Shown here piece by piece: positions 1 to 64,000 of a stretch of DNA of 64,000 bases (within the stretch, counting starts at the first letter, position 1; the number at the start of each line of letters is the position of its first letter). The stretch covers positions 64,001 through 128,000 of the forward strand of contig CBDBHB010000006.1 in NCBI GenBank assembly GCA_965205505.1, in the 5' to 3' direction. Source of the stretch: Acidobacteriota bacterium. GTDB taxonomy: Bacteria > Acidobacteriota > UBA890 > WLXD01. The translations under genes were made by a program, and so were the position numbers. Below the pieces are notes generated by a model that saw nothing but the letters and a program-made list of their open reading frames with translations, was not told the DNA's origin and searched no databases.

Positions 1-150
1 GTCGAGGATCTCGGCATCCGGCCCCTGGTTCCCGAGCGATTTCAGTGCCGACGACAGCACCTGCAGGCGATCTTCGATCTGTCGGTGCTCGTGCTTGAGC
101 ACGTCGGTCGGTCGTAACTTGTGCGGGCGCTGGGTAGGCGCTGAGTCCAT
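1..150 (-). CDS. Hemerythrin-domain protein, N-terminal part (runs off window)
   Basis: Manual translation from ATG at 150: MDSAPTQRPHKLRPTDVLKHEHRQIEDRLQVL...; PTDVLxHEHxxI is typical of the first hemerythrin helix. Confidence 0.65.
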   Translation of the reverse strand, partial: MDSAPTQRPHKLRPTDVLKHEHRQIEDRLQVLSSALKSLGNQGPDAEILD

Positions 151-315
151 CGTCGCGAGGGCTACAGAAACGTTCGAGGCAAGAGTAGGCGAGTAAGTAT
201 AGGGAGGCAGCCGAAGGGGCGCAATTGGTTCGCGCGAACCGGTTGCCAAACGCCGATTACAACGATAGCGTAATCGTGTCGGCTGGGGGCAACCGGCACC
301 GGTGGGGGGCGAATC

Positions 316-666
316 ATGACTCTCTGGCGCGTCGATGAGGCGGCCGATTTCCTGGGCATCCGGCCCAAGACGCTGTACGAGTGGGTCCGGACCGGCAAAG
401 TGCCGCATCGTAAGCTCGGCTTCAACGTGCGCTTCGATCGCGATGAGCTCGAGCGTTGGGTCGAGTCACAGCCAGGAGCCGGTGGCACCGATGTGCCGGC
501 CAATGGCGCCGGGCATTCGAATGAGCTGGCGACCACGGCCGCAGCAGCAGCGCTGCTGATGTTACGAATGGAATCCGATCTGGGACAGCATCTCAGCTTC
601 CCACAGCGGCGGGAGATCAAGACGCTGGCGCATCGACTTCAGGCGGCGGTGGACACCGACGGTTGA
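316..666 (+). CDS. Excisionase/AlpA-like helix-turn-helix DNA-binding protein
   Basis: LWRVDEAADFLGIRPKTLYEWVRTGKVPHRKLGFNVRF matches the HTH_17 pattern. Confidence 0.8.
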   Translation: MTLWRVDEAADFLGIRPKTLYEWVRTGKVPHRKLGFNVRFDRDELERWVESQPGAGGTDVPANGAGHSNELATTAAAAALLMLRMESDLGQHLSFPQRREIKTLAHRLQAAVDTDG

Positions 667-1001
667 ACCTATTCGTCTACGGCGAGTTGTGTCGGGCGGA
701 GATAATCGTTGGCCTGCTAGGCCGCATGCCGATCTGTGTCCCGGCGCTCCTGCATGACCACCAGCGCGAGATCAGCCCCGCGACCGGCCACTATCAGGCG
801 CGCCCGGCCGCCGGCCAGCAGATCGCCGGTTTGCTGTTCCGCAAGGTTGCGGCCGCCGAGATCGAACGGCTCGACGAGTTTGAGGACGTTGCTAACGGCC
901 TGTACCAGCGGGTTGAATGTGAGGTGCAATCGTTGGGCCGGACGCGTCGTCAAATCGCGGCACAGGTCTATCTAGGCGCGGGTTCGGAGGAGCCAATCTA
1001 A
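663..1001 (+). CDS. Gamma-glutamylcyclotransferase (AIG2-like) family protein
   Basis: LFVYG N-terminal motif and LDEFE...Y motif; 4-bp overlap with upstream stop. Confidence 0.8.
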   Translation: MNLFVYGELCRAEIIVGLLGRMPICVPALLHDHQREISPATGHYQARPAAGQQIAGLLFRKVAAAEIERLDEFEDVANGLYQRVECEVQSLGRTRRQIAAQVYLGAGSEEPI

Positions 1002-1243
1002 GGCTCGCCATCGAGCTTGGACAGGATCTCTTCCATGTGCCACTGGACCACACGATCGTAGTGCTGTTTGATGAGATCCATGCGGATCTGGCGCTGGTTG
1101 GGGTCGGTGGCTTGGCGGTATTGGGTGATCGCGCCACGGAGTTCGCAGCCGAGATTCTCTACCGCAGGTACGATATCGGGCCGGTTCGTCGCTGACCATT
1201 CGCGAAACTCATGCCAGCGAGACAGGTAATTGTCGATCTTCAT
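998..1243 (-). CDS. Small hypothetical protein (81 aa)
   Basis: Strong SD (GGAGG) just before ATG; protein-like composition. Confidence 0.65.
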   Translation of the reverse strand: MKIDNYLSRWHEFREWSATNRPDIVPAVENLGCELRGAITQYRQATDPNQRQIRMDLIKQHYDRVVQWHMEEILSKLDGEP

Positions 1244-1331
1244 ATGCCTCCCTTTCAGCGGAGATCATAGCATCGGATCCCGAGGCGGCAGAAGTGGGCT
1301 AGGCTGGCTTTTGCGCCACCTGACGCGGCCA

Positions 1332-2696
1332 ATGAGGTCACTCGGACCGGCGGCGCTCGTTGTCGGAATTGGGGGCTGTGCGGGCGCCGGACCCGGTATC
1401 AACAGCCCGGCGATCTTGGTTCAGTCCGAAATCCGTGAGCTTCTGGACGCCGGCGAGATCACCGACGCGCTGACCAGGGCAGTGTCGTACGAACGCCGTG
1501 CCCCGGGACCTGAGTCTTGGAGTTGGCTCGGACGGGCGCTATGGCGCTCCGGCGAACTGCTCGAAGCTGAGAGCTTCTTTCGTCGTGCGGTGGGATCGGG
1601 GTCATCGGAGGGGGTTCTCGGGCTAGCCCGTGCCGCCGCTGCCCTCGGGCGGCTCGATGAGGCGGGGTCGCTGGCCGAGCAGTTGGCGACGGACGAACGG
1701 ACGCGAGCCCGTGCGCTGCGGTTACTGGCTGCGCTCGCCTGGCGACAGGGGAATTCGACCGCGGCGGCCCAGCATTTGAGCGCCGCGGCCGAGGCCTCGG
1801 AAGACCCCGCCGCTGGCGCGCGCCTGGCGAACGCGGCGGCGGCGGCGGCAACCATGCCGCAGCGCTCCGGCGGGGCGGCGATCATTTGGAATGGTTTTGC
1901 CGGGACGGTGCCTTTGGAACGCGATGCCGCGGGTGCTCCGATCGTTGTTGTCCGCTTGGGTGGCGCGACGGCACGCCTGCGGCTGTCGCTTCAGTCGCCG
2001 CGATCGACGCTGTCGCCCGAGTTGGTCGGCCGGGTCGGACTGGTCGTCCACGGCGATCCGGAAAGCGGCGGCCACGCCGTAGTGCCCGTGGAGCTGGGCG
2101 ATGTGACGGCGGCGGCGGTACCGTTCGTCCTGCAGCCAGTGGACGGCGCCGATGGCGAGCTCGGTTTCGACGTCATCTCGACGCTCGGTTGGGAGCTGTG
2201 GCTCAGCGAGGATCGTATAGTCATCAGGCCGCCGCACCCCGATTTGTCGGCCGCCACCGATGCTCTGCGGTCGAGCGAGCCGCAGCTTCGTCCAGCGCAC
2301 TGGATCGATGTACGCGTGCCCATCGATGGGCTCGAGGCGCAGCTGCTGCTGTTTCCTCGATTGTTGACGGTATCGGTGGCGGCAAGCATCGACCTGTCGG
2401 GGCCGTCACGCATCAGCCGCGGTGGGCTGGCACAAGCGACCGTACACGATGCCGAGCCGATCGACCGTCGGACCGAAGAGACCGTGGTGCTCGCCACGCG
2501 GCTCGGCGGTTTCGGGTTGCCAACCATCTATCGAGTCGAGTCTTACCTCGACGCGGCTCCTGGCTCGAGTTCGGTGGCACCACAGGCCGTGCTCGGTGTC
2601 GACTTTGCGGCCGCCTGGGGGTTGCGATGGTCGCCGGAGCTGCAGCAGCTCTCGCTCGTCGTGACGGACGCTGAGACAGTCGGGCTGTCGAGATAG
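1332..2696 (+). CDS. Putative lipoprotein with TPR repeats and two degenerate retropepsin-like domains
   Basis: Hydrophobic N-terminus ending IGGC; TPR-like helices (WSWLGRALWRSGELLEA); GELGFDV and AVLGVDF motifs; start uncertain (ORF opens at 1230). Confidence 0.6.
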   Translation: MRSLGPAALVVGIGGCAGAGPGINSPAILVQSEIRELLDAGEITDALTRAVSYERRAPGPESWSWLGRALWRSGELLEAESFFRRAVGSGSSEGVLGLARAAAALGRLDEAGSLAEQLATDERTRARALRLLAALAWRQGNSTAAAQHLSAAAEASEDPAAGARLANAAAAAATMPQRSGGAAIIWNGFAGTVPLERDAAGAPIVVVRLGGATARLRLSLQSPRSTLSPELVGRVGLVVHGDPESGGHAVVPVELGDVTAAAVPFVLQPVDGADGELGFDVISTLGWELWLSEDRIVIRPPHPDLSAATDALRSSEPQLRPAHWIDVRVPIDGLEAQLLLFPRLLTVSVAASIDLSGPSRISRGGLAQATVHDAEPIDRRTEETVVLATRLGGFGLPTIYRVESYLDAAPGSSSVAPQAVLGVDFAAAWGLRWSPELQQLSLVVTDAETVGLSR

Positions 2697-2705
2697 AATG
2701 ACCGC

Positions 2706-4229
<1,524 letters not shown>

Positions 4230-4407
4230 CCACATCGCGTCGTCGACCCACCGTCGACGGCAGACGCACATCACGCCTGTCCGACTTGAATGGGTCGTGT
4301 CGCGCTGCTGGTCGACTTCGCGCTGCTGCGGCGAAGCGACTGACAGCAGGGGACTTGCCGTTGCTGGACGATGCTGGAACGGTCTCTGTGGTCTCGCCAA
4401 CCCTGGA

Positions 4408-4424
4408 TTGGCATCAAACTTGCT
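4408..4424 (+). promoter_or_regulatory. Sigma-54 (-24/-12) promoter
   Basis: TTGGCATCAAACTTGCT: GG at 4410-4411 and GC at 4422-4423 with exact 10-nt spacing, ~180 bp after an EBP gene. Confidence 0.8.
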
Positions 4425-4434
4425 CTTGTAGAGT

Positions 4435-4562
4435 CGCGAGGCCGCCGGGCATCAGTCGGGTTGGCTCGCGGAACCGGGACAACGTCGGACGGAAGGGGAA
4501 ACAGGGGACCCTCGCTCTGAACCCGGTGAGCTAGCCCGGCAGGTGCCCGGCGGTCTTTCGCG
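4435..4562 (+). ncRNA. Candidate sigma-54-dependent rod-shaped small RNA
   Basis: Begins at predicted +1; nested stems 4439-4453/4542-4556, 4455-4467/4528-4540, 4473-4478/4522-4527 with five G-U pairs; no credible ORF; next gene is convergent. Confidence 0.65.
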
Positions 4563-4577
4563 CGAGGCTGCGGCCTG

Positions 4578-5267
4578 CTAGAGCTGGAACGACAGGAATC
4601 CGGCGATGCGGCGCATCGAGAAGAGGCGGTTGAGTAGGCTGCCGCTGCCACCGGTAATCGCCTTCATCTCCCGATAGTCGGCGCGGAAAGACACTTTCTC
4701 CGACAGATAAAAGCGAAAGCCGAGCCCGAAGGCTATCAACGGGCCCGTCTCCAGCTCGTTCATCGGCTCGATACCGAAGGTAGGCAGCGCCGCGGCCACC
4801 GGATCCCGCAACCGCTCCGTAGCATGAAAGATGCCGCCGCCCACCGCCAGGTACGGTGCTAGCTTGCTGGACCGCCCGCCGGACTGAAAGATGAAGCTGA
4901 GCAGTCCGTGGTTGATCTGGCCGTTCGGGCCGCGCGTGACACCGCCCTCGAGCTCGATGCCCACGTTGCCGGTCGAGCGCTTGAAGTAACTGGCAGCAAT
5001 GCCTGCCTGGCCTGAAGCCGAGCCACGCATCTGCACTGCTCCGATGAGGCTGATCTGGAACCCACCGACCGGGTCCGAAGGCGGTCGGTCGTCGCGCCGG
5101 ATGGTCTGCTGAAGGTCAAACAGACCGACCGTTCCGGCGCCGCGGCGTTCGTCTTCCTCATCTGCCGTCGGTGGAATCAAGCTTCCTGCCGATGACGCGC
5201 TGGCTGCGTCCGGCGCAAGCGCCAGCCCAGTCAACAGCAAAGCGGCGGGAAGCGAGCGCAGGTGCAC
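4578..5267 (-). CDS. Outer-membrane beta-barrel domain protein
   Basis: Signal peptide, amphipathic strands (PYLAVGGG, FGLGFRFY, FRADYR), aromatic-rich C-terminal strand. Confidence 0.7.
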   Translation of the reverse strand: MHLRSLPAALLLTGLALAPDAASASSAGSLIPPTADEEDERRGAGTVGLFDLQQTIRRDDRPPSDPVGGFQISLIGAVQMRGSASGQAGIAASYFKRSTGNVGIELEGGVTRGPNGQINHGLLSFIFQSGGRSSKLAPYLAVGGGIFHATERLRDPVAAALPTFGIEPMNELETGPLIAFGLGFRFYLSEKVSFRADYREMKAITGGSGSLLNRLFSMRRIAGFLSFQL

Positions 5268-5276
5268 GCGATGCTC

Positions 5277-6203
5277 CTAGAAGAGGACGGCTGTGCCAGA
5301 GGGAAAGGAGTCGGTCCGATTGATCAACGGGACGATCGCTCTCGGGGTCACGCCCGCCGGAACGAGTCCCTCCAGAACGATCAGCTGCGATCGAGGAAAA
5401 AAATCAATCGACCGGCCCTCGAGACTCACGGTTATGCGAGCCCCGGCAAGACTTGCGGGGAACGTGAGGCCATCGGGCGCGTTGACCAGCAGGTCATCCC
5501 CCGGACGTTCTGGGGCCGGGGCTTCGTCGGCGCAGAATCGACACCTGTCGTCGGCTTGGTCCCCGCGGTCGAACCGGCCGACACTGAGGGAGCTGCCGTT
5601 GATGTCGACGAACGTCTCATAGATCAGCGCGGCGGTAGTATCGGGCAGGCTTAGTGAAGGATCGCCGTTGCTATCGACCATCCAGAATCCAGAGGTTTCG
5701 TTGGTGTTCGGACCGTCCGTCGGAGTGAAGATCTGTACGCTACCGCCGGCGCTCGTGATCGCCGACGAGATGGGCACTGTGAGCGTCGCCACCCCTTCGA
5801 TGAAGGTACCGGAGAGAATCTGCATACCGCTTGGCGCCGTCGGCTCATCGGTATCTGACTCGATCGTGACCAGCATCCTGAGCGTCTCGCGCAAAGGGAA
5901 CTGGTCGGAGCGAAACTCACCGAGCGGGACGCCCGCGGTGTCGATCATCTGGCCGCCGGCGCCGATATTGAATGCGCCGAGGCTTTGCGACTCGTTGCGC
6001 TCGAGCAGCGCCCACAGGTAGTAGATGCCATCCGTCCCCGGGTCCAGCGGCTGCAGCAAGGTCACGTCCACCAATATCGCCTGGACCTCTCCGACAGCTC
6101 GGGGCAACGCTGTTATCTCCGTCGGCGTCTGGTTGCACGCCGGCAGCAGCAGAGCGCAGGCCACGATCAGGAGGCGGAGAGCCCCGATTCGGTTCCAGGA
6201 CAT
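5277..6203 (-). CDS. Hypothetical lipoprotein
   Basis: Signal peptide with lipobox LPAC; abuts upstream gene stop. Confidence 0.7.
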   Translation of the reverse strand: MSWNRIGALRLLIVACALLLPACNQTPTEITALPRAVGEVQAILVDVTLLQPLDPGTDGIYYLWALLERNESQSLGAFNIGAGGQMIDTAGVPLGEFRSDQFPLRETLRMLVTIESDTDEPTAPSGMQILSGTFIEGVATLTVPISSAITSAGGSVQIFTPTDGPNTNETSGFWMVDSNGDPSLSLPDTTAALIYETFVDINGSSLSVGRFDRGDQADDRCRFCADEAPAPERPGDDLLVNAPDGLTFPASLAGARITVSLEGRSIDFFPRSQLIVLEGLVPAGVTPRAIVPLINRTDSFPSGTAVLF

Positions 6204-6583
6204 TATTTGCTTCCCTGCGAGTCCTTCTCGAGGTGCTCGATAATCAGCGTGTACAGCGACTCGCGGTCGCTGAGGCCTTCTTCCAGCCCGTTCTCGAGGG
6301 CCCTGGCCAATTGCGCCGGGCTAACTCCGCGGTCCACGAGCCAGGCCCGCGAATCTTCCCATGTCGGAAGCCACGCAAAGCCGCTCGCCAGAATCTCGGC
6401 GCCTCCAGCCGCGGAGGCGGTCTGATTCGGGCTGGTGATCAGGTACACGCTGGCCTGAAACGGTGAGCCGGCCTTCATGACGCCATCGATGTCAAAAATA
6501 TAGTGACCTGGCTGCGGATCCCATTGAAGTCCGGCCCCGCGCAGGCGGGCTGCCATGGCGATCTCAGACTCTGTGAAGCGCAT
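6203..6583 (-). CDS. Hypothetical protein
   Basis: SD GAGGAG upstream; stop/start overlap with the next gene. Confidence 0.7.
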   Translation of the reverse strand: MRFTESEIAMAARLRGAGLQWDPQPGHYIFDIDGVMKAGSPFQASVYLITSPNQTASAAGGAEILASGFAWLPTWEDSRAWLVDRGVSPAQLARALENGLEEGLSDRESLYTLIIEHLEKDSQGSK

Positions 6584-6717
6584 AGGCTCTCCTCGACACT
6601 AGATTGTAACAACCAGGGAAAACTCGTGCCCATCACAAGTAAGCACGGGATCGGGGCCGGGGCGCTGCCGGCGTGCGAAGCGACGCCGGCAGTCGCGCTC
6701 CGGTGGGCATCAGGGCG

Positions 6718-7143
6718 TCAGGGCGTCAGGGCGACCCCGACGCCGTGCCGAAATACTGCGCTGCCGCCGAGGTAGGCCGTGACCGCAAGCGCACCCACGC
6801 CGAGCAACGCCACCAACCAGTACAAGCTGCGGCCACGCTTTGGAAGCTGTCCCCTGGCAACGAGGCGCCACGCGGCGAGCGGCGCAAACGTCAACAATAC
6901 GATCCAACCACCGAGTCGGTGGCGGATTACAGTCGCCTCCGCGGCGCCGGCCGGTAGCGCAGCGCTGTGGGCAGCATAGCCCGAGAGCACCGCGAATGCC
7001 GCCGCCAGCGCGCCGAATACCAGCGTCCAGGACGCGACGATGCGAAGATCCCCTTCGTCTACCGTGCTGGCCAGCAAATCGCATAGAACCGATGTGGCCA
7101 GCAGCGCTACCGCGAAATCTACGACAACGGTGTGCGGTACCAA
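6718..7143 (-). CDS. DUF2231-like membrane protein
   Basis: Four hydrophobic helices, N-terminal HxxVVxF and C-terminal TAYLGG..VFRHGVG. Confidence 0.65.
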   Translation of the reverse strand: MVPHTVVVDFAVALLATSVLCDLLASTVDEGDLRIVASWTLVFGALAAAFAVLSGYAAHSAALPAGAAEATVIRHRLGGWIVLLTFAPLAAWRLVARGQLPKRGRSLYWLVALLGVGALAVTAYLGGSAVFRHGVGVALTP

Positions 7144-7157
7144 TTCACCGCGGCCTG

Positions 7158-7553
7158 CTAGTTCTGTCCGAGCGACGCCTCGGCGCCGTTTGGATCGGCC
7201 ACCTTGAACACGCAGAGTGCCCGGGCCATCCCGGACACGGCGGTAGCGTATGCGTACTCGACGTTGATACCTGCCCCTGCCAGACGTACCGCGACCTTTC
7301 CCAGCGCGCCCGGCTCGTCGGATACCTCCACCGCCAGTACCTCGATAGTCGAAAACGGCAAGCTGGCGTTGCGAAGCACCTCCTCGGCGCCGTCGACGTC
7401 GTCCACAAGCATACGGACGACTCCATAGTCGCTACCCTCCGAGGTTGTCATGGCACGCAGGTCGATGCCGTTTGACTCCAGCGTGTTGCAGAGGGTCGCC
7501 AGGCGGCCGGGGACATTCTCCAGAAAAACGCTGATTTGTCGCAGAACGGGCAT
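7158..7553 (-). CDS. ACT-domain protein (two ACT repeats)
   Basis: QISVFLENVPGRL...DYGVVRM...DEPGAL...INVEYAY. Confidence 0.85.
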   Translation of the reverse strand: MPVLRQISVFLENVPGRLATLCNTLESNGIDLRAMTTSEGSDYGVVRMLVDDVDGAEEVLRNASLPFSTIEVLAVEVSDEPGALGKVAVRLAGAGINVEYAYATAVSGMARALCVFKVADPNGAEASLGQN

Positions 7554-7608
7554 CTGAGAAGACCTTGTCGCTCGTTGGAGTGCTCGAAAGGAATGCAGTG
7601 CGGAGAGT

Positions 7609-8286
7609 CTATCCTGAGACACGTTCCACGAACACGCCGCCCGCGGCCGCTAGACCCAGATGGCAGATGCGGCTGCCGACTCGTACCGTCACGGGATGGT
7701 CCTGTGATCCACGATCGACGATCTCCAGCTTCACATCGGGTCGCACACCGAGCTCACCAAGGTAACGCAGCAGGTCGGCGTCGCCGTCGATTACCCGGCG
7801 CACGATCGCCGTCTCTCCGATCTCCAGCTCGGACAATGTCGGATACTCGGGCTCGTCCATCGATCCGTCGCTGGCCGGTATGGGTGCGCCGTGCGGATCA
7901 GTGCCCGGACTCTGCAGCAGACGATCGAGCGCCGCTACAAAACGCTGGCTTACTGCGTGCTCGAGGCGTTCGGCTTCAGCGTGAACCTCGTCCCACGGGT
8001 ACTCGAGGTACTCGCTCAGAAAGCGCTCAATCAGCCGATGGCGCCGGATCATCCGTCGAGCCAGGCGTTCGCCGTCGGCGGTCAGAATCACGCCTCGATA
8101 GGGTTCGTGCTCGACCAAAGCGAGTGTTGCAAGCCGGCGCATCATGTTGCTGACCGACGCGGGCCGCACTTCCAGCCGTTCGGCGATCGCCGACGTCTGT
8201 ACCGGAGCTGTGCCGCTGCCGAGCTCGAAGATCGCCTTGATGTAGTCCTCGATTGACTCGGACGAAATCAACGCGTCCTCGCTCAC
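7609..8286 (-). CDS. DtxR/MntR family metal-dependent repressor with FeoA domain
   Basis: EDYIKAI, RRHRLIERFL, HAEAERLEH, DPHGAPIP. Confidence 0.93.
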   Translation of the reverse strand: MSEDALISSESIEDYIKAIFELGSGTAPVQTSAIAERLEVRPASVSNMMRRLATLALVEHEPYRGVILTADGERLARRMIRRHRLIERFLSEYLEYPWDEVHAEAERLEHAVSQRFVAALDRLLQSPGTDPHGAPIPASDGSMDEPEYPTLSELEIGETAIVRRVIDGDADLLRYLGELGVRPDVKLEIVDRGSQDHPVTVRVGSRICHLGLAAAGGVFVERVSG

Positions 8287-9851
8287 GAGTCACTGGGGTC
8301 GGTGAACACGGCAGGCTGATCATCCCATCCGCCAACCGCGAAGTCTTCACCGATGGCTTTTACCGTCACGGTATTCGTTGTCCCTGGGCCACCCACCGGG
8401 AATCCGGCGGTGATCACCACGAGATCACCCTCGTGCAGCAGACCCTCGTCACGGGCGGTCGCCTCGGCCTCGGCCAGCATCGCTTCGTGGGTTGGAACCT
8501 CGCGTCCCGGCAACGGGATCACGCCCCAGGTCAGCGTCAGCCTTCCCACCGTTGCCGGGTGCGTGCTGATCGCGAGGATTGGCTGACGCGGTCGGAACTC
8601 TGCCATCTTGATAGCTGTGCTCCCGGTGCGTGTCGGAACCAGAATCGCGGCTGGGTCCAGGAGGCGAGCGACCAGCGCCGCCGCTGCAGCGACCACGTCG
8701 GGTACCGAGCCGCGACGCTCCGCCGATAGTTTCCGGTCGACCTCCGGCCCCTCCATGTCGCGCTCGGTGGCCAGGCAGATACGGCGCATGATGTTCACTG
8801 CACGCACCGGGTTGGAGCCGATCGCGGTCTCCTCCGACAGCATCACGGCGTCGGTTCCGTCGTACAGCGCGTTCGCCACATCCGTGGCTTCGGCACGCGT
8901 TGGTCGCGTGGCCGTTACCATCGATCGCAGCATCTGAGTAGCGGTGATTACCGGCTTTCCGGCGGCGTTTGCGCTCCGGATGATTTGTTTCTGTGCTCGC
9001 GGTACCTCCTCCAGAGGTATCTCTACCGCCAGATCGCCGCGCGCCACGAGCAATCCGTCAGCCTGTTCGATGATCCCCGGCAGATTCTGCATCGCCTCGT
9101 GCTTTTCGATCTTGGCGATCACCGACAAATTACCACCGTGTTCGAGGATCACGCTGCGTGCCAGCTCGACGTCGGCGCTGCTGCGCACGAACGACAGCGC
9201 TATGAAGTCGACCCCGACCGCCACGCCGAGTGCGATCGCGTCTCGGTCAGCGGGTGTGATGGTGGGCAAAGAAAGGGTCCTGGTGGGAAAGTTCATGCCC
9301 TTGTGGCTGGAGACGGGCCCACCGGAGTTCACGCGGCAGTTCACTGCCGTGCTATCGGTCGATTCCACCTCGAGCTCGACATCGCCGTCGCCGATGAATA
9401 TCCAGTCGCCGGGCTCCATCTCGTCCGGCAGCCGAGCGTAGCTGACCGAGATCTCGCCGGCGTTTCCCGGCGCGTCGCCGGGTATGAGTCGCACAACGGA
9501 GCCACTATCCAGAAAGATGGGTCCGTCGGGGATGTCGCCGATCCGGAGCTTGGGACCCGGAATATCCAGCATGATGCCGATGGGGCGCTTCCGTTCGGCG
9601 GAGATCGCACGGATGAGCTTGACAGTACGGCGATGCCATTCCGGCTCTCCGTGGGAGAAATTCAACCGCGCCACGTCCATGCCAGCGTCGATGAGAGCTT
9701 CGAGCTGGTCTCGCTCCTGCGTTGCCGGGCCGATCGTGCAGACGATCTTGGTCCGGCGCGTTTGCCCGACGCTTCGCTTCACCACGTTCGCTCCAGTACC
9801 GACTCGCCGTGCGGGCGAGGTGCCAACATCGATCCCTACGGTAGGCTCCAC
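8283..9851 (-). CDS. pyk: Pyruvate kinase
   Basis: RRTKIVCTIGPA, ARLNFSHG, AKIE, VARGDL, ATQML, DAVMLS; true start may be slightly downstream. Confidence 0.96.
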   Translation of the reverse strand: MEPTVGIDVGTSPARRVGTGANVVKRSVGQTRRTKIVCTIGPATQERDQLEALIDAGMDVARLNFSHGEPEWHRRTVKLIRAISAERKRPIGIMLDIPGPKLRIGDIPDGPIFLDSGSVVRLIPGDAPGNAGEISVSYARLPDEMEPGDWIFIGDGDVELEVESTDSTAVNCRVNSGGPVSSHKGMNFPTRTLSLPTITPADRDAIALGVAVGVDFIALSFVRSSADVELARSVILEHGGNLSVIAKIEKHEAMQNLPGIIEQADGLLVARGDLAVEIPLEEVPRAQKQIIRSANAAGKPVITATQMLRSMVTATRPTRAEATDVANALYDGTDAVMLSEETAIGSNPVRAVNIMRRICLATERDMEGPEVDRKLSAERRGSVPDVVAAAAALVARLLDPAAILVPTRTGSTAIKMAEFRPRQPILAISTHPATVGRLTLTWGVIPLPGREVPTHEAMLAEAEATARDEGLLHEGDLVVITAGFPVGGPGTTNTVTVKAIGEDFAVGGWDDQPAVFTDPSDS

Positions 9852-10231
9852 GGTTCGATTGTATCGACCAGCTGAACTTTGAAGCGGCGTGGGTAGTCGG
9901 CCGGAACGCGCAGCCAGACCGCCACCATCTGCGGCCGACCCTCCTGCACATCGACGAGGCGTACCTCGCCCGCGAAGAACCGTCGCCCGTCCGAATGCGA
10001 TTGCAGCGCGTCCCAGACGACGGTCCCGAGACTATCGATCCACAGACGCTGGATCTCCAGGATCACACCTCTCAGGTTCAGCACTGTCTCGGGTAGAACG
10101 CGGCAAGGACAAAAGCGGATCGTGTGACCGCGCACTACATCCTCGATCACGAGCTCATCGATACGTGCGTACGTGCGTCTACTGACTGGCTCCAGCATCT
10201 CCTCCACCGGCGGTCGCTCGTTCCACACCAA
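9836..10231 (-). CDS. Hypothetical protein
   Basis: Co-oriented ORF filling the gap between HAD and pyk genes. Confidence 0.5.
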   Translation of the reverse strand: MVWNERPPVEEMLEPVSRRTYARIDELVIEDVVRGHTIRFCPCRVLPETVLNLRGVILEIQRLWIDSLGTVVWDALQSHSDGRRFFAGEVRLVDVQEGRPQMVAVWLRVPADYPRRFKVQLVDTIEPWSLP

Positions 10232-10919
10232 ACAGTGCCGCGAGCTCGTTCAGGCTTGCTATCGTGTGACTCGGCTGGTCGTTCTCGGTCTGCGGTCTCA
10301 GGCGGCGGAACTCGCCGTGTTGCATCCAGATCGTCGTCATCCCGAGCCTATTGCCGTCGCGAATCTCGCCGATCAGTCGGTCACCCACACAAATACAATG
10401 CTGCGGTGCCAGCGCGTGGTCCGCAACCAGCTCCCTGAATGCGTTGCGTTTGCTTTCGCCGGCGATCGACGACACCAGCCGTACGGCGCGGAAGAAACGG
10501 GTGATCGCTAGTCGTTCGAGCTTCCGTTGCTGGGTTTGCGGGTCGCCGGCGGTTACCAGGAACAGCGCGTGTCTGGGAGCGAGCGCTTCCAGCAGGTCCC
10601 GGCCGCCGGGGAGAAGACGTAGCGCCGTGACATCGGTAGTGAAGTAGGTACGCCGGCCGATCTCGATGATCGCCGAATCTCCGCCGCTGATCGACCCGAA
10701 GCGCTCCAGCGCGACGGCGAAGTAGTCTGCTCCTTCGCCGTGCTCGGCGAGTCGCCACATGAACTCTGCGGCCGTCGATTCGTCGGTATCGAGCCCGGCG
10801 GCGACCATGCGCGCGGCAGCTTGCTGCAACGCCGGACCGACCAGCGTTCCGAGCGTGTCGGCCAGGGTGTCGTCGAGATCGAAGAAAACAGCGTCGGCGC
10901 GGCGGAGTCGAAATGCCAT
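10179..10919 (-). CDS. HAD-family hydrolase
   Basis: FFDLDDTL motif I, LVT motif II, VGDR...I.DG motif IV. Confidence 0.88.
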   Translation of the reverse strand: MAFRLRRADAVFFDLDDTLADTLGTLVGPALQQAAARMVAAGLDTDESTAAEFMWRLAEHGEGADYFAVALERFGSISGGDSAIIEIGRRTYFTTDVTALRLLPGGRDLLEALAPRHALFLVTAGDPQTQQRKLERLAITRFFRAVRLVSSIAGESKRNAFRELVADHALAPQHCICVGDRLIGEIRDGNRLGMTTIWMQHGEFRRLRPQTENDQPSHTIASLNELAALFGVERATAGGGDAGASQ

Positions 10920-10996
10920 ACCATAGGATGGACGAGGCCATACGAGCACGGCAAACTCCGCCTCCCCGACGAACTGAACAGGCTGATGGAGGCTCC

Positions 10997-13318
10997 ATGC
11001 CCAGCCGGCGCACGTCTCGTGCCACCAAGTCGCTCCTTTTGGTGGGGCTCCTCCTGGTCGATACGGCCGCCGTCGCCGCTCAGCAGGCGCCGACAGCGTT
11101 GCGGCTGCTCGAGCTCGCCGATTACTACGAGATGGTCCGCACCGGTGACATCGAGGCCAGCCTCGACGGTCGACGTGTCGTTTTCTCGCGCACGCGTATG
11201 GACCGCGTTGCCGACGCCAGCGTGACCTCGTTGTGGGAGATGAGCCCTAGCGGTAGTGGCTTGCGCCGTCTCGTAGAGCCAGGGTCGCATCCGCGTCTGT
11301 CACCCGACGGCTCGTGGCTGGCGTACCTGCAAGACTCTCAAGTCTGGCTGCTGCCATTGAACGGTGGCGCGCCTTGGCGGCTGACCGACTTAGCGGAAGG
11401 AGTGACCGATTTCGCTTGGAGTCCGGATAGTGACCGCATCGTACTGGTGAGTCAGGAGTCCCGGGCACCGGGTCCTACGGCGTTGCCGATGCCCGGCGCC
11501 GTAGCCGAGCCGACTGCCACCGCGAAGCTGCTAGCGCCTGACCCGCCTGCGCTAGCGGAGCGACGCACGCTGCCCTGGGTAGTAATGCGGCTGCAGTCCA
11601 GACCCCACGGCATCGGGTACCTGAGCGCGCGGCGATATCATTTGTTCGTGGCTGACGTTCCTGACCACGCGGCGGCCCCGCTGCCGGTTCGTCGCCTCAC
11701 CGAAGGTCCGCAGGACGGCGCCTCGCCCACCTGGTCGGCTGACGGCCGATGGATCGCGTTCGTCTCGAACCGATCGGAGGAATCCGCCGTTGGCAACAAG
11801 TCAGAGATCTGGCTGGTGAGCCCGGAGGGCGAGCAGCCGATTCGGGTCACCAATAGCAGCGGAACCGAGGCTGTACCCGCTTGGTCGCCCGACAGCCGGT
11901 TCCTGGCCTATCGGTATACCCCCGACGACCCGCCCCTCTACGCCAACAGCCGATTGCGCATGATCGGTCTGTACCCCCCACAAGGCGAGGACGACGATGG
12001 TTCTGCGCCCGCCGAGCTTCAGATCGGAGAGCCACAGGAACTAACCGCCGAGATCGATCGCCCGATCGCTTCCGCGCCAGCCTGGTCTTCCGATCGGGCA
12101 ACGATCTATGTGACGATTCAGGACCGCGGGACCGTGCCGTTGTTGCAAGTGTCCACCGGCTTGACGCGTCTTGGTGAGCGCCGTCGCGGGTTCCTGGGTA
12201 TCGGGCGTCGTCGCGCCGCGCCAGCCGTTCCGGCAGGCACTGCGGGCGCCATTATCGCCGGACCGCGCGTGGTCGGCGCATTCACTCTCATCGGCGATGG
12301 ATCCCGGGTGCTGGCCGAGCTCTCGTGGGGAACCGAGCCAGCAGAGATCTACGCGGTTGCCACCGACGCGCAGCGGACGGCCGTACCATTGCGCGATCCG
12401 AACGCGCATATGCGACCCACCGCCTTGCCGCCGGCGGTCGATCTGGTACAACTCACGGAGCTCAACCAGCGGTGGCGTCGGACCATGCGGCTCGCGGAGC
12501 CGGAGCCGCTTCGCTTTTCTAGCGGCGAGGAGACGGTCATAGAAGGCTGGCTCATGCGGCCGCTGGACGCTGCCGAGGGTGCGCGACACGCGCTCATCGT
12601 TCGCCTGCACGGTGGTCCGATGGATCAGTTCACCTGGGCATTCTCCTGGGAGCGCCAGTGGCTCGTGGCGCAGGGCTATGCGGTGCTCTTTCTGAACCCG
12701 CGAGGCTCATCCGGGTACGGACAGGCGTTCGCGCATAGCCTGTGGACCGAGTGGGGAGGCGCCGATCTCGACGATGTGCTCGCCGGGGTGGATCACCTGC
12801 AGCAGCGCGAAGCGATCGACCCTGAACGGATCGGCGTTGGCGGCTCGTCCTATGGTGGAATCCTGACCAACTACTTGATCGCCAAGAGCGGCCGTTTCGC
12901 TGCCGCGATCTCGGGTGCCTCGGAGCCCGACAACTTCGCCTACTACGGCACCGACGAGTTGCGGCGCTGGTTTGAGCGAGAGCTCGGGCTCCCCTACGAG
13001 CCCGCCGTACGTGGGATCTACGAGCTGCTGGCGCCGATTCTCGCGGTTGACGACATTGTTACCCCGACGATGTTCATGCTCGGCGAGAACGACTGGCGTG
13101 CGCCCGCGTCGCTCAGCGAGGGCATGTTCGCCCGGCTACGCCGGCGAATGCTCGATGGCGGGCCCGACACCGGGCTGATTATCTATCCGGATGACGCCGA
13201 TCCGGTTGGCAAGCCGTCGTTCGTTATCGATCGATGGCGTCGGTACAAGGCGTGGTTCGACCGCCACCTGCTTGGCGACGACACGGCCGACCCGTTCTTC
13301 GGTGCAGGCGCCTGGTAG
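10997..13318 (+). CDS. S9 family peptidase-like protein with PD40 propeller (catalytic His apparently absent)
   Basis: Signal peptide, WSPD repeats, LHGGP, NPRGS.GYG, GSSYGG, GEND. Confidence 0.9.
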   Translation: MPSRRTSRATKSLLLVGLLLVDTAAVAAQQAPTALRLLELADYYEMVRTGDIEASLDGRRVVFSRTRMDRVADASVTSLWEMSPSGSGLRRLVEPGSHPRLSPDGSWLAYLQDSQVWLLPLNGGAPWRLTDLAEGVTDFAWSPDSDRIVLVSQESRAPGPTALPMPGAVAEPTATAKLLAPDPPALAERRTLPWVVMRLQSRPHGIGYLSARRYHLFVADVPDHAAAPLPVRRLTEGPQDGASPTWSADGRWIAFVSNRSEESAVGNKSEIWLVSPEGEQPIRVTNSSGTEAVPAWSPDSRFLAYRYTPDDPPLYANSRLRMIGLYPPQGEDDDGSAPAELQIGEPQELTAEIDRPIASAPAWSSDRATIYVTIQDRGTVPLLQVSTGLTRLGERRRGFLGIGRRRAAPAVPAGTAGAIIAGPRVVGAFTLIGDGSRVLAELSWGTEPAEIYAVATDAQRTAVPLRDPNAHMRPTALPPAVDLVQLTELNQRWRRTMRLAEPEPLRFSSGEETVIEGWLMRPLDAAEGARHALIVRLHGGPMDQFTWAFSWERQWLVAQGYAVLFLNPRGSSGYGQAFAHSLWTEWGGADLDDVLAGVDHLQQREAIDPERIGVGGSSYGGILTNYLIAKSGRFAAAISGASEPDNFAYYGTDELRRWFERELGLPYEPAVRGIYELLAPILAVDDIVTPTMFMLGENDWRAPASLSEGMFARLRRRMLDGGPDTGLIIYPDDADPVGKPSFVIDRWRRYKAWFDRHLLGDDTADPFFGAGAW

Positions 13319-13348
13319 CCGGCGCGCTAGCTGTGCATTCCGAGGACG

Positions 13349-15970
13349 TCAGGCGTGCGCTGGCAGAGCGCGTATGTGAGCATCCGGTGCGTTGGTCTCG
13401 AAGGTTCTCACCAGATGACGATGGCAGGTAAACGCGAGAATCTGGTGCCCCTCGCTGGCGTAGAGACTCAACAGCGCAGCGGTGGCGCTCGCGCGGTCGT
13501 CGTCGAAGTTCACCAGGATGTCGTCGGCTACCAGGGGTAAGGGAACCGCCTGGTTACCGTAGACCTTGGCGAGCGCAAGCCGCATGGCGAGATACAGTTG
13601 CTCACCGGTGCCGCGTGATAGCGCGCTCGGGGGCAGGCGATCGCCGCGCTCTTGCTCGACCTCCAGCCGGTTCTCGCCCAGAGGCGCGATGACGCGCGTG
13701 TATCGGCCGTCGGTCATCAACTGGAAATAGCGGCTCGCGAGGCGTACAACCTCGGGCTGTCGCTCGGCTTCATACTTGCGCTTGGCCTCATCGTAGAGTG
13801 CCGCGCAAACGGCGTGCCCGGCCCATTCGTGCAGCCGCTCGACAAGGTCGGTACGCTGTGTTTCGCGAGCTTGTAGCAAGTTTGGCAGCTCGACGTCATT
13901 TTCCAGATCGTCGCTTTGCTGGCGCAGCGCGCCGAGACTTTCGTTGATCGCATCACGGTCTGCGCGTGCCGACACCAGGTGGCCCTGGGCTTCACCGAGG
14001 GCGCGAGCGAGGCTGTCTGGATTCGTGGCCTCGAGGCGTCGTTGGAACTCTGCCGCACCCTCCTCTCCGGCGAGGGCACGCAGGCCAGCGCGCGCGCGTG
14101 CGTACTCGTCGAGGACGTGTCTAATGCGCTCGCGATTCTCCTCCACCGCCTCGACTTCGGCCTGCAGCTCTCCGATGGTGCTCAACAGCGGGTCGACCAT
14201 CTTCAGCGTGTCATAGCGCAGGTCCATCGCCTGCCGGTCGAGCTGTTCCAGAACCGACAGAACTGTCATACAGGCTCGCTGTAGCTCCGCCATGGCGGTA
14301 TCTACGGTGGTCTCCGCGGCCTGCGCGCGGCGGTCCTTGTCCTGGCTCTGACGCAACCGGTCCAGCAGGTCCAGTGCGCCCTGGGTTCTTAGTCCCCGGG
14401 GCAACCCCTGCTCGCGTAACCAGTCATTCCATTCGTCGGAAACCGTCGCCAGGGCGTCGTTGGCGTCGTTGTGGCACTGCCAGAGGTCGGCCTCGCGCCG
14501 AGCGGCGAGCGATTGGTCGGAACGACGGTGCCGTAGCCCGCGCTGGTACAACCAGGTCATCAAGATCCCGAGCAGCAGGCCTACGGACAGGATTCCGAGG
14601 CTGCTTGTGAGACGCGCCGGCGCCGGAACCAGAATCGCGGTCGCCGTGATCGCTGCGGCGATCAACCCCCAGGTCGACAGGAGGGTGCCGCGACCGATCT
14701 GCTCGCGGTTCTCGAGCATCGCCTGGTAGACGAGGTTGGCGTCGGTGGCGCGCGCGTCGGCGGTTCGGATCCGGGTCTCCGCTTCCTGGAAGCGTTCGCT
14801 CCATTGCCGAATCTCGTCGCGCACGGTTACGTCGGTGCGCGCTGCTCTAACGCGATCGAGAGACCATTCGCCGCCCATTTCCTCCAGGTCGTTGAACAGC
14901 GCGTGGCGAAGGTGTCGGGCCTCGCGCTGGCGCGCGTCCACCGTTGCATGAAGCTCCCGCAGCCGCTCGGCGTTGCTCATCAAGCCGCGAATGCGGCTGG
15001 CTTGTGTGAGCAGCGCCCGCTGCGCCGCCGACATCAGATCGAGCACCTCGACCCGCTCGGCGGCGGAGAGGTCGGACGATGCTTCCTCGACCGCAACTCC
15101 CGCCCCGCCCGCCGAGCTGGACGCGTTCTCGTTGGCCTGGGTCCGCACAACGTTTCCAATCTGCAGACGCGTAGGTGCGACCCCCACCGCCTCGAAGGTC
15201 GCTTCAGCCTCGAGCAGCTTTTGGTACTGCGGCCAGGCGGTTTCCAGGCGCGCGAGGTCGTCGTACTCTTCTTGGCGCCGCTCCAACGTCGCGTGGTGTT
15301 GTGCCCGACGTTCGAGTAAACGCTTGCGTCGCCTGGCGAGCTCGGCATGCGCGTCGGCATTTCGCTGGCGGTTTCCGAGTCGATCCTGCGTTGCCTCGAT
15401 ATCGTTCAGTAGGCGCGAGATTTCCGGCTTCTTGCCGCGCGGTCGATAGAGTCGTTCCAGCGCCTCCTGAATTTGCTGACGAAAGGCGACTGGGTTGAGC
15501 GTACCGGCTCCCATTCCGGCGCTGTAGATATGTCCGGCGACGTCCTCGGCCTGCAGCGTGTCGAGGCGTTGGAGCTCCTCGAGGCCGAATGCGAATACGT
15601 TCTCGTACAGCGTCTCGGTGGTATTTTGCAGCAACGATTCAAGCTTACCGGTCTCGAACTTCTTTCCATTCTCGCCTGTTACCATCGCCTCGCCGCGCGA
15701 AGTGCCGTCGTCGATGCGGGAGACTCGGTAGCCGGTGCCACTCGTCTCGAAGTCGATGAACCCGCCGTGTCGGCCGCCTCGTAGCGGCTCGTATCGGTGT
15801 GGGTCACCGCGCCGCTTGAAGCCGAACAAGACTGCGCGAATGAAAGCCATCAGCGTTGACTTGCCACCTTCGTTGGGTGCCAAAAAAACGTTCACGCCCG
15901 GGCTCAGATCCGATAAATCGAGGTCGTGCCAGACTCCGAAGCCGTCGATGCGTACCCCACGGAAGACCAC
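13349..15970 (-). CDS. YhaN-like AAA_27 ATPase (SMC/Rad50-like)
   Basis: APNEGGKSTL Walker A, long coiled coil with TM insert, LSRGTGEQLYLAMRLA, DDILVNFD. Confidence 0.9.
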   Translation of the reverse strand: MVFRGVRIDGFGVWHDLDLSDLSPGVNVFLAPNEGGKSTLMAFIRAVLFGFKRRGDPHRYEPLRGGRHGGFIDFETSGTGYRVSRIDDGTSRGEAMVTGENGKKFETGKLESLLQNTTETLYENVFAFGLEELQRLDTLQAEDVAGHIYSAGMGAGTLNPVAFRQQIQEALERLYRPRGKKPEISRLLNDIEATQDRLGNRQRNADAHAELARRRKRLLERRAQHHATLERRQEEYDDLARLETAWPQYQKLLEAEATFEAVGVAPTRLQIGNVVRTQANENASSSAGGAGVAVEEASSDLSAAERVEVLDLMSAAQRALLTQASRIRGLMSNAERLRELHATVDARQREARHLRHALFNDLEEMGGEWSLDRVRAARTDVTVRDEIRQWSERFQEAETRIRTADARATDANLVYQAMLENREQIGRGTLLSTWGLIAAAITATAILVPAPARLTSSLGILSVGLLLGILMTWLYQRGLRHRRSDQSLAARREADLWQCHNDANDALATVSDEWNDWLREQGLPRGLRTQGALDLLDRLRQSQDKDRRAQAAETTVDTAMAELQRACMTVLSVLEQLDRQAMDLRYDTLKMVDPLLSTIGELQAEVEAVEENRERIRHVLDEYARARAGLRALAGEEGAAEFQRRLEATNPDSLARALGEAQGHLVSARADRDAINESLGALRQQSDDLENDVELPNLLQARETQRTDLVERLHEWAGHAVCAALYDEAKRKYEAERQPEVVRLASRYFQLMTDGRYTRVIAPLGENRLEVEQERGDRLPPSALSRGTGEQLYLAMRLALAKVYGNQAVPLPLVADDILVNFDDDRASATAALLSLYASEGHQILAFTCHRHLVRTFETNAPDAHIRALPAHA

Positions 15971-15972
15971 CG

Positions 15973-17307
15973 TCAGTTAGCCTCGGTCGGGGCGAGGTGC
16001 TCGATAGCGTGGGCCTCGGCCTGGGAGACGATCTCTCTCCATCGGAGTGCGAGCCACGGGTCCGAGCCCAATGCTCGCGTTAGCCGCGGATTGTCGAGAA
16101 GCTCGGCGAGCTCGGCCCGCACGCTGGCACCGACCCCGCTAGGAACGCCGGCCGGGGGGCGCTCGTCGCCGACGGTGGCTGCGCTCGGGATTGGTGGAGC
16201 ATCTCGAATCTCCGCTGCGAGCCGAAGCATGTCCCCCAGGTAATCCTGCTGGTTACGGAGCCGTTCCATGTCGTGCGTCGCGCTCGTGGCGATGTCCAGA
16301 CGCTCCAGCCACACTGGGTCACCCTGGCCGCGTACTGCCTGCGCGGCGCGCAACACATGGCAGAGATCTGATTCGGTCGCCGGCCGGCAGAGCTCCGCAT
16401 GCAGGGGGCCGCTGCCGGTGAGGGTCCAGCGAACCAGGTGGATCCGACTCGGGGCCGAGCCGCGGATTGATCCTGCCAACTCGGCGAAAGTGCCGATGAG
16501 ATCGTCGATCACCTCGAGCTCGTCGATCGAAGTCCGGACACGATGCCAGCGCGCCACATCGCTCCATATCGGCTCCAGTTGCACACGGCCACTCTCGTCG
16601 ACAGCGACTAGCGTCGCGCCTCGCGCGCCGGGCTCGCGCGTATGGAGACCCTGCGGGTTACCGGGATAGTGAACAATCGGTGCCCGCGAATGCAGCGTCG
16701 CGCGGGTGTGAACGTGGCCGAGCGCCCAATAGTCGAAACCTGTTTCGGTGAGGTCGCTGAGCTGGCAGGGAGCGTAGGGGTCGTGGCCGACCTGGTCGCC
16801 GACGTTGGTATGCAGCACGCCGATCGCGAAGTCGCCATCGGGGTTGCGCGGGAAGGCCGCCGCGAGATTCTCGTAGGTGGCGGACTTCGGATAAGAAACA
16901 CCGTAGATTCGCGCTAGCTCGGTGCTGTCTCGAAGCAGCGGCACAGACTCTACGTCGGGTCCGAAAACGTAGGTCGACTCCGGCAACCGCACCCCGGTCG
17001 ACAAGGTCCCGAGCGGGTCGTGGTTGCCGGTCGCGATGAAGCTCGGTATGCTGGCGTCGTCGAGGTATTGCAGTTGCTCGCGGAGCTCGGCGTGAGCCCG
17101 CAGATTCCGGTCATCGGCGTCGAACAGGTCGCCGGCCACGATGACCGCATCGACCTCACGGTTGATCGCGGTGGCCACCAGTCGTGCGAGCGCTGCGGTT
17201 GGCGCATCGCGAAGCTGCTCGCGCAGGCGGCCTGGCAGTCGGCCGAGACCGCGCACCGGTGCCCCCAGATGAATATCGGCGCAATGCAGAAATGAAAACG
17301 CCTGCAT
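15973..17307 (-). CDS. YhaO/SbcD-like metallophosphoesterase (DNA repair exonuclease)
   Basis: ADIHLG, AGDLFD, GNHD, DYWALGHVH, YPGNPQG. Confidence 0.92.
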   Translation of the reverse strand: MQAFSFLHCADIHLGAPVRGLGRLPGRLREQLRDAPTAALARLVATAINREVDAVIVAGDLFDADDRNLRAHAELREQLQYLDDASIPSFIATGNHDPLGTLSTGVRLPESTYVFGPDVESVPLLRDSTELARIYGVSYPKSATYENLAAAFPRNPDGDFAIGVLHTNVGDQVGHDPYAPCQLSDLTETGFDYWALGHVHTRATLHSRAPIVHYPGNPQGLHTREPGARGATLVAVDESGRVQLEPIWSDVARWHRVRTSIDELEVIDDLIGTFAELAGSIRGSAPSRIHLVRWTLTGSGPLHAELCRPATESDLCHVLRAAQAVRGQGDPVWLERLDIATSATHDMERLRNQQDYLGDMLRLAAEIRDAPPIPSAATVGDERPPAGVPSGVGASVRAELAELLDNPRLTRALGSDPWLALRWREIVSQAEAHAIEHLAPTEAN

Positions 17308-17449
17308 GCGGACCACCCCGCTAGGTTCCGGACACGACATGCCCCCATTACGAGCCCGGACACCGTTCGCTAGAATGTCGACCAGTCACGTTGCACCATG
17401 AACGCGTGCCAACTCGGATCATAGTCTGAGCGCGCGCGGGGAGGTACCC

Positions 17450-19438
17450 GTGGAGAAACAGTCTCACTGTCCGCTCGATTGCCCCGACGCTTGTAGCTTG
17501 ACCGTCGAGGTCGAAGGCGACCGGGTTGTTGCGGTGGACGGTGACCGGCGCAACCCGCTCACTGACGGGTTTATTTGCAGCAAGGTGCGGGCGCTGCCCG
17601 AGCACTTGTACGGGAGCGAGCGCGTACTGGAGCCGCGGATCCGCGTCGGAGCGAAGGGCGCGGGTACCTTCCGGCCAGCGACCTGGGACGAGGCGCTGGA
17701 CTTGATCGCCGAGCGCATGCGCGATGTGGTAACTGAGTTCGGTGGTGAGGCCGTTCTGCCGCTCAGCTATGGTGGCTCCAATGGGGTGCTGACCCAGGAC
17801 ACCACCGATGCCAGGTTGTTCCGTCGCCTCGGCGCCTCGAATCTGGCACGCAACGTATGTGCCGTTCCGACCGGTCTGGCGGCGATGGGCATGTACGGCA
17901 AGATGCCTGGCGTCGCTTTCTCCGACTTTGCCCATGCCGAGCTCATCGTCATCTGGGGATGCAACCCTGCCGCTACCGGAATCCATCTTCTGCCGCACAT
18001 TCAAGAGGCGCGACGCCGCGGCGCCAAGATGGTGGTGCTCGATCCGCGCCGCAATCGGCTGGCGCGCCAGGCTGATCTGCATTTAGCCTTGCGCCCCGGG
18101 ACCGACGTTGCGGTGGCCCTCGCCGTGGCCAACTGGTTGTTCGAGAACGATCGAGCCGATCTCGAGTTCCTGGCCGACAATGCGCTTCAGGTCGAGGAGT
18201 TCCGCAGCCGCGCGGCGGAGTGGACGCTGCAGCGTGCAGCCTCCGTCGCCGGGATCGCGGCCGCAGAGATCGAGACGCTGGCGAGCTGGTACGCCGACTC
18301 CAGTCCGGCGGCTATCCGTGCTGGCTGGGGTATGGAGCGCAACCGCAACGGCTGCTCCGCGGTGGCTGCGGTATTGGCGCTTCCGGCGATAGCTGGCAAG
18401 TTCGGCGTCCTCGGCGGCGGGTACCTGCTCAGCAACGGCGGCGCGTTGCCGCTCGACGCAACGCTCGCCGCCAACGAGCCGCCAAGTAGTGCGCGCACGA
18501 TCAACATGAACCGCCTCGGACGTGTGTTGCTCGCTACCGACGACCCGCCCGTGAAGTTGCTGTTCGTGTACAACTGCAACCCAGCGTCGATCCTCCCGGA
18601 TCAGGAGCGTGTGCTCGAGGGGCTGCGGCGCAACGACTTGTTCACCGTAGTCTTCGAACAGGTAATGACCGATAGTGCGCTCTACGCCGACGTCGTGTTA
18701 CCCGCCACCGTCTTTCTCGAGCACACCGAGCTGCGCAGCGGTTACGGTGCGCTGGTCGTCCAGAAGGCGGACGCCGTGGTCCGCGCAGCTGGTGAGGCGC
18801 GACCGAACTACGAGGTCTTCGATCAGCTGTGCGCGCGGCTGGGATTGAATCGCGACGGCGATCCGCACGGTGCTGACGAGCTGTCCTCGGCGATTCTCAC
18901 CGACAATGGCTTTCGAGATCCGATCGCCCGTGAGGGCATCGCGATTCCCGACATCAACACCGGAGCTGTGCAGTTCGTCGACATGATGCCGCGCACGCCA
19001 GACGCCAAGGTTCATCTCGTGCCGGAAGCGCTGGATCGCGCCGCCATCGGCGGGCTCTACGCGTTTCGCCCCGATCCGGCCACTGCCGCGCACCCGCTGT
19101 CGCTCGTCTCGCCGGCGACCGGTCGCCGGATGAGCTCGACGTTCGGACAGCTACACCGCGGGCAGGTTGCGCTGAGCATCCACCCCGACGATGCATCGCC
19201 CCGCCGCATCGTCGATGGCTCGCGCCTACGCGTGTACAACGAGACCGGCGAAATGCACTGCCTGGCGAAGGTCACGGACCGGGTGCGGGTAGGCGTGGTG
19301 TTCATGCCGAAGGGACTGTGGAAGCACAACACCCTGAACGGGCGCACCACCAACGCACTGGTGCCTGACGACTACACCGATGTCGGCGACGGTGCGTGTT
19401 TCAACGATGCCAGGGTCGAGGTGGCGCCGCTCAGTTGA
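17450..19438 (+). CDS. Molybdopterin oxidoreductase family protein
   Basis: CPLDCPDAC...GFICSK Fe-S motif, WGCNP, YADVVLPA, C-terminal molybdopterin-binding domain. Confidence 0.92.
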   Translation: MEKQSHCPLDCPDACSLTVEVEGDRVVAVDGDRRNPLTDGFICSKVRALPEHLYGSERVLEPRIRVGAKGAGTFRPATWDEALDLIAERMRDVVTEFGGEAVLPLSYGGSNGVLTQDTTDARLFRRLGASNLARNVCAVPTGLAAMGMYGKMPGVAFSDFAHAELIVIWGCNPAATGIHLLPHIQEARRRGAKMVVLDPRRNRLARQADLHLALRPGTDVAVALAVANWLFENDRADLEFLADNALQVEEFRSRAAEWTLQRAASVAGIAAAEIETLASWYADSSPAAIRAGWGMERNRNGCSAVAAVLALPAIAGKFGVLGGGYLLSNGGALPLDATLAANEPPSSARTINMNRLGRVLLATDDPPVKLLFVYNCNPASILPDQERVLEGLRRNDLFTVVFEQVMTDSALYADVVLPATVFLEHTELRSGYGALVVQKADAVVRAAGEARPNYEVFDQLCARLGLNRDGDPHGADELSSAILTDNGFRDPIAREGIAIPDINTGAVQFVDMMPRTPDAKVHLVPEALDRAAIGGLYAFRPDPATAAHPLSLVSPATGRRMSSTFGQLHRGQVALSIHPDDASPRRIVDGSRLRVYNETGEMHCLAKVTDRVRVGVVFMPKGLWKHNTLNGRTTNALVPDDYTDVGDGACFNDARVEVAPLS

Positions 19439-20408
19439 TCGCCAGCTCGTCGAAGATCGGCTCGAGGTGGGCGTTGCTCAGGCCGTTTTCGTCGGCGATC
19501 GTCTTCACCGCCGGTGCGTGCGCCGAGTAGCTCGGCATGCGTGCGCCGAGTCGGGACGCGAAGCTGGTCACAGCACGGTTCTCGAAGAACAGGCCGGTCG
19601 GAATATAGTCGCCCCAGCGCTGTGACATCTCCATGAAGTCGCGCGTGCGCTCCCAGCGCTCGTCCTCCGACATCTCGGGCTCGATCACCGGATCGTAGTC
19701 GTCCGGCAGAGGTTGCACGCGCGGGCGCACCTCTTCGAGGTCCTTACCGGCGAACCAGTCCTTGGTGTGCAGGTTGTTGTAGGTCGGGCAGGGCTGCAGC
19801 ACATCCAGGAACGATAGCCCGGGATGCGAGATTGCTTGAACAAGCAGGCCCACCAGTTGTTTTACGTTGAACGAGTAGCCGCGTCCGATCCACGTGAACC
19901 CGCTGGCGTACGCCATCATCAACGGATCGAGCTTCATCTGAATGTTGGGCTCGGGAAGGCTCTTGGTCTGCATGCCCATCGGCATCGTCGGCGCCGCCTG
20001 CCCCTTGGTCAGGCCGTAGACCTCGTTGTTGAACATCACGTACGTCAGGTCGACGTTACGGCGCCCCACGTTCACGAAGTGACCCGCGCCGATGCCGAGC
20101 CCGTCGCCGTCGCCGCCGGCAATTAGCACCGTCAGCTCCGGGTTCGCCAGCTTGATCCCGGTGGCATACGGGATCGGGCGGCCATGCAATGTGTGCACGC
20201 CGTACGTGCCCATGTAATAGGGCGCCTTGCCGGAACAGCCGATGCCGCCGACGTTCACGGTCTTGGAGGGGTCGAGGCCGAGCTTGGCAGACGCCTGTTG
20301 CATGGCGTTGAGGATGCCGAAATCTCCGCAGCCCGGGCACCAATCATTGGGGCTCGCCTGCTGGAAGTCCTTGACCTTGTATTCCGTCTTGGTCGGTGTG
20401 GTGGTCAT
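19431..20408 (-). CDS. 2-oxoacid:ferredoxin oxidoreductase beta subunit
   Basis: WCPGCGDF, GIGCS, HGR, GGDGDG, NNEVYGLTKGQ, QPCPTYN. Confidence 0.95.
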   Translation of the reverse strand: MTTTPTKTEYKVKDFQQASPNDWCPGCGDFGILNAMQQASAKLGLDPSKTVNVGGIGCSGKAPYYMGTYGVHTLHGRPIPYATGIKLANPELTVLIAGGDGDGLGIGAGHFVNVGRRNVDLTYVMFNNEVYGLTKGQAAPTMPMGMQTKSLPEPNIQMKLDPLMMAYASGFTWIGRGYSFNVKQLVGLLVQAISHPGLSFLDVLQPCPTYNNLHTKDWFAGKDLEEVRPRVQPLPDDYDPVIEPEMSEDERWERTRDFMEMSQRWGDYIPTGLFFENRAVTSFASRLGARMPSYSAHAPAVKTIADENGLSNAHLEPIFDELAIN

Positions 20409-20418
20409 GTCAGCCTGC

Positions 20419-22386
20419 CTATTGGTGCGGGTTGCGAAGCACGATGCGGGCCGGTGCCTCGCCGGCGCGAATCTCGTTGAGGGCCACGACGAGCTCTTCG
20501 GCCGAGATCGGCCGGCCGTTGTATTTCACGATCAAGTGATCTGGCTTGATTCCGGTGTGCTGGCGCAGCAGTTGGCTGAACTGACCGGAGAAGTTCGACT
20601 CCACGATGACCAACGGGGCAGCGCTCTCGAGCAGCTCGATGAACTCGTCGGCGGGGAAGGGCAGCATCAAGCGCGCCTGGAGGAAGCGTGCTGCGGCGTC
20701 CTCCTCCTCGAGAAGATCGAGCGTCTCCAAGATGGCTCCCTTGTTGGAGCCCCAGCTGAGAATCGTGAAGTCGGCCTGGCGATCACCGTAGACCTTGATC
20801 TTCTCGTCAAGAGAGATCTCGCTCGCCGCCAGCTCCATCTTTCGGGCTCGCTTCTCGATCTGTTGCTCCCGTATGACCGGATCCTCGGTGACGCGGCCTT
20901 GTGGAGTGTGCTCGCCACCGGTCATCCAGTGTGCGTTACCAGGCTGACCGAGCAGCGTACGCGGTGAGACACCCGACTCCGTGACCTCGAAGCGCGGGAA
21001 GGCGGTGCCATCGCTCTCACCGCGGGGAGCAGCGATGTTGCCACGGTCGACAGTGACCTGATCGAGATCGAAGTAGGGCAGCGTGCGCGACGAGCTAGAC
21101 AACGCCTTGTCGACGATATGCACGACGACTGTCTGATAGCGGTCGGCGTAGTTGAAGCACTCGGCGGCGTCGTAGAACGCTTCGACGATGTCGCCCGAGG
21201 CCACGACCATGAGTGGGAAATCGCCGTGCGCCCCGGCGGTCGCAATGCGCAGGTCGCCCTGCTCATTGCGCGTCGGCATGCCGGTGGAAGGCCCGCCGCG
21301 TTGCCAGAGCGTAATTACCAGCGGCACCTCGTTAATGCACGCCCAGCCCAGGCCCTCACACATGAGCGCGAAGCCTGGCCCCGACGTCGCAGTCGACGAG
21401 CGAGCGCCGGTAAGCGCCGCACCCGCTGCCATGGTGATCGCCGAGATCTCGTCCTCGGTCTGTACCACCAACACGTTCGTGGCGCTGCCGTCGCGCGTGC
21501 CGAACTCCTCGTGCGCCTCCAGGAACGTGCTTTCGTCAGTTGCCGGCGAAATCGGATAGTAGCTCTGTACGGCGACGCCACCGGCGAGCTTGCCGAGCGC
21601 AACCGCCTGGTTGCCGTTGATGAGCATGCGCTTCTCGGTGGTCTCGGCGGGATTTAGATCGATCGAGAAGTCGCTCCGGTCGAACTGTCCGTCGACGTAG
21701 TTGTATGTCAGCTCGACTGCCTCGACGTTCAGGTCGATGATTTTCTGACGGCCCGGCCAGGTGCGCTCCAGAGCTTTCTTGACGAAATCGCGCCGGAAAT
21801 CGAGCAGCGCTGTCGAGACCGCCACCGCCAGGGTATTTCTGGTACGCGCCGCGACCGCTTGTGGCACCTCTAGCAGCTCGGCCAGCTGGATCACGATATC
21901 GTCGTAGTTGACCTCGAAGCACTGTACGGCACGATTGCGCGCGTCTTCGAGCAGGCCGGCGGTGGTGGCGGGAAGCTCGCGCTCTTCCAGGTAGGTGGTC
22001 AGGTCGTCGGTCAGTCGCCCATCGAGAAACGTGATGCTGGTGAGCGCGACGTCGGCATCGGCGGCCGTGTAGACCAGGCCTCCGCCCTCTCGAACGGCGA
22101 GAATATGTCGGACTAGCGTTTCGGCTTCGAACGTGGTCAGCAGGTCGACGGTGTCGCGATGCGCTGTGCGGGGGATCTCCGAGACGCGGACGTCATAGTA
22201 GCTATGTCGCCCCATGATGTTGGAGTAATACTCCCGTCGACCGAATAAATGCAGGCCGGCTATACCACAAGCGCGCTGGAAAATGAGCGCCGCGGTGTCG
22301 ACGCCGCTGCCCTGAGCACCTCCGACGCGCCAGGCAAGGTCCTGGCTCGTCCGAGTACCGTTTCCGGTATTGCTGTTGGGGGCCAC
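20419..22386 (-). CDS. 2-oxoacid:ferredoxin oxidoreductase alpha subunit
   Basis: GGAQGSGV, YYPISPA, EDEI, TATSGPG, QRGGPSTGMPT. Confidence 0.95.
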   Translation of the reverse strand: MAPNSNTGNGTRTSQDLAWRVGGAQGSGVDTAALIFQRACGIAGLHLFGRREYYSNIMGRHSYYDVRVSEIPRTAHRDTVDLLTTFEAETLVRHILAVREGGGLVYTAADADVALTSITFLDGRLTDDLTTYLEERELPATTAGLLEDARNRAVQCFEVNYDDIVIQLAELLEVPQAVAARTRNTLAVAVSTALLDFRRDFVKKALERTWPGRQKIIDLNVEAVELTYNYVDGQFDRSDFSIDLNPAETTEKRMLINGNQAVALGKLAGGVAVQSYYPISPATDESTFLEAHEEFGTRDGSATNVLVVQTEDEISAITMAAGAALTGARSSTATSGPGFALMCEGLGWACINEVPLVITLWQRGGPSTGMPTRNEQGDLRIATAGAHGDFPLMVVASGDIVEAFYDAAECFNYADRYQTVVVHIVDKALSSSSRTLPYFDLDQVTVDRGNIAAPRGESDGTAFPRFEVTESGVSPRTLLGQPGNAHWMTGGEHTPQGRVTEDPVIREQQIEKRARKMELAASEISLDEKIKVYGDRQADFTILSWGSNKGAILETLDLLEEEDAAARFLQARLMLPFPADEFIELLESAAPLVIVESNFSGQFSQLLRQHTGIKPDHLIVKYNGRPISAEELVVALNEIRAGEAPARIVLRNPHQ

Positions 22387-22681
22387 TGGGTGTCTTTCTC
22401 CGAGATTACCTGGAGGACTCTCTAGGTGAGGCGCATCACGAGCGCAAGCAAATCTGTGGAGGTACGGGTGATCGCCCGCTCGCTGATCAGCGGGCTTGGC
22501 GAGAATCGATCTGTGCCGCTACTCCTGCGCTGATGCGCGCCTCGACCGAGCAGTGGAAGTGACGTAAGCATAACCTGTGATCCAAGCGCGAGTGACCGCA
22601 TGAGCAGACTTGCGCGGGCAGTGTTCGTAGCGCCGATCACTCGGCGCGCGAATCTTTCTGCTCAGCCGGTGGCCGCTGCTA

Positions 22682-22711
22682 TTGACCGTGGCTCTCGGGC
22701 CTTGCTAACGT
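22682..22711 (+). promoter_or_regulatory. Putative sigma-70 promoter of the ilv leader
   Basis: TTGACC-18 nt-TAACGT with extended -10 TG. Confidence 0.45.
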
Positions 22712-22741
22712 CCGTCTTCTGAGCGATACGAGAGGTGAGAG

Positions 22742-22927
22742 TTGACAGGTCACAGAAGCGAATCTGACGCGCGACGACCCTCGCCAGGGCCGCATGGGGT
22801 GCGTGCGCTGCTGGCTTGGTCGTCTCTCGGACTTTCCTCGAGGCTGCCGAGCAGCCTTCTTCTTACCGGCCCCATCGGCAACCTCGGCGTCGTCGCGATT
22901 CCGGGGAATGCGGGGGCCGCCGACTAG
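22742..22927 (+). CDS. Putative ilv operon leader peptide
   Basis: SD GAGGTG then TTG; Leu/Val/Ile-rich second half (LLL..I..L.VV.I); ends just before the terminator. Confidence 0.6.
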   Translation: MTGHRSESDARRPSPGPHGVRALLAWSSLGLSSRLPSSLLLTGPIGNLGVVAIPGNAGAAD

Positions 22928-22952
22928 ACGCCGAAGACACCGAGGTGAATCG

Positions 22953-22982
22953 CGGCTCCCGCAGGGCGCGGGGGCCTTTTTT
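22953..22982 (+). terminator. Attenuator terminator upstream of ilvB
   Basis: GGCTCCCGC/GCGGGGGCC stem followed by T6; alternative partner GCGGGGGCCG at 22910-22919 in the leader. Confidence 0.8.
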
Positions 22983-23206
22983 GTAGCTAGTGTCCTGCAA
23001 CGAACCGCGTTACATGACACTGATTCGAGTCCGTGCTGTTGGCGGACCTGGAGACCGGGTCCGATGAGATCCGATCGCATCAAGCAGAGGTTCGAGGGGG
23101 CTCCGCACCGAGCTCTCTTGAAGGCTACCGGTGGCTGCGACGCTACTCGAGCATGGTCAGCAGGGCCCGCGATGTCGCTGTGTTCCTCGAATAGGAGGGT
23201 CGTCCG

Positions 23207-24907
23207 ATGAAGCTCACCGGCGCCGAGATCGTATGGGAGTGTCTCGCCCGCGAGGGCGTCGACATCGTGTTTGGCTATCCGGGCGGCGCCATCCTGCCGA
23301 CCTACGACGCGCACAGCAAGTATCCGCAGGTTCACCATGTGCTCACACGCCATGAGCAGGGCGCCGCGCACATGGCCGACGGCTACGCCCGCGCCAGCGG
23401 CAAGGTGGGGGTGGCGATTGCCACCAGCGGACCTGGCGCTACCAACCTGGTGACGGGCGTTGCCACCGCGATGATGGACTCGTCGCCGGTGGTGTTCATT
23501 ACCGGTCAGGTTCCGCAGCACTTGATGGGCACGGATGGCTTCCAGGAGACCGACATCATCGGCATCACCCTGCCGATTACCAAGCACAGCGTCCTGGTGC
23601 GCAGCGCGGCGGACCTCGGCCCGGCGATCCACGAAGCGTTCCATGTCGCCCGCAGTGGCCGGCCGGGGCCGGTATTGGTCGATATTCCCAAGGACGTACA
23701 GCTGGAGACCGCCGAGCTGGGGCCTCGGCCCGTTCACGCCGACGAACGGGCGGCAATTCCCAGCGAGGAGCTCGAGCGCGCCCATGAGCTACTGCGCGCC
23801 AGCGAGCGCCCGGTCATCCTGGCTGGCCACGGGGTCATCATTTCGCGAGCCCATGACGAGCTCGTGGCGTTCGCCGAGACGTTGCACATTCCGGTGACCC
23901 AGACCCTCCTCGGGAAGGGCGGTTTTCCGCAGGCGCATGCGCTGTCGCTCGGCATGATGGGGATGCACGGAGAGGCTGCGGCCAACAATGCCATCCAGGA
24001 TGCCGATCTGTTGCTAGCGCTCGGCATGCGGTTCGACGACCGTGTCACCGGGAAGCTGGCGGAGTATTCGCCCCACTCCAAGAAGATTCACATCGACATC
24101 GACGCGGCTGAGATCAACAAGCTGGTCCATGTGGAGGTTGGCACCGTCGCCGACGTGGGTGACTGGATCCGGGCGATGGCAGCGGGGCTCGAGCCTGCTG
24201 ATCATCAGCGCTGGATCGACAAGATCCGCACATGGCAGAGTGCCGATGCCGATCGCGACATCCTCACGCACCCGCCTGACCCGGACAGCTTCCTGGCAGC
24301 GCACGCCATCCACGAGCTGTGGCGTAGCACCGGCGGCGAGGCGATTTCGGTTACTGACGTGGGTCAGCATCAGATGTGGGAAGCGCAGTACTACCCGCAC
24401 GATCGTCCCGGGACGCTGATCACCAGCGGTGGTATGGGAACGATGGGCTTTGCGCTACCGGCAGCAATCGGTGCGAAGATGGCGCGCCCCGAGGAAGACG
24501 TGTGGGCGATCGTCGGCGACGGCGGCTTCCAGATGACCATGCCGGAGCTCGCAACCGCCGTTCAGGAGGGCGTCGAGGTCAAGATCGCCATCATCAACAA
24601 TGGCTACCTGGGCATGGTTCGTCAGTGGCAGGAGTTGTTCCACGAGCGACGCTACAATGCCACCCCGATGTTCCATCCGGACTTCCGCCGTTTGGCCGGT
24701 GCTTTCGGCATTCCGGCGTGTCGCGTTACCGAGAGAGACGAAGTCGATGTGGCAGTGCGCCAGGCGCGGGAGCACCGGGGTACGCCGTTCTTGATCGAGT
24801 TCGTCGTGGAACAGCAGGACGTGGTTTATCCGATGGTGGCGGCGGGAGCGGCGCTCAACAGCATGATCCGGCGGGAACCCAAGCCCATGCAGAAGGTCGA
24901 GTCGTAG
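23207..24907 (+). CDS. ilvB: Acetolactate synthase large subunit
   Basis: FGYPGGAILP, RHEQ, TSGPGATN, MGMHG, DVGQHQMW, GDGGFQM, NNGYLGMVRQWQ. Confidence 0.97.
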   Translation: MKLTGAEIVWECLAREGVDIVFGYPGGAILPTYDAHSKYPQVHHVLTRHEQGAAHMADGYARASGKVGVAIATSGPGATNLVTGVATAMMDSSPVVFITGQVPQHLMGTDGFQETDIIGITLPITKHSVLVRSAADLGPAIHEAFHVARSGRPGPVLVDIPKDVQLETAELGPRPVHADERAAIPSEELERAHELLRASERPVILAGHGVIISRAHDELVAFAETLHIPVTQTLLGKGGFPQAHALSLGMMGMHGEAAANNAIQDADLLLALGMRFDDRVTGKLAEYSPHSKKIHIDIDAAEINKLVHVEVGTVADVGDWIRAMAAGLEPADHQRWIDKIRTWQSADADRDILTHPPDPDSFLAAHAIHELWRSTGGEAISVTDVGQHQMWEAQYYPHDRPGTLITSGGMGTMGFALPAAIGAKMARPEEDVWAIVGDGGFQMTMPELATAVQEGVEVKIAIINNGYLGMVRQWQELFHERRYNATPMFHPDFRRLAGAFGIPACRVTERDEVDVAVRQAREHRGTPFLIEFVVEQQDVVYPMVAAGAALNSMIRREPKPMQKVES

Positions 24908-25438
24908 GTGGACACCGAGTCGTTGGAACAGCAGACACTGGTTGTCCTGATGCGTTCCAGTCAGGACAGCGTCGCGCGCGTCACCGGGTTGCTGCGCAGC
25001 CGCCAGGTGCAGCTGGAGACCATCAGCGTGTCGCGTACTGCCGACGACGGCAAACTACAGTTGACGCTGATGATACGCGGCGACGCGGACGATGCGCTCA
25101 GGGTCACCAAGCAGATTGCCCGGTTGATCTCCGTACAGCATGTCGAGAACATAGTGCCCCGACCGCACGTTGCTCGTGCGCTGGCGCTGATCAAGGTGGC
25201 AGGGGCAGGCGATAATCTTCCGCGTATCAACGAGGTTTGTCGCGAATACCGAGCCCATGTCATCGATGATTCGCCGGGGGCGTTGATCATCGAGATGAGC
25301 GGAGAAGCCGACGAGATCGACAGCCTGACAAGCAAGCTCGAGCCGCTCGGGATTCTCGAGATGGTCCGACACGGCGCCATTGCCCTGGGCAAGGGCGAAC
25401 GAACGTTGCAGCGAGCGATACAGGACAAGCCCATCTGA
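24908..25438 (+). CDS. ilvN: Acetolactate synthase small regulatory subunit
   Basis: ACT fold, KQIARLISV, GILEMVRHGAIAL; position between ilvB and ilvC. Confidence 0.9.
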   Translation: MDTESLEQQTLVVLMRSSQDSVARVTGLLRSRQVQLETISVSRTADDGKLQLTLMIRGDADDALRVTKQIARLISVQHVENIVPRPHVARALALIKVAGAGDNLPRINEVCREYRAHVIDDSPGALIIEMSGEADEIDSLTSKLEPLGILEMVRHGAIALGKGERTLQRAIQDKPI

Positions 25439-25456
25439 AGGTGGCGAGGAGCGACC

Positions 25457-26518
25457 ATGGCACGCATCTACTACGACAAAAACGCCGATACCGCCAACAT
25501 CATCAACAGCACGGTGGCGATCATCGGCTACGGCAGCCAGGGGCACGCGCATGCCCTCAACCTTCACGACTCCGGCGTGCGGGTCATTGTCGGCCTACGG
25601 CCGGGTAGCCCCAGCCGAGAGGAGGCGACCGCCGCCGGCCTCACGGTGGCGAGCATCGAAGACGCCGCCGAGCAGGCCAATGTGGTGATGATCCTGGCGC
25701 CGGACACGTGTCAGGCGGACGTCTATAGCAACCAGATCGCACCGTTCATGAAGCCTGGCGACACCCTCATGTTCGCGCACGGCTTCAACATTCGTTACGG
25801 CCTCATCGACCCCGACGAGGGAATCGACGTATCGATGGTGGCGCCGAAGTCTCCGGGGCATCGAGTGCGCGAGCTGTTCCAGGAAGGAGCCGGCACACCG
25901 GGCCTGGTGGCAGTCGAGCGCGATCCCAGCGGCCGCGCCATGCAGAACGCCCTCGCCTACGCGGCCGGGATCGGTTGCGCCCGTGCCGGGGTGGTGGAGA
26001 CTACGTTCACCGAGGAGACCGAGACCGATCTCTTCGGTGAGCAGGCGGTGCTGTGCGGGGGCATGTCGGCCCTGGTCCGCGCCGGGTTCGAGACCCTTGT
26101 CGAGGCCGGCTACCAGCCCGAGATCGCCTACTTCGAATGCATGCACGAGCTCAAGCTCATCGTCGACCTGATGTACCAGGGCGGGTTGTCCTACATGTGG
26201 CACAGCGTCTCGGATACCGCCGAGCACGGCGGCTACCAAGGTGGCTCGCGCCTGGTCACCGAGGAGACGCGCGCGGAGATGCGGCGGATACTCGCGGACG
26301 TGCGTGACGGCACGTACGCGCGAGGCTGGGTCGAGGAGAACCGCACCGGTCTGGCGGAGTTCAACGCCCGTCGCGCCCGCGAGCATCAACATCCGATCGA
26401 GGAGGTCGGTGCTCGCCTGCGCCGCCGGATCCCCTTCCTCGAGGCCAAAGAAGTCGACGGCGGCGAATCGAGCAAGACGGCTGAGATCAGCGAGCCGGTG
26501 GCCGCCGGCAAGGAGTGA
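25457..26518 (+). CDS. ilvC: Ketol-acid reductoisomerase
   Basis: [45 protein letters not shown]. Confidence 0.97.
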
Positions 26519-26522
26519 CGTG

Positions 26523-27077
26523 ATGTTTGGCTTCCTCGGTTTTCTGGGGCTGTTGGCCGCTGTCGGCGCCTGGCTGGTCGGCGTCTACAACCGGTTGGTG
26601 CGGCTGAAAGTGCGCTGCCAGGACGCCTGGGCGGCGATCGATGTGCAGCTCAAGCGCCGCTACGACCTGATCCCCAACCTGATCGAGACGGTCAAGGGCT
26701 ACGCCAGCCACGAGCGTGAGACCTTCGAAGCCGTAGTCAAAGCTCGGCAGGCGGGAATGGACGCTGGCACCGTGCAAGAGCAGGCGCAGGCCGAGAACAT
26801 GATCAGCGGCGCGCTGCGAAAGCTGTTCGCGCTGTCGGAGGCCTACCCTGAGCTGAAAGCGAACCAGAACTTCGGTCAGCTGCAGGAAGAACTGTCGTCG
26901 ACCGAAAACAAGATCGCCTTCGCGCGCCAGCACTACAACGACAGCGTACGCCAGTACAACACGCGCATCGAGAGCTTCCCCGACAACTTCTTCGCGGGGA
27001 CGTTCGGTTTCCCACAACGCGACTTCTTCGAACTCGAGGAAGCGGAGCAGCGGGAGGCTCCGCAAGTCAAGTTCTGA
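26523..27077 (+). CDS. lemA: LemA family protein
   Basis: N-terminal TM, YNRLV, IDVQLKRRYDLIPNL, EAYPELKAN. Confidence 0.95.
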   Translation: MFGFLGFLGLLAAVGAWLVGVYNRLVRLKVRCQDAWAAIDVQLKRRYDLIPNLIETVKGYASHERETFEAVVKARQAGMDAGTVQEQAQAENMISGALRKLFALSEAYPELKANQNFGQLQEELSSTENKIAFARQHYNDSVRQYNTRIESFPDNFFAGTFGFPQRDFFELEEAEQREAPQVKF

Positions 27078-27105
27078 AGGCGGCTGAGTCAGGGGGCGGG
27101 CGGGG

Positions 27106-28032
27106 GTGACTTACCACGATCTGATCGCCCGGAACCGTCGCAACAGCGCGCTGCTGGTGATCGTGTTCGTGCTCTTCATCGGTCTGCTGGTGGGGGTTCT
27201 GGGCGCCGGTCTGGTCGACGCGGGTGGGAGCGAGGCGCTGGCGCTCGCCGCCGTTGCCAGCGGCGGCGCGGTGTTGGTGGCGACCTGGAGCTACTACGGC
27301 GGCGGTGCCGCGATTCTGGGAATGAGCGGCGCTCGCAAGGTCAGCCGCGACGAGGATTCGCAGCTCCACAACGTAGTCGACGAGCTCGCGATTGCCGCCG
27401 GAGTGCCGGTGCCGGCGGTCTATCTCATCGACGACTCGGCGCTAAATGCCTTCGCCACGGGGCGCGACCCGGAGCACGCGGCGGTGGCAATTACCACCGG
27501 GCTACGGCAGCGTCTGTCGCGCGACGAGTTACAGGCCGTGCTCGCGCACGAGCTATCTCACGTTCGTCATTTCGACATCCGCTTGGCAATGCTCTTGGCC
27601 ACTCTCGTCGGGACGGTCGTGCTGATCACCGATTTTTCGTGGCGCAGCATGCGCTATCGCGGTGTGTCCAGGAGCTCCTGCGGCGGCGGCTCGCGCGATG
27701 GCGGCGGCGGGGCGGTGTTGCTCATCCTGGCGATCCTACTGTCGCTGGCCGCACCGATGCTGGCGAGGCTCATTCAGCTGGGGGCATCGCGTGAGCGCGA
27801 ATACCTCGCCGATGCCGGCGCGGTCGAGCTGACGCGTAATCCCGATGCCATGATCGCCGCCCTACGCAAGCTCGGAGGTGACCGCGAGGTGCTCGAGGTG
27901 GCCAATCGAGCCACCGCACACCTGTATATTGTGCAGCCCATCAAGCGCTGGGAAAAACGGGCCAAGGGACTGTTTTCGACCCACCCACCGATCGAGGATC
28001 GAGTTCGCCGAATCGAGCAACTCGTAGTCTGA
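27106..28032 (+). CDS. htpX: M48 family (HtpX-like) zinc metalloprotease
   Basis: NAFATG, AHELSH, REREYLADA, FSTHPP; follows lemA. Confidence 0.9.
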   Translation: MTYHDLIARNRRNSALLVIVFVLFIGLLVGVLGAGLVDAGGSEALALAAVASGGAVLVATWSYYGGGAAILGMSGARKVSRDEDSQLHNVVDELAIAAGVPVPAVYLIDDSALNAFATGRDPEHAAVAITTGLRQRLSRDELQAVLAHELSHVRHFDIRLAMLLATLVGTVVLITDFSWRSMRYRGVSRSSCGGGSRDGGGGAVLLILAILLSLAAPMLARLIQLGASREREYLADAGAVELTRNPDAMIAALRKLGGDREVLEVANRATAHLYIVQPIKRWEKRAKGLFSTHPPIEDRVRRIEQLVV

Positions 28033-28083
28033 GTCGGGGCGTGGCTCCGGTGCCGTTGCGAGTCCGCGGGGTAGTGAACAGGC

Positions 28084-28740
28084 ATGAGCAGTAAGGCGCA
28101 GAAGCGGCAAGTCGCCGAGGCCGCGCTGGAGTTCGTTCGGCCTGGCGAGGTGCTTGGCGTCGGCAGCGGTTCGACCGTCAACTATTTCATTGCCGCGCTG
28201 TCTGCGGTCGCCGATCAGGTGCCGGCGGCGGTCTCCGCGTCGCAGGCGAGCTCGGAGCGGCTGCGGGCAATCGACGTCAAGGTGGTCGACTTCAACCAGG
28301 TAGAGCGTCTCGCGGTCTACGTCGACGGTGCCGATGAGTTCGATCCCGGTCTGTCGCTGATCAAGGGAGGTGGCGCGGCGCTGACCGCCGAGAAGATCCT
28401 TGCTTCGGTGGCGGAGATTTTTGTTTGCATCGTCGACGGAACCAAGCGCGTCAATGTGCTCGGCGAGTTCCCCGTTCCGCTCGAGGTGATTCCGATGGCC
28501 GTCGAGGCGGTATGTCGGCGGGTTCGTGAGCTCGGCGGTGACCCGTTGCCGCGGCCTGCGACGATCACCGATCATGGCAACCCGATTGTCGACGTTCGCG
28601 GGCTGCGCGTCACCGACCCGTTGGCGCTCGAGCTCGAGCTCGAGACAATTCCCGGAGTTGTTACTTGCGGCGTCTTCGCTCGGCGCGGAGCCGACATCGT
28701 GCTGATGGCATCCGCTCAGGGCTTGCAGCGGTTCGGCTAG
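28084..28740 (+). CDS. rpiA: Ribose-5-phosphate isomerase A
   Basis: GVGSGST, DGADE, IKGGGAAL..EK. Confidence 0.96.
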   Translation: MSSKAQKRQVAEAALEFVRPGEVLGVGSGSTVNYFIAALSAVADQVPAAVSASQASSERLRAIDVKVVDFNQVERLAVYVDGADEFDPGLSLIKGGGAALTAEKILASVAEIFVCIVDGTKRVNVLGEFPVPLEVIPMAVEAVCRRVRELGGDPLPRPATITDHGNPIVDVRGLRVTDPLALELELETIPGVVTCGVFARRGADIVLMASAQGLQRFG

Positions 28741-28784
28741 CAGGCCGTGGTGAAAGTGTGGTGGCTCTGGGCCCGGCCTGCTAG
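28737..28784. repeat. REP-like palindromic repeat with CTAGCAGGCCG ends
   Basis: CTAGCAGGCCG...CGGCCTGCTAG 11-bp inverted repeat; related copies elsewhere in the window. Confidence 0.75.
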
Positions 28785-28818
28785 AGGGATCGTCCTCTCG
28801 ACTCGCTAGCTGCGAAGC

Positions 28819-29376
28819 TCAAGTCGCAAGCTCCGCGGTGGCGGCTCGCAAGTATGCCTCGGTAGCGGACGGTCCGAAAAGCACCATCCTCACGACCTTG
28901 AGGCCGGAGTCTGGCAGTGCTTCGGCGAGCGTGCGCAGGGCGATCGGAGCGGCAAGCTCCAGTGGAAACCGGTACGCTCCGGTCGATAAGGAAGGGACCG
29001 CGATACTGTCGATTCCGAGCTCCGTCGCTCGCGCTATGCAGGCGCGGTAGGCGGCGGCGAGCAGTGCCGGTTCATCGTGTCTGCCGTCCTCCCAGATCGG
29101 ACCGACGGCGTGGATTACGTAACGCGCCGGTAGGTCGCCCGCGCCAGTTGCCACGGCGGTACCGGTGGGACAGCCGTCGATCTCGCGGCATTCGGCCATG
29201 ATCGACGGGCCCCCGGCGCGGTGGATCGCCCCGTCCACGCCGCCGCCGCCTCGCAGGCCGCTGTTGGCAGCGTTGACGATGGCGTCGACGCGTTGCTGCG
29301 TGATATCGCCTTCGACCAGTTCGAGTCGTGCCTCACCGACCAGGTAAGATTGCGCCGCTTCCGAATGTTCCTGCAT
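28819..29376 (-). CDS. Macrodomain O-acetyl-ADP-ribose deacetylase (YmdB-like)
   Basis: GDIT, AIVNAAN..L.GGGGVDGAIH, VIHAVGP, STGAY. Confidence 0.93.
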   Translation of the reverse strand: MQEHSEAAQSYLVGEARLELVEGDITQQRVDAIVNAANSGLRGGGGVDGAIHRAGGPSIMAECREIDGCPTGTAVATGAGDLPARYVIHAVGPIWEDGRHDEPALLAAAYRACIARATELGIDSIAVPSLSTGAYRFPLELAAPIALRTLAEALPDSGLKVVRMVLFGPSATEAYLRAATAELAT

Positions 29377-29394
29377 CTGTTCTCCGGAGTTGCC

Positions 29395-30531
29395 ATGAAT
29401 CCTAGCCCACCCGCCACGGCGCGCCGCGCCGCGCGTGTCTTGTGCATCGCCGGCGTGTGGGGTCTGGGTTTGGTTGGCCCCACCGCGAGGCTCGGTGTGC
29501 CGCCAGAGCCCGCCGTGCACGCCGCGCCGCAGCGGGCTGCGCCCCGCGCTCATGTCCGGGTCGTCGCCACCGGGGGAACGATCGCCGGCCGGGGCGATCC
29601 CGGGAACGTCGCAGGGCACCGGTCCGGGGCGATCCCGATCGAGGAGCTGCTGGCCGCGGTCCCTGGATTAGACGCGGTTGCCGACGTCAGCTCCGAGCAG
29701 TTCAGCAACGTTGGCTCCACCTCGCTCGCGCCGGCCGACTGGCTGGCGCTAGCACAGCGACTCAACGCCATCTTGCTGGGCGGTGCCGACAATCGCGAGG
29801 TCGACGGCGTGGTGGTGACGCACGGGACAGACGCCCTCGAGGAGACGGCATACTTTCTCAACCTCACCGTTCGGACCCCCAAGCCGATCGTGCTCGTGGG
29901 GGCCATGCGCCCCGCGACCGCGACCTCGGCCGACGGTCCACTGAACCTGCTGAACGCCGTACAGGTGGCGGCGTACCCGGATTCTCGTGGTCGCGGTGTG
30001 CTCGTAGTGCTCAATCAAGAGATCAACGCGGCGCGCGATGCTACCAAGACGCATGCCAACCGCGTGCAGACATTTCAGTCGCGAAGCTGGGGTGCGATCG
30101 GCACCGTCGAGCCCGACGGACCGATCTTTCACCGTCGGGTCGAACGCCGGCACACCTTCCGGAGCGAGTTCGACGTGTCCGACAAGACCACCGACGATTT
30201 GCCACGTATTGATATCTCGTACACGTACAACGGTGCCGACGGCACCGATATCCGGGCGTTCGCGGCGGCCGGCTCTCGCGCTATCGTGCTGGCCGGCTCC
30301 GGCGCCGGGTCAACGACCCCAGGTCAGCAACAGGCGGCCTGCGAGGTGGCCGAGGCCGGCACCTTCATCGTCCGCTCCAGCCACACGGGCGCGGGCTGGG
30401 TCGGGCCCGGTGGCTGCGGCACGCTCGCGGGCCACGACCTGCTACCCCAGAAGGCCCGTGTTCTGTTGATGGTGGCGCTGATGCACACCGAAGACGCGGA
30501 CGAGCTGCGGCGAATCTTCGGCGAGTACTGA
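29395..30531 (+). CDS. L-asparaginase (type II-like, exported)
   Basis: ATGGTIAG, HGTDALEETA, GAMRP...SADGP. Confidence 0.92.
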   Translation: MNPSPPATARRAARVLCIAGVWGLGLVGPTARLGVPPEPAVHAAPQRAAPRAHVRVVATGGTIAGRGDPGNVAGHRSGAIPIEELLAAVPGLDAVADVSSEQFSNVGSTSLAPADWLALAQRLNAILLGGADNREVDGVVVTHGTDALEETAYFLNLTVRTPKPIVLVGAMRPATATSADGPLNLLNAVQVAAYPDSRGRGVLVVLNQEINAARDATKTHANRVQTFQSRSWGAIGTVEPDGPIFHRRVERRHTFRSEFDVSDKTTDDLPRIDISYTYNGADGTDIRAFAAAGSRAIVLAGSGAGSTTPGQQQAACEVAEAGTFIVRSSHTGAGWVGPGGCGTLAGHDLLPQKARVLLMVALMHTEDADELRRIFGEY

Positions 30532-30537
30532 CGGCGA

Positions 30538-31401
30538 TCAGCTCAGCGGCACGACGCCCAGCACCCGTGTTGGCCCGCCGGTCCCGTCGGCGATCTTGAT
30601 CGGCAGCGCCAACAGCATCGCGCCGCTTTCCGGCAACGTGTCGAGATCGGTGAGGTTCTCGAGGTTGAAGATGTTTGCGGCCGCCAGGACACGGTGAGCA
30701 CGGAACGCGACATCGTTACCCGGATCGATGCTGGCGGTGTCGATGCCCACGCCCACGACGCTGCGATCGACGATCGCCTTTGCTGCCTCCGCCGAAACGC
30801 CGGGAAAATGCAGCGTCGTGGTGTCGAAGGCATCGTCACTGCCGTAGTAGCTGCTCCAGTTCGGCCAACGCTCTGACCAGCGGGTTCGCACCAGGAGGAT
30901 TGAGCCCTCCGGCATGGTTCCGTGGCGCGCCTCCCAGGCCGCCAGGTCGCTCGGCTGTAGGGTGGTGTCGATGTCCATCGCCGCGCGCTCGCTGATGTCC
31001 ACAACAACGGCAGGACCGAGGAAGCGATCGACGGGAATCTTCGCGCTCGTCCAGCCGGCGGCCGCGAAGTGGATGGGCGCATCCAGATGCGTGCCTAGAT
31101 GCTCGGGCGTAGAGAACCGAGCCATCGCGTACCAGTTTCCATCGGTGTCGAATTCCCACCCCTGCCGTTCGTGCTCGAACGGCTCGCCGTTGGGCCAGTA
31201 TAGGCTGTCGGGGCTCAGTGCGTGGGTCAGGTCGACGAGGTTCCAGCCGTCGTCGTCGCGCAGATCGAGCACCGAGGTGGCTTCGGGATCGCTAGCTGCA
31301 GGGTCGGCGCGGTCGGTGATCGCCATCATGGCGAGAGCGCCGGCTACGAGTCCGGCCAACGCCGCTATGACGACATATCGTGAGCTCGGGGCTGCTTGCA
31401 T
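30538..31401 (-). CDS. Cyclase / kynurenine formamidase family protein
   Basis: EHLGTHLDAPIHF, GIDTASID, LENL. Confidence 0.9.
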   Translation of the reverse strand: MQAAPSSRYVVIAALAGLVAGALAMMAITDRADPAASDPEATSVLDLRDDDGWNLVDLTHALSPDSLYWPNGEPFEHERQGWEFDTDGNWYAMARFSTPEHLGTHLDAPIHFAAAGWTSAKIPVDRFLGPAVVVDISERAAMDIDTTLQPSDLAAWEARHGTMPEGSILLVRTRWSERWPNWSSYYGSDDAFDTTTLHFPGVSAEAAKAIVDRSVVGVGIDTASIDPGNDVAFRAHRVLAAANIFNLENLTDLDTLPESGAMLLALPIKIADGTGGPTRVLGVVPLS

Positions 31402-31513
31402 GCGGGCCTCCCAGGTTGGGTATTGCACCGCTCAGGCTACAGCGAACGGCGGCATGATGACGAATCATGCGCACGCCTCGCTCACGTCGCTCTCTTCTTC
31501 GCCGACAACGAGT

Positions 31514-31891
31514 CTACGTTTCCGGCAGGATCTCGATGGCGTCGGGCAGGTTGGGCACCATGCAGAGGAATTCGAACGGTTCCTCGATTACCTCGTACGA
31601 GTGGGGGACACCCGCCGGGATGTAGACAGCGTCGTCGGCCTTTACCTCGTGTACAGCGTTGCCGATGGTGATTCGCGCACGGCCCTTCAGCACGTACTGC
31701 TCGTGTTCGACGGCGTTCGTGTGCCGCGGCATGCCGCCGCCTGCGCCCATCACGAAGCGCCGCATGGCGAAGTTAGGGGCGCCGTGCTCGGTGCCGATCA
31801 ATACCTGGGTTCGAGTCGCGGTACCCGCCGGGACCTCGGTGAGCGCCACGTCGGTGCTGCGCCGCACCCTGCCAGTCTGCGGCTCAGCCAT
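31514..31891 (-). CDS. Cupin domain protein
   Basis: PRHTNAVEHEQYVL...IPAGVPH. Confidence 0.88.
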   Translation of the reverse strand: MAEPQTGRVRRSTDVALTEVPAGTATRTQVLIGTEHGAPNFAMRRFVMGAGGGMPRHTNAVEHEQYVLKGRARITIGNAVHEVKADDAVYIPAGVPHSYEVIEEPFEFLCMVPNLPDAIEILPET

Positions 31892-33008
31892 CGCTTTCTC
31901 TTGCCACGATGCCCACCGGGGCCTGGCGGATGTATAGGTCACGCTTGGGGTAGGGGATCTCGATGCCCGCAGCATTGAATCGCAGCTTTATCTGCTCGGT
32001 GATGGTGTCCTCGACGGCGCGGCGCTGGCGTCCGTCCTTGAGCCAGACGCGCAGCTCGAGGTCAACCGACGAGGCGCCGAAGGCACGCAGGATGCACACT
32101 GACTTCGGCGATTTCTCTACCTGCTCATTGTCGGCCGCGACCTCGAGGCACAGTTTCTTCGCTTCCTCGACATCGGCGTCGTAGCCGATACCTATGGGGA
32201 TGCGCAGGCGGATCGTCGGGCCCGAGGCGGTGTAGTTGATGATGTCGCGCTGCATGATCTGGTTGTTCGGAATGATGATCAGGATATTGTCCGGTGTGCG
32301 TATCTTCGTGGCGCGGATTCCGATCTCGGTAACATCGCCCCACGTCGACTGACGGGCCGGCGCGCTCCACAGCTCGATGCGATCGCCGACCTCGAAGGGG
32401 CGGTCCAGAATCAACAGCACGCCGGCGATGAGGTTGGATAGCGTGTCCTTGGCTGCGAACGAGATCGCCACCCCGGCGATGCTCGCCCCGGCCAGTAGGG
32501 GCGTTATGTCGATGTTCATGTTGAAGAGCGCCAACAGCGCTGCCGTGCCGACGATGACCCCGGTGATAGTCCGGTTGATCCACGGTAGTGCGGTATCGTC
32601 GAGCTTGGTTCCGGTCTTCGCCAGGTTGGTCTCGAGGACTTTGATGAGGGCGCCGGCCGCACGACTTATCGGCAAGCTGAGGCCGACGATCCAGGCTCCG
32701 CCGACAACGGCGGCCATCGTCGGGAGGTTCCAGATCAGCGCCACTCGCCATACGGCCCAGAAGCCGACAGACATCAGCACCAGCCGGCGTACGAGCTCCA
32801 CGACGATGTCGTCCAGAGTGGTCTCGGTGCGCGATGCAAAGCGTGACTCGAGTCGTCGCAGGAGCCAGCGTGCCAGGTAGTACACGATCCCCGCGGCAAG
32901 CAGCTGCAGGCCGCTCTGGATCAAGCGCGGTAGCAGGAACTGGATGGTTGCGTCGAGCCATGCTCGGTAGTCGATGCTCGAGAAGTCGAAACCTAGAAAG
33001 TCGCTCAT
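31884..33008 (-). CDS. MscS family mechanosensitive channel
   Basis: FAAKDTLSNLIAG, PFEVGDRI, IGIRATKI, IPN, GIEIPYP. Confidence 0.92.
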   Translation of the reverse strand: MSDFLGFDFSSIDYRAWLDATIQFLLPRLIQSGLQLLAAGIVYYLARWLLRRLESRFASRTETTLDDIVVELVRRLVLMSVGFWAVWRVALIWNLPTMAAVVGGAWIVGLSLPISRAAGALIKVLETNLAKTGTKLDDTALPWINRTITGVIVGTAALLALFNMNIDITPLLAGASIAGVAISFAAKDTLSNLIAGVLLILDRPFEVGDRIELWSAPARQSTWGDVTEIGIRATKIRTPDNILIIIPNNQIMQRDIINYTASGPTIRLRIPIGIGYDADVEEAKKLCLEVAADNEQVEKSPKSVCILRAFGASSVDLELRVWLKDGRQRRAVEDTITEQIKLRFNAAGIEIPYPKRDLYIRQAPVGIVARESDG

Positions 33009-33114
33009 CGGTCCCACCGGCAGAGAATGTTTGCGAGTGTCGCGCAACGTTGCCGCATCGCCCCCCCCCACACAAGTGGCTGCAGGCTCGCCTCGCATCA
33101 CCCAATCTGTTTCG

Positions 33115-33753
33115 ATGACCACGCCCGCTCGGCTCCGCGCCGCGGAGACCCACCTGAGTCGCGTCGATCCGGTAATGCGCTCTGTCATCGGGGAGATCGG
33201 CCCATGTGGCCTCGAACGCTACTGGCGCCGGCGAGCGTTGCCGGCGCTGTTCCAGACGATCATCGGCCAGCAGATCTCGGTACACGCGGCACGTAGCATC
33301 CACGGCCGGTTCCGCGCCCTGTACGGCGGCCGCGATCCTTCCGCTCGACAGCTGTTGTCGACCTCCGAGAAGGATCTGCGAGCGGCCGGCCTTTCGCGTG
33401 GGAAGGTCGCCTATCTGCGCGACCTTGCTTGCCGGGTGTCGCGTCGACAGCTCAGCCTGCCCTCTCTGGAGCGCCTCCCGGACGAGGAGGTGATTGACAC
33501 GCTCATGCAGGTCAAGGGGGTCGGTCGCTGGACCGCGGAGGTGTTCATGATCTTCCGACTCGGACGGTTGGATATGCTTCCGGTCGACGACATCGGGCTG
33601 CTCGACGGCGCCCAGGTACTGTACGGTTTGCCGCAGCGTCCACAGGGAGACGAGCTGCGCAAGATCTCCGAGCCCTGGCGCCCCTATCGTTCGGTAGGAT
33701 GTTGGTTCCTGTGGCAAGGTCGTCGGCGGGCCAGAGGGATGGAGCTTCGATGA
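33115..33753 (+). CDS. DNA-3-methyladenine glycosylase II (AlkA family)
   Basis: IIGQQIS, GLSRGK, HhH motif VKGVGRWTAE, LPVDD, WRPYRS. Confidence 0.92.
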   Translation: MTTPARLRAAETHLSRVDPVMRSVIGEIGPCGLERYWRRRALPALFQTIIGQQISVHAARSIHGRFRALYGGRDPSARQLLSTSEKDLRAAGLSRGKVAYLRDLACRVSRRQLSLPSLERLPDEEVIDTLMQVKGVGRWTAEVFMIFRLGRLDMLPVDDIGLLDGAQVLYGLPQRPQGDELRKISEPWRPYRSVGCWFLWQGRRRARGMELR

Positions 33754-34892
33754 CGCTCATCGGTGCGACGGGCCCGACGTGTGCTTCAATCCGGTCGGTC
33801 GAGCTATCGCCCCGGCGCCGGGATGCTTGGCCGCGTTCGTTCGTGGTCGCCATTGTGGTCCCCATCCTGGCGTTGGTTACCTCACCTGCCGATCGGACGG
33901 CCGCCGAGGCGGTGGCAGCGTCGAGTCGCGGCGTGCCGCAACGGCTGCCGCTTTCGGTCGACAGCTGGGGGTATCAGCTCCAGGAGTTCGACCTGCCGGC
34001 GCTCGCCGCGTCGGCCTTCGGCGCCCTTGTCATCGACTATTCGACCACCGGCGACGCATCAGGCGAGCTGACCGCCGCACAGGTCAATGCGCTGCGCGCC
34101 GGACCCTGCGGCCAACGAGCGGTGCTCGCCTACCTGAGCATTGGCGAGGCCGAGAGCTACAGGTACTACTTCGATGCGGCCTGGCTCGACGCTGTCGGGG
34201 ATCCTGGCGCCGGCGCGCCGGCGTTTCTCGGTCCCACAAATCCCGACTGGGAGGACAACTACAAGGCGCGCTACTGGTTGCGCGCCTGGCAGCGGGTGCT
34301 GTTCGGCAACGCTTCGGGGCCCGACAGGAGCTACGTCGACCGCATTATCGACGTCGGATTCGACGGTGTATACCTGGACATCGTCGATGCCTACGAGTTC
34401 TGGGGTCCTTCGGAGATCGGTGGCAACGACGAGCGCCGCCGCGCCCCGGCCGACATGATCAAGCTGGTGCGCCGACTGGCCAAGTACGCGCGCAAGACCC
34501 GTGGATTATCCGGTTTCTTGGTGGTGCCGCAGAACGGTGCGGGCATTATCGATTCCGAGACTTATCCCGACGCCGACAACCCGGACAACGAAGCCGCGCG
34601 TCAGCGGCGAGCGTACTTCAAGGCGATCGACGCTATTGGTGCCGAGGACACCTTCTACTTCGGCGCCCGGGATGAGAACAATGGTCTTCACCTGCAGCGG
34701 TTCACGATCGAGCTACTCGACGTGTTCGCCGCCGCTGGGAAGTCGGTGCTGGCGATCGACTACCTCACGCAGCGCGGCAAGATCGATCGTTTCTGGGAGC
34801 TGGCGTCGGAGCGCGGCTACGTCCCGTACGTCTCGCGGCGGGAGCTCGACAGGCTATCGATTCCCGCCGGCCACGCCCCGGCGTGCGACTGA
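33750..34892 (+). CDS. GH114-like endo-alpha-1,4-polygalactosaminidase family protein
   Basis: WGYQLQ, AYLSIGEAESYRYY, GFDGVYLDIVDAY, PQNG. Confidence 0.85.
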   Translation: MTLIGATGPTCASIRSVELSPRRRDAWPRSFVVAIVVPILALVTSPADRTAAEAVAASSRGVPQRLPLSVDSWGYQLQEFDLPALAASAFGALVIDYSTTGDASGELTAAQVNALRAGPCGQRAVLAYLSIGEAESYRYYFDAAWLDAVGDPGAGAPAFLGPTNPDWEDNYKARYWLRAWQRVLFGNASGPDRSYVDRIIDVGFDGVYLDIVDAYEFWGPSEIGGNDERRRAPADMIKLVRRLAKYARKTRGLSGFLVVPQNGAGIIDSETYPDADNPDNEAARQRRAYFKAIDAIGAEDTFYFGARDENNGLHLQRFTIELLDVFAAAGKSVLAIDYLTQRGKIDRFWELASERGYVPYVSRRELDRLSIPAGHAPACD

Positions 34893-34947
34893 TGGGGGCC
34901 GCCTACCCGGCTCGTGTCGGGCTCGCGTTGGCCCACCGGCGCCTCTC

Positions 34948-35682
34948 ATGAGCGCCGCCGCTTGGACGGCGCTCGATCGGGAGATCGTTGACTGTCGCCT
35001 TTGCCCGCGGCTCGTCGAGCACCGCGAGCGCATGGCACGCGATAAGCGCGCCGCCTACCGCGACCAGGAGTACTGGGGACGCCCGGTTACCGGATTCGGC
35101 GACCGGCGAGCGCGGCTGGTGCTCGTCGGTTTGGCGCCCGGAGCGCACGGCTCGAACCGTACCGGCCGGATGTTCACCGGCGACCGATCTGGCGACTGGC
35201 TATTCCGGGCCCTGTACGAGACCGGGTTCGCGAGCCAGCCCGACGCCAGCCACCAGAACGACGGGTTGACACTCCACGACGCGTTCATCACCGCCGCCAA
35301 CCGCTGCGCCCCGCCCGGAAACAAGCCCACGCCAGCCGAGCGGGAGGCGTGCCGCCCATTTCTGGAGCGCGAGCTCGATCTGCTCGACGCCGCACGCGGA
35401 GTCGAGGTCATCGTGGCACTGGGCCAGTTCGCCTACGACCATTCGCTGCGGCTGCTACGCGAGCGCGGCGCCCTGGTACAGCGGCCCAAGCCGAAGTTCG
35501 GGCACGGACGCACTACCGTGGTCGGTGCCGCGAGCCTTGCCGGGCGCTTCCCACGCGGCGCCGTGGAGGTGATCGCTTCGTATCATCCCAGCCAGCAGAA
35601 TACCTTCACCGGCAAGCTGACGCTCGAGATGCTGGTCGAGGTATTCGAGAGGGCGCGCAACGCCATCGAGGCGGCTCGCTAA
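34948..35682 (+). CDS. Uracil-DNA glycosylase, family 5 (UdgB-like)
   Basis: CRLCPRL, GLAPGAHGSNRTGRMFTGDRSG, HPSQQN. Confidence 0.92.
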   Translation: MSAAAWTALDREIVDCRLCPRLVEHRERMARDKRAAYRDQEYWGRPVTGFGDRRARLVLVGLAPGAHGSNRTGRMFTGDRSGDWLFRALYETGFASQPDASHQNDGLTLHDAFITAANRCAPPGNKPTPAEREACRPFLERELDLLDAARGVEVIVALGQFAYDHSLRLLRERGALVQRPKPKFGHGRTTVVGAASLAGRFPRGAVEVIASYHPSQQNTFTGKLTLEMLVEVFERARNAIEAAR

Positions 35683-35731
35683 CAGGCCACGCTTCCACCA
35701 CCGCCTGCTGGTGTCCTGACTCAGGACACTA
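35679..35731. repeat. Degenerate REP-like copy fused to a collapsed MITE-end palindrome
   Basis: CTAACAGGC...GCCTGCTGG followed by GTGTCCTGACTCAGGACACTA, matching the MITE terminal repeat. Confidence 0.65.
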
Positions 35732-37540
35732 TCTCGAGTCCTCGTCGGTCCGCAGGACCGAGAGGAACGCTGCTTGTGGGATCTCCACCTGCCCGAACAT
35801 TCGTGCCCGTTTCTTGCCTGCTTTTTGCCGCTCGAGCAGCTTTCGTTTGCGGGTGATGTCGCCGCCGTAGCACTTGGCGGTGACGTCCTTGCGGAAGGCG
35901 TTGATGTTCTTGCGGGCGATGATGTCCCGCCCGATGGTGCCTTGGATGGGGATCTTGAAGTTGTGGCGCGGGATCGTCTTCGACAGCTGTTCACAGGCGT
36001 GCAGGGCACGAGCCCGCGCTTTCTCGCGGTGCACCAGCATACTGAGCGCGTCGACGCGTTCGGCGTTCACCAGAATGTCCACTTTCACCAGATCGGTCTG
36101 CCGGTAGTCCGTGACCTCGTAGTCGAACGAGCCGTAGCCCTGGGTCATGGACTTCAGTCGATCGTAGAAGTCGAACAGCACCTCGGCGAGCGGAAGGTCA
36201 GCTGTAACATCGACGCGCCCCACCGCCAGATAGTCGAACTTGATGTTCTCGCCTCGTCTGTCCCGAAGTAGGTCCATGACCGGCCCAAGATAGCGGTCGG
36301 GCATGAGGATGGACGCTTTGATAAACGGCTCCTCGACCCGCTCGATCAGCGACGGGTCGGGATAGTCAGCCGGGTTCTCGATTGCTGTCTGTTCACCGGC
36401 CGCGGTGGTGACGTGGTACTCCACCGACGGCGCGGTCAGCAGCAGCGACAGCCCGTACTCTCGAGTTAGCCGCTCCTGCACGATCTCCAGGTGGAGCATG
36501 CCGAGAAACCCGCATCGATAGCCGAACCCGAGCGCATTCGAGGAGTCCTTCTGGAAGGTGAGAGCGGCGTCATTGAGCTTGAGCTTGTCGATTGCCTTGC
36601 TGAGGTCCTCGTACTCGTCGGCCTGCATCGGATACATCGATGAAAACACCACCGGCTTGGCAGGCACGTAGCCGAGCAGCGACTCGTCGGCCGGGTTGTC
36701 CACATGGGTCAAGGTGTCGCCGACCTCGATGTCGCTGACCGACTTCACCCCCGCGATGATGTAGCCTACGTCGCCGGCGGCCAGCTGTTCGCCCTTCACG
36801 CGGCCCAGCTTCAGCAGCCCGATCTCCTCGATCTCGTAGTTGGCTTCACCGTGCATCAGACGAACTCGATCGCCGGGGCGGAGCGTTCCGTCGAAGACGC
36901 GCGCCAGCATGATCACTCCGCGGTAGGCGTCATAGGAGGCGTCGAATATAAGAGCCTTCAGCGGTGCCTCCGTATCGCCGGTGGGAGGCGGTAGCTTCTG
37001 CACGATGGCCTCGAGCACGTCGTGGATACCGAGTCCCTCCTTGGCCGATGTGAGAACCGCCTCGAACGGATCGAGGCCGAGGTCTTCGTCGATCTGCTCG
37101 CGCACGCGCTCTGGATCGGCCGCCGGCAGGTCGATCTTGTTGATCACCGGCACGATCTCCAGATCGTGCTCGAGCGCCAGGTAGAGGTTGGCGACGGTCT
37201 GCGCTTCGACCCCCTGGGCAGCGTCGATCAGCAGTAGTGCCCCCTCGCAAGACATCAGCGAGCGCCGGACCTCGTGCGAGAAGTCGACGTGCCCGGGCGT
37301 ATCGATCAGGTTGAGCTCGTACGTCGTCCCGTCGTCGGCGGCGTAGGAAAGCGTGATGGTGTTGCTCTTGATGGTGATGCCGCGCTCTTGCTCGATGTCC
37401 ATGGTGTCGAGCATTTGGTCGTGGAACTCGCGCTCCGACACCGCGCCGCAGGCCTGCAACAGTCGATCGGCAAGAGTCGACTTGCCGTGATCGACATGGG
37501 CGATGATACAGAAATCACGGATGTGCGAGAGGTCGGTCAT
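35729..37540 (-). CDS. lepA: Translation elongation factor 4
   Basis: AHVDHGKSTLADRL, DTPGHVDF, CGFLGMLH, AKCYGGDITRKRKLL. Confidence 0.97.
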   Translation of the reverse strand: MTDLSHIRDFCIIAHVDHGKSTLADRLLQACGAVSEREFHDQMLDTMDIEQERGITIKSNTITLSYAADDGTTYELNLIDTPGHVDFSHEVRRSLMSCEGALLLIDAAQGVEAQTVANLYLALEHDLEIVPVINKIDLPAADPERVREQIDEDLGLDPFEAVLTSAKEGLGIHDVLEAIVQKLPPPTGDTEAPLKALIFDASYDAYRGVIMLARVFDGTLRPGDRVRLMHGEANYEIEEIGLLKLGRVKGEQLAAGDVGYIIAGVKSVSDIEVGDTLTHVDNPADESLLGYVPAKPVVFSSMYPMQADEYEDLSKAIDKLKLNDAALTFQKDSSNALGFGYRCGFLGMLHLEIVQERLTREYGLSLLLTAPSVEYHVTTAAGEQTAIENPADYPDPSLIERVEEPFIKASILMPDRYLGPVMDLLRDRRGENIKFDYLAVGRVDVTADLPLAEVLFDFYDRLKSMTQGYGSFDYEVTDYRQTDLVKVDILVNAERVDALSMLVHREKARARALHACEQLSKTIPRHNFKIPIQGTIGRDIIARKNINAFRKDVTAKCYGGDITRKRKLLERQKAGKKRARMFGQVEIPQAAFLSVLRTDEDSR

Positions 37541-37634
37541 CGGTGGTTGGATTGTACCGGGGTTGAACTGTGCCGGTCGTCGGGCGCATATTGAACAGGG
37601 CTACGAATTGCTGCCCCACCGAGGAGAGGCCATC

Positions 37635-37883
37635 GTGAACATCGGTCGCAACGAACCCTGCCCATGCGGCAGCGGTGAGAAATACAAGAGGTGCTGCGAA
37701 GGCAAGGCAACACAGGGTCAGAAGCTATGGCGCGGCCTCGCCGTGCTCATCGCCCTGATCGTCATCCTGGTAACCGTGGGTATCATCCGCGGAGGCTCCC
37801 AGGCCGAGGACGTGCCGCCCGGGCGAGTTTGGTCGCCGGAGCACGGCCACTGGCATGACGCCACGGGTACAGGGACCCAGTAG
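37635..37883 (+). CDS. SEC-C motif membrane protein
   Basis: GRNEPCPCGSGEKYKRCC, one TM helix, VWSPEHGHWH; SD GAGGAG. Confidence 0.8.
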   Translation: MNIGRNEPCPCGSGEKYKRCCEGKATQGQKLWRGLAVLIALIVILVTVGIIRGGSQAEDVPPGRVWSPEHGHWHDATGTGTQ

Positions 37884-38009
37884 CAGAGATGCAAAATCGG
37901 TCTCGGTAACCAGCTCGCCTTGCGCCGCCTCAGCGGCCGAGCCGCTGCCTCGCCGGCGATCTCGACACACGATGGTTGGTCGAGGCCCTGTCGGTGGTAA
38001 ATTGCCGGC

Positions 38010-38189
38010 ATGAGCAAGAAAACCACAATTCTGGCGGGGCTTGCTGCCACTCTCGGCTCTGTTGTCATCGCGGGTAGCGTCTTCGCCTCGTCGTCGGCCC
38101 AGACGTCGTTCCACGTCTTGTTCAACGCCCTGTTGGCGGGCGACATCGAGGTCGATGTCGAGGGCGCGCGCGCCTCATCCACCAGATGA
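38010..38189 (+). CDS. Small putative exported protein (59 aa), not in the ORF track
   Basis: MSKKTTILAGLAATLGSVVIAGSVFA signal-like N-terminus; ATGA overlap with rsgA. Confidence 0.45.
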   Translation: MSKKTTILAGLAATLGSVVIAGSVFASSSAQTSFHVLFNALLAGDIEVDVEGARASSTR

Positions 38190-39274
38190 GCGCCGGAGCC
38201 GAGCCGATCTCGGTTGGTCGGTTACAGGACTGGGGTTGGAGCGACGAGGTTTCCGCCGGCCTCGGGGAGGACGAAAAGCGGCCCCCGGCTCGGGTGATCG
38301 CCCAGCACCGCGGCGAGTACCGACTCATTGCCCCCTGGGGCGAGGCGACCGGTGTGGCGCCCGGACGCATGCTCTACCGTGCCACCGGCCGCCGCGAGCT
38401 GCCCGCCGTCGGTGACTTCGTGTTGATCGACCCTCAGACCGATGGTCCGGCGACGATCGTCGAGATCCTGCCGCGCAGGACGCAGTTCGTCCGTCGCAAG
38501 TCAGGCACCGAAAGCCAGGAGCAGGTCGTGGCGGCGAACGTCGACGTCGCTTTCCTCCTGACCTCGTTGAACCAGGAGCTCAACCCGCGACGCGTCGAAC
38601 GCTACCTCGTTGCGGCCCGGGAGAGCGGCGCACGGCCGGTGGTCGTGTTAACCAAGCTGGATCAGTGCGACGATATCGAGGCCGCGTTAGCGTGGGTCGG
38701 TCCAGCGACGGCCGGTGCCCCGGTGGTGGCGGTGAGCTCAGTGACCGGAGAGGGCATTGACGAGCTGCGTCGCCACCTGCGCCCCGGATGCACGGTGGTG
38801 TTGCTGGGCTCGTCGGGGGTCGGCAAGTCCACGCTGGTGAACACCCTCGCCGGCGAGGAGCTGCTGCGCACCCAGGAGATTCGCGAGGCCGACGACAAGG
38901 GCCGCCACACCACCACCCACCGCGAGATCTTCCGTATGCCCGACGGCGTACTGGTGCTCGATACGCCCGGGATGCGTGAGCTCGGCCTGGTCGAGGCCGA
39001 GGATGGCCTCGAGGAGACCTTCGACGACGTGGCGGCAATCATCGATGGCTGCCGTTTCCGCGATTGCACCCACGCCGACGAGCCCGGTTGTGCGATCCGC
39101 GAGGCCGTCGGGTCAGGCGTCATATCGATGCAACGATGGGATAGCTACCAGAAGCTGCAAAAGGAGCTTTCCTACGAGGAGCGACGTCGCGACCTCGGCG
39201 CGGCGCTGGCCGAAAAGAGCAAGTGGAGGCAGATCCAGCGCGACTATCGCAAGCGTCCCAAGAAGGGCCGCTGA
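38186..39274 (+). CDS. rsgA: Ribosome small subunit-dependent GTPase A
   Basis: AANVD, TKLD, GSSGVGKSTL, GRHTT, DTPG, CRFRDCTH..EPGC. Confidence 0.95.
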   Translation: MSAGAEPISVGRLQDWGWSDEVSAGLGEDEKRPPARVIAQHRGEYRLIAPWGEATGVAPGRMLYRATGRRELPAVGDFVLIDPQTDGPATIVEILPRRTQFVRRKSGTESQEQVVAANVDVAFLLTSLNQELNPRRVERYLVAARESGARPVVVLTKLDQCDDIEAALAWVGPATAGAPVVAVSSVTGEGIDELRRHLRPGCTVVLLGSSGVGKSTLVNTLAGEELLRTQEIREADDKGRHTTTHREIFRMPDGVLVLDTPGMRELGLVEAEDGLEETFDDVAAIIDGCRFRDCTHADEPGCAIREAVGSGVISMQRWDSYQKLQKELSYEERRRDLGAALAEKSKWRQIQRDYRKRPKKGR

Positions 39275-39318
39275 ACGTCGCGCCGGTTCCGTCGGTTCAG
39301 CGGGCGCGACGCGCCGTA

Positions 39319-39353
39319 AGCAGGCCCGCCGCACTTCCACCACGGCCTGCTAG
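39319..39353. repeat. REP-like repeat flanking the IS110 left end
   Basis: AGCAGGCC...GGCCTGCTAG, near-identical to 58948-58984. Confidence 0.75.
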
Positions 39354-39450
39354 AGGAGATGAGAAGGCCAACCTCCTGAACGCAGTAGCCTGACGGCTCT
39401 GCAAACGTTTCTTCAAACGTAACGGGCTCGAAGCCCAAGGAGGTTGGCCG

Positions 39451-40497
39451 ATGACAAGTGTAACGATTGGACTGGACGTAAGCGACCGGTACAGCCGTAT
39501 GTGCGTGCTCGACAGTAAGGGCAGGGTGATGGAGGAAGGGCGGGTGAGGACGAGCCCGGAGGGGCTGGCGAGGCGGTTCGGGTGCGAGGAGCCCGCTCGA
39601 GTAGTGCTGGAGGTTGGAACGCACTCGCCGTGGATGAGTGAGCAGTTGAAGCAACTGGGTCATGAGGTGCTGGTGGCTAACCCGAGGCGGCTGAAGCTGA
39701 TCTATGGCGAGCACGACAAGACCGACCGGTTGGATGCCGAGCACCTGGCACGAGTGGGCAGAATGGACCCAAAGCTGCTTAAGACGGTGCAGCATCGAGG
39801 CAGACAAGCGCGAGCGGATCTAGCCGTGATTCGGAGCCGAGATGCTCTGGTAAAGAGCTGCACGCAGTTGGTGAGCCATGTGCGTGGTGCGGTCAAGTCG
39901 GCCGGTTGTCGTATTCCCAGGTGCTCGACGCCGGCGTTCGCGCGCACCGCGCCAGAGCACATACCGGAGCGGCTCAAGGGAGCGCTCGAGCCGGTGCTTG
40001 AAACGATCGCCATGCTGACGGGCAACATCCAGCAATACGAGCGTCAGATCGTGCAGCTGTGCCAGGGGCGATACCCGGAGACACAGCAGCTCCAGCAAGT
40101 GGCCGGGGTCGGAGCTCTGACCGCACTGGCATATGTGCTGACGCTCGAGGAGCCGGAGCGGTTCAATACCTCCAGAGCCGTGGGCCCGTACCTGGGGCTG
40201 AGACCGAAGAAACGGCAGTCGGGGGACAAGGACCCTGCGCTACGAATAACCAAGGCGGGCGACAAAATGCTCCGACGCCTGTTGGTGGGCTCGGCGCATT
40301 ACATCCTGGGCCCCTTCGGGCCCGATACTGAGCTCAGACGCTGGGGGCTCAAGCTGGCCGGACGCGGTGGTCCTCATGGCAACAAAAAGGCAGCAGTTGC
40401 TGTCGCCCGTAAGCTCGCCGTTGTGCTGCACCGACTGTGGCTGAGTGGAGACGAGTACGAACCGTTGCGCGCACCTGTAGAGGTTTCAGCAGCATGA
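39451..40497 (+). CDS. IS110 family transposase/recombinase
   Basis: DEDD motifs GLDV, VLEVG, KTDRLDA; C-terminal GVG, YLGL.P...QSG, AVARKL. Confidence 0.96.
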   Translation: MTSVTIGLDVSDRYSRMCVLDSKGRVMEEGRVRTSPEGLARRFGCEEPARVVLEVGTHSPWMSEQLKQLGHEVLVANPRRLKLIYGEHDKTDRLDAEHLARVGRMDPKLLKTVQHRGRQARADLAVIRSRDALVKSCTQLVSHVRGAVKSAGCRIPRCSTPAFARTAPEHIPERLKGALEPVLETIAMLTGNIQQYERQIVQLCQGRYPETQQLQQVAGVGALTALAYVLTLEEPERFNTSRAVGPYLGLRPKKRQSGDKDPALRITKAGDKMLRRLLVGSAHYILGPFGPDTELRRWGLKLAGRGGPHGNKKAAVAVARKLAVVLHRLWLSGDEYEPLRAPVEVSAA

Positions 40498-40743
40498 ACT
40501 AACCCGCAACCAGGAGGTCGGTAGGGCGACGCGACCCAACGGTTATCGATCTGACCGCCCGGTCCGGGCGACTGCGAAGGTCACTACGAGCTTCGAGCTC
40601 GGCAGCTAGATTGCAGCGCCTCGAATCGGGACGGACCCCAGAATGCACCGGACGACCTGAATCCTCGTCCACCAGAGTGCGAATAGGAGCATGGCGTGCA
40701 GATCGATTCTTCGCTGGCCACCACATTGCCCTTGACCGAACTA
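40498..40743 (+). ncRNA. Putative bridge/seek RNA in the IS right end
   Basis: Non-coding end with an internal loop (40572-40616) whose strands match the reconstructed target; boundaries approximate. Confidence 0.65.
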
Positions 40744-40757
40744 GGCCTTCTCATAGA

Positions 40758-41033
40758 AGTGGCCTGAGTCAGGAATCCGTTGCATATTGTGGCGAGCGCG
40801 ACCGAGCCGGATCCCAGGAGGCGCGACGACAGCGATGCAATGAGCATCGTCGAGGAGCGCCGACGCCGGAGGCGGCCGGTCCCGCCACCACCCGGAAGGC
40901 TGGGCCGAGATAGGGGCAATCTCGGCGTTGCGATTCGTCGACGATCGGCGAGGATCGCCATTCTCATCGCGCCTTGAGCTTGCCCCTATCTCGGCCCAGC
41001 AATATGCAACGGATTCCTGACTCAGGACACTAG
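40758..41033. mobile_element. MITE-like element with 32-bp terminal inverted repeats
   Basis: 40758-40789 versus 41000-41031 match 31/32; internal perfect 21-bp IR 40899-40919/40980-41000; no credible coding capacity. Confidence 0.8.
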
Positions 41034-41076
41034 CCACTCATTTGCGCACAGGGTCTTGCGAGGCAATCAGGCTTGC

Positions 41077-41128
41077 TTGACAAGAATAGATAATTATTTA
41101 TATAAGTATTTCTATAATATTTTATCTA
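41077..41128 (+). promoter_or_regulatory. AT-rich promoter/operator of the padR-like operon
   Basis: TTGACA 41077-41082, TATAAG 41101-41106, TATAAT 41113-41118, IR TAGATAA/TTATCTA. Confidence 0.6.
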
Positions 41129-41140
41129 CCAAGGGTCCTG

Positions 41141-41728
41141 ATGAGCCTCGAACACATCCTGCTCGGCATGCTTCGCACCCCGGCGACGGGGTACGACCTC
41201 GGCAAGCAGTTCGCCGATGCCCCGGCCCACTTCTGGTTTGCCGAGCGTAGCCAGATCTACCCGACGCTCAAGCGCATGGAGTCGCAAGGTCTACTCCAAC
41301 GGCAAGAGGCGCCCTCGGAGCGGGGTCCGCGTCGCCAGGTATACGAGACCACGCCGGCCGGACGTGCGGCCTTGCGCCATTGGCTGCGCGGAGGTCCGAA
41401 GATAGGCCGCGAGCGCCTGGGCTACGTAGCACAGACGTTTTTCCTGGGAGAGCTCGGCGACTTCGAGGAGTCGTTACGCATCGTCAAGCAGATGCGCCGC
41501 GAGTGGGCGCAGAAAGTCGCCGCGCTCGAGCTGGCCGAGCTCCAGATGCACGAGGAGTGCGGTGATTGCTCGCGGCTCGACGCCGACGGTTTTCATTACT
41601 ACGCGGCGCTGCGCATGGGGCTACATACCCACCGAGCCCGGATTGGCTGGTGTGACGAAACCATCGAGCAGCTGAACGAACGGATCGCCGAGGCCAGTCC
41701 GCAGCCGGTCGGCGCGAAGGAGCGATGA
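41141..41728 (+). CDS. PadR family transcriptional regulator
   Basis: ILLGML...TGYDL...SQIYPTLKRME..G, Y.TT.AGR. Confidence 0.92.
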   Translation: MSLEHILLGMLRTPATGYDLGKQFADAPAHFWFAERSQIYPTLKRMESQGLLQRQEAPSERGPRRQVYETTPAGRAALRHWLRGGPKIGRERLGYVAQTFFLGELGDFEESLRIVKQMRREWAQKVAALELAELQMHEECGDCSRLDADGFHYYAALRMGLHTHRARIGWCDETIEQLNERIAEASPQPVGAKER

Positions 41729-42471
41729 TGGACGCATTTATTGGCACCCTACGATGGGTACACGTCGTCCTGGGGTTTGTAGGGCTTGCCGCCTGGTGGG
41801 TACCGATTCTCACCAAGAAGGGTGGTAAGCGCCACGTAGCCTTCGGTAAGGTCTTCGCCGTTTGCGCCTACGCAGTGGCAGGCAGCGCGATGATCACGCC
41901 GCCGCTGCGGATCGGTGGCGCGCTGGCGGCCGGCGCCTCGTTGGCCGAGAACACCGCGAGCTTCGGGTTCTTGATCTTCCTGTTCTATCTCGGCACCGTA
42001 GCGTTCGCTCTGACTCGCCACGCGATCCAGACGGTGCGTACACGGCGCGATCCCGACGCCATTCGCACGCCGTTCCATATTGCTTTGGGGATACTGCCGG
42101 CCGTAGGTAGCGTGGTGGTTGTGGCCTGGGCGTTGCTGTTGTGGTCGGGTGTGTCGATCATCATGCTGGCGTTGTCGCCGGTGGGCATCCTGACCAGCCT
42201 GCAGATCCTCCGGTATCTCTACCGGCGCCCGACGGCGCGGATGGCCTGGTTCTATGCCCACATGGGCTCCATGCTCGGCGCCGGGATCGCCTTCCACACG
42301 GCGTTCCTGGTGTTTGGCTCGAGGATCCTCTTCGATCTCTCGATCCTGGGGCAGTTCAACTGGGTGCCGTGGGTGGCACCGGGTATCGTCGGGACGATCG
42401 CCAACCGTTACTGGGAGACTTACTATCGGCGCAAGTTCGGCGACCTGCCGGTCGCCCGCGCCGAGGCATAG
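41725..42471 (+). CDS. DUF2306-like membrane protein
   Basis: Multiple TM helices, [13 protein letters not shown]....IA.HTAF. Confidence 0.65.
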
Positions 42472-42512
42472 ACGAGCGCCCGAGAGGCGTATCTCTCGAC
42501 GCTGCAAGTAAC

Positions 42513-45500
42513 ATGACAGCGATGGGAAACAATCGCACCGAGCCCTACAAGCCCGCACACCACGTGCGGGTGGTGACCGCCGCCTCGTTGTTCGATGGCC
42601 ACGACGTTGCCATCAACATCATGCGGCGCATCCTGCAAGCGTCCGGCGCCGAGGTGATCCACCTAGGACACAATCGTTCAGTCGCGGTGATCGTCGACTG
42701 CGCCATCCAGGAGGATGCCCAGGCCATCGCCGTGACCTCCTACCAGGGCGGCCACCTCGAGTACTTCAAGTACATGGTCGACTTGCTGCGCGATCGCGGT
42801 GCCGGCCATATCAAGGTCTTCTGCGGCGGTGGTGGCACCATTCATCCCGCCGAGATCGAAGAGCTGCACGAGTACGGCGTGGCGCGTGTCTACTCTCCGG
42901 ACGACGGGCGCACGCTCGGTCTGCAGGGGATGGTCAACGACCTGCTGCGGCAAAGCGACTTCCCGACGGTGGGGCCGACCTCGAACGGCCACCTCGCAGG
43001 ATTGGCTGACAGGAGTCCAAAGCTCATCGGCCAGCTCATCACCATGGTCGAGAACTACCCGGAGGCCGCCGGCGAGCTGCAGCCGGCGCTGCAGTCGATG
43101 GTCGAGGACCGCGCCGTGCCGGTGCTCGGTATCACCGGTCCCGGTGGCGCCGGAAAGTCCTCGCTGGTCGACGAGTTGGTGCGGCGCTTCTTGCTCGCGT
43201 CCGACGACACTACCGTTGCGGTGGTCTCGGTCGACCCTTCCAAGCGCCGCAGCGGAGGTGCGCTGCTGGGTGATCGCATCCGCATGAACGCGATCGACAG
43301 CGATCGCACCTACATGCGCTCCCTGGCGACACGCCAGTCCAACCTGGCGCTTTCCAAGCACGTGCGGCACGCGCTCGAGATCTGTCGCGCTGCCGGGTTC
43401 GATCTCATCATTCTGGAGACCTCCGGCATCGGGCAGTCAGACACCGAGATCACTGATCATGCCGATGTTTCGGTCTACGTGATGACGGCGGAGTACGGCG
43501 CTGCGACGCAGCTCGAGAAGATCGACATGCTCGACTTCGCCGACGTCATCGCGATCAACAAATTCGACAAGCGCGGCTCGCTCGATGCGTTGCGCGATGT
43601 CCGCAAGCAGTACAAGCGTAACCACGAGCTGTTCGAAACTCCCGACGAGGAGCTGCCTGTCTACGGCACCATCGCCTCGCAGTTCAACGACCCCGGCATG
43701 AACCGGCTGTATCGCGTGTTGATGAACAAGCTGGCGGGTAGAGGCAGCAAGCTGCCGCAGGTGGACCCGGAGGGGCTTGCCGCGATCGGCGACAAGGCGC
43801 TCATCATTCCTCCGGACCGCGTTCGCTACCTCGCCGAGATCGCCGAGGATAGCGACGCCTACGCCGCGTTCGTCGACGAGCAGGCGTCGATCGCCAGCAG
43901 CCTGTATCAACTGCACGGCGCCATCGAGCAGCTGCGCCCCGACGGCCCCGTCGCGACCGATCCCGTGCAGGAGCTTATCGACCGTCACGACGCCCTCGAG
44001 GAGCGGCTTGATGCGGGGTGCCGGCGCCTGCTGCGCGAGTGGCCCGCCACCCAGGAGCGCTACCGTGCCGACGTGCACCAGTACAAGGTGCGCGACGAGG
44101 TCATCGAGCGTTCGTTGTTCACCGAATCGCTATCCCACCTGCGAATCCCGAAGGTCTCGTTGCCCACCTACCGGGACTGGGGCGACGTGCTGCGCTGGCT
44201 GCTCATGGAGAACGTGCCTGGTGAGTTCCCCTTCGCTGCCGGAGTCTTCTCCCTCAAGCGCAACGAGACCGAAGATCCGGCGCGGATGTTCGCCGGCGAA
44301 GGGGGCCCGGAGCGCACCAACCACCGGTTTCACTACCTCTCCCACGGGATGCCGGCAAGGCGACTATCGACCGCATTCGATTCCGTCACCCTGTATGGGG
44401 AGGATCCCGACCCGCGCCCCGACATCTACGGCAAGGTCGGTAACTCCGGCGTGAGCATCTGTACCGTCGACGATGCCAAGAAGCTCTACTGCGGCTTCAA
44501 TCTGCTCGACTCGGCGACTTCCGTATCGATGACCATCAACGGCCCGGCGCCGATGTTGCTGGCGTTCTTCCTCAACGCCGCCATCGATCAGCAGTGCGAG
44601 ATACACATCAAGCGCGAGGGGCTCGGGGCTCAGGTCGAAGGCAAGATCGGTGAGATTTACGCCGCCAAGGGCGTCGCGCGCCCTGCCTATCAGGGGGAGC
44701 TGCCTGAGCACAACGACGGCCTGGGGTTGGCGCTTCTCGGCGTCAGCGGCGACCAGGTGCTGGACCGCGAGGTCTACGAGCGCATCAAGGCCGGTACCCT
44801 GCGCGGTGTCCGTGGCACGGTACAAGCCGACATCCTCAAGGAGGACCAGGCGCAGAATACCTGCATATTCTCGACCGAGTTCGCGCTGCGGATGATGGGC
44901 GACATCCAGCAGTACTTCATCGACCACGAGATACGTAATTTCTACTCGGTCTCGATCTCTGGCTATCACATGGCTGAAGCCGGAGCGAACCCGATCAGCC
45001 AGCTGGCGTTCACGCTCTCCAACGGCTTCACCTTCGTGGAGTACTACTTGTCGCGCGGCATGGCGATCGACGACTTCGCCCCCAACCTGTCGTTTTTCTT
45101 TTCCAACGGCATGGACCCCGAGTACTCGGTCATGGGGCGGGTGGCGCGGCGCATCTGGGCCAAGGCGATCAAGCGTAAGTACGGCGGCAACGCGCGCTCA
45201 CAGAAGCTCAAGTACCACATCCAGACGTCGGGCCGATCGCTGCACGCGCAGGAGATCGCCTTCAACGACATCCGCACCACGTTGCAGGCGCTCTACGCCA
45301 TCTACGATAACTGCAACTCGCTGCACACCAACGCCTACGACGAGGCGTTGACCACGCCCACCGCCGAGAGCGTGCGCCGGGCGCTGGCCATCCAGCTGAT
45401 CATCAACAAGGAGCTCGGCCTGGCGCGCAACGAGAACCCCCTGCAAGGGTCGTTCATCATCGATGAGCTCACCGATCTGGTCGAGCAGGCGGTGCTGCAG

Positions 45501-45911
45501 GAGTTCCGCAGCATCTCGGAGCGCGGCGGAGTGCTCGGTGCCATGGAGCGCATGTACCAGCGTTCCAAGATCCAGGAAGAGTCGCTGTACTACGAGACCC
45601 TCAAGCACACCGGCGAGCTACCGATCGTAGGGGTGAATACCTTCCTCGACGAGGATGGCTCGCCGACGATCATTCCCGACGACGTCTTCCGCTCCACCAC
45701 CGAGGAGAAGGAATACGCTATCGGCTCGCGGCAGGCGTTCCAGGAACGCAACCGCGACCGCGCCGGCGACGCGCTCGAGCACATGCAGCGCACTGCCGTG
45801 GAGAACGGCAACACCTTCGAGTCGCTGATGGAAGCCGCCAAGGTGTGCAGCCTGCGCCAGCTCACCGGGGCGATGTACGAGGTTGGTGGGCAGTACCGGC
45901 GGAACATGTAG
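42513..45911 (+). CDS. icmF: Fused isobutyryl-CoA mutase / MeaI GTPase
   Basis: B12-binding [29 protein letters not shown]-terminal GGQYRRNM. Confidence 0.95.
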
Positions 45912-45930
45912 ACGGCCGAAGTCCCAGCCC

Positions 45931-46680
45931 GTGAGTGAGCGCGTGCCAGAGCTACGGATTGTCTGCTTCAACGTGCGGGCCGGAGGATCGGTGGGCCACT
46001 GGCAGGAGATGATCGACCGGCTCGCCCCCGACTTCGCGCTGGTGCAGGAGACGCGCGATCCTCGGGAGTTCGCGAGGGCGTTGGCGGTTCCCCGCCGCCG
46101 GCTATTGTGGGCGCCGGTCGAGCACGGCAAGTGGGGCACAGCGATGCTGGTGCCGCGCCGGCCGCGTCGGCTGCTGCCGATCACGGGTTTTGAGGGCTGG
46201 GCGTTCGGAGCCGAGGTGACAGCGTGGCCGCGGCGGCCGCCGCTACACGTGTACAGCGTGCACATGCCGGCGCGGCGGATCAGCTACGTGCGCGAGGCCA
46301 ACGCGATGCTAGACGGCATCGTGTCGCAGTCGGCCGGTGCCGACCTGGTGATCGGGGGCGACTTCAATCTGACGGTGGCGCATCGAGCGGCGGGGGAATG
46401 GCGCGCCAACAGCCCCGCTGAGCAGCGCTTCCTGGAACGGACGGAGAGCGAGCTCGGGCTGATCAATACCTGGCGTGCATTGCACCCGCGGGTGCCGCTA
46501 CCACAGACGCTGCGCTGGACGCGTGACCCGATGACGCCGTACCACTGCGACGAGATCCTGGTGCCGGAACGCTGGGCTCCCTCGATACAGACCGCTGAGG
46601 TGCACGCCGGCGATGAATGGGACCGCCTCAGCGACCACAACCCGGTCAGCGTCGCCATCAGGCGCCCGCCGGTCAGGTAA
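45931..46680 (+). CDS. Endonuclease/exonuclease/phosphatase family protein
   Basis: FNV, LVQE, GGDFN, SDHNP. Confidence 0.88.
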   Translation: MSERVPELRIVCFNVRAGGSVGHWQEMIDRLAPDFALVQETRDPREFARALAVPRRRLLWAPVEHGKWGTAMLVPRRPRRLLPITGFEGWAFGAEVTAWPRRPPLHVYSVHMPARRISYVREANAMLDGIVSQSAGADLVIGGDFNLTVAHRAAGEWRANSPAEQRFLERTESELGLINTWRALHPRVPLPQTLRWTRDPMTPYHCDEILVPERWAPSIQTAEVHAGDEWDRLSDHNPVSVAIRRPPVR

Positions 46681-46842
46681 GGCGAACCCGCCCGGACGTG
46701 CTCTCGAGGGTCACGCTAACCCGGACGCTCTGGCCTGGCTCTCGATCAACCGTTGACAGTGCCCCGAGGTCGATGGAAGGATGCGAGGGCCACGGGATTG
46801 TACCCGTGAGTTCTGCTTCCGGACCGAGACGAGGAGGGAGCC

Positions 46843-47670
46843 ATGGAGGTCGATCGCAGAGCGTTTCTTGCCACACTGGGCGTCGGAGCGATGGAGCTCA
46901 TGTCGCCCGAGGACAAGGCCGAAGAGCTCGAGCACTACATGATGGAGCATCTCGATCACGCCGTCGCCGAGCGCGCCGGCGTCGAAGGTCCGGTGCTCTA
47001 TATGCCCGACGGCGAGGCGGTGGCGGTTGCCGAGCTCGAGCAGCAAGACGAGCTCCGGGCGCCGCGAGGTACGGGCAGCCTGTTCATGCCACGCGCCGAA
47101 GCGTTCGCCCCGATGTCGGACAAGCCGACGCTGGCAGAGTTCTTCGAGAAGCGCTTCGCACCCGCCAACCACGTGCTGCAGAGTGCTGCTCACGCGCTCA
47201 AGACCGGGCAGCCGGAGCATACGATCCTGGCGTGCCTACTCCATGACGTGGTGTTGAACCTGATCAAGGTCGACCACGGCTGGTGGGGCGCGCAGCTCAT
47301 GGAGCCGTACGTCGACGAGCGCATCAGCTGGGGCATCCGCTACCACGGCCCGCTGCGTTTCTACCCCGACGAGAGCGTCGGCTACGAGTATCCGGAGATG
47401 TATAACCGGATCTTCGGCGAGGACTACGTCCCCGAGCCGTACATCGCGGAGGCCTACGAGTACGCGCGGGCGCATCGCCTATACATGGATGCTCGCATGA
47501 TCACGGTCAACGATACCTACGCTTTCGACCGCAACGCGGAAGTGTCGATCGAACCGTTCATCGACATCATCGGACGCCATTTCAAGCAACCGAAGGAAGG
47601 ATTGGGGTACGACAACAGCCCGTCTGCCCACATGTGGCGCACGATCGCCTACCCGAACCGGCCGCTTTAG
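46843..47670 (+). CDS. HD-domain phosphohydrolase-like protein with twin-arginine-like N-terminus
   Basis: NHVLQSA...CLLHD...H...H pattern; DRRAFL; strong SD. Confidence 0.7.
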   Translation: MEVDRRAFLATLGVGAMELMSPEDKAEELEHYMMEHLDHAVAERAGVEGPVLYMPDGEAVAVAELEQQDELRAPRGTGSLFMPRAEAFAPMSDKPTLAEFFEKRFAPANHVLQSAAHALKTGQPEHTILACLLHDVVLNLIKVDHGWWGAQLMEPYVDERISWGIRYHGPLRFYPDESVGYEYPEMYNRIFGEDYVPEPYIAEAYEYARAHRLYMDARMITVNDTYAFDRNAEVSIEPFIDIIGRHFKQPKEGLGYDNSPSAHMWRTIAYPNRPL

Positions 47671-47784
47671 CACCCTGTTAGACACCTCGGGACGCTGGTC
47701 TGATATGCGGGGGTGCGGCCGGTGCCGCGCCTCTGTCTGACGGTGCGCCTGTGCCGACTCTGCAGGGCAGTGTGCACGTGCGGG

Positions 47785-48134
47785 AGGTATCGAGCGGTCG
47801 GACATTTCCGGTCTCTACCAGTACCCGTGGTGGTCAGTTCCCTCGCTGGTCGCGGGACGGAAGGGAGATTTACTACGCATCCGTCACAAGCCCAGGCATC
47901 CTCGTCGCGGAGGTGGCGATGGAGCCGTTTTCCGCATCCGGCCCTGTCGAAGTCTCGGACATCGTCATGCGTGCCGTGTCCAACTTCGATGTCACCGCCG
48001 ACGGCCAGAAGTTCCTCGTGACGGTGCCCGCTGGTAGCGATGAGACTGGGGGCACGGCACCCAGCACACGACTCAACGTCGTCCTCAACTGGTTCGAGGA
48101 GCTGAACCGGCTGGTGCCGACGGACGGCTCCTGA
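47785..48134 (+). pseudogene. C-terminal fragment of a Ser/Thr kinase-TolB(PD40) repeat protein
   Basis: PVS...GG.FPRWSRDGREIYY...FDVTADGQKFL...NVVLNWFEEL; no kinase domain upstream; left boundary approximate. Confidence 0.75.
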
Positions 48135-48184
48135 TGATCGGCAAGACACTCGGCCACTACGAGATCCTCGCCCCGCTCGGCGGC
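48134..48184 (+). pseudogene. N-terminal 17 codons of a second Ser/Thr kinase
   Basis: MIGKTLGHYEILAPLGG, broken at the Gly-rich loop. Confidence 0.7.
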
Positions 48185-48306
48185 GCCAGCTCACCGGGGC
48201 GATGTACGAGGTCGGGGGTCAGTACCGCCGCAACATGTAGCCCGCGACAATGGCTGCTCGCACCGTAGTGCGGATCGTCTGCTTCAACATGCGGGCCGGG
48301 GGATCG
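48183..48306 (+). repeat. Diverged duplicate of icmF 3' end plus start of the EEP gene
   Basis: 48183-48240 versus 45854-45911 match 53/58; 48271-48306 versus 45955-45990 match 33/36. Confidence 0.88.
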
Positions 48307-48342
48307 CCGCGCGCGTCGGCGAATTGCGGCAGGCCGCGTGGC

Positions 48343-49197
48343 CTACTGCACCAGAATCGTCAGGCTCTTCTTGGCGTTGCGACCAGCGCGATCGATGACA
48401 TTGAGGTCGACTTGGTCGCCGCTCGAAGCGACGTTCGTTGCCTTCAGCGTAACCGTCAGGGTCTTGCCCTGGACCTCGAAGTCGACGATCTCGAGGCTGG
48501 CGTCCTCCAGCACCGGGATCACATCGCCGCTGAAGCGCTTGCCGATGATCGTAAAGGTCTGCGTTTGTCCCGGGGCGATCGTGCCCGGCTCGATCGAGGT
48601 GAGCTTCGGCAGCCCAGCCTTCTTCTGCAGATGGTGATAGAGCGTTAGCGGCACCGTGGTGCCGCTGGGCGCCGTGTAGGTGCCCTGCAAGCGTGTGTTC
48701 TTCTTTACGAAGCTGCCGCTGAAGTTGCCGGCAGGGCCCGCGAACGCCGCGCCGTCGGCATCGGCGGTGGCGCTGGTCAGGGGGCCCCCCTGCACCGCCC
48801 GCGCGCCGAGGCCGCGCCGCAGGATCGACCCGAAACCGTCGAGGTCAAGCTTGCCGCGCGTCAGCCGGCCGCCGCTGGTAACGAAAGCCCCGATGTTCTG
48901 CGCCACACCGTCGATCGTCGCCAGCCCGGTCCACGGGCCATCGGGCTGGTTGGGGTCGTCGATACGCTTGAACTCGAGCGACCCCTGGCGACCGATGAAG
49001 CCGACCTCTTGCCAGGTGCCCTGGGCGGTGCCCTTGTTGGGCCTGAACTTCACGGTTGCTGTGAAGGTATCGATCCCCGGGCTGAAATTGTCGAGCGGGT
49101 CGTTTTTATGGCTCAGCTTGCCGCTGAATGTAGTGCCGTTGCTGGTGACGTCCTCGATCTTGAACGCCGGGAAAGTCTGTCCCTGGGCGGTGATCAC
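48343..49197 (-). CDS. Beta-rich protein with C-terminal IPT/TIG-like domain, possibly 5'-truncated
   Basis: G/T-rich composition, PKLTSIEP....GQT.TFTIIG.RF; no signal peptide; GTG overlaps the upstream stop. Confidence 0.55.
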   Translation of the reverse strand: MITAQGQTFPAFKIEDVTSNGTTFSGKLSHKNDPLDNFSPGIDTFTATVKFRPNKGTAQGTWQEVGFIGRQGSLEFKRIDDPNQPDGPWTGLATIDGVAQNIGAFVTSGGRLTRGKLDLDGFGSILRRGLGARAVQGGPLTSATADADGAAFAGPAGNFSGSFVKKNTRLQGTYTAPSGTTVPLTLYHHLQKKAGLPKLTSIEPGTIAPGQTQTFTIIGKRFSGDVIPVLEDASLEIVDFEVQGKTLTVTLKATNVASSGDQVDLNVIDRAGRNAKKSLTILVQ

Positions 49198-49718
49198 GCG
49201 GGGGGCAGCTCGCCGCCCTCGTGTGTCGCGATCGGCATGAAGCCGAGCCTGCGTGTGTGGAATCCGAAGGGGTTGTGCGGATCGTCGTCGATGGTATCGG
49301 TCACGAGATGCGTACAACCGGCGGCCAGCGTCTCATGCAATACAGCGCCCATCAGCGCCAGTACTACGGTGTGGCGTCGGCGCCACGCCGGCACGATGAG
49401 CAGGCGCCCGACCTCGGCGATGCGAGCGTCGTCGGGCACCTCCGTCAAGTCGACGCCCGGCAACGGTCGCAGCGCCGACGTGCCAGGATGGAACGTGCTG
49501 AGTTCGTAGCGGATGCGCACACAGCCGACGGGCTCGCTGCCGGCGAGCGCCATCAGCCAGACCGGGTCGTCGTGTTGGCCGACGTCCTCGGGGACCTCGC
49601 CATCCGCCGCCTCGACCCAGTGCTTCTCGCCCACGAGCACCTTCCGGACCACCTCGATGACCGCATTGCGCTCGCCATCCGTCCGTACACGCTCGACCGA
49701 CACCCTGGACCTCGGCAT
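49194..49718 (-). CDS. GNAT family acyltransferase (FeeM-like), possibly C-terminally truncated
   Basis: PVGCVRI, IAEVGRLLI.P.WR; SD GGAGG. Confidence 0.7.
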   Translation of the reverse strand: MPRSRVSVERVRTDGERNAVIEVVRKVLVGEKHWVEAADGEVPEDVGQHDDPVWLMALAGSEPVGCVRIRYELSTFHPGTSALRPLPGVDLTEVPDDARIAEVGRLLIVPAWRRRHTVVLALMGAVLHETLAAGCTHLVTDTIDDDPHNPFGFHTRRLGFMPIATHEGGELPPA

Positions 49719-49789
49719 GACCTCCGCTCCGCTGCGGGCAATCGTGACCACCCTGCACCATTATCGCGTGCGACGCCAGCGAGATCACT

Positions 49790-49818
49790 TTGACGCCGTT
49801 GCGAAGTTGCTCTATGTT
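49790..49818 (+). promoter_or_regulatory. Sigma-70-like promoter, copy 1
   Basis: TTGACG-17 nt-TATGTT. Confidence 0.55.
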
Positions 49819-49936
49819 GCCCGGCGCGATCCACAAGGGCATTTGACGAACCGGCAGACCGGGAGGCGGGCAACACGGCCGGTGCCGCTCCTCTGTCTGA
49901 CTGCGACCGTGTGGCCGACTCTGCAGTGCATTTTCT

Positions 49937-49965
49937 TTGACGACGTGGCCACGCTGCTCTATGTT
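49937..49965 (+). promoter_or_regulatory. Sigma-70-like promoter, copy 2 (dipeptidase operon)
   Basis: TTGACG-17 nt-TATGTT, about 48 bp before the ATG. Confidence 0.6.
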
Positions 49966-50012
49966 GCCGGACGCCAACCGCGAGAACACGAGGATCCGAC
50001 ACGAGGGCCTGC

Positions 50013-51233
50013 ATGGGCATCAACAAGCAATTCTCCGGCTACCGCTCGTTCGACTACCTGAAGACCACGCGCGATTTCCGCGAGTTCGAGCTCGTCGAGG
50101 GCCACTGCAAGGATGAGCCGTACTTGCTGCCGCTGGCGGCCGAGCAGGAGGCTCGCGTCGAGGATCTGGCCGAGCGGCTGATGATGATCTCGCTCCATGA
50201 GCACCCCCACTACTTCCCGGTCGCGCTCGACGAGATGATGGCGTACGACCGCGAAGCGCGCGTGTACACGGCTTACGAGGCGCTGGGCGAGTCGTACTGG
50301 GATTGCGTGTTCGACAATTTCCTCGACGGCAGCGCGATCATCACCTCCAAGAGCGGCTGGAAGTGGGACGACGTCCTCTACGACATGGGCATGCGCCTTT
50401 GCGATCTCGCCCATCAGGACTTCATCATCCGCTGCGAAGTCGTTGACGATATCCACCGTGCGCACCGCGAGGGACGTATTGCGCTGGTGCCGGCGCAGGA
50501 GGGTGCGGCGATGATCGAGAACGAGCTCGACCGCATCGAGATCCTCTACGGCTTCGGGCTGCGCGTGCTCGGCATTTGCTACAGCGAGTCGAACGCGCTC
50601 GGTACCGGCCTTAAGGAGGTCCGGGACGGCGGTCTCACCGCGTTCGGCAAGCGTGCCGTGGCACGCATGAACGAGGTGGGTATGGCGATCGACTGCGCCC
50701 ACGCCAGCGATCAAACGACACTCGATACGGTCGAGGCCAGCAGCAAGCCGATTTTCCTGACCCACACCGGGGCACGGGCCCTGTGGGATATCAAGCGGCT
50801 TGCTCCCGACGAGGTCATCAAGGTGGTCGCCGGCAAGGGCGGCGTGATCGGCATCGAGGCAGCGCCGCACACGACGATCACCGACCGGCATCCGCGGCAC
50901 GATATCGAATCGTTCATGGAGCACTTCGAGTACGTGAGGGACCTGGTCGGAGTCGACCACGTTGCCTTCGGACCTGACACGCTCTGGGGCGATCACGTCG
51001 GCGTGCACAAGGTTTATGCGAGTTTGTTGTCGATCGATGCTTCCCACGAGGGCGGCGGCAAGTCGTCCGGCCCCAGCCACGAGATGGTGGAGTACGTGCG
51101 CGGAATCGAGAACCCGACCGAGGGCTCGAAGAACATCCTGCGATGGCTGGTGCAGCACGACTACGCCGAGGAGGACGTTGCGAAGGTGATGGCCGGAAAC
51201 ATCCTGCGGGTGCTCGACGAGGCATGGCAGTGA
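50013..51233 (+). CDS. Membrane dipeptidase (peptidase M19)
   Basis: SLHEH, QEGA, DGGLT.FG...V..MNE.GM.ID.AH, THTGAR, HVAFGPD. Confidence 0.9.
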   Translation: MGINKQFSGYRSFDYLKTTRDFREFELVEGHCKDEPYLLPLAAEQEARVEDLAERLMMISLHEHPHYFPVALDEMMAYDREARVYTAYEALGESYWDCVFDNFLDGSAIITSKSGWKWDDVLYDMGMRLCDLAHQDFIIRCEVVDDIHRAHREGRIALVPAQEGAAMIENELDRIEILYGFGLRVLGICYSESNALGTGLKEVRDGGLTAFGKRAVARMNEVGMAIDCAHASDQTTLDTVEASSKPIFLTHTGARALWDIKRLAPDEVIKVVAGKGGVIGIEAAPHTTITDRHPRHDIESFMEHFEYVRDLVGVDHVAFGPDTLWGDHVGVHKVYASLLSIDASHEGGGKSSGPSHEMVEYVRGIENPTEGSKNILRWLVQHDYAEEDVAKVMAGNILRVLDEAWQ

Positions 51234-51469
51234 CGCACCCCGGCGGCGAACGACCTGCGGCCGCAGCGCGAACGGTCCCGCAGCGGCCGCGGTTGCCGCG
51301 TGTCTCGATCGCGCTGATGGCGTTCTTTCTCGTTGGTGGCAGCCTGGGGCTGCTGGTCGACTGGCCGCCCGGTCCCGCCAATCTCGACTGGGGAGTGTGG
51401 ATCCTGGTCTACGGCGGCTATGTGTACGTGATCGCGGCGGCGCTGTTCTACGTCAGGACGGGGCGCTAG
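51230..51469 (+). CDS. Small two-TM membrane protein (possible symporter accessory subunit)
   Basis: GTGA overlap with the dipeptidase stop; two hydrophobic helices; precedes SSS gene. Confidence 0.6.
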   Translation: MTHPGGERPAAAARTVPQRPRLPRVSIALMAFFLVGGSLGLLVDWPPGPANLDWGVWILVYGGYVYVIAAALFYVRTGR

Positions 51470-51477
51470 CAGATGAC

Positions 51478-52965
51478 ATGAGCATCACCGCCCAGTACAC
51501 GCTGATCCTGATCGTGTACTTCGCCGGGCTGATGGGCCTCGGCGTCTGGTCGAATCGTCGGACGCAGTCGCGCGATGATTACTTTCTGGCACGCGGCAAG
51601 CTCGGTCCGGGCACCGTCGGTTTCTCCTACTCCGCCACGCAGATGAGCGGCAGTTCCTACATGGGAGGTATCGGGTCGGAGCGCTTGCTCGGCTACAACT
51701 TTTCTCCCGCCGGGGTCACGTCGGCCGCCGCTCCCTGGTTCACCTACGTTCTAGTCGGCGATCGGCTGCAACGGATCGCCAGCCGCATCAAATGCACGAC
51801 GATCATCGACGTGTTCGAGGCGCGCTACTACGGCAAGGCGGTCGGGTTCACGGCAACCGGAATCATGCTGGTGGCGTTCGTGCCGATCGTCGCGGCGCAG
51901 CTGAAGGCGGCCGGCAACGTCTTCGAAGTGTTCCTCGGCATGCCTTATCTCGCCGGCCTCTTCGTGTTCGGCGGCATCGTGGTCCTTTACACGGTGGTTG
52001 GCGGCATGCAGGCGGTGGCGTGGACCGACCTAATCCAGGGATTGATCATGGTCGTCGGCTTCGCGGTTCTGTCGCCGATCGCCGTCAGCGCCTCCGGCGG
52101 ATTCTCGGAGATGCATCGGCAGTACGGCGACATCAACCCCGAGGCGATCTCGTTCCTTGGCGCAATGCCTGCGTTGTGGGTGGTGTCGTCGTTTTTGGTC
52201 TGGGGCTTCTTCCAAATCGGCGGTGCCCCCGCCGCGGTGACGCGGTTCCTGATTCTAGAGGACAAGCGCGCTCTGCGGCGCGCGATGGTCTACTCGGTGA
52301 CGTTCTCGTGCTTCATCTACGTCAACGCCACGCTGATCGCCATCGCCTCGGGCGTGCTGCTGCCGACGCTGGACCAGCCTGATCTGGCGCTGCCGCTGCT
52401 GGTGTCGAACCTCTTGCCACCGATCGTCGGCGGGGTGATCGTCGCCGCTGTGCTTGGCGCAACCATGTCGACCATCGACTCGGTGTTGCTGATGGCGGGC
52501 TCATTGGTGGTTGAGAACATCTACATACCGCTTTCGCGCCGCGCCGTCGACGCGGCACAAGGTCTGAAGATCGCGCGCCTCGCCACACTTGCCCTCGGCG
52601 TTACTGCCTTGCTGATGGCGATCGAGCCGCCGGCGGCGATTCTCTGGATCGTCACCATGGGCTTCAGCCTCATGGCCTCGGCGTTCACCTTTCCCTTGTT
52701 GCTCGGGCTGTGGTGGCCGCGGGCCACGCGTGAGGGCGCGCTCACGGGCATGATCGGCGGCTCCATCGTGTGCGTGCTCTGGTACCTCGCCGGCTACGCG
52801 GTGCACGGGACGTTCAACAACTGGATCGGCGGGCTGTGGCCGGCGCTGATCGGACCGATGGCATCGCTTCTGCTCCTCGTGGTCGTCAGCTGCCTGACGC
52901 CACCGCCACCGGAGGGGGTGCAGGAGCTGTTCTTTGCCGACAGCGAAGACGTAGCTACCCTGTGA
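51478..52965 (+). CDS. Sodium:solute symporter (PutP/PanF family)
   Basis: DYFLA, YTVVGGM.AVAWTD.IQG, A.MSTIDS; about 13 TM helices. Confidence 0.92.
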   Translation: MSITAQYTLILIVYFAGLMGLGVWSNRRTQSRDDYFLARGKLGPGTVGFSYSATQMSGSSYMGGIGSERLLGYNFSPAGVTSAAAPWFTYVLVGDRLQRIASRIKCTTIIDVFEARYYGKAVGFTATGIMLVAFVPIVAAQLKAAGNVFEVFLGMPYLAGLFVFGGIVVLYTVVGGMQAVAWTDLIQGLIMVVGFAVLSPIAVSASGGFSEMHRQYGDINPEAISFLGAMPALWVVSSFLVWGFFQIGGAPAAVTRFLILEDKRALRRAMVYSVTFSCFIYVNATLIAIASGVLLPTLDQPDLALPLLVSNLLPPIVGGVIVAAVLGATMSTIDSVLLMAGSLVVENIYIPLSRRAVDAAQGLKIARLATLALGVTALLMAIEPPAAILWIVTMGFSLMASAFTFPLLLGLWWPRATREGALTGMIGGSIVCVLWYLAGYAVHGTFNNWIGGLWPALIGPMASLLLLVVVSCLTPPPPEGVQELFFADSEDVATL

Positions 52966-52978
52966 GGCGCAGACGCGC

Positions 52979-53020
52979 TCAGTCAGCCTGCAGCGCCCGC
53001 ACCGGGTCCACGCGGGCGGC
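52979..53020 (-). pseudogene. 3'-terminal remnant of an ADOP/MacB-type ABC permease
   Basis: Translates AARVDPVRALQAD-stop, the typical C-terminus of these permeases. Confidence 0.55.
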
Positions 53021-53111
53021 AGGCTTGCAAGTCCGTCCTCGGACACTGCTTTGTGCCCGAAAGTGTCAGAATCGTGCACTATAGCTAGCGGACTGCAGAG
53101 CCAGGAGCGTC

Positions 53112-55175
<2,064 letters not shown>

Positions 55176-56171
55176 ATGGCGGGAGTGCCCGCGTCGGAGC
55201 TAGCGGCGAGCATTCGCGCCGGTGATCGGTCGTCGCTGGCTCGTGGCATCACCCTGATCGAGAGCGCTCTCGCCGAAGATCAAAGGCGCGCCGAGGAGCT
55301 ACTCGAGGAGCTTGCACCCCATATCGGTGATGCTTGGCGCATTGGCGTGAGCGGCGTGCCCGGGGTCGGCAAAAGCACGTTCATCGATGCGCTCGGTGCC
55401 TGGCTGGTCGATCGGAACCACCACGTTGCGGTGCTGGCGGTCGATCCGTCGTCGACGCTGTCGGGCGGCAGCATCATGGGCGACAAGACGCAGATGGCGC
55501 GCCTCTCGAAGCTCGACAACGCCTTCGTGCGACCCACGCCGTCCGCACAGACTCTCGGCGGCGTGGCATCGAGGACGCGGGAGGCGATGCTGCTGTGCGA
55601 TGCAGCCGGGTTCGATGTGGTGATGGTCGAGACCGTCGGCGTCGGACAGTCCGAGACCGTGGTCGCCGACATGGTCGACTGCTTCCTCGTGCTCATGCTC
55701 CCTGGAGCGGGCGACGAGCTGCAAGGAATCAAGAAGGGCATCCTCGAGATCGCCGACATCGTGGCGGTCAACAAGGCCGACGGCAGCAACATCGGACGCG
55801 CCCGCGAGGCTGTTGCCGACTATAGCGCTGCGCTTGGTTACAAACGCTCTGAGCCGACCGGCTGGCGTCGCCGTGCTGCCATGACCAGCGCCGCCACCGG
55901 TGACGGCATTCCCGAAATCTGGGCCCTGGTGGAAGAGCATCGCACCACGCTGGCGGGTAGTGGCGAGCTCGCCGAGCGTCGACGAGGCCAGCGCATCAAG
56001 TGGATGTGGGGGCTGATCGAGGAAACCTTGGTCCGCGACTTCCGGGCGCGCGGGGAGTCTTCCGGGTATGTGGCTGCCACCGAGCAGGCGTTGCTCGACG
56101 GTATGGTCACCCCGCGCCGTGCGGCACGAGAGCTCATGGCACGTCTGGCCGGTGAACCGGATTCCCACTGA
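55176..56171 (+). CDS. meaB: Methylmalonyl-CoA mutase-associated GTPase
   Basis: GVPGVGKST, AVDPSS, ETVGVGQSE, NKAD. Confidence 0.95.
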   Translation: MAGVPASELAASIRAGDRSSLARGITLIESALAEDQRRAEELLEELAPHIGDAWRIGVSGVPGVGKSTFIDALGAWLVDRNHHVAVLAVDPSSTLSGGSIMGDKTQMARLSKLDNAFVRPTPSAQTLGGVASRTREAMLLCDAAGFDVVMVETVGVGQSETVVADMVDCFLVLMLPGAGDELQGIKKGILEIADIVAVNKADGSNIGRAREAVADYSAALGYKRSEPTGWRRRAAMTSAATGDGIPEIWALVEEHRTTLAGSGELAERRRGQRIKWMWGLIEETLVRDFRARGESSGYVAATEQALLDGMVTPRRAARELMARLAGEPDSH

Positions 56172-56341
56172 ACTTGTGGAAATCCCTGTGGAAGAGCGCC
56201 GCCGTTTAGCACCTCCGTGCCGTAGGGTCGGCGACTTCTCCGTTTTGCACCACACACGGTGCAGCTCTACGCCGTTTGCCGAAAGGGCTCGTAGCTTGTT
56301 AGCTATCGGCCCTCTCAGCTCACAACATAGAGGTGTGAAGA

Positions 56342-58951
56342 ATGTTGAAGACGATCCCGCCTGACTGTCGCATGCTCACTCGTTCCATATGGCTCGTTCT
56401 GCTAGTCACGGTGTTGGTTGGGGCTCCGTCCGTTGCCCAGGAAAGCGCCCAGGGGGTGCGCGCCAACCGCGAGCTGGCGATGCGGTTCAGCCAGGACAAG
56501 ATGGACAAAATGATCTTCGACACCCAGGTGCAGCCACACTGGCTCGAGGGTAGCGATCGCTTCTGGTACTCGTGGGAAAGCTCGGAAGGCAAGAGCTTCT
56601 GGCTGGTCGATCCCACACGTCGCAGCAAGACGCCGATCTTCGACAACGACGACATGGCGGCGCAACTCACCCTGCTCACCAAGGATCCTCACGACGCCAA
56701 GCACCTGCCGATCGAAAAGATCCGCTGGGTAAACGACAACACCGCCATACAGTTCGATGTCGTCAGCTCGCTCGACGAGGAACGCGATGCGTCCGAAGGT
56801 GATCAGCAGGAAGAAGATTCCGCACGCCGCCGCAAGCCGAAGAAGAAGGTGCACCACTTCGAGTACGAGCTCGGCACCGGCCAGGTGCGTGAGCTCACAG
56901 ACTTCGACGCACCCGCCGACCATCCCGAGTGGGCTGCCATCTCTCCCGACAAGCGGTGGGTGTTGTTCGGGCGCGCTTACGACCTCTACATGATGGACGC
57001 CGCCAACTATCAGAAGTACCTGGAGAAGGAGAAGGCGAAGAAGGATTCCGGCGAGGGCGATGACGAGGATGACGCCGACGATGAGCAGGAATCCGACCTT
57101 GATCCTGACCTCGAGGAGATCCGTCTGACACAGGACGGCGAGCAACACTATGCCTACTTGCGGCGGCAGCGCGGCATGACCGACAAAGAGCGCGTCAAGA
57201 AACTGGGCCGTCGACAGCCGGTTGCCGTTACCTGGTCGCGCGACTCCTCGAAGTTTGCTCTCGAGCGCGCCGATCGTCGCGAGGTCGACGAGCTCTGGGT
57301 GATCAATGCCGTGGCCGAGCCGCGCCCGACGCTCGAGACCTACCGCTACGAGATGCCCGGTGAGGAACACGTCACCCAATCGGAGATCTGGGTGTTCGAC
57401 ATCGCGGCGCGGCAGGGCAAGAAGATCGACACGGAGCGATTCACCGATCAGACGGTGAACATCCTCAGCGCTCGGCAGTTCCCGCGCCCCGACGCCGAGG
57501 ACCCGATCCCGTCACTGTGGCTGTCGGAAAGTGCCAACGAGCTCTATTTTGGCCGCTTCAGCCGCGACCTCAAGCGCTACGACGTTGCAGTGGCTGACCT
57601 GGGGTCGGGTTCTACCCGGGTGTTGATCGAGGAGCGCCTCAATACTTACGTGGAAATCCAGCCGGTCGAGCTGCTCAGCACCGGCGAGATCGTCTGGTGG
57701 TCGGAGCGTGACGGCTGGGGCCATTACTACCTCTACGGCTCAGATGGCAACGTGCGCAATCGCATCACCTCGGGCCCGTACTCTGGCCGGCGCATCGAGG
57801 GCGTCGATGACGTCAAACGAGTCTTGTACTTCACCGCCAACGCGCACGAGGAGGGCGAAGACCCGTACTACACACACCTGTACCGCGTTCGACTCGATGG
57901 CACCGGCCTGACGCTGCTCAACCCCGGCGACGCTAACCACCAAACCAGCATCAGCGAGAGCAACGACTACTTCGTCGACAACCTGTCGCGCGTCGATACC
58001 GTGCCGATGTCAGTGTTGCATGACGGCGACGGCGAGGTGTTGATGGAGCTCGAGCAGGCTGATCTGTCGCTCCTGATGGAGGCCGGCTACGAGTTCCCCG
58101 AGCCGTTCGTGGTCAAGGCGGACGACGGCGTGACCAACCTCTACGGCGTGGTGTACAGGCCATTCGACTTCGACGAGAGCCGCAGCTACCCGATCATCGC
58201 CTACGTCTATCCGGGGCCGCAGACCGAAGCCGTCACCAAGTCGTTCAACACCCGGGCGCAAAACGTCCACCTGGCGCAGCTCGGCTTCGTGGTTATCGAA
58301 GTCGGAAACCGCGGTGGCCATCCGGCGCGCTCGAAGTGGTACCACAACTACGGATACGGCGATCTGCGTGACTATGGCCTGGCCGATAAGAAGGCTGCCA
58401 TCGAGCAGCTGGCGCTGCGCCACGACTACGTCGATATCGACCGGGTGGGGATCTTTGGACACTCCGGCGGCGGCTTCATGTCAACCGCCGCGATGCTCGT
58501 CTACCCCGACTTCTTCAAGGTGGCGGTGTCCTCGTCCGGCAACCACGAGAACCAGATCTACAACCGCTGGTGGAGCGAGAAGCACCACGGTGTGAAAGAG
58601 GTCATCGACGACGAAGGCAACGTCAGCTTCGAGTACGGCATCGAGACCAATTCGCAGTTGGCCAAGAACCTGAAAGGCAAGCTGTTGCTTACCACCGGCG
58701 ATATCGACAACAACGTTCACCCATCGCTGACTTACCGAATGGCCCACGCCCTCATCAAAGCCAACAAGCGCTTCGACTTCTTCGTGTTCCCGGGTGAGCG
58801 CCACGGCTATCGCGAGACTGCCGACTACTGGGCGTGGCTACGGGCAGAGTACTTCTGCGAGCACTTGCTAGGCGATCGGCCCGGCGGCGTCGACATGGAG
58901 GTGCTGAACCGGGAGATCGGCATGACCGGGGAATCGGGGATGGATCGCTAG
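56342..58951 (+). CDS. S9B dipeptidyl-peptidase IV family protein
   Basis: Signal peptide, propeller, YPGP, GHSGGG, GDIDNNVH, FPGERHG (complete triad). Confidence 0.92.
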   Translation: MLKTIPPDCRMLTRSIWLVLLVTVLVGAPSVAQESAQGVRANRELAMRFSQDKMDKMIFDTQVQPHWLEGSDRFWYSWESSEGKSFWLVDPTRRSKTPIFDNDDMAAQLTLLTKDPHDAKHLPIEKIRWVNDNTAIQFDVVSSLDEERDASEGDQQEEDSARRRKPKKKVHHFEYELGTGQVRELTDFDAPADHPEWAAISPDKRWVLFGRAYDLYMMDAANYQKYLEKEKAKKDSGEGDDEDDADDEQESDLDPDLEEIRLTQDGEQHYAYLRRQRGMTDKERVKKLGRRQPVAVTWSRDSSKFALERADRREVDELWVINAVAEPRPTLETYRYEMPGEEHVTQSEIWVFDIAARQGKKIDTERFTDQTVNILSARQFPRPDAEDPIPSLWLSESANELYFGRFSRDLKRYDVAVADLGSGSTRVLIEERLNTYVEIQPVELLSTGEIVWWSERDGWGHYYLYGSDGNVRNRITSGPYSGRRIEGVDDVKRVLYFTANAHEEGEDPYYTHLYRVRLDGTGLTLLNPGDANHQTSISESNDYFVDNLSRVDTVPMSVLHDGDGEVLMELEQADLSLLMEAGYEFPEPFVVKADDGVTNLYGVVYRPFDFDESRSYPIIAYVYPGPQTEAVTKSFNTRAQNVHLAQLGFVVIEVGNRGGHPARSKWYHNYGYGDLRDYGLADKKAAIEQLALRHDYVDIDRVGIFGHSGGGFMSTAAMLVYPDFFKVAVSSSGNHENQIYNRWWSEKHHGVKEVIDDEGNVSFEYGIETNSQLAKNLKGKLLLTTGDIDNNVHPSLTYRMAHALIKANKRFDFFVFPGERHGYRETADYWAWLRAEYFCEHLLGDRPGGVDMEVLNREIGMTGESGMDR

Positions 58952-58984
58952 CAGGCCCGCCACACTTCCACCACGGTCTGCTAG
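58948..58984. repeat. REP-like repeat
   Basis: CTAGCAGGCC...GGTCTGCTAG; overlaps the peptidase stop codon. Confidence 0.75.
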
Positions 58985-59028
58985 GCGAAGCGGACCATCC
59001 GCGGGAGCGATTCGCCGGGAACCTTCTG

Positions 59029-60858
59029 TCAGCCGGCGATTTTGCTCGCTGCCTTGATGGCGCGCCGCCGCTCATTTTCCGTCAGATGACGCTTGCGCAG
59101 CCGCAGGTTCCGCGGCGTGACCTCCACCAACTCGTCGTCTTCGATGAACTCCAGCGCCTGCTCCAGCGACATGCGTAGCGGCGGCGTTAACACGATGTTG
59201 TCGTCGCGGCCGGCGGCGCGCATGTTGCTGAGCTTCTTGCCCTTGAGCGGGTTGACCGGGAGGTCGGCGGAACGCGAATTCAAGCCGACGACCTGCCCCT
59301 CGTAGATCTTCTCGCCGGGGCCGATGAACAGCTGGCCGCGCTCCTGCAAATTGTTTAGCGAGAACCCCAGCGAGGTGCCTTCGGCCATCGATACCAGCAC
59401 GCCGTTGGCGCGACGCTGGCGGGCGATCTTCTGCACGGGGCCGTAGTGGTGGAAGCTGTGCACCATGATGCCGCTGCCCGAGGTCGTCGTACGGAACTCG
59501 GTCTGAAAGCCGATGAGCCCACGCGACGGGATGACGTAGTCGAGCCGCACACGGCCTTCTCCGTCGGGGCGCATGTCTTGCAGGTCGCCGCCGCGTCCGC
59601 CGAGTGCCTCCATGATGGCGCCCTGGTGGCGGTCCTCGACATCGACGCTGAGCTGCTCGAAGGGCTCATGGCGCTGGCCGTCGATCTCGCGCACGATGAC
59701 ACGGGGCCGCGATACCGCCAGTTCGTACCCCTCTCGCCGCATGTTTTCCAGCAGGATCGACAGGTGTAGCTCGCCGCGGCCAGAGACCCGAAACTTGTCT
59801 GGGTTCTCGGTCTCGGCTACCTCCAGCGCGACGTTGTGCAGGGTCTCGCGGCGCAGACGCTCGCGCAGCTGTCGGCTGGTGACGAACTTGCCCTCCGTGC
59901 CGGCAAACGGGGAGATGTTGGTCTCGAAGGTCATGGCGATCGTCGGCTGGTCGACGACCAGGGCCGGCAGCGGCTCGATGTGCGCTGGGTCGCACAGAGT
60001 GTCGGAGATGCGCGGATGTTCTACGCCGCTGAACGCAACGATGTCGCCGGCGCCCGCTTCCTCGATCTCGCTGCGCTCGAGACCATGGAACCCGAGCACC
60101 TGCAACACACGTTCCTGGCGTTCCTTGTCGGCTGCGTCGACGACCGTCACCCGCGCGTTGCGCCGCAACGTGCCGCGCGCGATGCGGCCGATCCCGATGG
60201 CGCCGACGTAGCTGGAGTAGTCGAGCGAGCTGACCTGGAGCTGCAACGGTCCGTCCGGATCGACGTCCGGTGCCGGGACATGCTCGACTACGGCTTCGAA
60301 CAGCGGCGTCATGTCGCTGCCAGGTTGCGCCAGGTCGAGGGTTGCGGTGCCGTGCACGGCAGACGTGTAGATCACCGGGAAGTCGAGCTGCTCATCGCTG
60401 GCGCCGAGCCGGATGAACAACTCGAATGTCTGATCCAGCGCCCAGTCGGCCCTGGCGGCATCGCGATCGATCTTGTTGATCACCACGATGGGGCGCAGGC
60501 CATGCGAGAACGCTTTCTGGGTGACGAACCGTGTTTGCGGCATCGGTCCATCGACCGCATCGACCAACAGCAGCACGGAGTCGACCATCGACAGCACCCG
60601 CTCCACCTCGCCGCCGAAGTCGGCGTGACCCGGCGTGTCGACGATGTTGATGCTGTACTCGTGCCACCGAATCGCGATGTTCTTCGACAGGATCGTGATG
60701 CCGCGCTCGCGTTCCAGATCGTTGGAGTCGAGGAGCCGCTCGCGGTGCTCGATGCGCGCGTCGAAGGTCCCGGACTGCTTCAGCAGCTCGTCGACCAGCG
60801 TGGTTTTGCCATGGTCGACGTGCGCGATGATGGCGATATTTCGGAGGTTCTGAGTCAT
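59029..60858 (-). CDS. typA: Translational GTPase TypA/BipA
   Basis: [48 protein letters not shown]. Confidence 0.97.
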
Positions 60859-61082
60859 GGCTGTGAGCAGACGAGCACCCGTTCCGGGTGGTATCGGGAG
60901 GTGACCGTACCCGACCAGCACGACCAGACCACCATTGTAGCTGGGTCCTGTCGGCACCGTTCGCATCGTCGCGCCGCCAGGCGAGCGGAAACCAATCCCC
61001 GGCTTGGCACCAACTATCTCTCGACTGTTACAGTGAGCAACGAGCGACGAACGACTCCACTGAAGGGTGGCGAGGAGCAGCC

Positions 61083-62123
61083 ATGTTGATCAGAAAGCGG
61101 CGCGGGTGGGAGATCCCGGAGCGCGAGGTCACTCCGGAGAGCATCTATCTGAATCGCCGCAAGGTTCTGCAGGGAATGGGGCTGGCGGCGATCGGCGCAG
61201 GGGGTGCGTACGGGGCGTCGAGGGCGCTGGCCAACGGCGGGCTGATGATGCAACAGGCGGTTTCCATGCCCGACTCGGTGGTCTACCCGAGCGGCCCTGC
61301 GGCCGACCTGTACCCGGCGACTCCTCATCCACGCTTGACGCTCGAGGACGCGGGTCGACCCCTGACTGAGCCGGCATTGACGCATGCCTACAACAACTTT
61401 TACGAGTTCGAGACGCCCAAGCAGAGCGTATGGCGCAACGTTGGCAACTTCCAGACCGAGCCCTGGGCTTTCGAGGTGACGGGGCTGGTCAGCAAGCCGG
61501 GCACCTATGACCTCGAGGAAGTGATGCGCAAGATGCCGCTCGAGGAGCGCGTCTGTCGTTTCCGCTGCGTCGAGCGCTGGGCCGCGGTGATCCCGTGGTC
61601 GGGCTTTCCGTTTCGGTCGTTCCTCGAGCTCGTCGAGCCGCAGCCGCGCGCCAAATACGTCGCCATGTACACGGCCAATCGGCCGGACGAGATGCCCGGC
61701 ATTAGGTCGCAGTCGTGGTACCCGTGGCCGTACCACGACGGCTTGTCGATCGAGGAGGCCAACAACGAGCTGGCGTTCCTGGTCACGGGCTCCTACGGCA
61801 AGCCGAACCCGAAGCAAAACGGCGCCCCGATCAGGTTCATCACGCCGTGGAAGTTCGGCTTCAAGCAGGTGAAATCGATCGTCAAGTTCGACTTCGTCGA
61901 GCGCCAGCCACGCACCTTCTGGAGCGATTCGCAGCCCAACGAATACGGGTTCTGGGCCAACATCAATCCAAAGGTCCCACACCCGCGCTGGTCGCAAGCG
62001 AAGGAATGGTTGATCAACAACGGCGACGTCTACGATACGCAGATCTACAACGGGTACGGCGAGTGGGTGGCTGACATGTACGCGCCGATGGAGAAGGAGC
62101 TCGGTCTCTGGCTCTACCGCTGA
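61083..62123 (+). CDS. msrP: Protein-methionine-sulfoxide reductase catalytic subunit
   Basis: TPE..YLNRR Tat signal, YNNFYEF, RCVE.W, QNGAPIR...PWKFGFK, HPRWSQA. Confidence 0.93.
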   Translation: MLIRKRRGWEIPEREVTPESIYLNRRKVLQGMGLAAIGAGGAYGASRALANGGLMMQQAVSMPDSVVYPSGPAADLYPATPHPRLTLEDAGRPLTEPALTHAYNNFYEFETPKQSVWRNVGNFQTEPWAFEVTGLVSKPGTYDLEEVMRKMPLEERVCRFRCVERWAAVIPWSGFPFRSFLELVEPQPRAKYVAMYTANRPDEMPGIRSQSWYPWPYHDGLSIEEANNELAFLVTGSYGKPNPKQNGAPIRFITPWKFGFKQVKSIVKFDFVERQPRTFWSDSQPNEYGFWANINPKVPHPRWSQAKEWLINNGDVYDTQIYNGYGEWVADMYAPMEKELGLWLYR

Positions 62124-64000
62124 TCAGTCGCGGTCGATGACTGCGTCGAGGTCGGTTGTCGGAGCCTCACAGGCGTAGTTGCGGCAGGCGAAATACAGCG
62201 GTCTCGCGGTTTCCGAGACGATCGCCTTGCCGGCCAGCAGTGGTACCTCAGTCTCCAGCGCCTCGAGATCGGCCGCTTCGGGATCGAGACCGACGACGAT
62301 CTCGTGCGGTGCGAATCGGCGCCAGAGCTTGGCCAACGCCGCCCTGCTGGCGGGGTCCTCCGCCCCACCCAGAACTACCACCTCACTGTGCTCAGAGAGG
62401 TGGTCGTCGAGCGCCAGGTTCATCTGCGCAAACGCCGACGGCATGCGCTCCATGAACGACGCGAAGGCCTCCAGCGTCTGTAGGGCGGCCTTAGCGTAGC
62501 GGCTCTCGCCGGTGAGCCGGGCGAGTCGCTGCAGCCAGATGGCAGCGACGGCGTTGCCGGCCGGCGTGGCGCCGTCTTGACCCGCCTTCGAGGTTGTCAG
62601 CAGCTCCTCGTGGTCGGTCCCGGTGAACGCGAAGCCACCCTCGGCGTCGCCAAACAACTCCAGGAGCCCGTCGGCCAGCTCGCGGGCATGGCGTAGCCAA
62701 CGAAGCTCGAACGTCGACTCGAACAGCTCGATGCACGCCCAGAGCATGTTGGCGTAGCCATCGAGATAGGCGAGCAACTTGGTGGTGCCAGCGCGGTGCG
62801 TGTGCAGCAGACGCCCATCGCGTCGCATCGTCTCCAGTACGAATTCCGCTGCCCTGATTGCCGAATCCAGGTAGCGTCGATCGTCGAGCACTCGATAGCC
62901 GCGCGCCATGGCAGCAATCATGAGGCCGTTCCAATCGCTCAGGATCTTGTCGTCGAGGCCTGGTCTAATGCGGCTGTCGCGGGCCTCGAGAAGCTGCTCA
63001 CGGCAGCCCGCCAGGCGCTCGCGGAGTACTTCCGGAGCTTCCTCCAGCTCACCTGCCAGCTGCTCCAGCGAGCGCGGGAGATGAAGGATGTTGGTGCCCT
63101 CCCAGTTGCCGCTGGCGTTGACACCGTAGGCGCGCCCGAAAACCTCAGCGTTGTCTCCCAGCAGCGCCTCTAGCTCCGTCGCGTCCCAGACGTAGTACTT
63201 GCCCTCCACTCCCTCGCTGTCGGCATCGAGGGTGGAGTAGTAGCCACCGTCACTCGACTGCATCTCGCGAGCCACCCAGTCGAGCGTCTCCGAAACCGTG
63301 TCAGCCAGCGTCTGCTTGCCAGTGAGCTGATACGCCTCCAGGTAGGCCGTGGCCAGCAACGCGTTGTCGTAGAGCATCTTCTCGAAGTGCGGAACCAACC
63401 AGCGCGCGTCGGTTGCGTACCGATGGAAGCCGCCGCCGACCTGATCGTAAATACCGCCGGCCGCCATCTGATCGAGGGTGAACAGAGCCTCCTGCAGCAG
63501 GCCGGTGTCGTTGCGCGCGGTAGCGTGGCGAAGCAGCAGCGAGATCGACATGCTGTTGGGAAACTTCGGTGCTGCCCCGAAGCCGCCGTAGTTGGGGTCG
63601 AAGCGCGCGTGCAACTCCATCGCAGCGCGCTGGATCAGATTGTGGTCGAGGGACGCTTGGGCCCTGCTCACTCGCGGCGCCTGCAGGTGTTCGAGGAGCT
63701 GTGCACCGGTGGCCTCGATCTCGTCGCGGCGGTTGGCGTAGGCATCGGCAACACCGTGCAGCACCTGCGTGAAGCTCGGCATCCCGTGGCGCGGCTCGGG
63801 TGGGTAGTAGGTGCCTCCGAAGAACGGGCGCAAATCAGGAGCCAAGAACGCCGTTAGCGGCCAGCCGCCGCGCCCGGTCATCATCTGCACTGCGCGCATG
63901 TAGATATCGTCGATATCGGGGCGCTCCTCTCGATCGACCTTGATGCAGACGAAGTGCTCATTCATGAGCTCGGCGGTTGCCGGGTTCTCGAACGACTCGC
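62124..64000 (-). CDS. Thioredoxin-domain YyaL/SSP411 family protein (start outside window)
   Basis: [45 protein letters not shown]. Confidence 0.93.

Follow-up and report, generated by a model that had tools for sequence, protein, structure and literature searches.

Does the intergenic region between a sigma-54 activator gene and its convergent neighbour in this Acidobacteriota genome encode a regulatory RNA and, if so, how might that RNA work? The region lies within the window, the whole 64-kb stretch of DNA that was analysed, and the original prediction had placed there a -24/-12 promoter directed at a rod-shaped transcript of no recognized family. Comparative evidence supports the core of that proposal, a putative non-coding RNA gene that has a sigma-54 promoter and is coupled with a GAF-type activator, and the locus very probably contains a real sigma-54-transcribed RNA gene. 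The features discussed below are listed in Table 1.

Table 1. Predicted features of the activator-RNA locus, with positions in the window.
Feature	Position	Strand	Basis
TPR-repeat protein gene (488 aa)	1230..2696	+	Pfam TPR_16/TPR_2
Enhancer-binding protein gene (507 aa)	2706..4229	+	Pfam domains
Predicted upstream activator site GACCACATCGCGTC, 14-bp palindrome-type, 181 nt before the -24 element	4228..4241	.	Motif conserved
Direct repeats TCGCGCTGCTG	4300-4310, 4318-4328	+	Repeat search
Sigma-54 promoter TGGCATCAAACTTGCT (TGGCAT-N5-TTGCT; GG at -24, GC at -12)	4409..4424	+	Pattern match, conserved
Predicted small RNA, ~126 nt, one unbranched rod; both ends predicted	4435..4560	+	Covariance model, fold
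Outer helix, 5' arm	4439..4467	+	Inverted repeat I1, covariation
Conserved 5'-arm motif CGGGYTGGCTCGC	4457..4469	+	Invariant or nearly invariant columns
Apical core GTCGGACGGAAGGGGAAACAGGGGACCCTCGCTC, nearly invariant, 34 nt	4484..4517	+	Columns in 19 genomes, 35 distinct sequences
Outer helix, 3' arm	4528..4556	+	Inverted repeat, covariation
TCTTTC, predicted 3' end	4555..4560	+	Tail after helix
Outer-membrane beta-barrel-like protein gene (229 aa)	4578..5267	-	Weak TIGR04565 match

Gene Organization of the Locus

Two genes on the positive strand precede the predicted RNA gene, the first encoding a TPR-repeat protein and the second the enhancer-binding protein. The stop codon of the TPR gene lies 10 nt ahead of the activator gene, and the two are probably co-transcribed in the source genome; TPR homologues lie beyond the activator gene, as seen from the RNA, in 12 loci that extend far enough. 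The next gene on the other side of the RNA is convergent, as had been noted, and its atlas neighbours carry OMP_b-brl. This gene is a neighbour that stands outside the RNA unit. It is syntenic in the family of the source genome (f1), where its end lies 18-319 nt from the RNA, and in the sister family (f2) other genes intervene. A co-oriented gene is found in f2 approximately 70-250 nt 3' of the RNA, encoding an aldehyde dehydrogenase in one genome and an LpxA-like protein in another.

The claim that no credible protein gene covers the RNA also held, as the 82-aa (+) and 126-aa (-) open reading frames found there are without a Pfam match. Homologue subtypes differ by apical insertions or deletions of +4, +5 and +6 nt and share no conserved start codon, a pattern incompatible with a coding region. 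A small peptide encoded by the open reading frame at 4371-4520 (TGA at 4518-4520) was rejected as a candidate product, given that its start lies upstream of the promoter and that the homologues carry these 4-6 nt apical indels.

The Sigma-54 Promoter and the Putative Activator

The -24/-12 promoter was confirmed and is conserved across the homologues. In the source genome, TGGCATCAAACTTGCT sits approximately 180 nt past the activator stop codon and provides the single match to the pattern TGGCAYNNNNNTTGCW (TGGCAY-N5-TTGCW) in the 64-kb window, where 0.05 matches are expected; at least one match was present in 4 of 100 shuffled windows, and the whole 5.98-Mb genome contains 10 matches, TGGCATCAAACTTGCT included. 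The TGGCA and TTGC columns are invariant in a MAFFT alignment (19/19 sequences). Across a wider set of 35 distinct homologues, TGGCAY-N5-TTGC is kept in every sequence and the exact TGGCAY-N5-TTGCW in 34, the remaining homologue having TTGCG and reading TGGCACCGTCCTTGCG. Transcription is predicted to start near 4435. The promoter is followed by the start of the covariance model described below at a distance of 19-27 nt in the homologues, with 38 nt in one. No sigma-70-like promoter was found in the region from 4100 to 4800, and RpoN is encoded in the source genome (DNA-binding domain, 1.7e-60).

The protein encoded directly upstream has the domain architecture of a sigma-54 activator, with Pfam matches to Sigma54_activat (1.3e-61), GAF_2 (8.8e-14) and the Fis-type HTH_8 (8.2e-10), and its translation contains the Walker A sequence GESGVGKE and a GSFTGA loop. 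It scored under the cut-off for all named NCBIfam equivalogs, the best being NifA with 320 bits against a cut-off of 529. An orthologue of this protein, at 63-93% identity, adjoins the RNA in 32/32 loci, which comprise 19 genomes and a further 13 records that in part duplicate those genomes. All three genomes of one genus (g3) have only the activator gene inverted at its original position, where it continues to adjoin the RNA promoter, an arrangement that suggests functional coupling beyond inherited synteny. Orthologues with at least 65% identity are present in all 12 good genomes of the class to which the source genome belongs and are confined to that class; outside it, the best matches reach 40-41% identity and occur in 4 of 138 genomes. 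Judging from this linkage, the adjacent enhancer-binding protein is likely the activator of the RNA.

Predicted Structure of the RNA

The proposed rod layout was reproduced in full: a 15-bp stem, an A-A mismatch, a 13-bp stem, a GCGGA bulge and a 6-bp stem lead to weaker apical pairing. The outer helix is continuous over 29 bp, and the internal loops are all small ones confined to the 5' strand. Folding of the positive strand at 4435-4560 gave -80 kcal/mol (z -6.23), with 0/200 shuffles equal, and the longer segment at 4430-4575 gave -88.4 kcal/mol (z -5.19), again with 0/200 shuffles equal; the negative strand gave -63.1 kcal/mol (z -1.04), a value equalled by 31/200 shuffles. Six homologues folded independently all formed the same rod (6/6), with z-scores from -4.4 to -7.5. 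The five G-U pairs attributed to the outer helix were recovered when counted from alignment columns, and both the G-U pairs and the model scores are asymmetric between the strands.

The six reported GGA triplets are present and the two AGGGGA motifs fall at 4494-4499 and 4503-4508. The first GGGG of the apical core GTCGGACGGAAGGGGAAACAGGGGACCCTCGCTC is paired with CCC(C/U) in every fold (CCCU in the source RNA), and the apical loop, unpaired in the ensemble, exposes AAACAGGGGA (...CAGGGGA). At the other end of the rod, the T-rich tail that follows the helix is present in most homologues, some of those in f2 being without a T-run at this point. A simple terminator scan, whose loop limit is 3-8 nt, called no terminator.

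Conservation, Covariation and Distribution

BLASTN searches returned one full-length copy in the source genome, together with 18 further matches of at most 42 nt (E at least 0.49), and identified homologues in 9 of 10 genomes of f1 and 9 of 15 genomes of f2. The RNA sequences of 19 genomes were aligned with MAFFT to build a covariance model, R1. In the window this model matches 4434-4560 with 126.9 bits on the positive strand versus 36.7 bits on the negative strand, and over the homologues it scores 94-131 bits in sense and 29-55 bits on the reverse strand. Of the 26 genomes that make up the source class, 19 contain exactly one R1 locus, the sole further matches being the reverse strand of the same loci. 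All 12 class genomes with a completeness of at least 90% and a contamination of at most 5% carry the RNA, and the seven genomes without a match are all 55-88% complete. Outside the class, R1 matched 0 of 138 Acidobacteriota genomes, these being drawn from a 151-genome sample of the phylum in which the 13 class members all match. The RNA is a single-copy gene conserved across, and restricted to, one Acidobacteriota class. The possibility of a dispersed repeat, which the original prediction had raised against itself, was rejected on these counts of one copy in the source genome and one locus per relative.

When 185,579 species genomes were scanned with a sequence pattern, 13 records matched, of which 12 are metagenome-assembled genomes (MAGs) labelled Acidobacteria or Acidobacteriota and one is an "uncultured bacterium". 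A pattern scan of metagenomes returned 22 loci, of which 21 match R1, and the addition of these sequences brings the set to 35 distinct homologues. The remaining locus, L101, had no model match and was set aside as a chance pattern hit. All carriers of the RNA are metagenome-assembled genomes.

Covariation among relatives was also examined, as the original prediction had suggested; the pairs of the outer helix covary and the apical core is nearly invariant. Standard pairs fill 93.3% of cells in the 19-genome MAFFT alignment, a share that drops to 30-49% once the 3' partners are displaced by 1-3 columns. Both sides change in 15 pairs, including 13 of the 24 pairs of the outer helix, and 0/500 column shuffles reach these values. 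Alignment of the 35 distinct sequences to the model, a fit biased in favour of the structure, gives 94.5% paired cells and two-sided changes in 18 pairs; such changes affect 14 of the 24 pairs of the outer helix, where 94.4% of cells are paired, and 3 of the 5 pairs of P2. The apical core remains nearly invariant over the same span in which the activator proteins of the class have diverged to 63-69% identity.

The lack of a known family, as first reported, stood up to searches of Rfam. A cmscan with all 4227 families and E-values up to 10 over positions 3900-4900 placed no family at 4400-4575, where the RNA lies, and a scan of the whole window at gathering thresholds likewise returned no family for it. 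The signal recognition particle RNA (RF00169) was considered and rejected; it has no match at this RNA, and the SRP RNA of the genome is located at G000:C7:153505-153604 (73.3 bits).

Upstream Elements and a Second Candidate Promoter

Direct repeats TCGCGCTGCTG had been put forward as enhancer sites. The repeats do exist, however they are degraded in the closest relative (G004) and absent elsewhere, which speaks against an enhancer role. A better conserved element is a 14-bp palindrome with the consensus GWC-N2-YAT-N3-GWC, for example GTCGATATATCGAC, represented in the source genome by GACCACATCGCGTC, which overlaps the stop codon of the activator gene. Of the 19 upstream regions from which the motif was derived, 15 contain the palindrome, with 25 sites in all that lie at -143 to -252 relative to the -24 element; its genome-wide density is 0.015 per 260 nt. 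Among the 33 distinct homologues whose upstream region is complete, 28 carry the palindrome, as do 13 of the 14 metagenome-only sequences with such a region, none of which was used to define the motif. In f2 it often appears as two sites that are 43-46 bp apart. This palindrome is likely the enhancer, and we infer from adjacency alone that the activator binds at it.

The combination of promoter and palindrome was also sought elsewhere in the source genome. Allowing up to one mismatch, 184 promoter-like sites were found, three of which have a palindrome at -90 to -290: the sRNA promoter itself, one poor site within C4, and a promoter on contig C9 located 145 nt ahead of the gene for a secreted GWxTD-domain protein. 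The GWxTD promoter has two copies of the palindrome. Among the 12 best orthologous loci of the GWxTD gene, a sigma-54 promoter is present in all 12 and the palindrome in nine. These sites suggest that the activator probably drives at least two promoters, those of the sRNA and of the GWxTD gene.

Possible Functions of the RNA

Several explanations of the conserved rod were weighed, beginning with those that would deny it a function in trans. It is highly improbable that the element is a mere terminator hairpin or an intergenic palindromic repeat without RNA function. A long GC-rich hairpin between convergent genes, as seen in the source genome, is what such an element would look like, however the element is single-copy and not dispersed, an invariant sigma-54 promoter lies 19-38 nt upstream of it, and its 34-nt apical sequence is nearly invariant beside a flanking activator at 63-69% identity. 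The strand asymmetry of its G-U pairs and model scores, and its persistence despite differing gene arrangements, also stand against this explanation. A cis-acting element, whether it served a downstream gene as leader or attenuator or acted in antisense on the 3' end of the convergent outer-membrane protein mRNA, is very improbable as well. The co-oriented gene approximately 70-250 nt after the RNA in f2 and the convergent gene ending 18-319 nt from it in f1 would fit these two forms, however the downstream genes of f2 differ from one another (aldehyde dehydrogenase versus LpxA-like), f1 is without a co-oriented one, and the convergent layout is lost in f2. There is thus no single conserved cis target, and yet the core of the RNA is invariant. 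A 6S-like RNA that binds RNA polymerase holoenzyme, standing in for the 6S RNA, of which the class has no recognizable example, is improbable. Such a role would agree with a single-copy rod in all near-complete class genomes and with the 0/26 class genomes matching RF00013, although the missing 6S RNA means little because the RF00013 search is insensitive, having matched 5 of 14 control genomes. 6S RNAs are approximately 180 nt in length. At approximately 126 nt, the RNA is shorter than the 187 positions of the RF00013 model, it has small loops on the 5' strand only and no large two-sided central bubble, and RF00013 has no match at the RNA with E up to 10. It also has a regulated sigma-54 promoter, with no sigma-70-like promoter found. 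The RNA quite probably acts in trans.

Among the trans-acting explanations, the original prediction had suggested a possible protein sponge for CsrA/Hfq-like factors, which would be of the CsrB/RsmZ type or the CrcZ type. The RNA does have six GGA triplets, five of which are kept in f2, and exposes one AGGGGA in its apical hairpin loop. However, CsrA (PF02599), Hfq (PF17209) and ProQ (PF04352) were each found in 0 of 26 class genomes, 12 of which are at least 90% complete, in searches that do match control genomes. Only one GGA is in the hairpin loop, the others being paired or in internal loops, and neither repeated GGA hairpins nor A-rich Hfq motifs are seen. The sponge proposal, which had named CsrA and Hfq, is accordingly not supported and is scarcely credible. 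A chaperone-independent antisense regulator under the same sigma-54/activator control is a real possibility, if a doubtful one; the loop AAACAGGGGA or an opened C/U-rich strand, CCCUCGCUC, would base-pair with mRNA sites such as ribosome-binding sites of the GAGGG type. Base pairing is how most trans-encoded bacterial sRNAs work, which favours this explanation on general grounds. Possible seeds are the apical loop and two internal loops, all of them unpaired in the ensemble, and CCCUCGCUC complements purine-rich Shine-Dalgarno-like sequences, with single examples at start codons, such as G000:C8:909464. No target signal emerged, however, from genome-wide scans that were crude, relying on our own gene calls (5541 predicted start regions) and on ungapped or unrestricted duplex scoring. 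Ungapped complementarity gave 17 sites scoring at least 28, against 12-37 in five shuffled cores, and a maximum score of 37, against 34-38 in shuffled cores, while no duplex energy fell below -57.9 kcal/mol, where four shuffled cores reached minima of -59 to -71. Searches for exact complements of the core returned scattered matches only. In 10 genomes, the sRNA was compared with the GWxTD 5' UTR, and the best runs did not exceed those of shuffled UTRs (0.09-0.95 of shuffles equal or better), and a match of GGACAACGU with GYGUUGUCC between the two is limited to one genus (g1). Furthermore, both strands of the apical stem are invariant, and a seed on one strand would constrain only one; neither Hfq nor ProQ was found in the 26 class genomes to assist pairing.

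Recognition of the apical domain by a protein is favoured over antisense pairing, given the invariance of both apical-stem strands and the lack of any detected target signal; this preference is a cautious one. A conceivable partner, named only as a lead, is the single small RRM protein of the genome (G000:C7:346718-346927). The reading as a whole, offered tentatively, is that of a class-wide, single-copy rod RNA of approximately 126 nt under the control of sigma-54 and a GAF-AAA+-HTH protein, which would act in trans through its G-rich apical domain, most probably by binding a protein. The GAF domain would sense a signal, and the activator would bind the 14-bp palindromes 150-250 bp upstream and open the sigma-54 promoter. 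The resulting transcript would start near 4435 and end after the outer helix near 4560. The long outer helix has drifted by compensatory change, suggesting that it would serve mainly for stability and termination. The apical domain would be the working part, a structured, sequence-specific element recognized by a protein. Rather unlikely, in our estimation, is the more specific proposal that the invariant G-rich hairpin is a decoy for an undescribed RNA-binding regulator, or that its two AGGGGA motifs mimic Shine-Dalgarno sequences towards the 30S subunit, with this sequestration axis wired to the GAF activator that also appears to drive the GWxTD gene. If true, the decoy or Shine-Dalgarno-mimic reading would constitute a new axis of sRNA-protein sequestration.

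Significance of the Locus

The locus represents a class-wide predicted regulatory module composed of a sensor-activator, enhancer sites, a sigma-54 promoter and a structured RNA. It offers an entry point to sRNA regulation in the absence of Hfq, CsrA and ProQ, none of which was found in the 26 class genomes, and the new covariance model can be used for annotating genomes of the class. All carriers being uncultured, the practical value of the locus is limited. Searches of the literature accessible without subscription found neither this RNA nor any sigma-54-dependent sRNA described in Acidobacteria, and no paper on an Acidobacteriota sRNA.

Comparison with Known Regulatory RNAs

Small RNAs with sigma-54 promoters and a dedicated enhancer-binding protein as input include the Qrr RNAs with LuxO in Vibrio and GlmY with GlrR in Enterobacteria, where LuxO and GlrR are response regulators of two-component systems. 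GlmY works by protein mimicry, and the Qrr RNAs work by pairing and need Hfq. The RNA described here has no sequence or structure similarity to Qrr or GlmY, as judged from the missing Rfam match. The layouts of luxO-Qrr, glrR-GlmY and cbrB-CrcZ resemble that of the present activator-RNA locus. In the last of these, crcZ adjoins cbrB and encodes an RNA of approximately 400 nt with A-rich Hfq-binding motifs, whereas the RNA here is 126 nt in length and G-rich, in a class where none of the 26 genomes gave an Hfq match. A cluster of GGA motifs that includes one in a hairpin loop is shared with CsrB, RsmY and RsmZ, which have a GacA/UvrY-type promoter; the present RNA differs in being a single rod in place of many GGA hairpins, in its sigma-54 promoter, and in belonging to a class in which no CsrA was found. 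With 6S RNA (RF00013) it shares the rod shape, the single copy and the lineage-wide occurrence, however it is shorter, lacks the central bubble and an RF00013 match, and has a sigma-54 promoter. The dependence of an sRNA on RpoN and an activator is a likeness to CrcZ and CrcY with CbrB, and these two RNAs act as protein antagonists, being described as antagonizing Hfq and Crc in Pseudomonas (PMC5113210).

A further system for comparison is that of the Pxr sRNA of Myxococcus xanthus, from a different phylum. Rfam presumably includes a model of Pxr, and no Rfam family matches the RNA described here, which has no similarity to Pxr in sequence or covariance model. The Pxr gene is reported to lie directly downstream of the sigma-54 activator gene nla19, apparently with its own sigma-54 promoter in an intergenic region of approximately 260 nt, and the RNA is approximately 108 nt in length, highly structured, and conserved within one lineage (PMC5568312, PMC5684412). 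The analogy with nla19-Pxr that the original prediction drew is apt, in that both layouts combine an activator-adjacent sRNA with its own sigma-54 promoter and a restriction to one lineage (PMC5568312). The same report describes a predicted structure of three stem-loops for Pxr, where the present RNA forms one rod, and a response regulator in nla19, where the present activator is a GAF protein (PMC5568312). As predicted from these comparisons, the RNA is a new family within a known type of system, that of the sigma-54-dependent sRNA linked to an enhancer-binding protein.

Another sigma-54 promoter with the palindrome

Outside the window, the genome of the same organism (G000) carries another sigma-54 promoter, TGGCACGGACCCTGCA, located 145 nt upstream of the start codon of a gene (locus L117/L118) encoding a secreted protein with a GWxTD domain (TIGR04514, E 5e-24). 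Ahead of this promoter, the 14-bp palindrome that also precedes the sRNA, the predicted site of the activator, occurs twice. Among the best 12 orthologous loci the sigma-54 promoter is kept in all 12 and the palindrome in nine, and the 5′ UTR of the gene, roughly 130 nt in length, shows conservation within genus g1.

Repeats were also observed in this genome. On contig C9 the short palindromic sequence GGCCTGTTACAGGCC(ACTAG), possibly a REP-like repeat, is present near 129,750 and again, in tandem, near 1,656,990. The assembly also contains sequences of at least about 90 nt that appear in identical form at two places each (C6:11575 and C6:191538; C6:431016 and C7:3396), which may represent a repeated element or assembly duplication.

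RNA-binding proteins and 6S RNA

Hfq, CsrA and ProQ were not found in any of the 26 genomes of the class, and 6S RNA (RF00013) was likewise undetectable in all 26 at E up to 0.1, in a search that gave hits in only 5 of 14 control genomes. Genome G000 encodes one RRM_1 protein.

Gene neighbourhood of the sRNA

Coordinates of genes in the window and elsewhere in G000
Feature	Location	Strand	Remark
TPR protein gene (488 aa)	window 1230-2696		ends 10 nt 5′ of activator gene
308-aa protein gene, then 229-aa outer-membrane beta-barrel-like protein gene	window 4578-6203	-	convergent with sRNA
DtxR-family iron-dependent repressor, C-terminal FeoA domain	window 7609-8286	-	adjoins pyruvate kinase
Pyruvate kinase	window 8283-9851	-	
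GWxTD-domain protein gene	C9:128670-129700		
RRM_1 protein (91 aa)	C7:346718-346927		

The pair of minus-strand genes downstream keeps its synteny with the sRNA in the window's family and also in the sister family, where other genes lie between the outer-membrane protein gene and the sRNA. For the 308-aa protein, an anti-sigma RskA_C domain is present in 13-43% of cluster members among its language-model neighbours, a value that serves only as a lead. The DtxR-family repressor and pyruvate kinase genes are ordinary neighbours.

Homologues of the TPR protein adjoin the activator gene across the class, and this protein could be a partner or co-sensor. In genus g3 only the activator gene is flipped relative to the genes for the TPR and outer-membrane proteins and the sRNA (loci L013, L014 and L015 in genomes G009, G006 and G010; also L033, L036 and L040). 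Since the activator alone is inverted, it and the sRNA are oriented to be read in opposite directions, out of a common stretch of about 210 nt, which contains the palindrome.

Follow-up and report, generated by a model that had tools for sequence, protein, structure and literature searches.

An IS1111-group insertion sequence at MITE tips in an acidobacterial genome carries putative RNA guides matching its target

Organization of the locus

The window, a stretch of 64,000 nucleotides from an Acidobacteriota bacterium (GenBank assembly GCA_965205505.1, contig CBDBHB010000006.1, positions 64,001 to 128,000), contains an insertion sequence (IS) of the IS1111 group of the IS110 family, which on direct reading starts with AGAGGAGATGAG and ends with CTCATAGAAG and abuts the tip of a MITE (Table 1). 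The transposase scored 64.3 bits against Pfam DEDD_Tnp_IS110 (PF01548; cut-off 29, 1.4e-17) and 62.4 bits against Transposase_20 (PF02371; cut-off 21.3, 5.4e-17), with D9, E54, D92, D95, S257 and G258 invariant among 16 aligned relatives. The IS1111 group is distinguished by a GL-P----S(T)G motif in a transposase of 330-350 aa and by a non-coding region (NCR) that is longer on the downstream side of the transposase gene (PMC11187229); here the 348-aa protein contains GLRPKKRQSG, and the 3' NCR measures 262 nt (40498-40759) against 99 nt for the 5' end (39352-39450). Subterminal inverted repeats (sTIR) of 7-17 bp plus short terminal extensions are a further mark of the group (PMC11208160), and the present element has an 11-bp sTIR with extensions of 7 and 5 nt; a 7-bp left extension is also found in ISEc11 (PMC11187229). 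Collectively, the Pfam domains, the 11-bp sTIR, the long 3' NCR and the absence of a target duplication bear out the IS1111-type membership proposed in the initial annotation.

The left extension comprises the core AG and the bases that a candidate 5' donor guide would read. Position 40753 in the right sTIR was T in 6 of the 27 full-length copies in this genome, and among relatives the sTIR was exact over 9-15 bp in 19 of the 20 with a recorded left end and over 5 bp in the remaining one, three further rows having no left end recorded. The 5' UTR is predicted to fold stably (-48.3 kcal/mol, z = -6.41, equalled by 0 of 200 shuffles), its closing stem hiding a ribosome-binding site just upstream of the ATG. 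By eye, the arms of this stem vary among relatives yet remain complementary.

Table 1. Features of the element and its target (positions in the window)
Feature	Position	Strand	Description
Left target half	39350..39353	+	CT (flank) + AG (core, the element's first two bases)
Whole insertion sequence	39352..40759	+	1408 bp, IS1111 group of IS110 family
Left terminal extension, 7 nt	39352..39358	+	AGAGGAG in this copy; the remaining 26 full-length ones have AGATGAG
Left subterminal inverted repeat ATGAGAAGGCC	39359..39369	+	Direct reading
Structured 5' UTR	39366..39450	+	12-bp closing stem GGCCAACCUCCU/AGGAGGUUGGCC (predicted)
Transposase gene	39451..40497	+	348 aa; DEDD = D9, E54, D92, D95; GLRPKKRQSG motif
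Target-binding stem-loop of putative seekRNA/bridge RNA	40566..40621	+	Outer stem, invariant CUGC/GCAG, internal loop, inner hairpin
Putative 5' target guide AGGUCACUA	40578..40586	+	Complements top strand T-AG-TGGCCT, one U-G wobble at +3
Inner hairpin CGAGCU-UCG-AGCUCG	40587..40601	+	Minimum free energy (MFE) fold; spacer between both target guides
Putative 3' target guide CUAG	40606..40609	+	Same as top strand CT-AG, so would pair with bottom strand
Candidate 5' donor guide ACCCCAG	40635..40641	+	7-mer directly after conserved GG
Donor-region hairpin	40645..40680	+	GCAC/GUGC (40645-48/40677-80) around GGACGA...UCGUCC
Putative 3' donor guide AUAGGAG	40683..40689	+	Matches right-end ATAGAAG, one G-T wobble
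Outward-facing -35 TTGACC	40732..40737	+	22 nt from right end
Right subterminal inverted repeat GGCCTTCTCAT	40744..40754	+	Direct reading; 11 bp
Right terminal extension AGAAG, 5 nt	40755..40759	+	Last two bases = core AG
Right target half TGGCCT	40760..40765	+	First six bases of MITE inverted repeat
MITE, 270 bp	40760..41029		BLAST; 30-bp terminal inverted repeats 40760-40789 / 41000-41029

Target site of the element

Joining 39350-39353 to 40760-40765 restores CTAG-TGGCCT. As the initial annotation had read directly from the letters, excision with one AG yields CCTGCT-AG-TGGCCTGAGTCAGG, and the other terminus of the MITE (41000-41033), reverse-complemented, is CTAG-TGTCCTGAGTCAGG. The MITE, for which BLAST gave 172 hits (44 of at least 240 bp), has CTAG next to each of its ends (39350-53 once the IS is taken out, and 41030-33), and its far end carries TGTCCT and is unoccupied. 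Alignment of the flanks of other copies, suggested earlier as a check, returned TGGCCT at 30 of 31 right junctions and TGACCT at the remaining one (1/31), while at the left junctions position -2 was C in 27 of 29 and position -1 was T in 28 of 29. The copies occupy N-CT-AG/TGGCCT, in most cases where CTAG meets the inverted-repeat tip of one of the abundant MITEs; several insertions are located beyond MITE bodies, again at TGGCCT. Insertion is orientation- and site-specific and leaves no target duplication, since occupied sites read CT-AG[IS]AG-TGGCCT and empty sites CTAGTGGCCT, the common part being the 2-nt core alone. Empty sites of this kind numbered 109, compared with 13.4 expected from base composition. 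The target had been described as a REP-MITE junction: the end of another mobile element proved right (109 empty and about 30 occupied sites), but a second repeat family on the left is not required, so the element is directed to the place where CTAG meets the MITE tip and not to a REP-MITE junction in itself.

Other readings of the site were discarded. A composite of MITE and IS moving as a unit disagrees with the right flanks, which comprise several MITE bodies as well as non-MITE DNA, and TGGCCT does not belong to the IS, because empty sites already have CTAGTGGCCT and occupied sites have TGGCCT once. G at -3 was also considered as a target base, and its excess was unconvincing (10 of 29 occupied versus 21 of 109 empty sites; A8 C2 G10 T9 among the 29 insertions).

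Differences among MITE tips at +3 amount to a natural specificity experiment. Empty CTAG sites comprised TGGCCT (109), TGACCT (2), TGTCCT (87) and TGCCCT (6), and none of the 87 TGTCCT or 6 TGCCCT sites was occupied (G versus T at +3, occupied versus empty, Fisher P = 2e-7). Within the same MITE subfamilies, TGTCCT tips were occupied at 0 of 22, 0 of 21 and 0 of 3 CTAG sites. This pattern is as predicted from the putative 5' target guide, whose U facing +3 pairs with A and wobbles with G, and does neither with T or C. With 139 TGGCCT sites (occupied plus empty) and 87 unoccupied TGTCCT sites standing one guide-facing base apart, these data bear on the off-target rules of bridge/seek recombinases for genome engineering.

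A conserved stem-loop with two putative target guides

The 3' NCR contains a stem-loop that about 75 genomic and metagenomic relatives share. In it, an outer stem GGGCG/CGCCU (40566-70/40617-21) and a conserved stem CUGC/GCAG (40572-75/40613-16) enclose an internal loop. Its predicted fold has 17 pairs, 8 of them with compensatory changes across 24 sequences; each outer-stem pair showed 5-9 double changes, and the inner hairpin pairs (alignment columns 40-43/76-79) also changed in a compensatory manner. The single-sequence fold of the NCR reproduces the target stem-loop, but over 40560-40705 it does not exceed shuffled sequences in stability (z = -0.24; 78 of 200 did as well), and support for the structure comes solely from the comparison of relatives. 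An Rfam covariance-model scan of 39000-41300 gave no matches at E up to 1. A possible helix between about 40556-59 and GGCG at 40693-96 looked compensatory by eye in several relatives and was out of register in the alignment.

Several parts of this stem-loop had been delimited in the initial annotation. The left loop strand AGGTCACT is at 40578-40585 as proposed, with its guide role backed by the flank covariation described below, and the hairpin GAGCT/AGCTC reappears as CGAGCU-UCG-AGCUCG at 40587-40601, by MFE and by compensatory changes. In the stem CTGCGA/TTGCAG (40572-77/40611-16) the letters are correct and CUGC/GCAG is retained, while the inner pairs G40576-U40612 and A40577-U40611 are unconserved, relatives mostly having AUGGCAG where they would fall. 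The right strand GCTAG (40605-40609) is likewise present, and CUAG is kept as a guide; G40605 drops out as a target-reading base, position -3 being unconserved.

The putative 5' target guide, AGGUCACU(A) at 40578-40586, lies in the internal loop, and together with the putative 3' guide (40606-09) follows the published order of IS1111 seekRNAs, in which the top-strand-complementary segment is 5' of the bottom-strand one, with an overlap of both at the insertion point (PMC11187229). Both guides were invariant across the 27 copies, and contigs of four public runs had no listed difference at the guide positions. The 3' target guide is here 4 nt long and palindromic, and taken alone, in this element, it constitutes weak evidence.

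Covariation between guides and flanks, the check proposed earlier for homologues, was observed in both the genome and the metagenome sets. Useful relatives came from a phylum-wide search and a profile scan of metagenomes. In 23 genome-derived elements, whose ends were placed by motif and analogy rather than from empty sites and whose kinship makes the counts overstate the number of independent events, Watson-Crick runs between the 5' guide and the right flank of the same element averaged 7.1, compared with 3.35 for 496 non-cognate pairs, and runs of at least 8 were found in 12/23 cognate and 0/496 non-cognate pairs. A parallel result was obtained for 51 metagenome elements, placed in the same way (mean run 6.86 versus 3.25 for non-cognate pairs; runs of at least 7 in 29/51 versus 38/2544), and these counts are conservative because mis-picked rows (the 5' guide of L090 and several 5' donor segments) remain in them. 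For the 3' guide, the contiguous left-flank match counted from the core was 3.5 versus 0.35 in the genome-derived set (n = 22) and 4.26 versus 0.35 in the metagenome set (n = 34). Natural reprogramming is seen among the window element, L090 (71% amino acid identity) and L080 (67%), which have a scaffold about 80% identical and guide segments that differ, each fitting its own flanks. In four AA-core elements, the two target guides, the donor guide and the right end all carry AA (UU in the complementary guide), and so does the left end wherever one is recorded, namely in three of them. Across the clade of about 75 relatives, a reading rule can be formulated: the 5' target guide begins one base past CUGCG, the 3' target guide terminates in the core directly upstream of AU(G/U)GCAG, the 3' donor guide comes after GUGCG-N, and the 5' donor guide comes after a conserved GG, which would allow sequence-only target prediction for uncharacterized relatives.

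Putative donor segments and the predicted circle

AUAGGAG, already proposed as a donor guide in the initial annotation, occupies a position at which the 7-mer equals the last 7 bases of the element in 76 of 77 relatives (20/21 genome-derived and 56/56 metagenome, with 24 of 80 metagenome loci lacking a donor anchor, mostly at contig ends), the sole exception being the present element. The A/G at position 3 of this segment and the AG/AA core co-vary with the right end. For the left end, where no donor guide had been named, ACCCCAG is now proposed because the corresponding segment of relatives complements left-end bases 3-9, as in the left-end/guide pairs ATGAGAT/AUCUCAU (6/14), ATAAAAT/AUUUUA, TAAGG/CCUUA and TGGA/UCCA. 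In the present element this candidate pairs 4/7, and 3/7 in the window copy. The donor hairpin stem between the two segments has 4 pairs, one of them compensatory (GCAG/CUGC in the related locus L031).

An alternative is that a short seekRNA guides target choice only, that the ends are read mainly by the sTIR and the protein, and that AUAGGAG and ACCCCAG play little or no part. For ISEc11, a 70-100-nt form with the target matches alone was enough for the element to transpose, and the study emphasizes that the ends are recognized through the sTIR (PMC11187229); the 4/7 pairing of the 5' candidate and the wobble of the 3' segment here point the same way. In 76 of 77 relatives the 7-mer and the right end are identical; this, the co-varying A/G and core bases, and the compensation between the 5' donor segment and the left end in several lineages argue for a role of the donor segments, and we regard the short-seekRNA alternative as rather unlikely.

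Of the circle junction proposed in the initial annotation, the right end ATAGAAG holds, and the left end had to be revised, as the window's G at 39355 is unique and the consensus is AGATGAG; with the consensus left end, the predicted general junction is CTCATAGA-AG-ATGAGATG. In public sequence data, 17 runs contained at least half of the element's sampled words and 20 contained all or part of the stretch, from nine studies. Of the 24 runs listed, contigs were compared for four, including two metatranscriptome libraries from a single study, and no joint of right end to left end was reported among them. The metatranscriptome contigs (two runs, one study) span 39534-40766 and 40043-40752, a cover that is no proof of transcription. 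All 23 distinct right ends have TTGAC at a distance of 21-22 nt from the terminus, and the -35 is presumably half of a junction promoter that would be complete only in the circle, a role assigned by analogy with ISEc11 (PMC11187229); the -10 would be GAAGAT across the joint.

Copies in the genome and activity of the family

The element is present at 33 places in its own genome, 27 full length (98.3-100% identical) and the rest fragments, and was absent from the four genomes of the same genus that were searched. A family search found a single distant homologue (35%) across 10 other genomes, and a protein search of the genome contigs led to one related locus, L031. Position 39355 is G solely in the window copy and T in the other 26 full-length copies. 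Frameshifting deletions were found in the gene of 17 of the 27 full-length copies (a 4-bp deletion shared by 12 and a 1-bp deletion by 5), and an uninterrupted 348-aa match at ten places in the genome. These shared deletions, the unique T to G change at left-end base 4 of the window copy and the lack of a circle junction among the contigs of the four public runs would suit a family that is inactive in this genome, its pattern being that of past activity, with the window copy in particular possibly immobile. That reading is quite improbable in our view, as ten uninterrupted matches persist among nearly identical copies, the absence from four genomes of the same genus suggests recent spread, and the presence of the frameshifted variant at 12 loci indicates spread after breakage, for which a working enzyme in trans (or gene conversion) is needed. 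The element looks like a working one, and we infer that it is active at present.

It is also conceivable, though unlikely, that the element is a tuned hyperparasite, with a guide fitting perfectly only the very rare TGACCT (2 empty and 1 occupied CTAG sites). TGGCCT tips may then be colonized via a single rU-dG wobble while TGTCCT tips of the same MITEs are fully spared, and the imperfect donor guides of all 27 copies (a 3' G-T wobble and a 5' match of 4/7) may belong to the same tuning. If so, the imperfections would throttle excision or insertion while the frameshifted derivative, itself non-autonomous, reaches 12 loci with help in trans, and, if selected, they would be natural cases of mismatch-tuned activity in RNA-guided recombinases and an in vivo data set on wobble tolerance at one defined guide position.

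Proposed mechanism and comparison with known systems

Overall, we consider it highly likely that this IS1111-group element moves by RNA-guided DEDD recombination through a seekRNA/bridge RNA mechanism. The 3' NCR would encode an RNA whose first stem-loop (40566-40621) displays two short guides in its internal loop: AGGUCACUA would pair with the top strand of T-AG-TGGCCT (core and right flank) and CUAG with the bottom strand of CT-AG (left flank and core), jointly specifying CT-AG/TGGCCT. Such a target would arise at any CTAG-flanked MITE whose inverted-repeat tip is of the TGGCCT type, so that the IS would accumulate at MITE ends, in a single orientation and without duplication. In the second part of the RNA, AUAGGAG would read the right end ATAGAAG and ACCCCAG probably the left end, and the two, placed around the hairpin at 40645-40680, would hold the excised circle where its ends meet. 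The -35 near the right end would give rise to a promoter in the circle only, driving both transposase and RNA. We infer the production of the RNA and its binding to the protein, the circle and the junction promoter. The match of the guides to the MITE tip would explain the presence of about thirty copies at precisely this position, and would account for the frequent interruption of MITE ends in this genome.

That the protein or DNA shape picks the target (a palindromic MITE tip or hairpin) and the NCR matches are coincidental is hardly tenable: REP and hairpin targeting is known for other transposases, the targets here are palindromic repeat ends, short palindromes of the same sequence exist (CTAGTGGCCTGTAACAGGCCACTAG) and the 3' guide is merely CUAG, but relatives with unrelated non-repeat targets have guides that change in step with their flanks, TGGCCT insertions occur outside MITE bodies, and TGTCCT tips of the same MITE subfamilies are unused.

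The element is essentially a new instance of a known mechanism, with the tip of another, smaller mobile element as its target, and it provides, for a soil phylum that has been little studied, an IS1111-type element annotated in full, every functional part being located to the base. Another IS1111-type element reportedly has as its specific target the 38-bp inverted-repeat end of a large transposon, whereas the present element uses the tip of a MITE of 270 bp together with the CTAG next to it. ISEc11, ISPa11, ISKpn4 and ISPst6 are IS1111-family elements with demonstrated seekRNA (Siddiquee et al. 2024, PMC11187229). Judged from published descriptions, the present element resembles them in its DEDD transposase of about 340 aa with GL-P----SG, the sTIR with short extensions, the long 3' NCR, the guide order, the lack of duplication and a -35 close to the right end that could serve a junction promoter; it differs in host phylum (Acidobacteriota) and target. 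ISPa11, like this element, targets a repeated extragenic palindrome.

IS621 (Durrant et al. 2024, PMC11208160; 8wt6 and others) also has two-part target and donor guides around a 2-nt core, and read from the opposite strand the core here is CT and the loop order LTG/RTG. As a member of the IS110 group, IS621 encodes its RNA on the 5' side of the gene and has very short STIRs and a donor loop of simple form, whereas in the present element the putative RNA follows the gene on its 3' side, and the donor segments lie on either side of a hairpin and form no plain internal loop. IS621 targets REP sequences in its host, according to the title of a reference in PMC13626964. ISPpu9 and ISPpu10 of Pseudomonas putida (Pares-Guillen et al. 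2025, PMC12288879), also of the IS110 family, target REP sequences and have an invariant AG at both ends, where the circle is joined; they are IS110-group elements with the RNA upstream, no sTIR and an extra sRNA module, none of which was seen here. In a PDB sequence search, the transposases of ISCro4 and IS621 proved only weakly similar to this one, at the C-terminus, the IS621 match (E = 9.2e-8) covering residues 188-339, in the C-terminal half only.

Element and target site

The 1408-bp element read directly at 39352-40759 is a new element with a known mechanism; the base-level reading in the initial annotation is correct, and about 30 insertions verify the target. The left end of the window copy reads AGAGGAG-ATGAGAAGGCC... 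and its right end ...GGCCTTCTCAT-AGAAG, with 11-bp subterminal inverted repeats extended by 7 nt on the left and 5 nt on the right, and 262 nt of non-coding DNA lie downstream of the gene versus 99 nt upstream. The transposase product contains GLRPKKRQSG, its residues D9, E54, D92, D95 and S257-G258 were invariant in an alignment with 15 relatives, and among solved structures its sequence matches only the transposases of ISCro4 and IS621, weakly and within the C-terminal half. These features are those given for the IS1111 group in excerpts of PMC11187229 and PMC11208160, and by them the element is an IS1111-group insertion sequence (IS). Literature pairing 'IS1111' with 'Acidobacteri' contained, among the matches listed, no acidobacterial IS1111-type element in titles or abstract openings. 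The IS and the adjoining MITE are flanked by genes for an rsgA-type GTPase and a PadR-family regulator (38186-39274, 41141-41728).

Features of the IS and the adjoining MITE, in window coordinates
Feature	Position	Sequence or size	Remarks
5' UTR fold	39366-39450	-48.3 kcal/mol, z = -6.4	Very stable
Transposase ORF	39451-40497	348 aa	One ORF; matches Pfam DEDD_Tnp_IS110 and Transposase_20
Putative 5' target guide	40578-40586	AGGUCACU, extended to AGGUCACUA	Complements top-strand T-AG-TGGCCT with one U-G wobble
Putative 3' target guide	40606-40609	CUAG	Equals top-strand CT-AG
Candidate 5' donor guide	40635-40641	ACCCCAG	7-mer after conserved GG
Putative 3' donor guide	40683-40689	AUAGGAG	Directly after conserved GUGCG-N
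Putative -35	40732-37	TTGACC	22 nt from right end; TTGAC 21-22 nt from the end in 23/23 distinct relatives
MITE	40760-41029	270 bp	Flanked by CTAG on either side; 30-bp inverted repeats; IS at left tip

When the flanks of the copies were aligned, the right junctions read TGGCCT in 30 of 31 cases and TGACCT in one, and the left flanks ended in C (27/29) and T (28/29) but were otherwise unrelated. The occupied site is CT-AG[IS]AG-TGGCCT, because AG stands at both element ends. Uninterrupted CTAGTGGCCT occurs 109 times in the genome carrying the window, against 13.4 expected from composition, and therefore insertion is simple, with a shared 2-nt core and no duplication. Most empty sites are MITE tips (CTAG-TGGCCTGTAACAGATGATCGTTGC..., -TGGCCTGAGTCAG..., -TGGCCTGTAGCAG...) or those of short palindromes with the same sequence; elsewhere, several insertions occur in DNA that has TGGCCT alone in common. 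CTAG precedes most unoccupied MITE tips in this genome, and the right tip of the window MITE, which reads TGTCCT, is empty. The left flank of the window copy (39309-39353, approximate start) coincides with one end of another, unrelated repeat family (...CCACCACGGCCTG-CTAG; 251 BLAST hits), so that two repeat families meet at a single CTAG left of the IS. This second family does not belong to the target, because it is missing beside other IS copies; the REP-MITE junction originally proposed as target thus stands for the CTAG/TGGCCT tip, found in about 30 insertions, but not for the left-hand repeat.

Covariation of target guides with flanks

An excerpt of PMC11187229 states for IS1111 seekRNAs that the top-strand complement precedes the bottom-strand complement in the 5' to 3' direction and that the two matches overlap where insertion occurs; the putative guides of the window element overlap at the core and follow the same order. 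Since guide matches in the window element alone could be luck, relatives were collected. Of 401 genomes from the phylum, 22, including the one carrying the window, had homologues at E <= 1e-50, with 35-70% identity among the matches listed and at least 46% for the full-length relatives used. One extra MAG contig was added to these genome-derived relatives, and a profile scan of metagenome contigs yielded 593 relatives, of which 80 loci were kept. One of the 24 genome-derived rows, the related element L065, comes from an unpublished genome, and no result depends on it.

The relatives share a 3' non-coding scaffold consisting of GGGCG-A-CUGC-G, a variable segment, a hairpin, a variable segment ending in the core, AU(G/U)-GCAG-CGCCC, GG plus a 7-mer, (A)UGCAC, a hairpin, GUGCG-N and AU(G/A)GAA(G/A). 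For 24 sequences, RNAalifold predicted 17 pairs, and 8 of these show compensatory changes. The outer stem co-varied, and the stem CUGC/GCAG was invariant. The single-sequence fold of the region was unremarkable, and Rfam held no matching family for the element region.

In the 23 genome-derived elements whose right end could be recognised, the 5' segment paired with the element's own core and right flank over a mean Watson-Crick run of 7.1, versus 3.35 for non-cognate combinations (n = 496), and runs of at least 8 occurred in 12/23 cognate versus 0/496 non-cognate cases. The independent metagenome set, in which a few mis-anchored rows were left, gave mean runs of 6.86 (n = 51) versus 3.25 (n = 2544) and runs of at least 7 in 29/51 versus 38/2544. 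In pairwise view, most elements, like the window element, have one unpaired base after CUGCG and then 8-10 paired bases through the core. Counted from the core without a break, the 3' segment agreed with the left flank for 3.5 bases versus 0.35 (n = 22), and for 4.26 versus 0.35 in the metagenome set (n = 34). Four elements with AA ends carry AA in the 3' target guide, donor guide and right end and UU in the 5' guide, and the left end is also AA in the three with a left end on record. The covariation expected from the initial annotation was thus borne out, and at the sequence level the putative guides are verified by covariation in about 75 relatives together with one-base discrimination at MITE tips. 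The proposed 3' guide GCTAG held for CUAG, which equals top-strand CT-AG, but not for its first base, as the base before CT varies among left flanks (A8 C2 G10 T9).

Closest to the window element are L090, with 71% protein identity, and the split element L088/L080 (62-67%; genome of the same order); the scaffolds of the three are about 80% identical. Guides and flanks differ among them, as in reports of natural reprogramming for ISEc11 and ISXne4. In L088/L080 (G012:C1:3908161-3911885), the closest genome-derived relative, an insertion of about 2.7 kb splits the transposase gene.

Guides and flanks of the three closest elements
Element	Guides (5'/3')	Flanks
Window element	AAGGUCACUA/GCUAG	CT-AG-TGGCCT
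L090	GUGUCCGCGA/ACCUAG	CACCT-AG-GCGGACA
L088/L080	ACGGACUCUA/GAGUAG	GAGT-AG-AGTCCG

One-base specificity at MITE tips

The guide base opposite target position +3 is U, which would form a Watson-Crick pair with A and a wobble with G and refuse T and C. Each MITE subfamily contains both G and T tip variants, counted here for CTAG-preceded tips only.

Occupied and empty MITE tips by subfamily
Subfamily	TGGCCT occupied	TGGCCT empty	TGTCCT occupied	TGTCCT empty
GAGTCAG	6	0	0	22
GTAACAG	13	60	0	21
GTAGCAG	5	5	0	3

Genome-wide, TGGCCT had 30 right junctions and 109 empty CTAG sites, versus 0 junctions and 87 empty CTAG sites for TGTCCT (Fisher p = 2e-7); TGACCT was occupied once and empty twice, and TGCCCT was occupied in 0 and empty in 6 cases. 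Two TGGCCT-GAGTCAG tips behind TTAG or CTAA were empty. The CTAG-TGGCCT-GAGTCAG tips are saturated by the IS (6/6), and 13/73 are filled in the GTAACAG subfamily.

Putative donor guides

The reading of AUAGGAG as a donor guide was supported by the relatives, where the corresponding 7-mer equals the right-terminal 7 bases in 20/21 genome-derived and 56/56 metagenome cases (42 ATGGAAG, 14 ATAGAAG). The lone exception is the window element itself, in which AUAGGAG faces ATAGAAG with a G-T wobble fixed at 40687 in 27/27 copies; the related element L083 has a variant right end in one extra copy.

On the 5' side, where the initial annotation named no clear guide, the candidate is the 7-mer after GG, which complements left-end bases 3-9 in relatives: left end ATGAGAT pairs with AUCUCAU perfectly in 6 of 14 metagenome loci, over 6 nt in one more and 5 nt in another, and further pairs are ATAAAAT/AUUUUA, TAAGG/CCUUA, TGGA/UCCA and the common ATGGGAT/CCCA. 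The window element and its two closest relatives combine a CCCA-type guide with left end ATGAGAT, and 4/7 positions pair. At 39355 (base 4 of the left end, within reach of the candidate guide) the window copy carries G where the other 26 copies have T, leaving 3/7 pairs; its gene is intact. The two donor segments are separated by a hairpin (stem 40645-48/40677-80), without a plain internal loop. Donor pairing may matter here, or sTIR-protein contacts may dominate, as an excerpt of PMC11187229 suggests.

Putative expression signals

For the window element, we infer a seekRNA, a circle and current mobility from sequence. Joining right-end GAAG to left-end AT in a circle would create GAAGAT at 17-18 nt from TTGACC, a putative junction promoter of a kind demonstrated for ISEc11 (PMC11187229, excerpt). 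The end-to-end joint was not found in contigs of four public runs; metatranscriptome contigs cover the element region, a cover that is not proof of transcription. In the 12-bp closing stem of the 5' UTR, sequence beside the left inverted repeat pairs with the ribosome-binding site, and by eye this complementarity is kept in relatives with different letters; the structure is likely a translational block.

Copies in the genome

The genome carrying the window (5.98 Mb, 9 contigs, 64% G+C) contains 33 matches to the element, 27 of full length, and an unbroken 348-aa match at ten places. Two deletions break the transposase frame, one of 4 bp at 39716-19 common to 12/27 full-length copies and one of 1 bp at 39860 common to 5/27. 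Non-autonomous copies seem to have spread, because frame-broken copies occupy different loci, and these were presumably served in trans (or arose by gene conversion). Searches of 4 genomes from the same genus did not recover the element, and of 6 genomes from other genera of the family only one had a distant homologue (35% identity); near-identical sequence occurs in public sequencing runs from several studies.

Some IS copy pairs in this genome, G000, share one flank and differ on the other (C6:423090 / C6:512430; C6:11749 / C6:189957; C7:9916 / C6:423090), which suggests inversions or other rearrangements via inter-copy recombination, or duplicated segments. A 98-bp left-end fragment, 94% identical (G000:C9:2875347-2875443) and followed directly by TTCTCAT-CTAG, may be a miniature derivative in which the 5' UTR hairpin and the two inverted repeats are all that is left.
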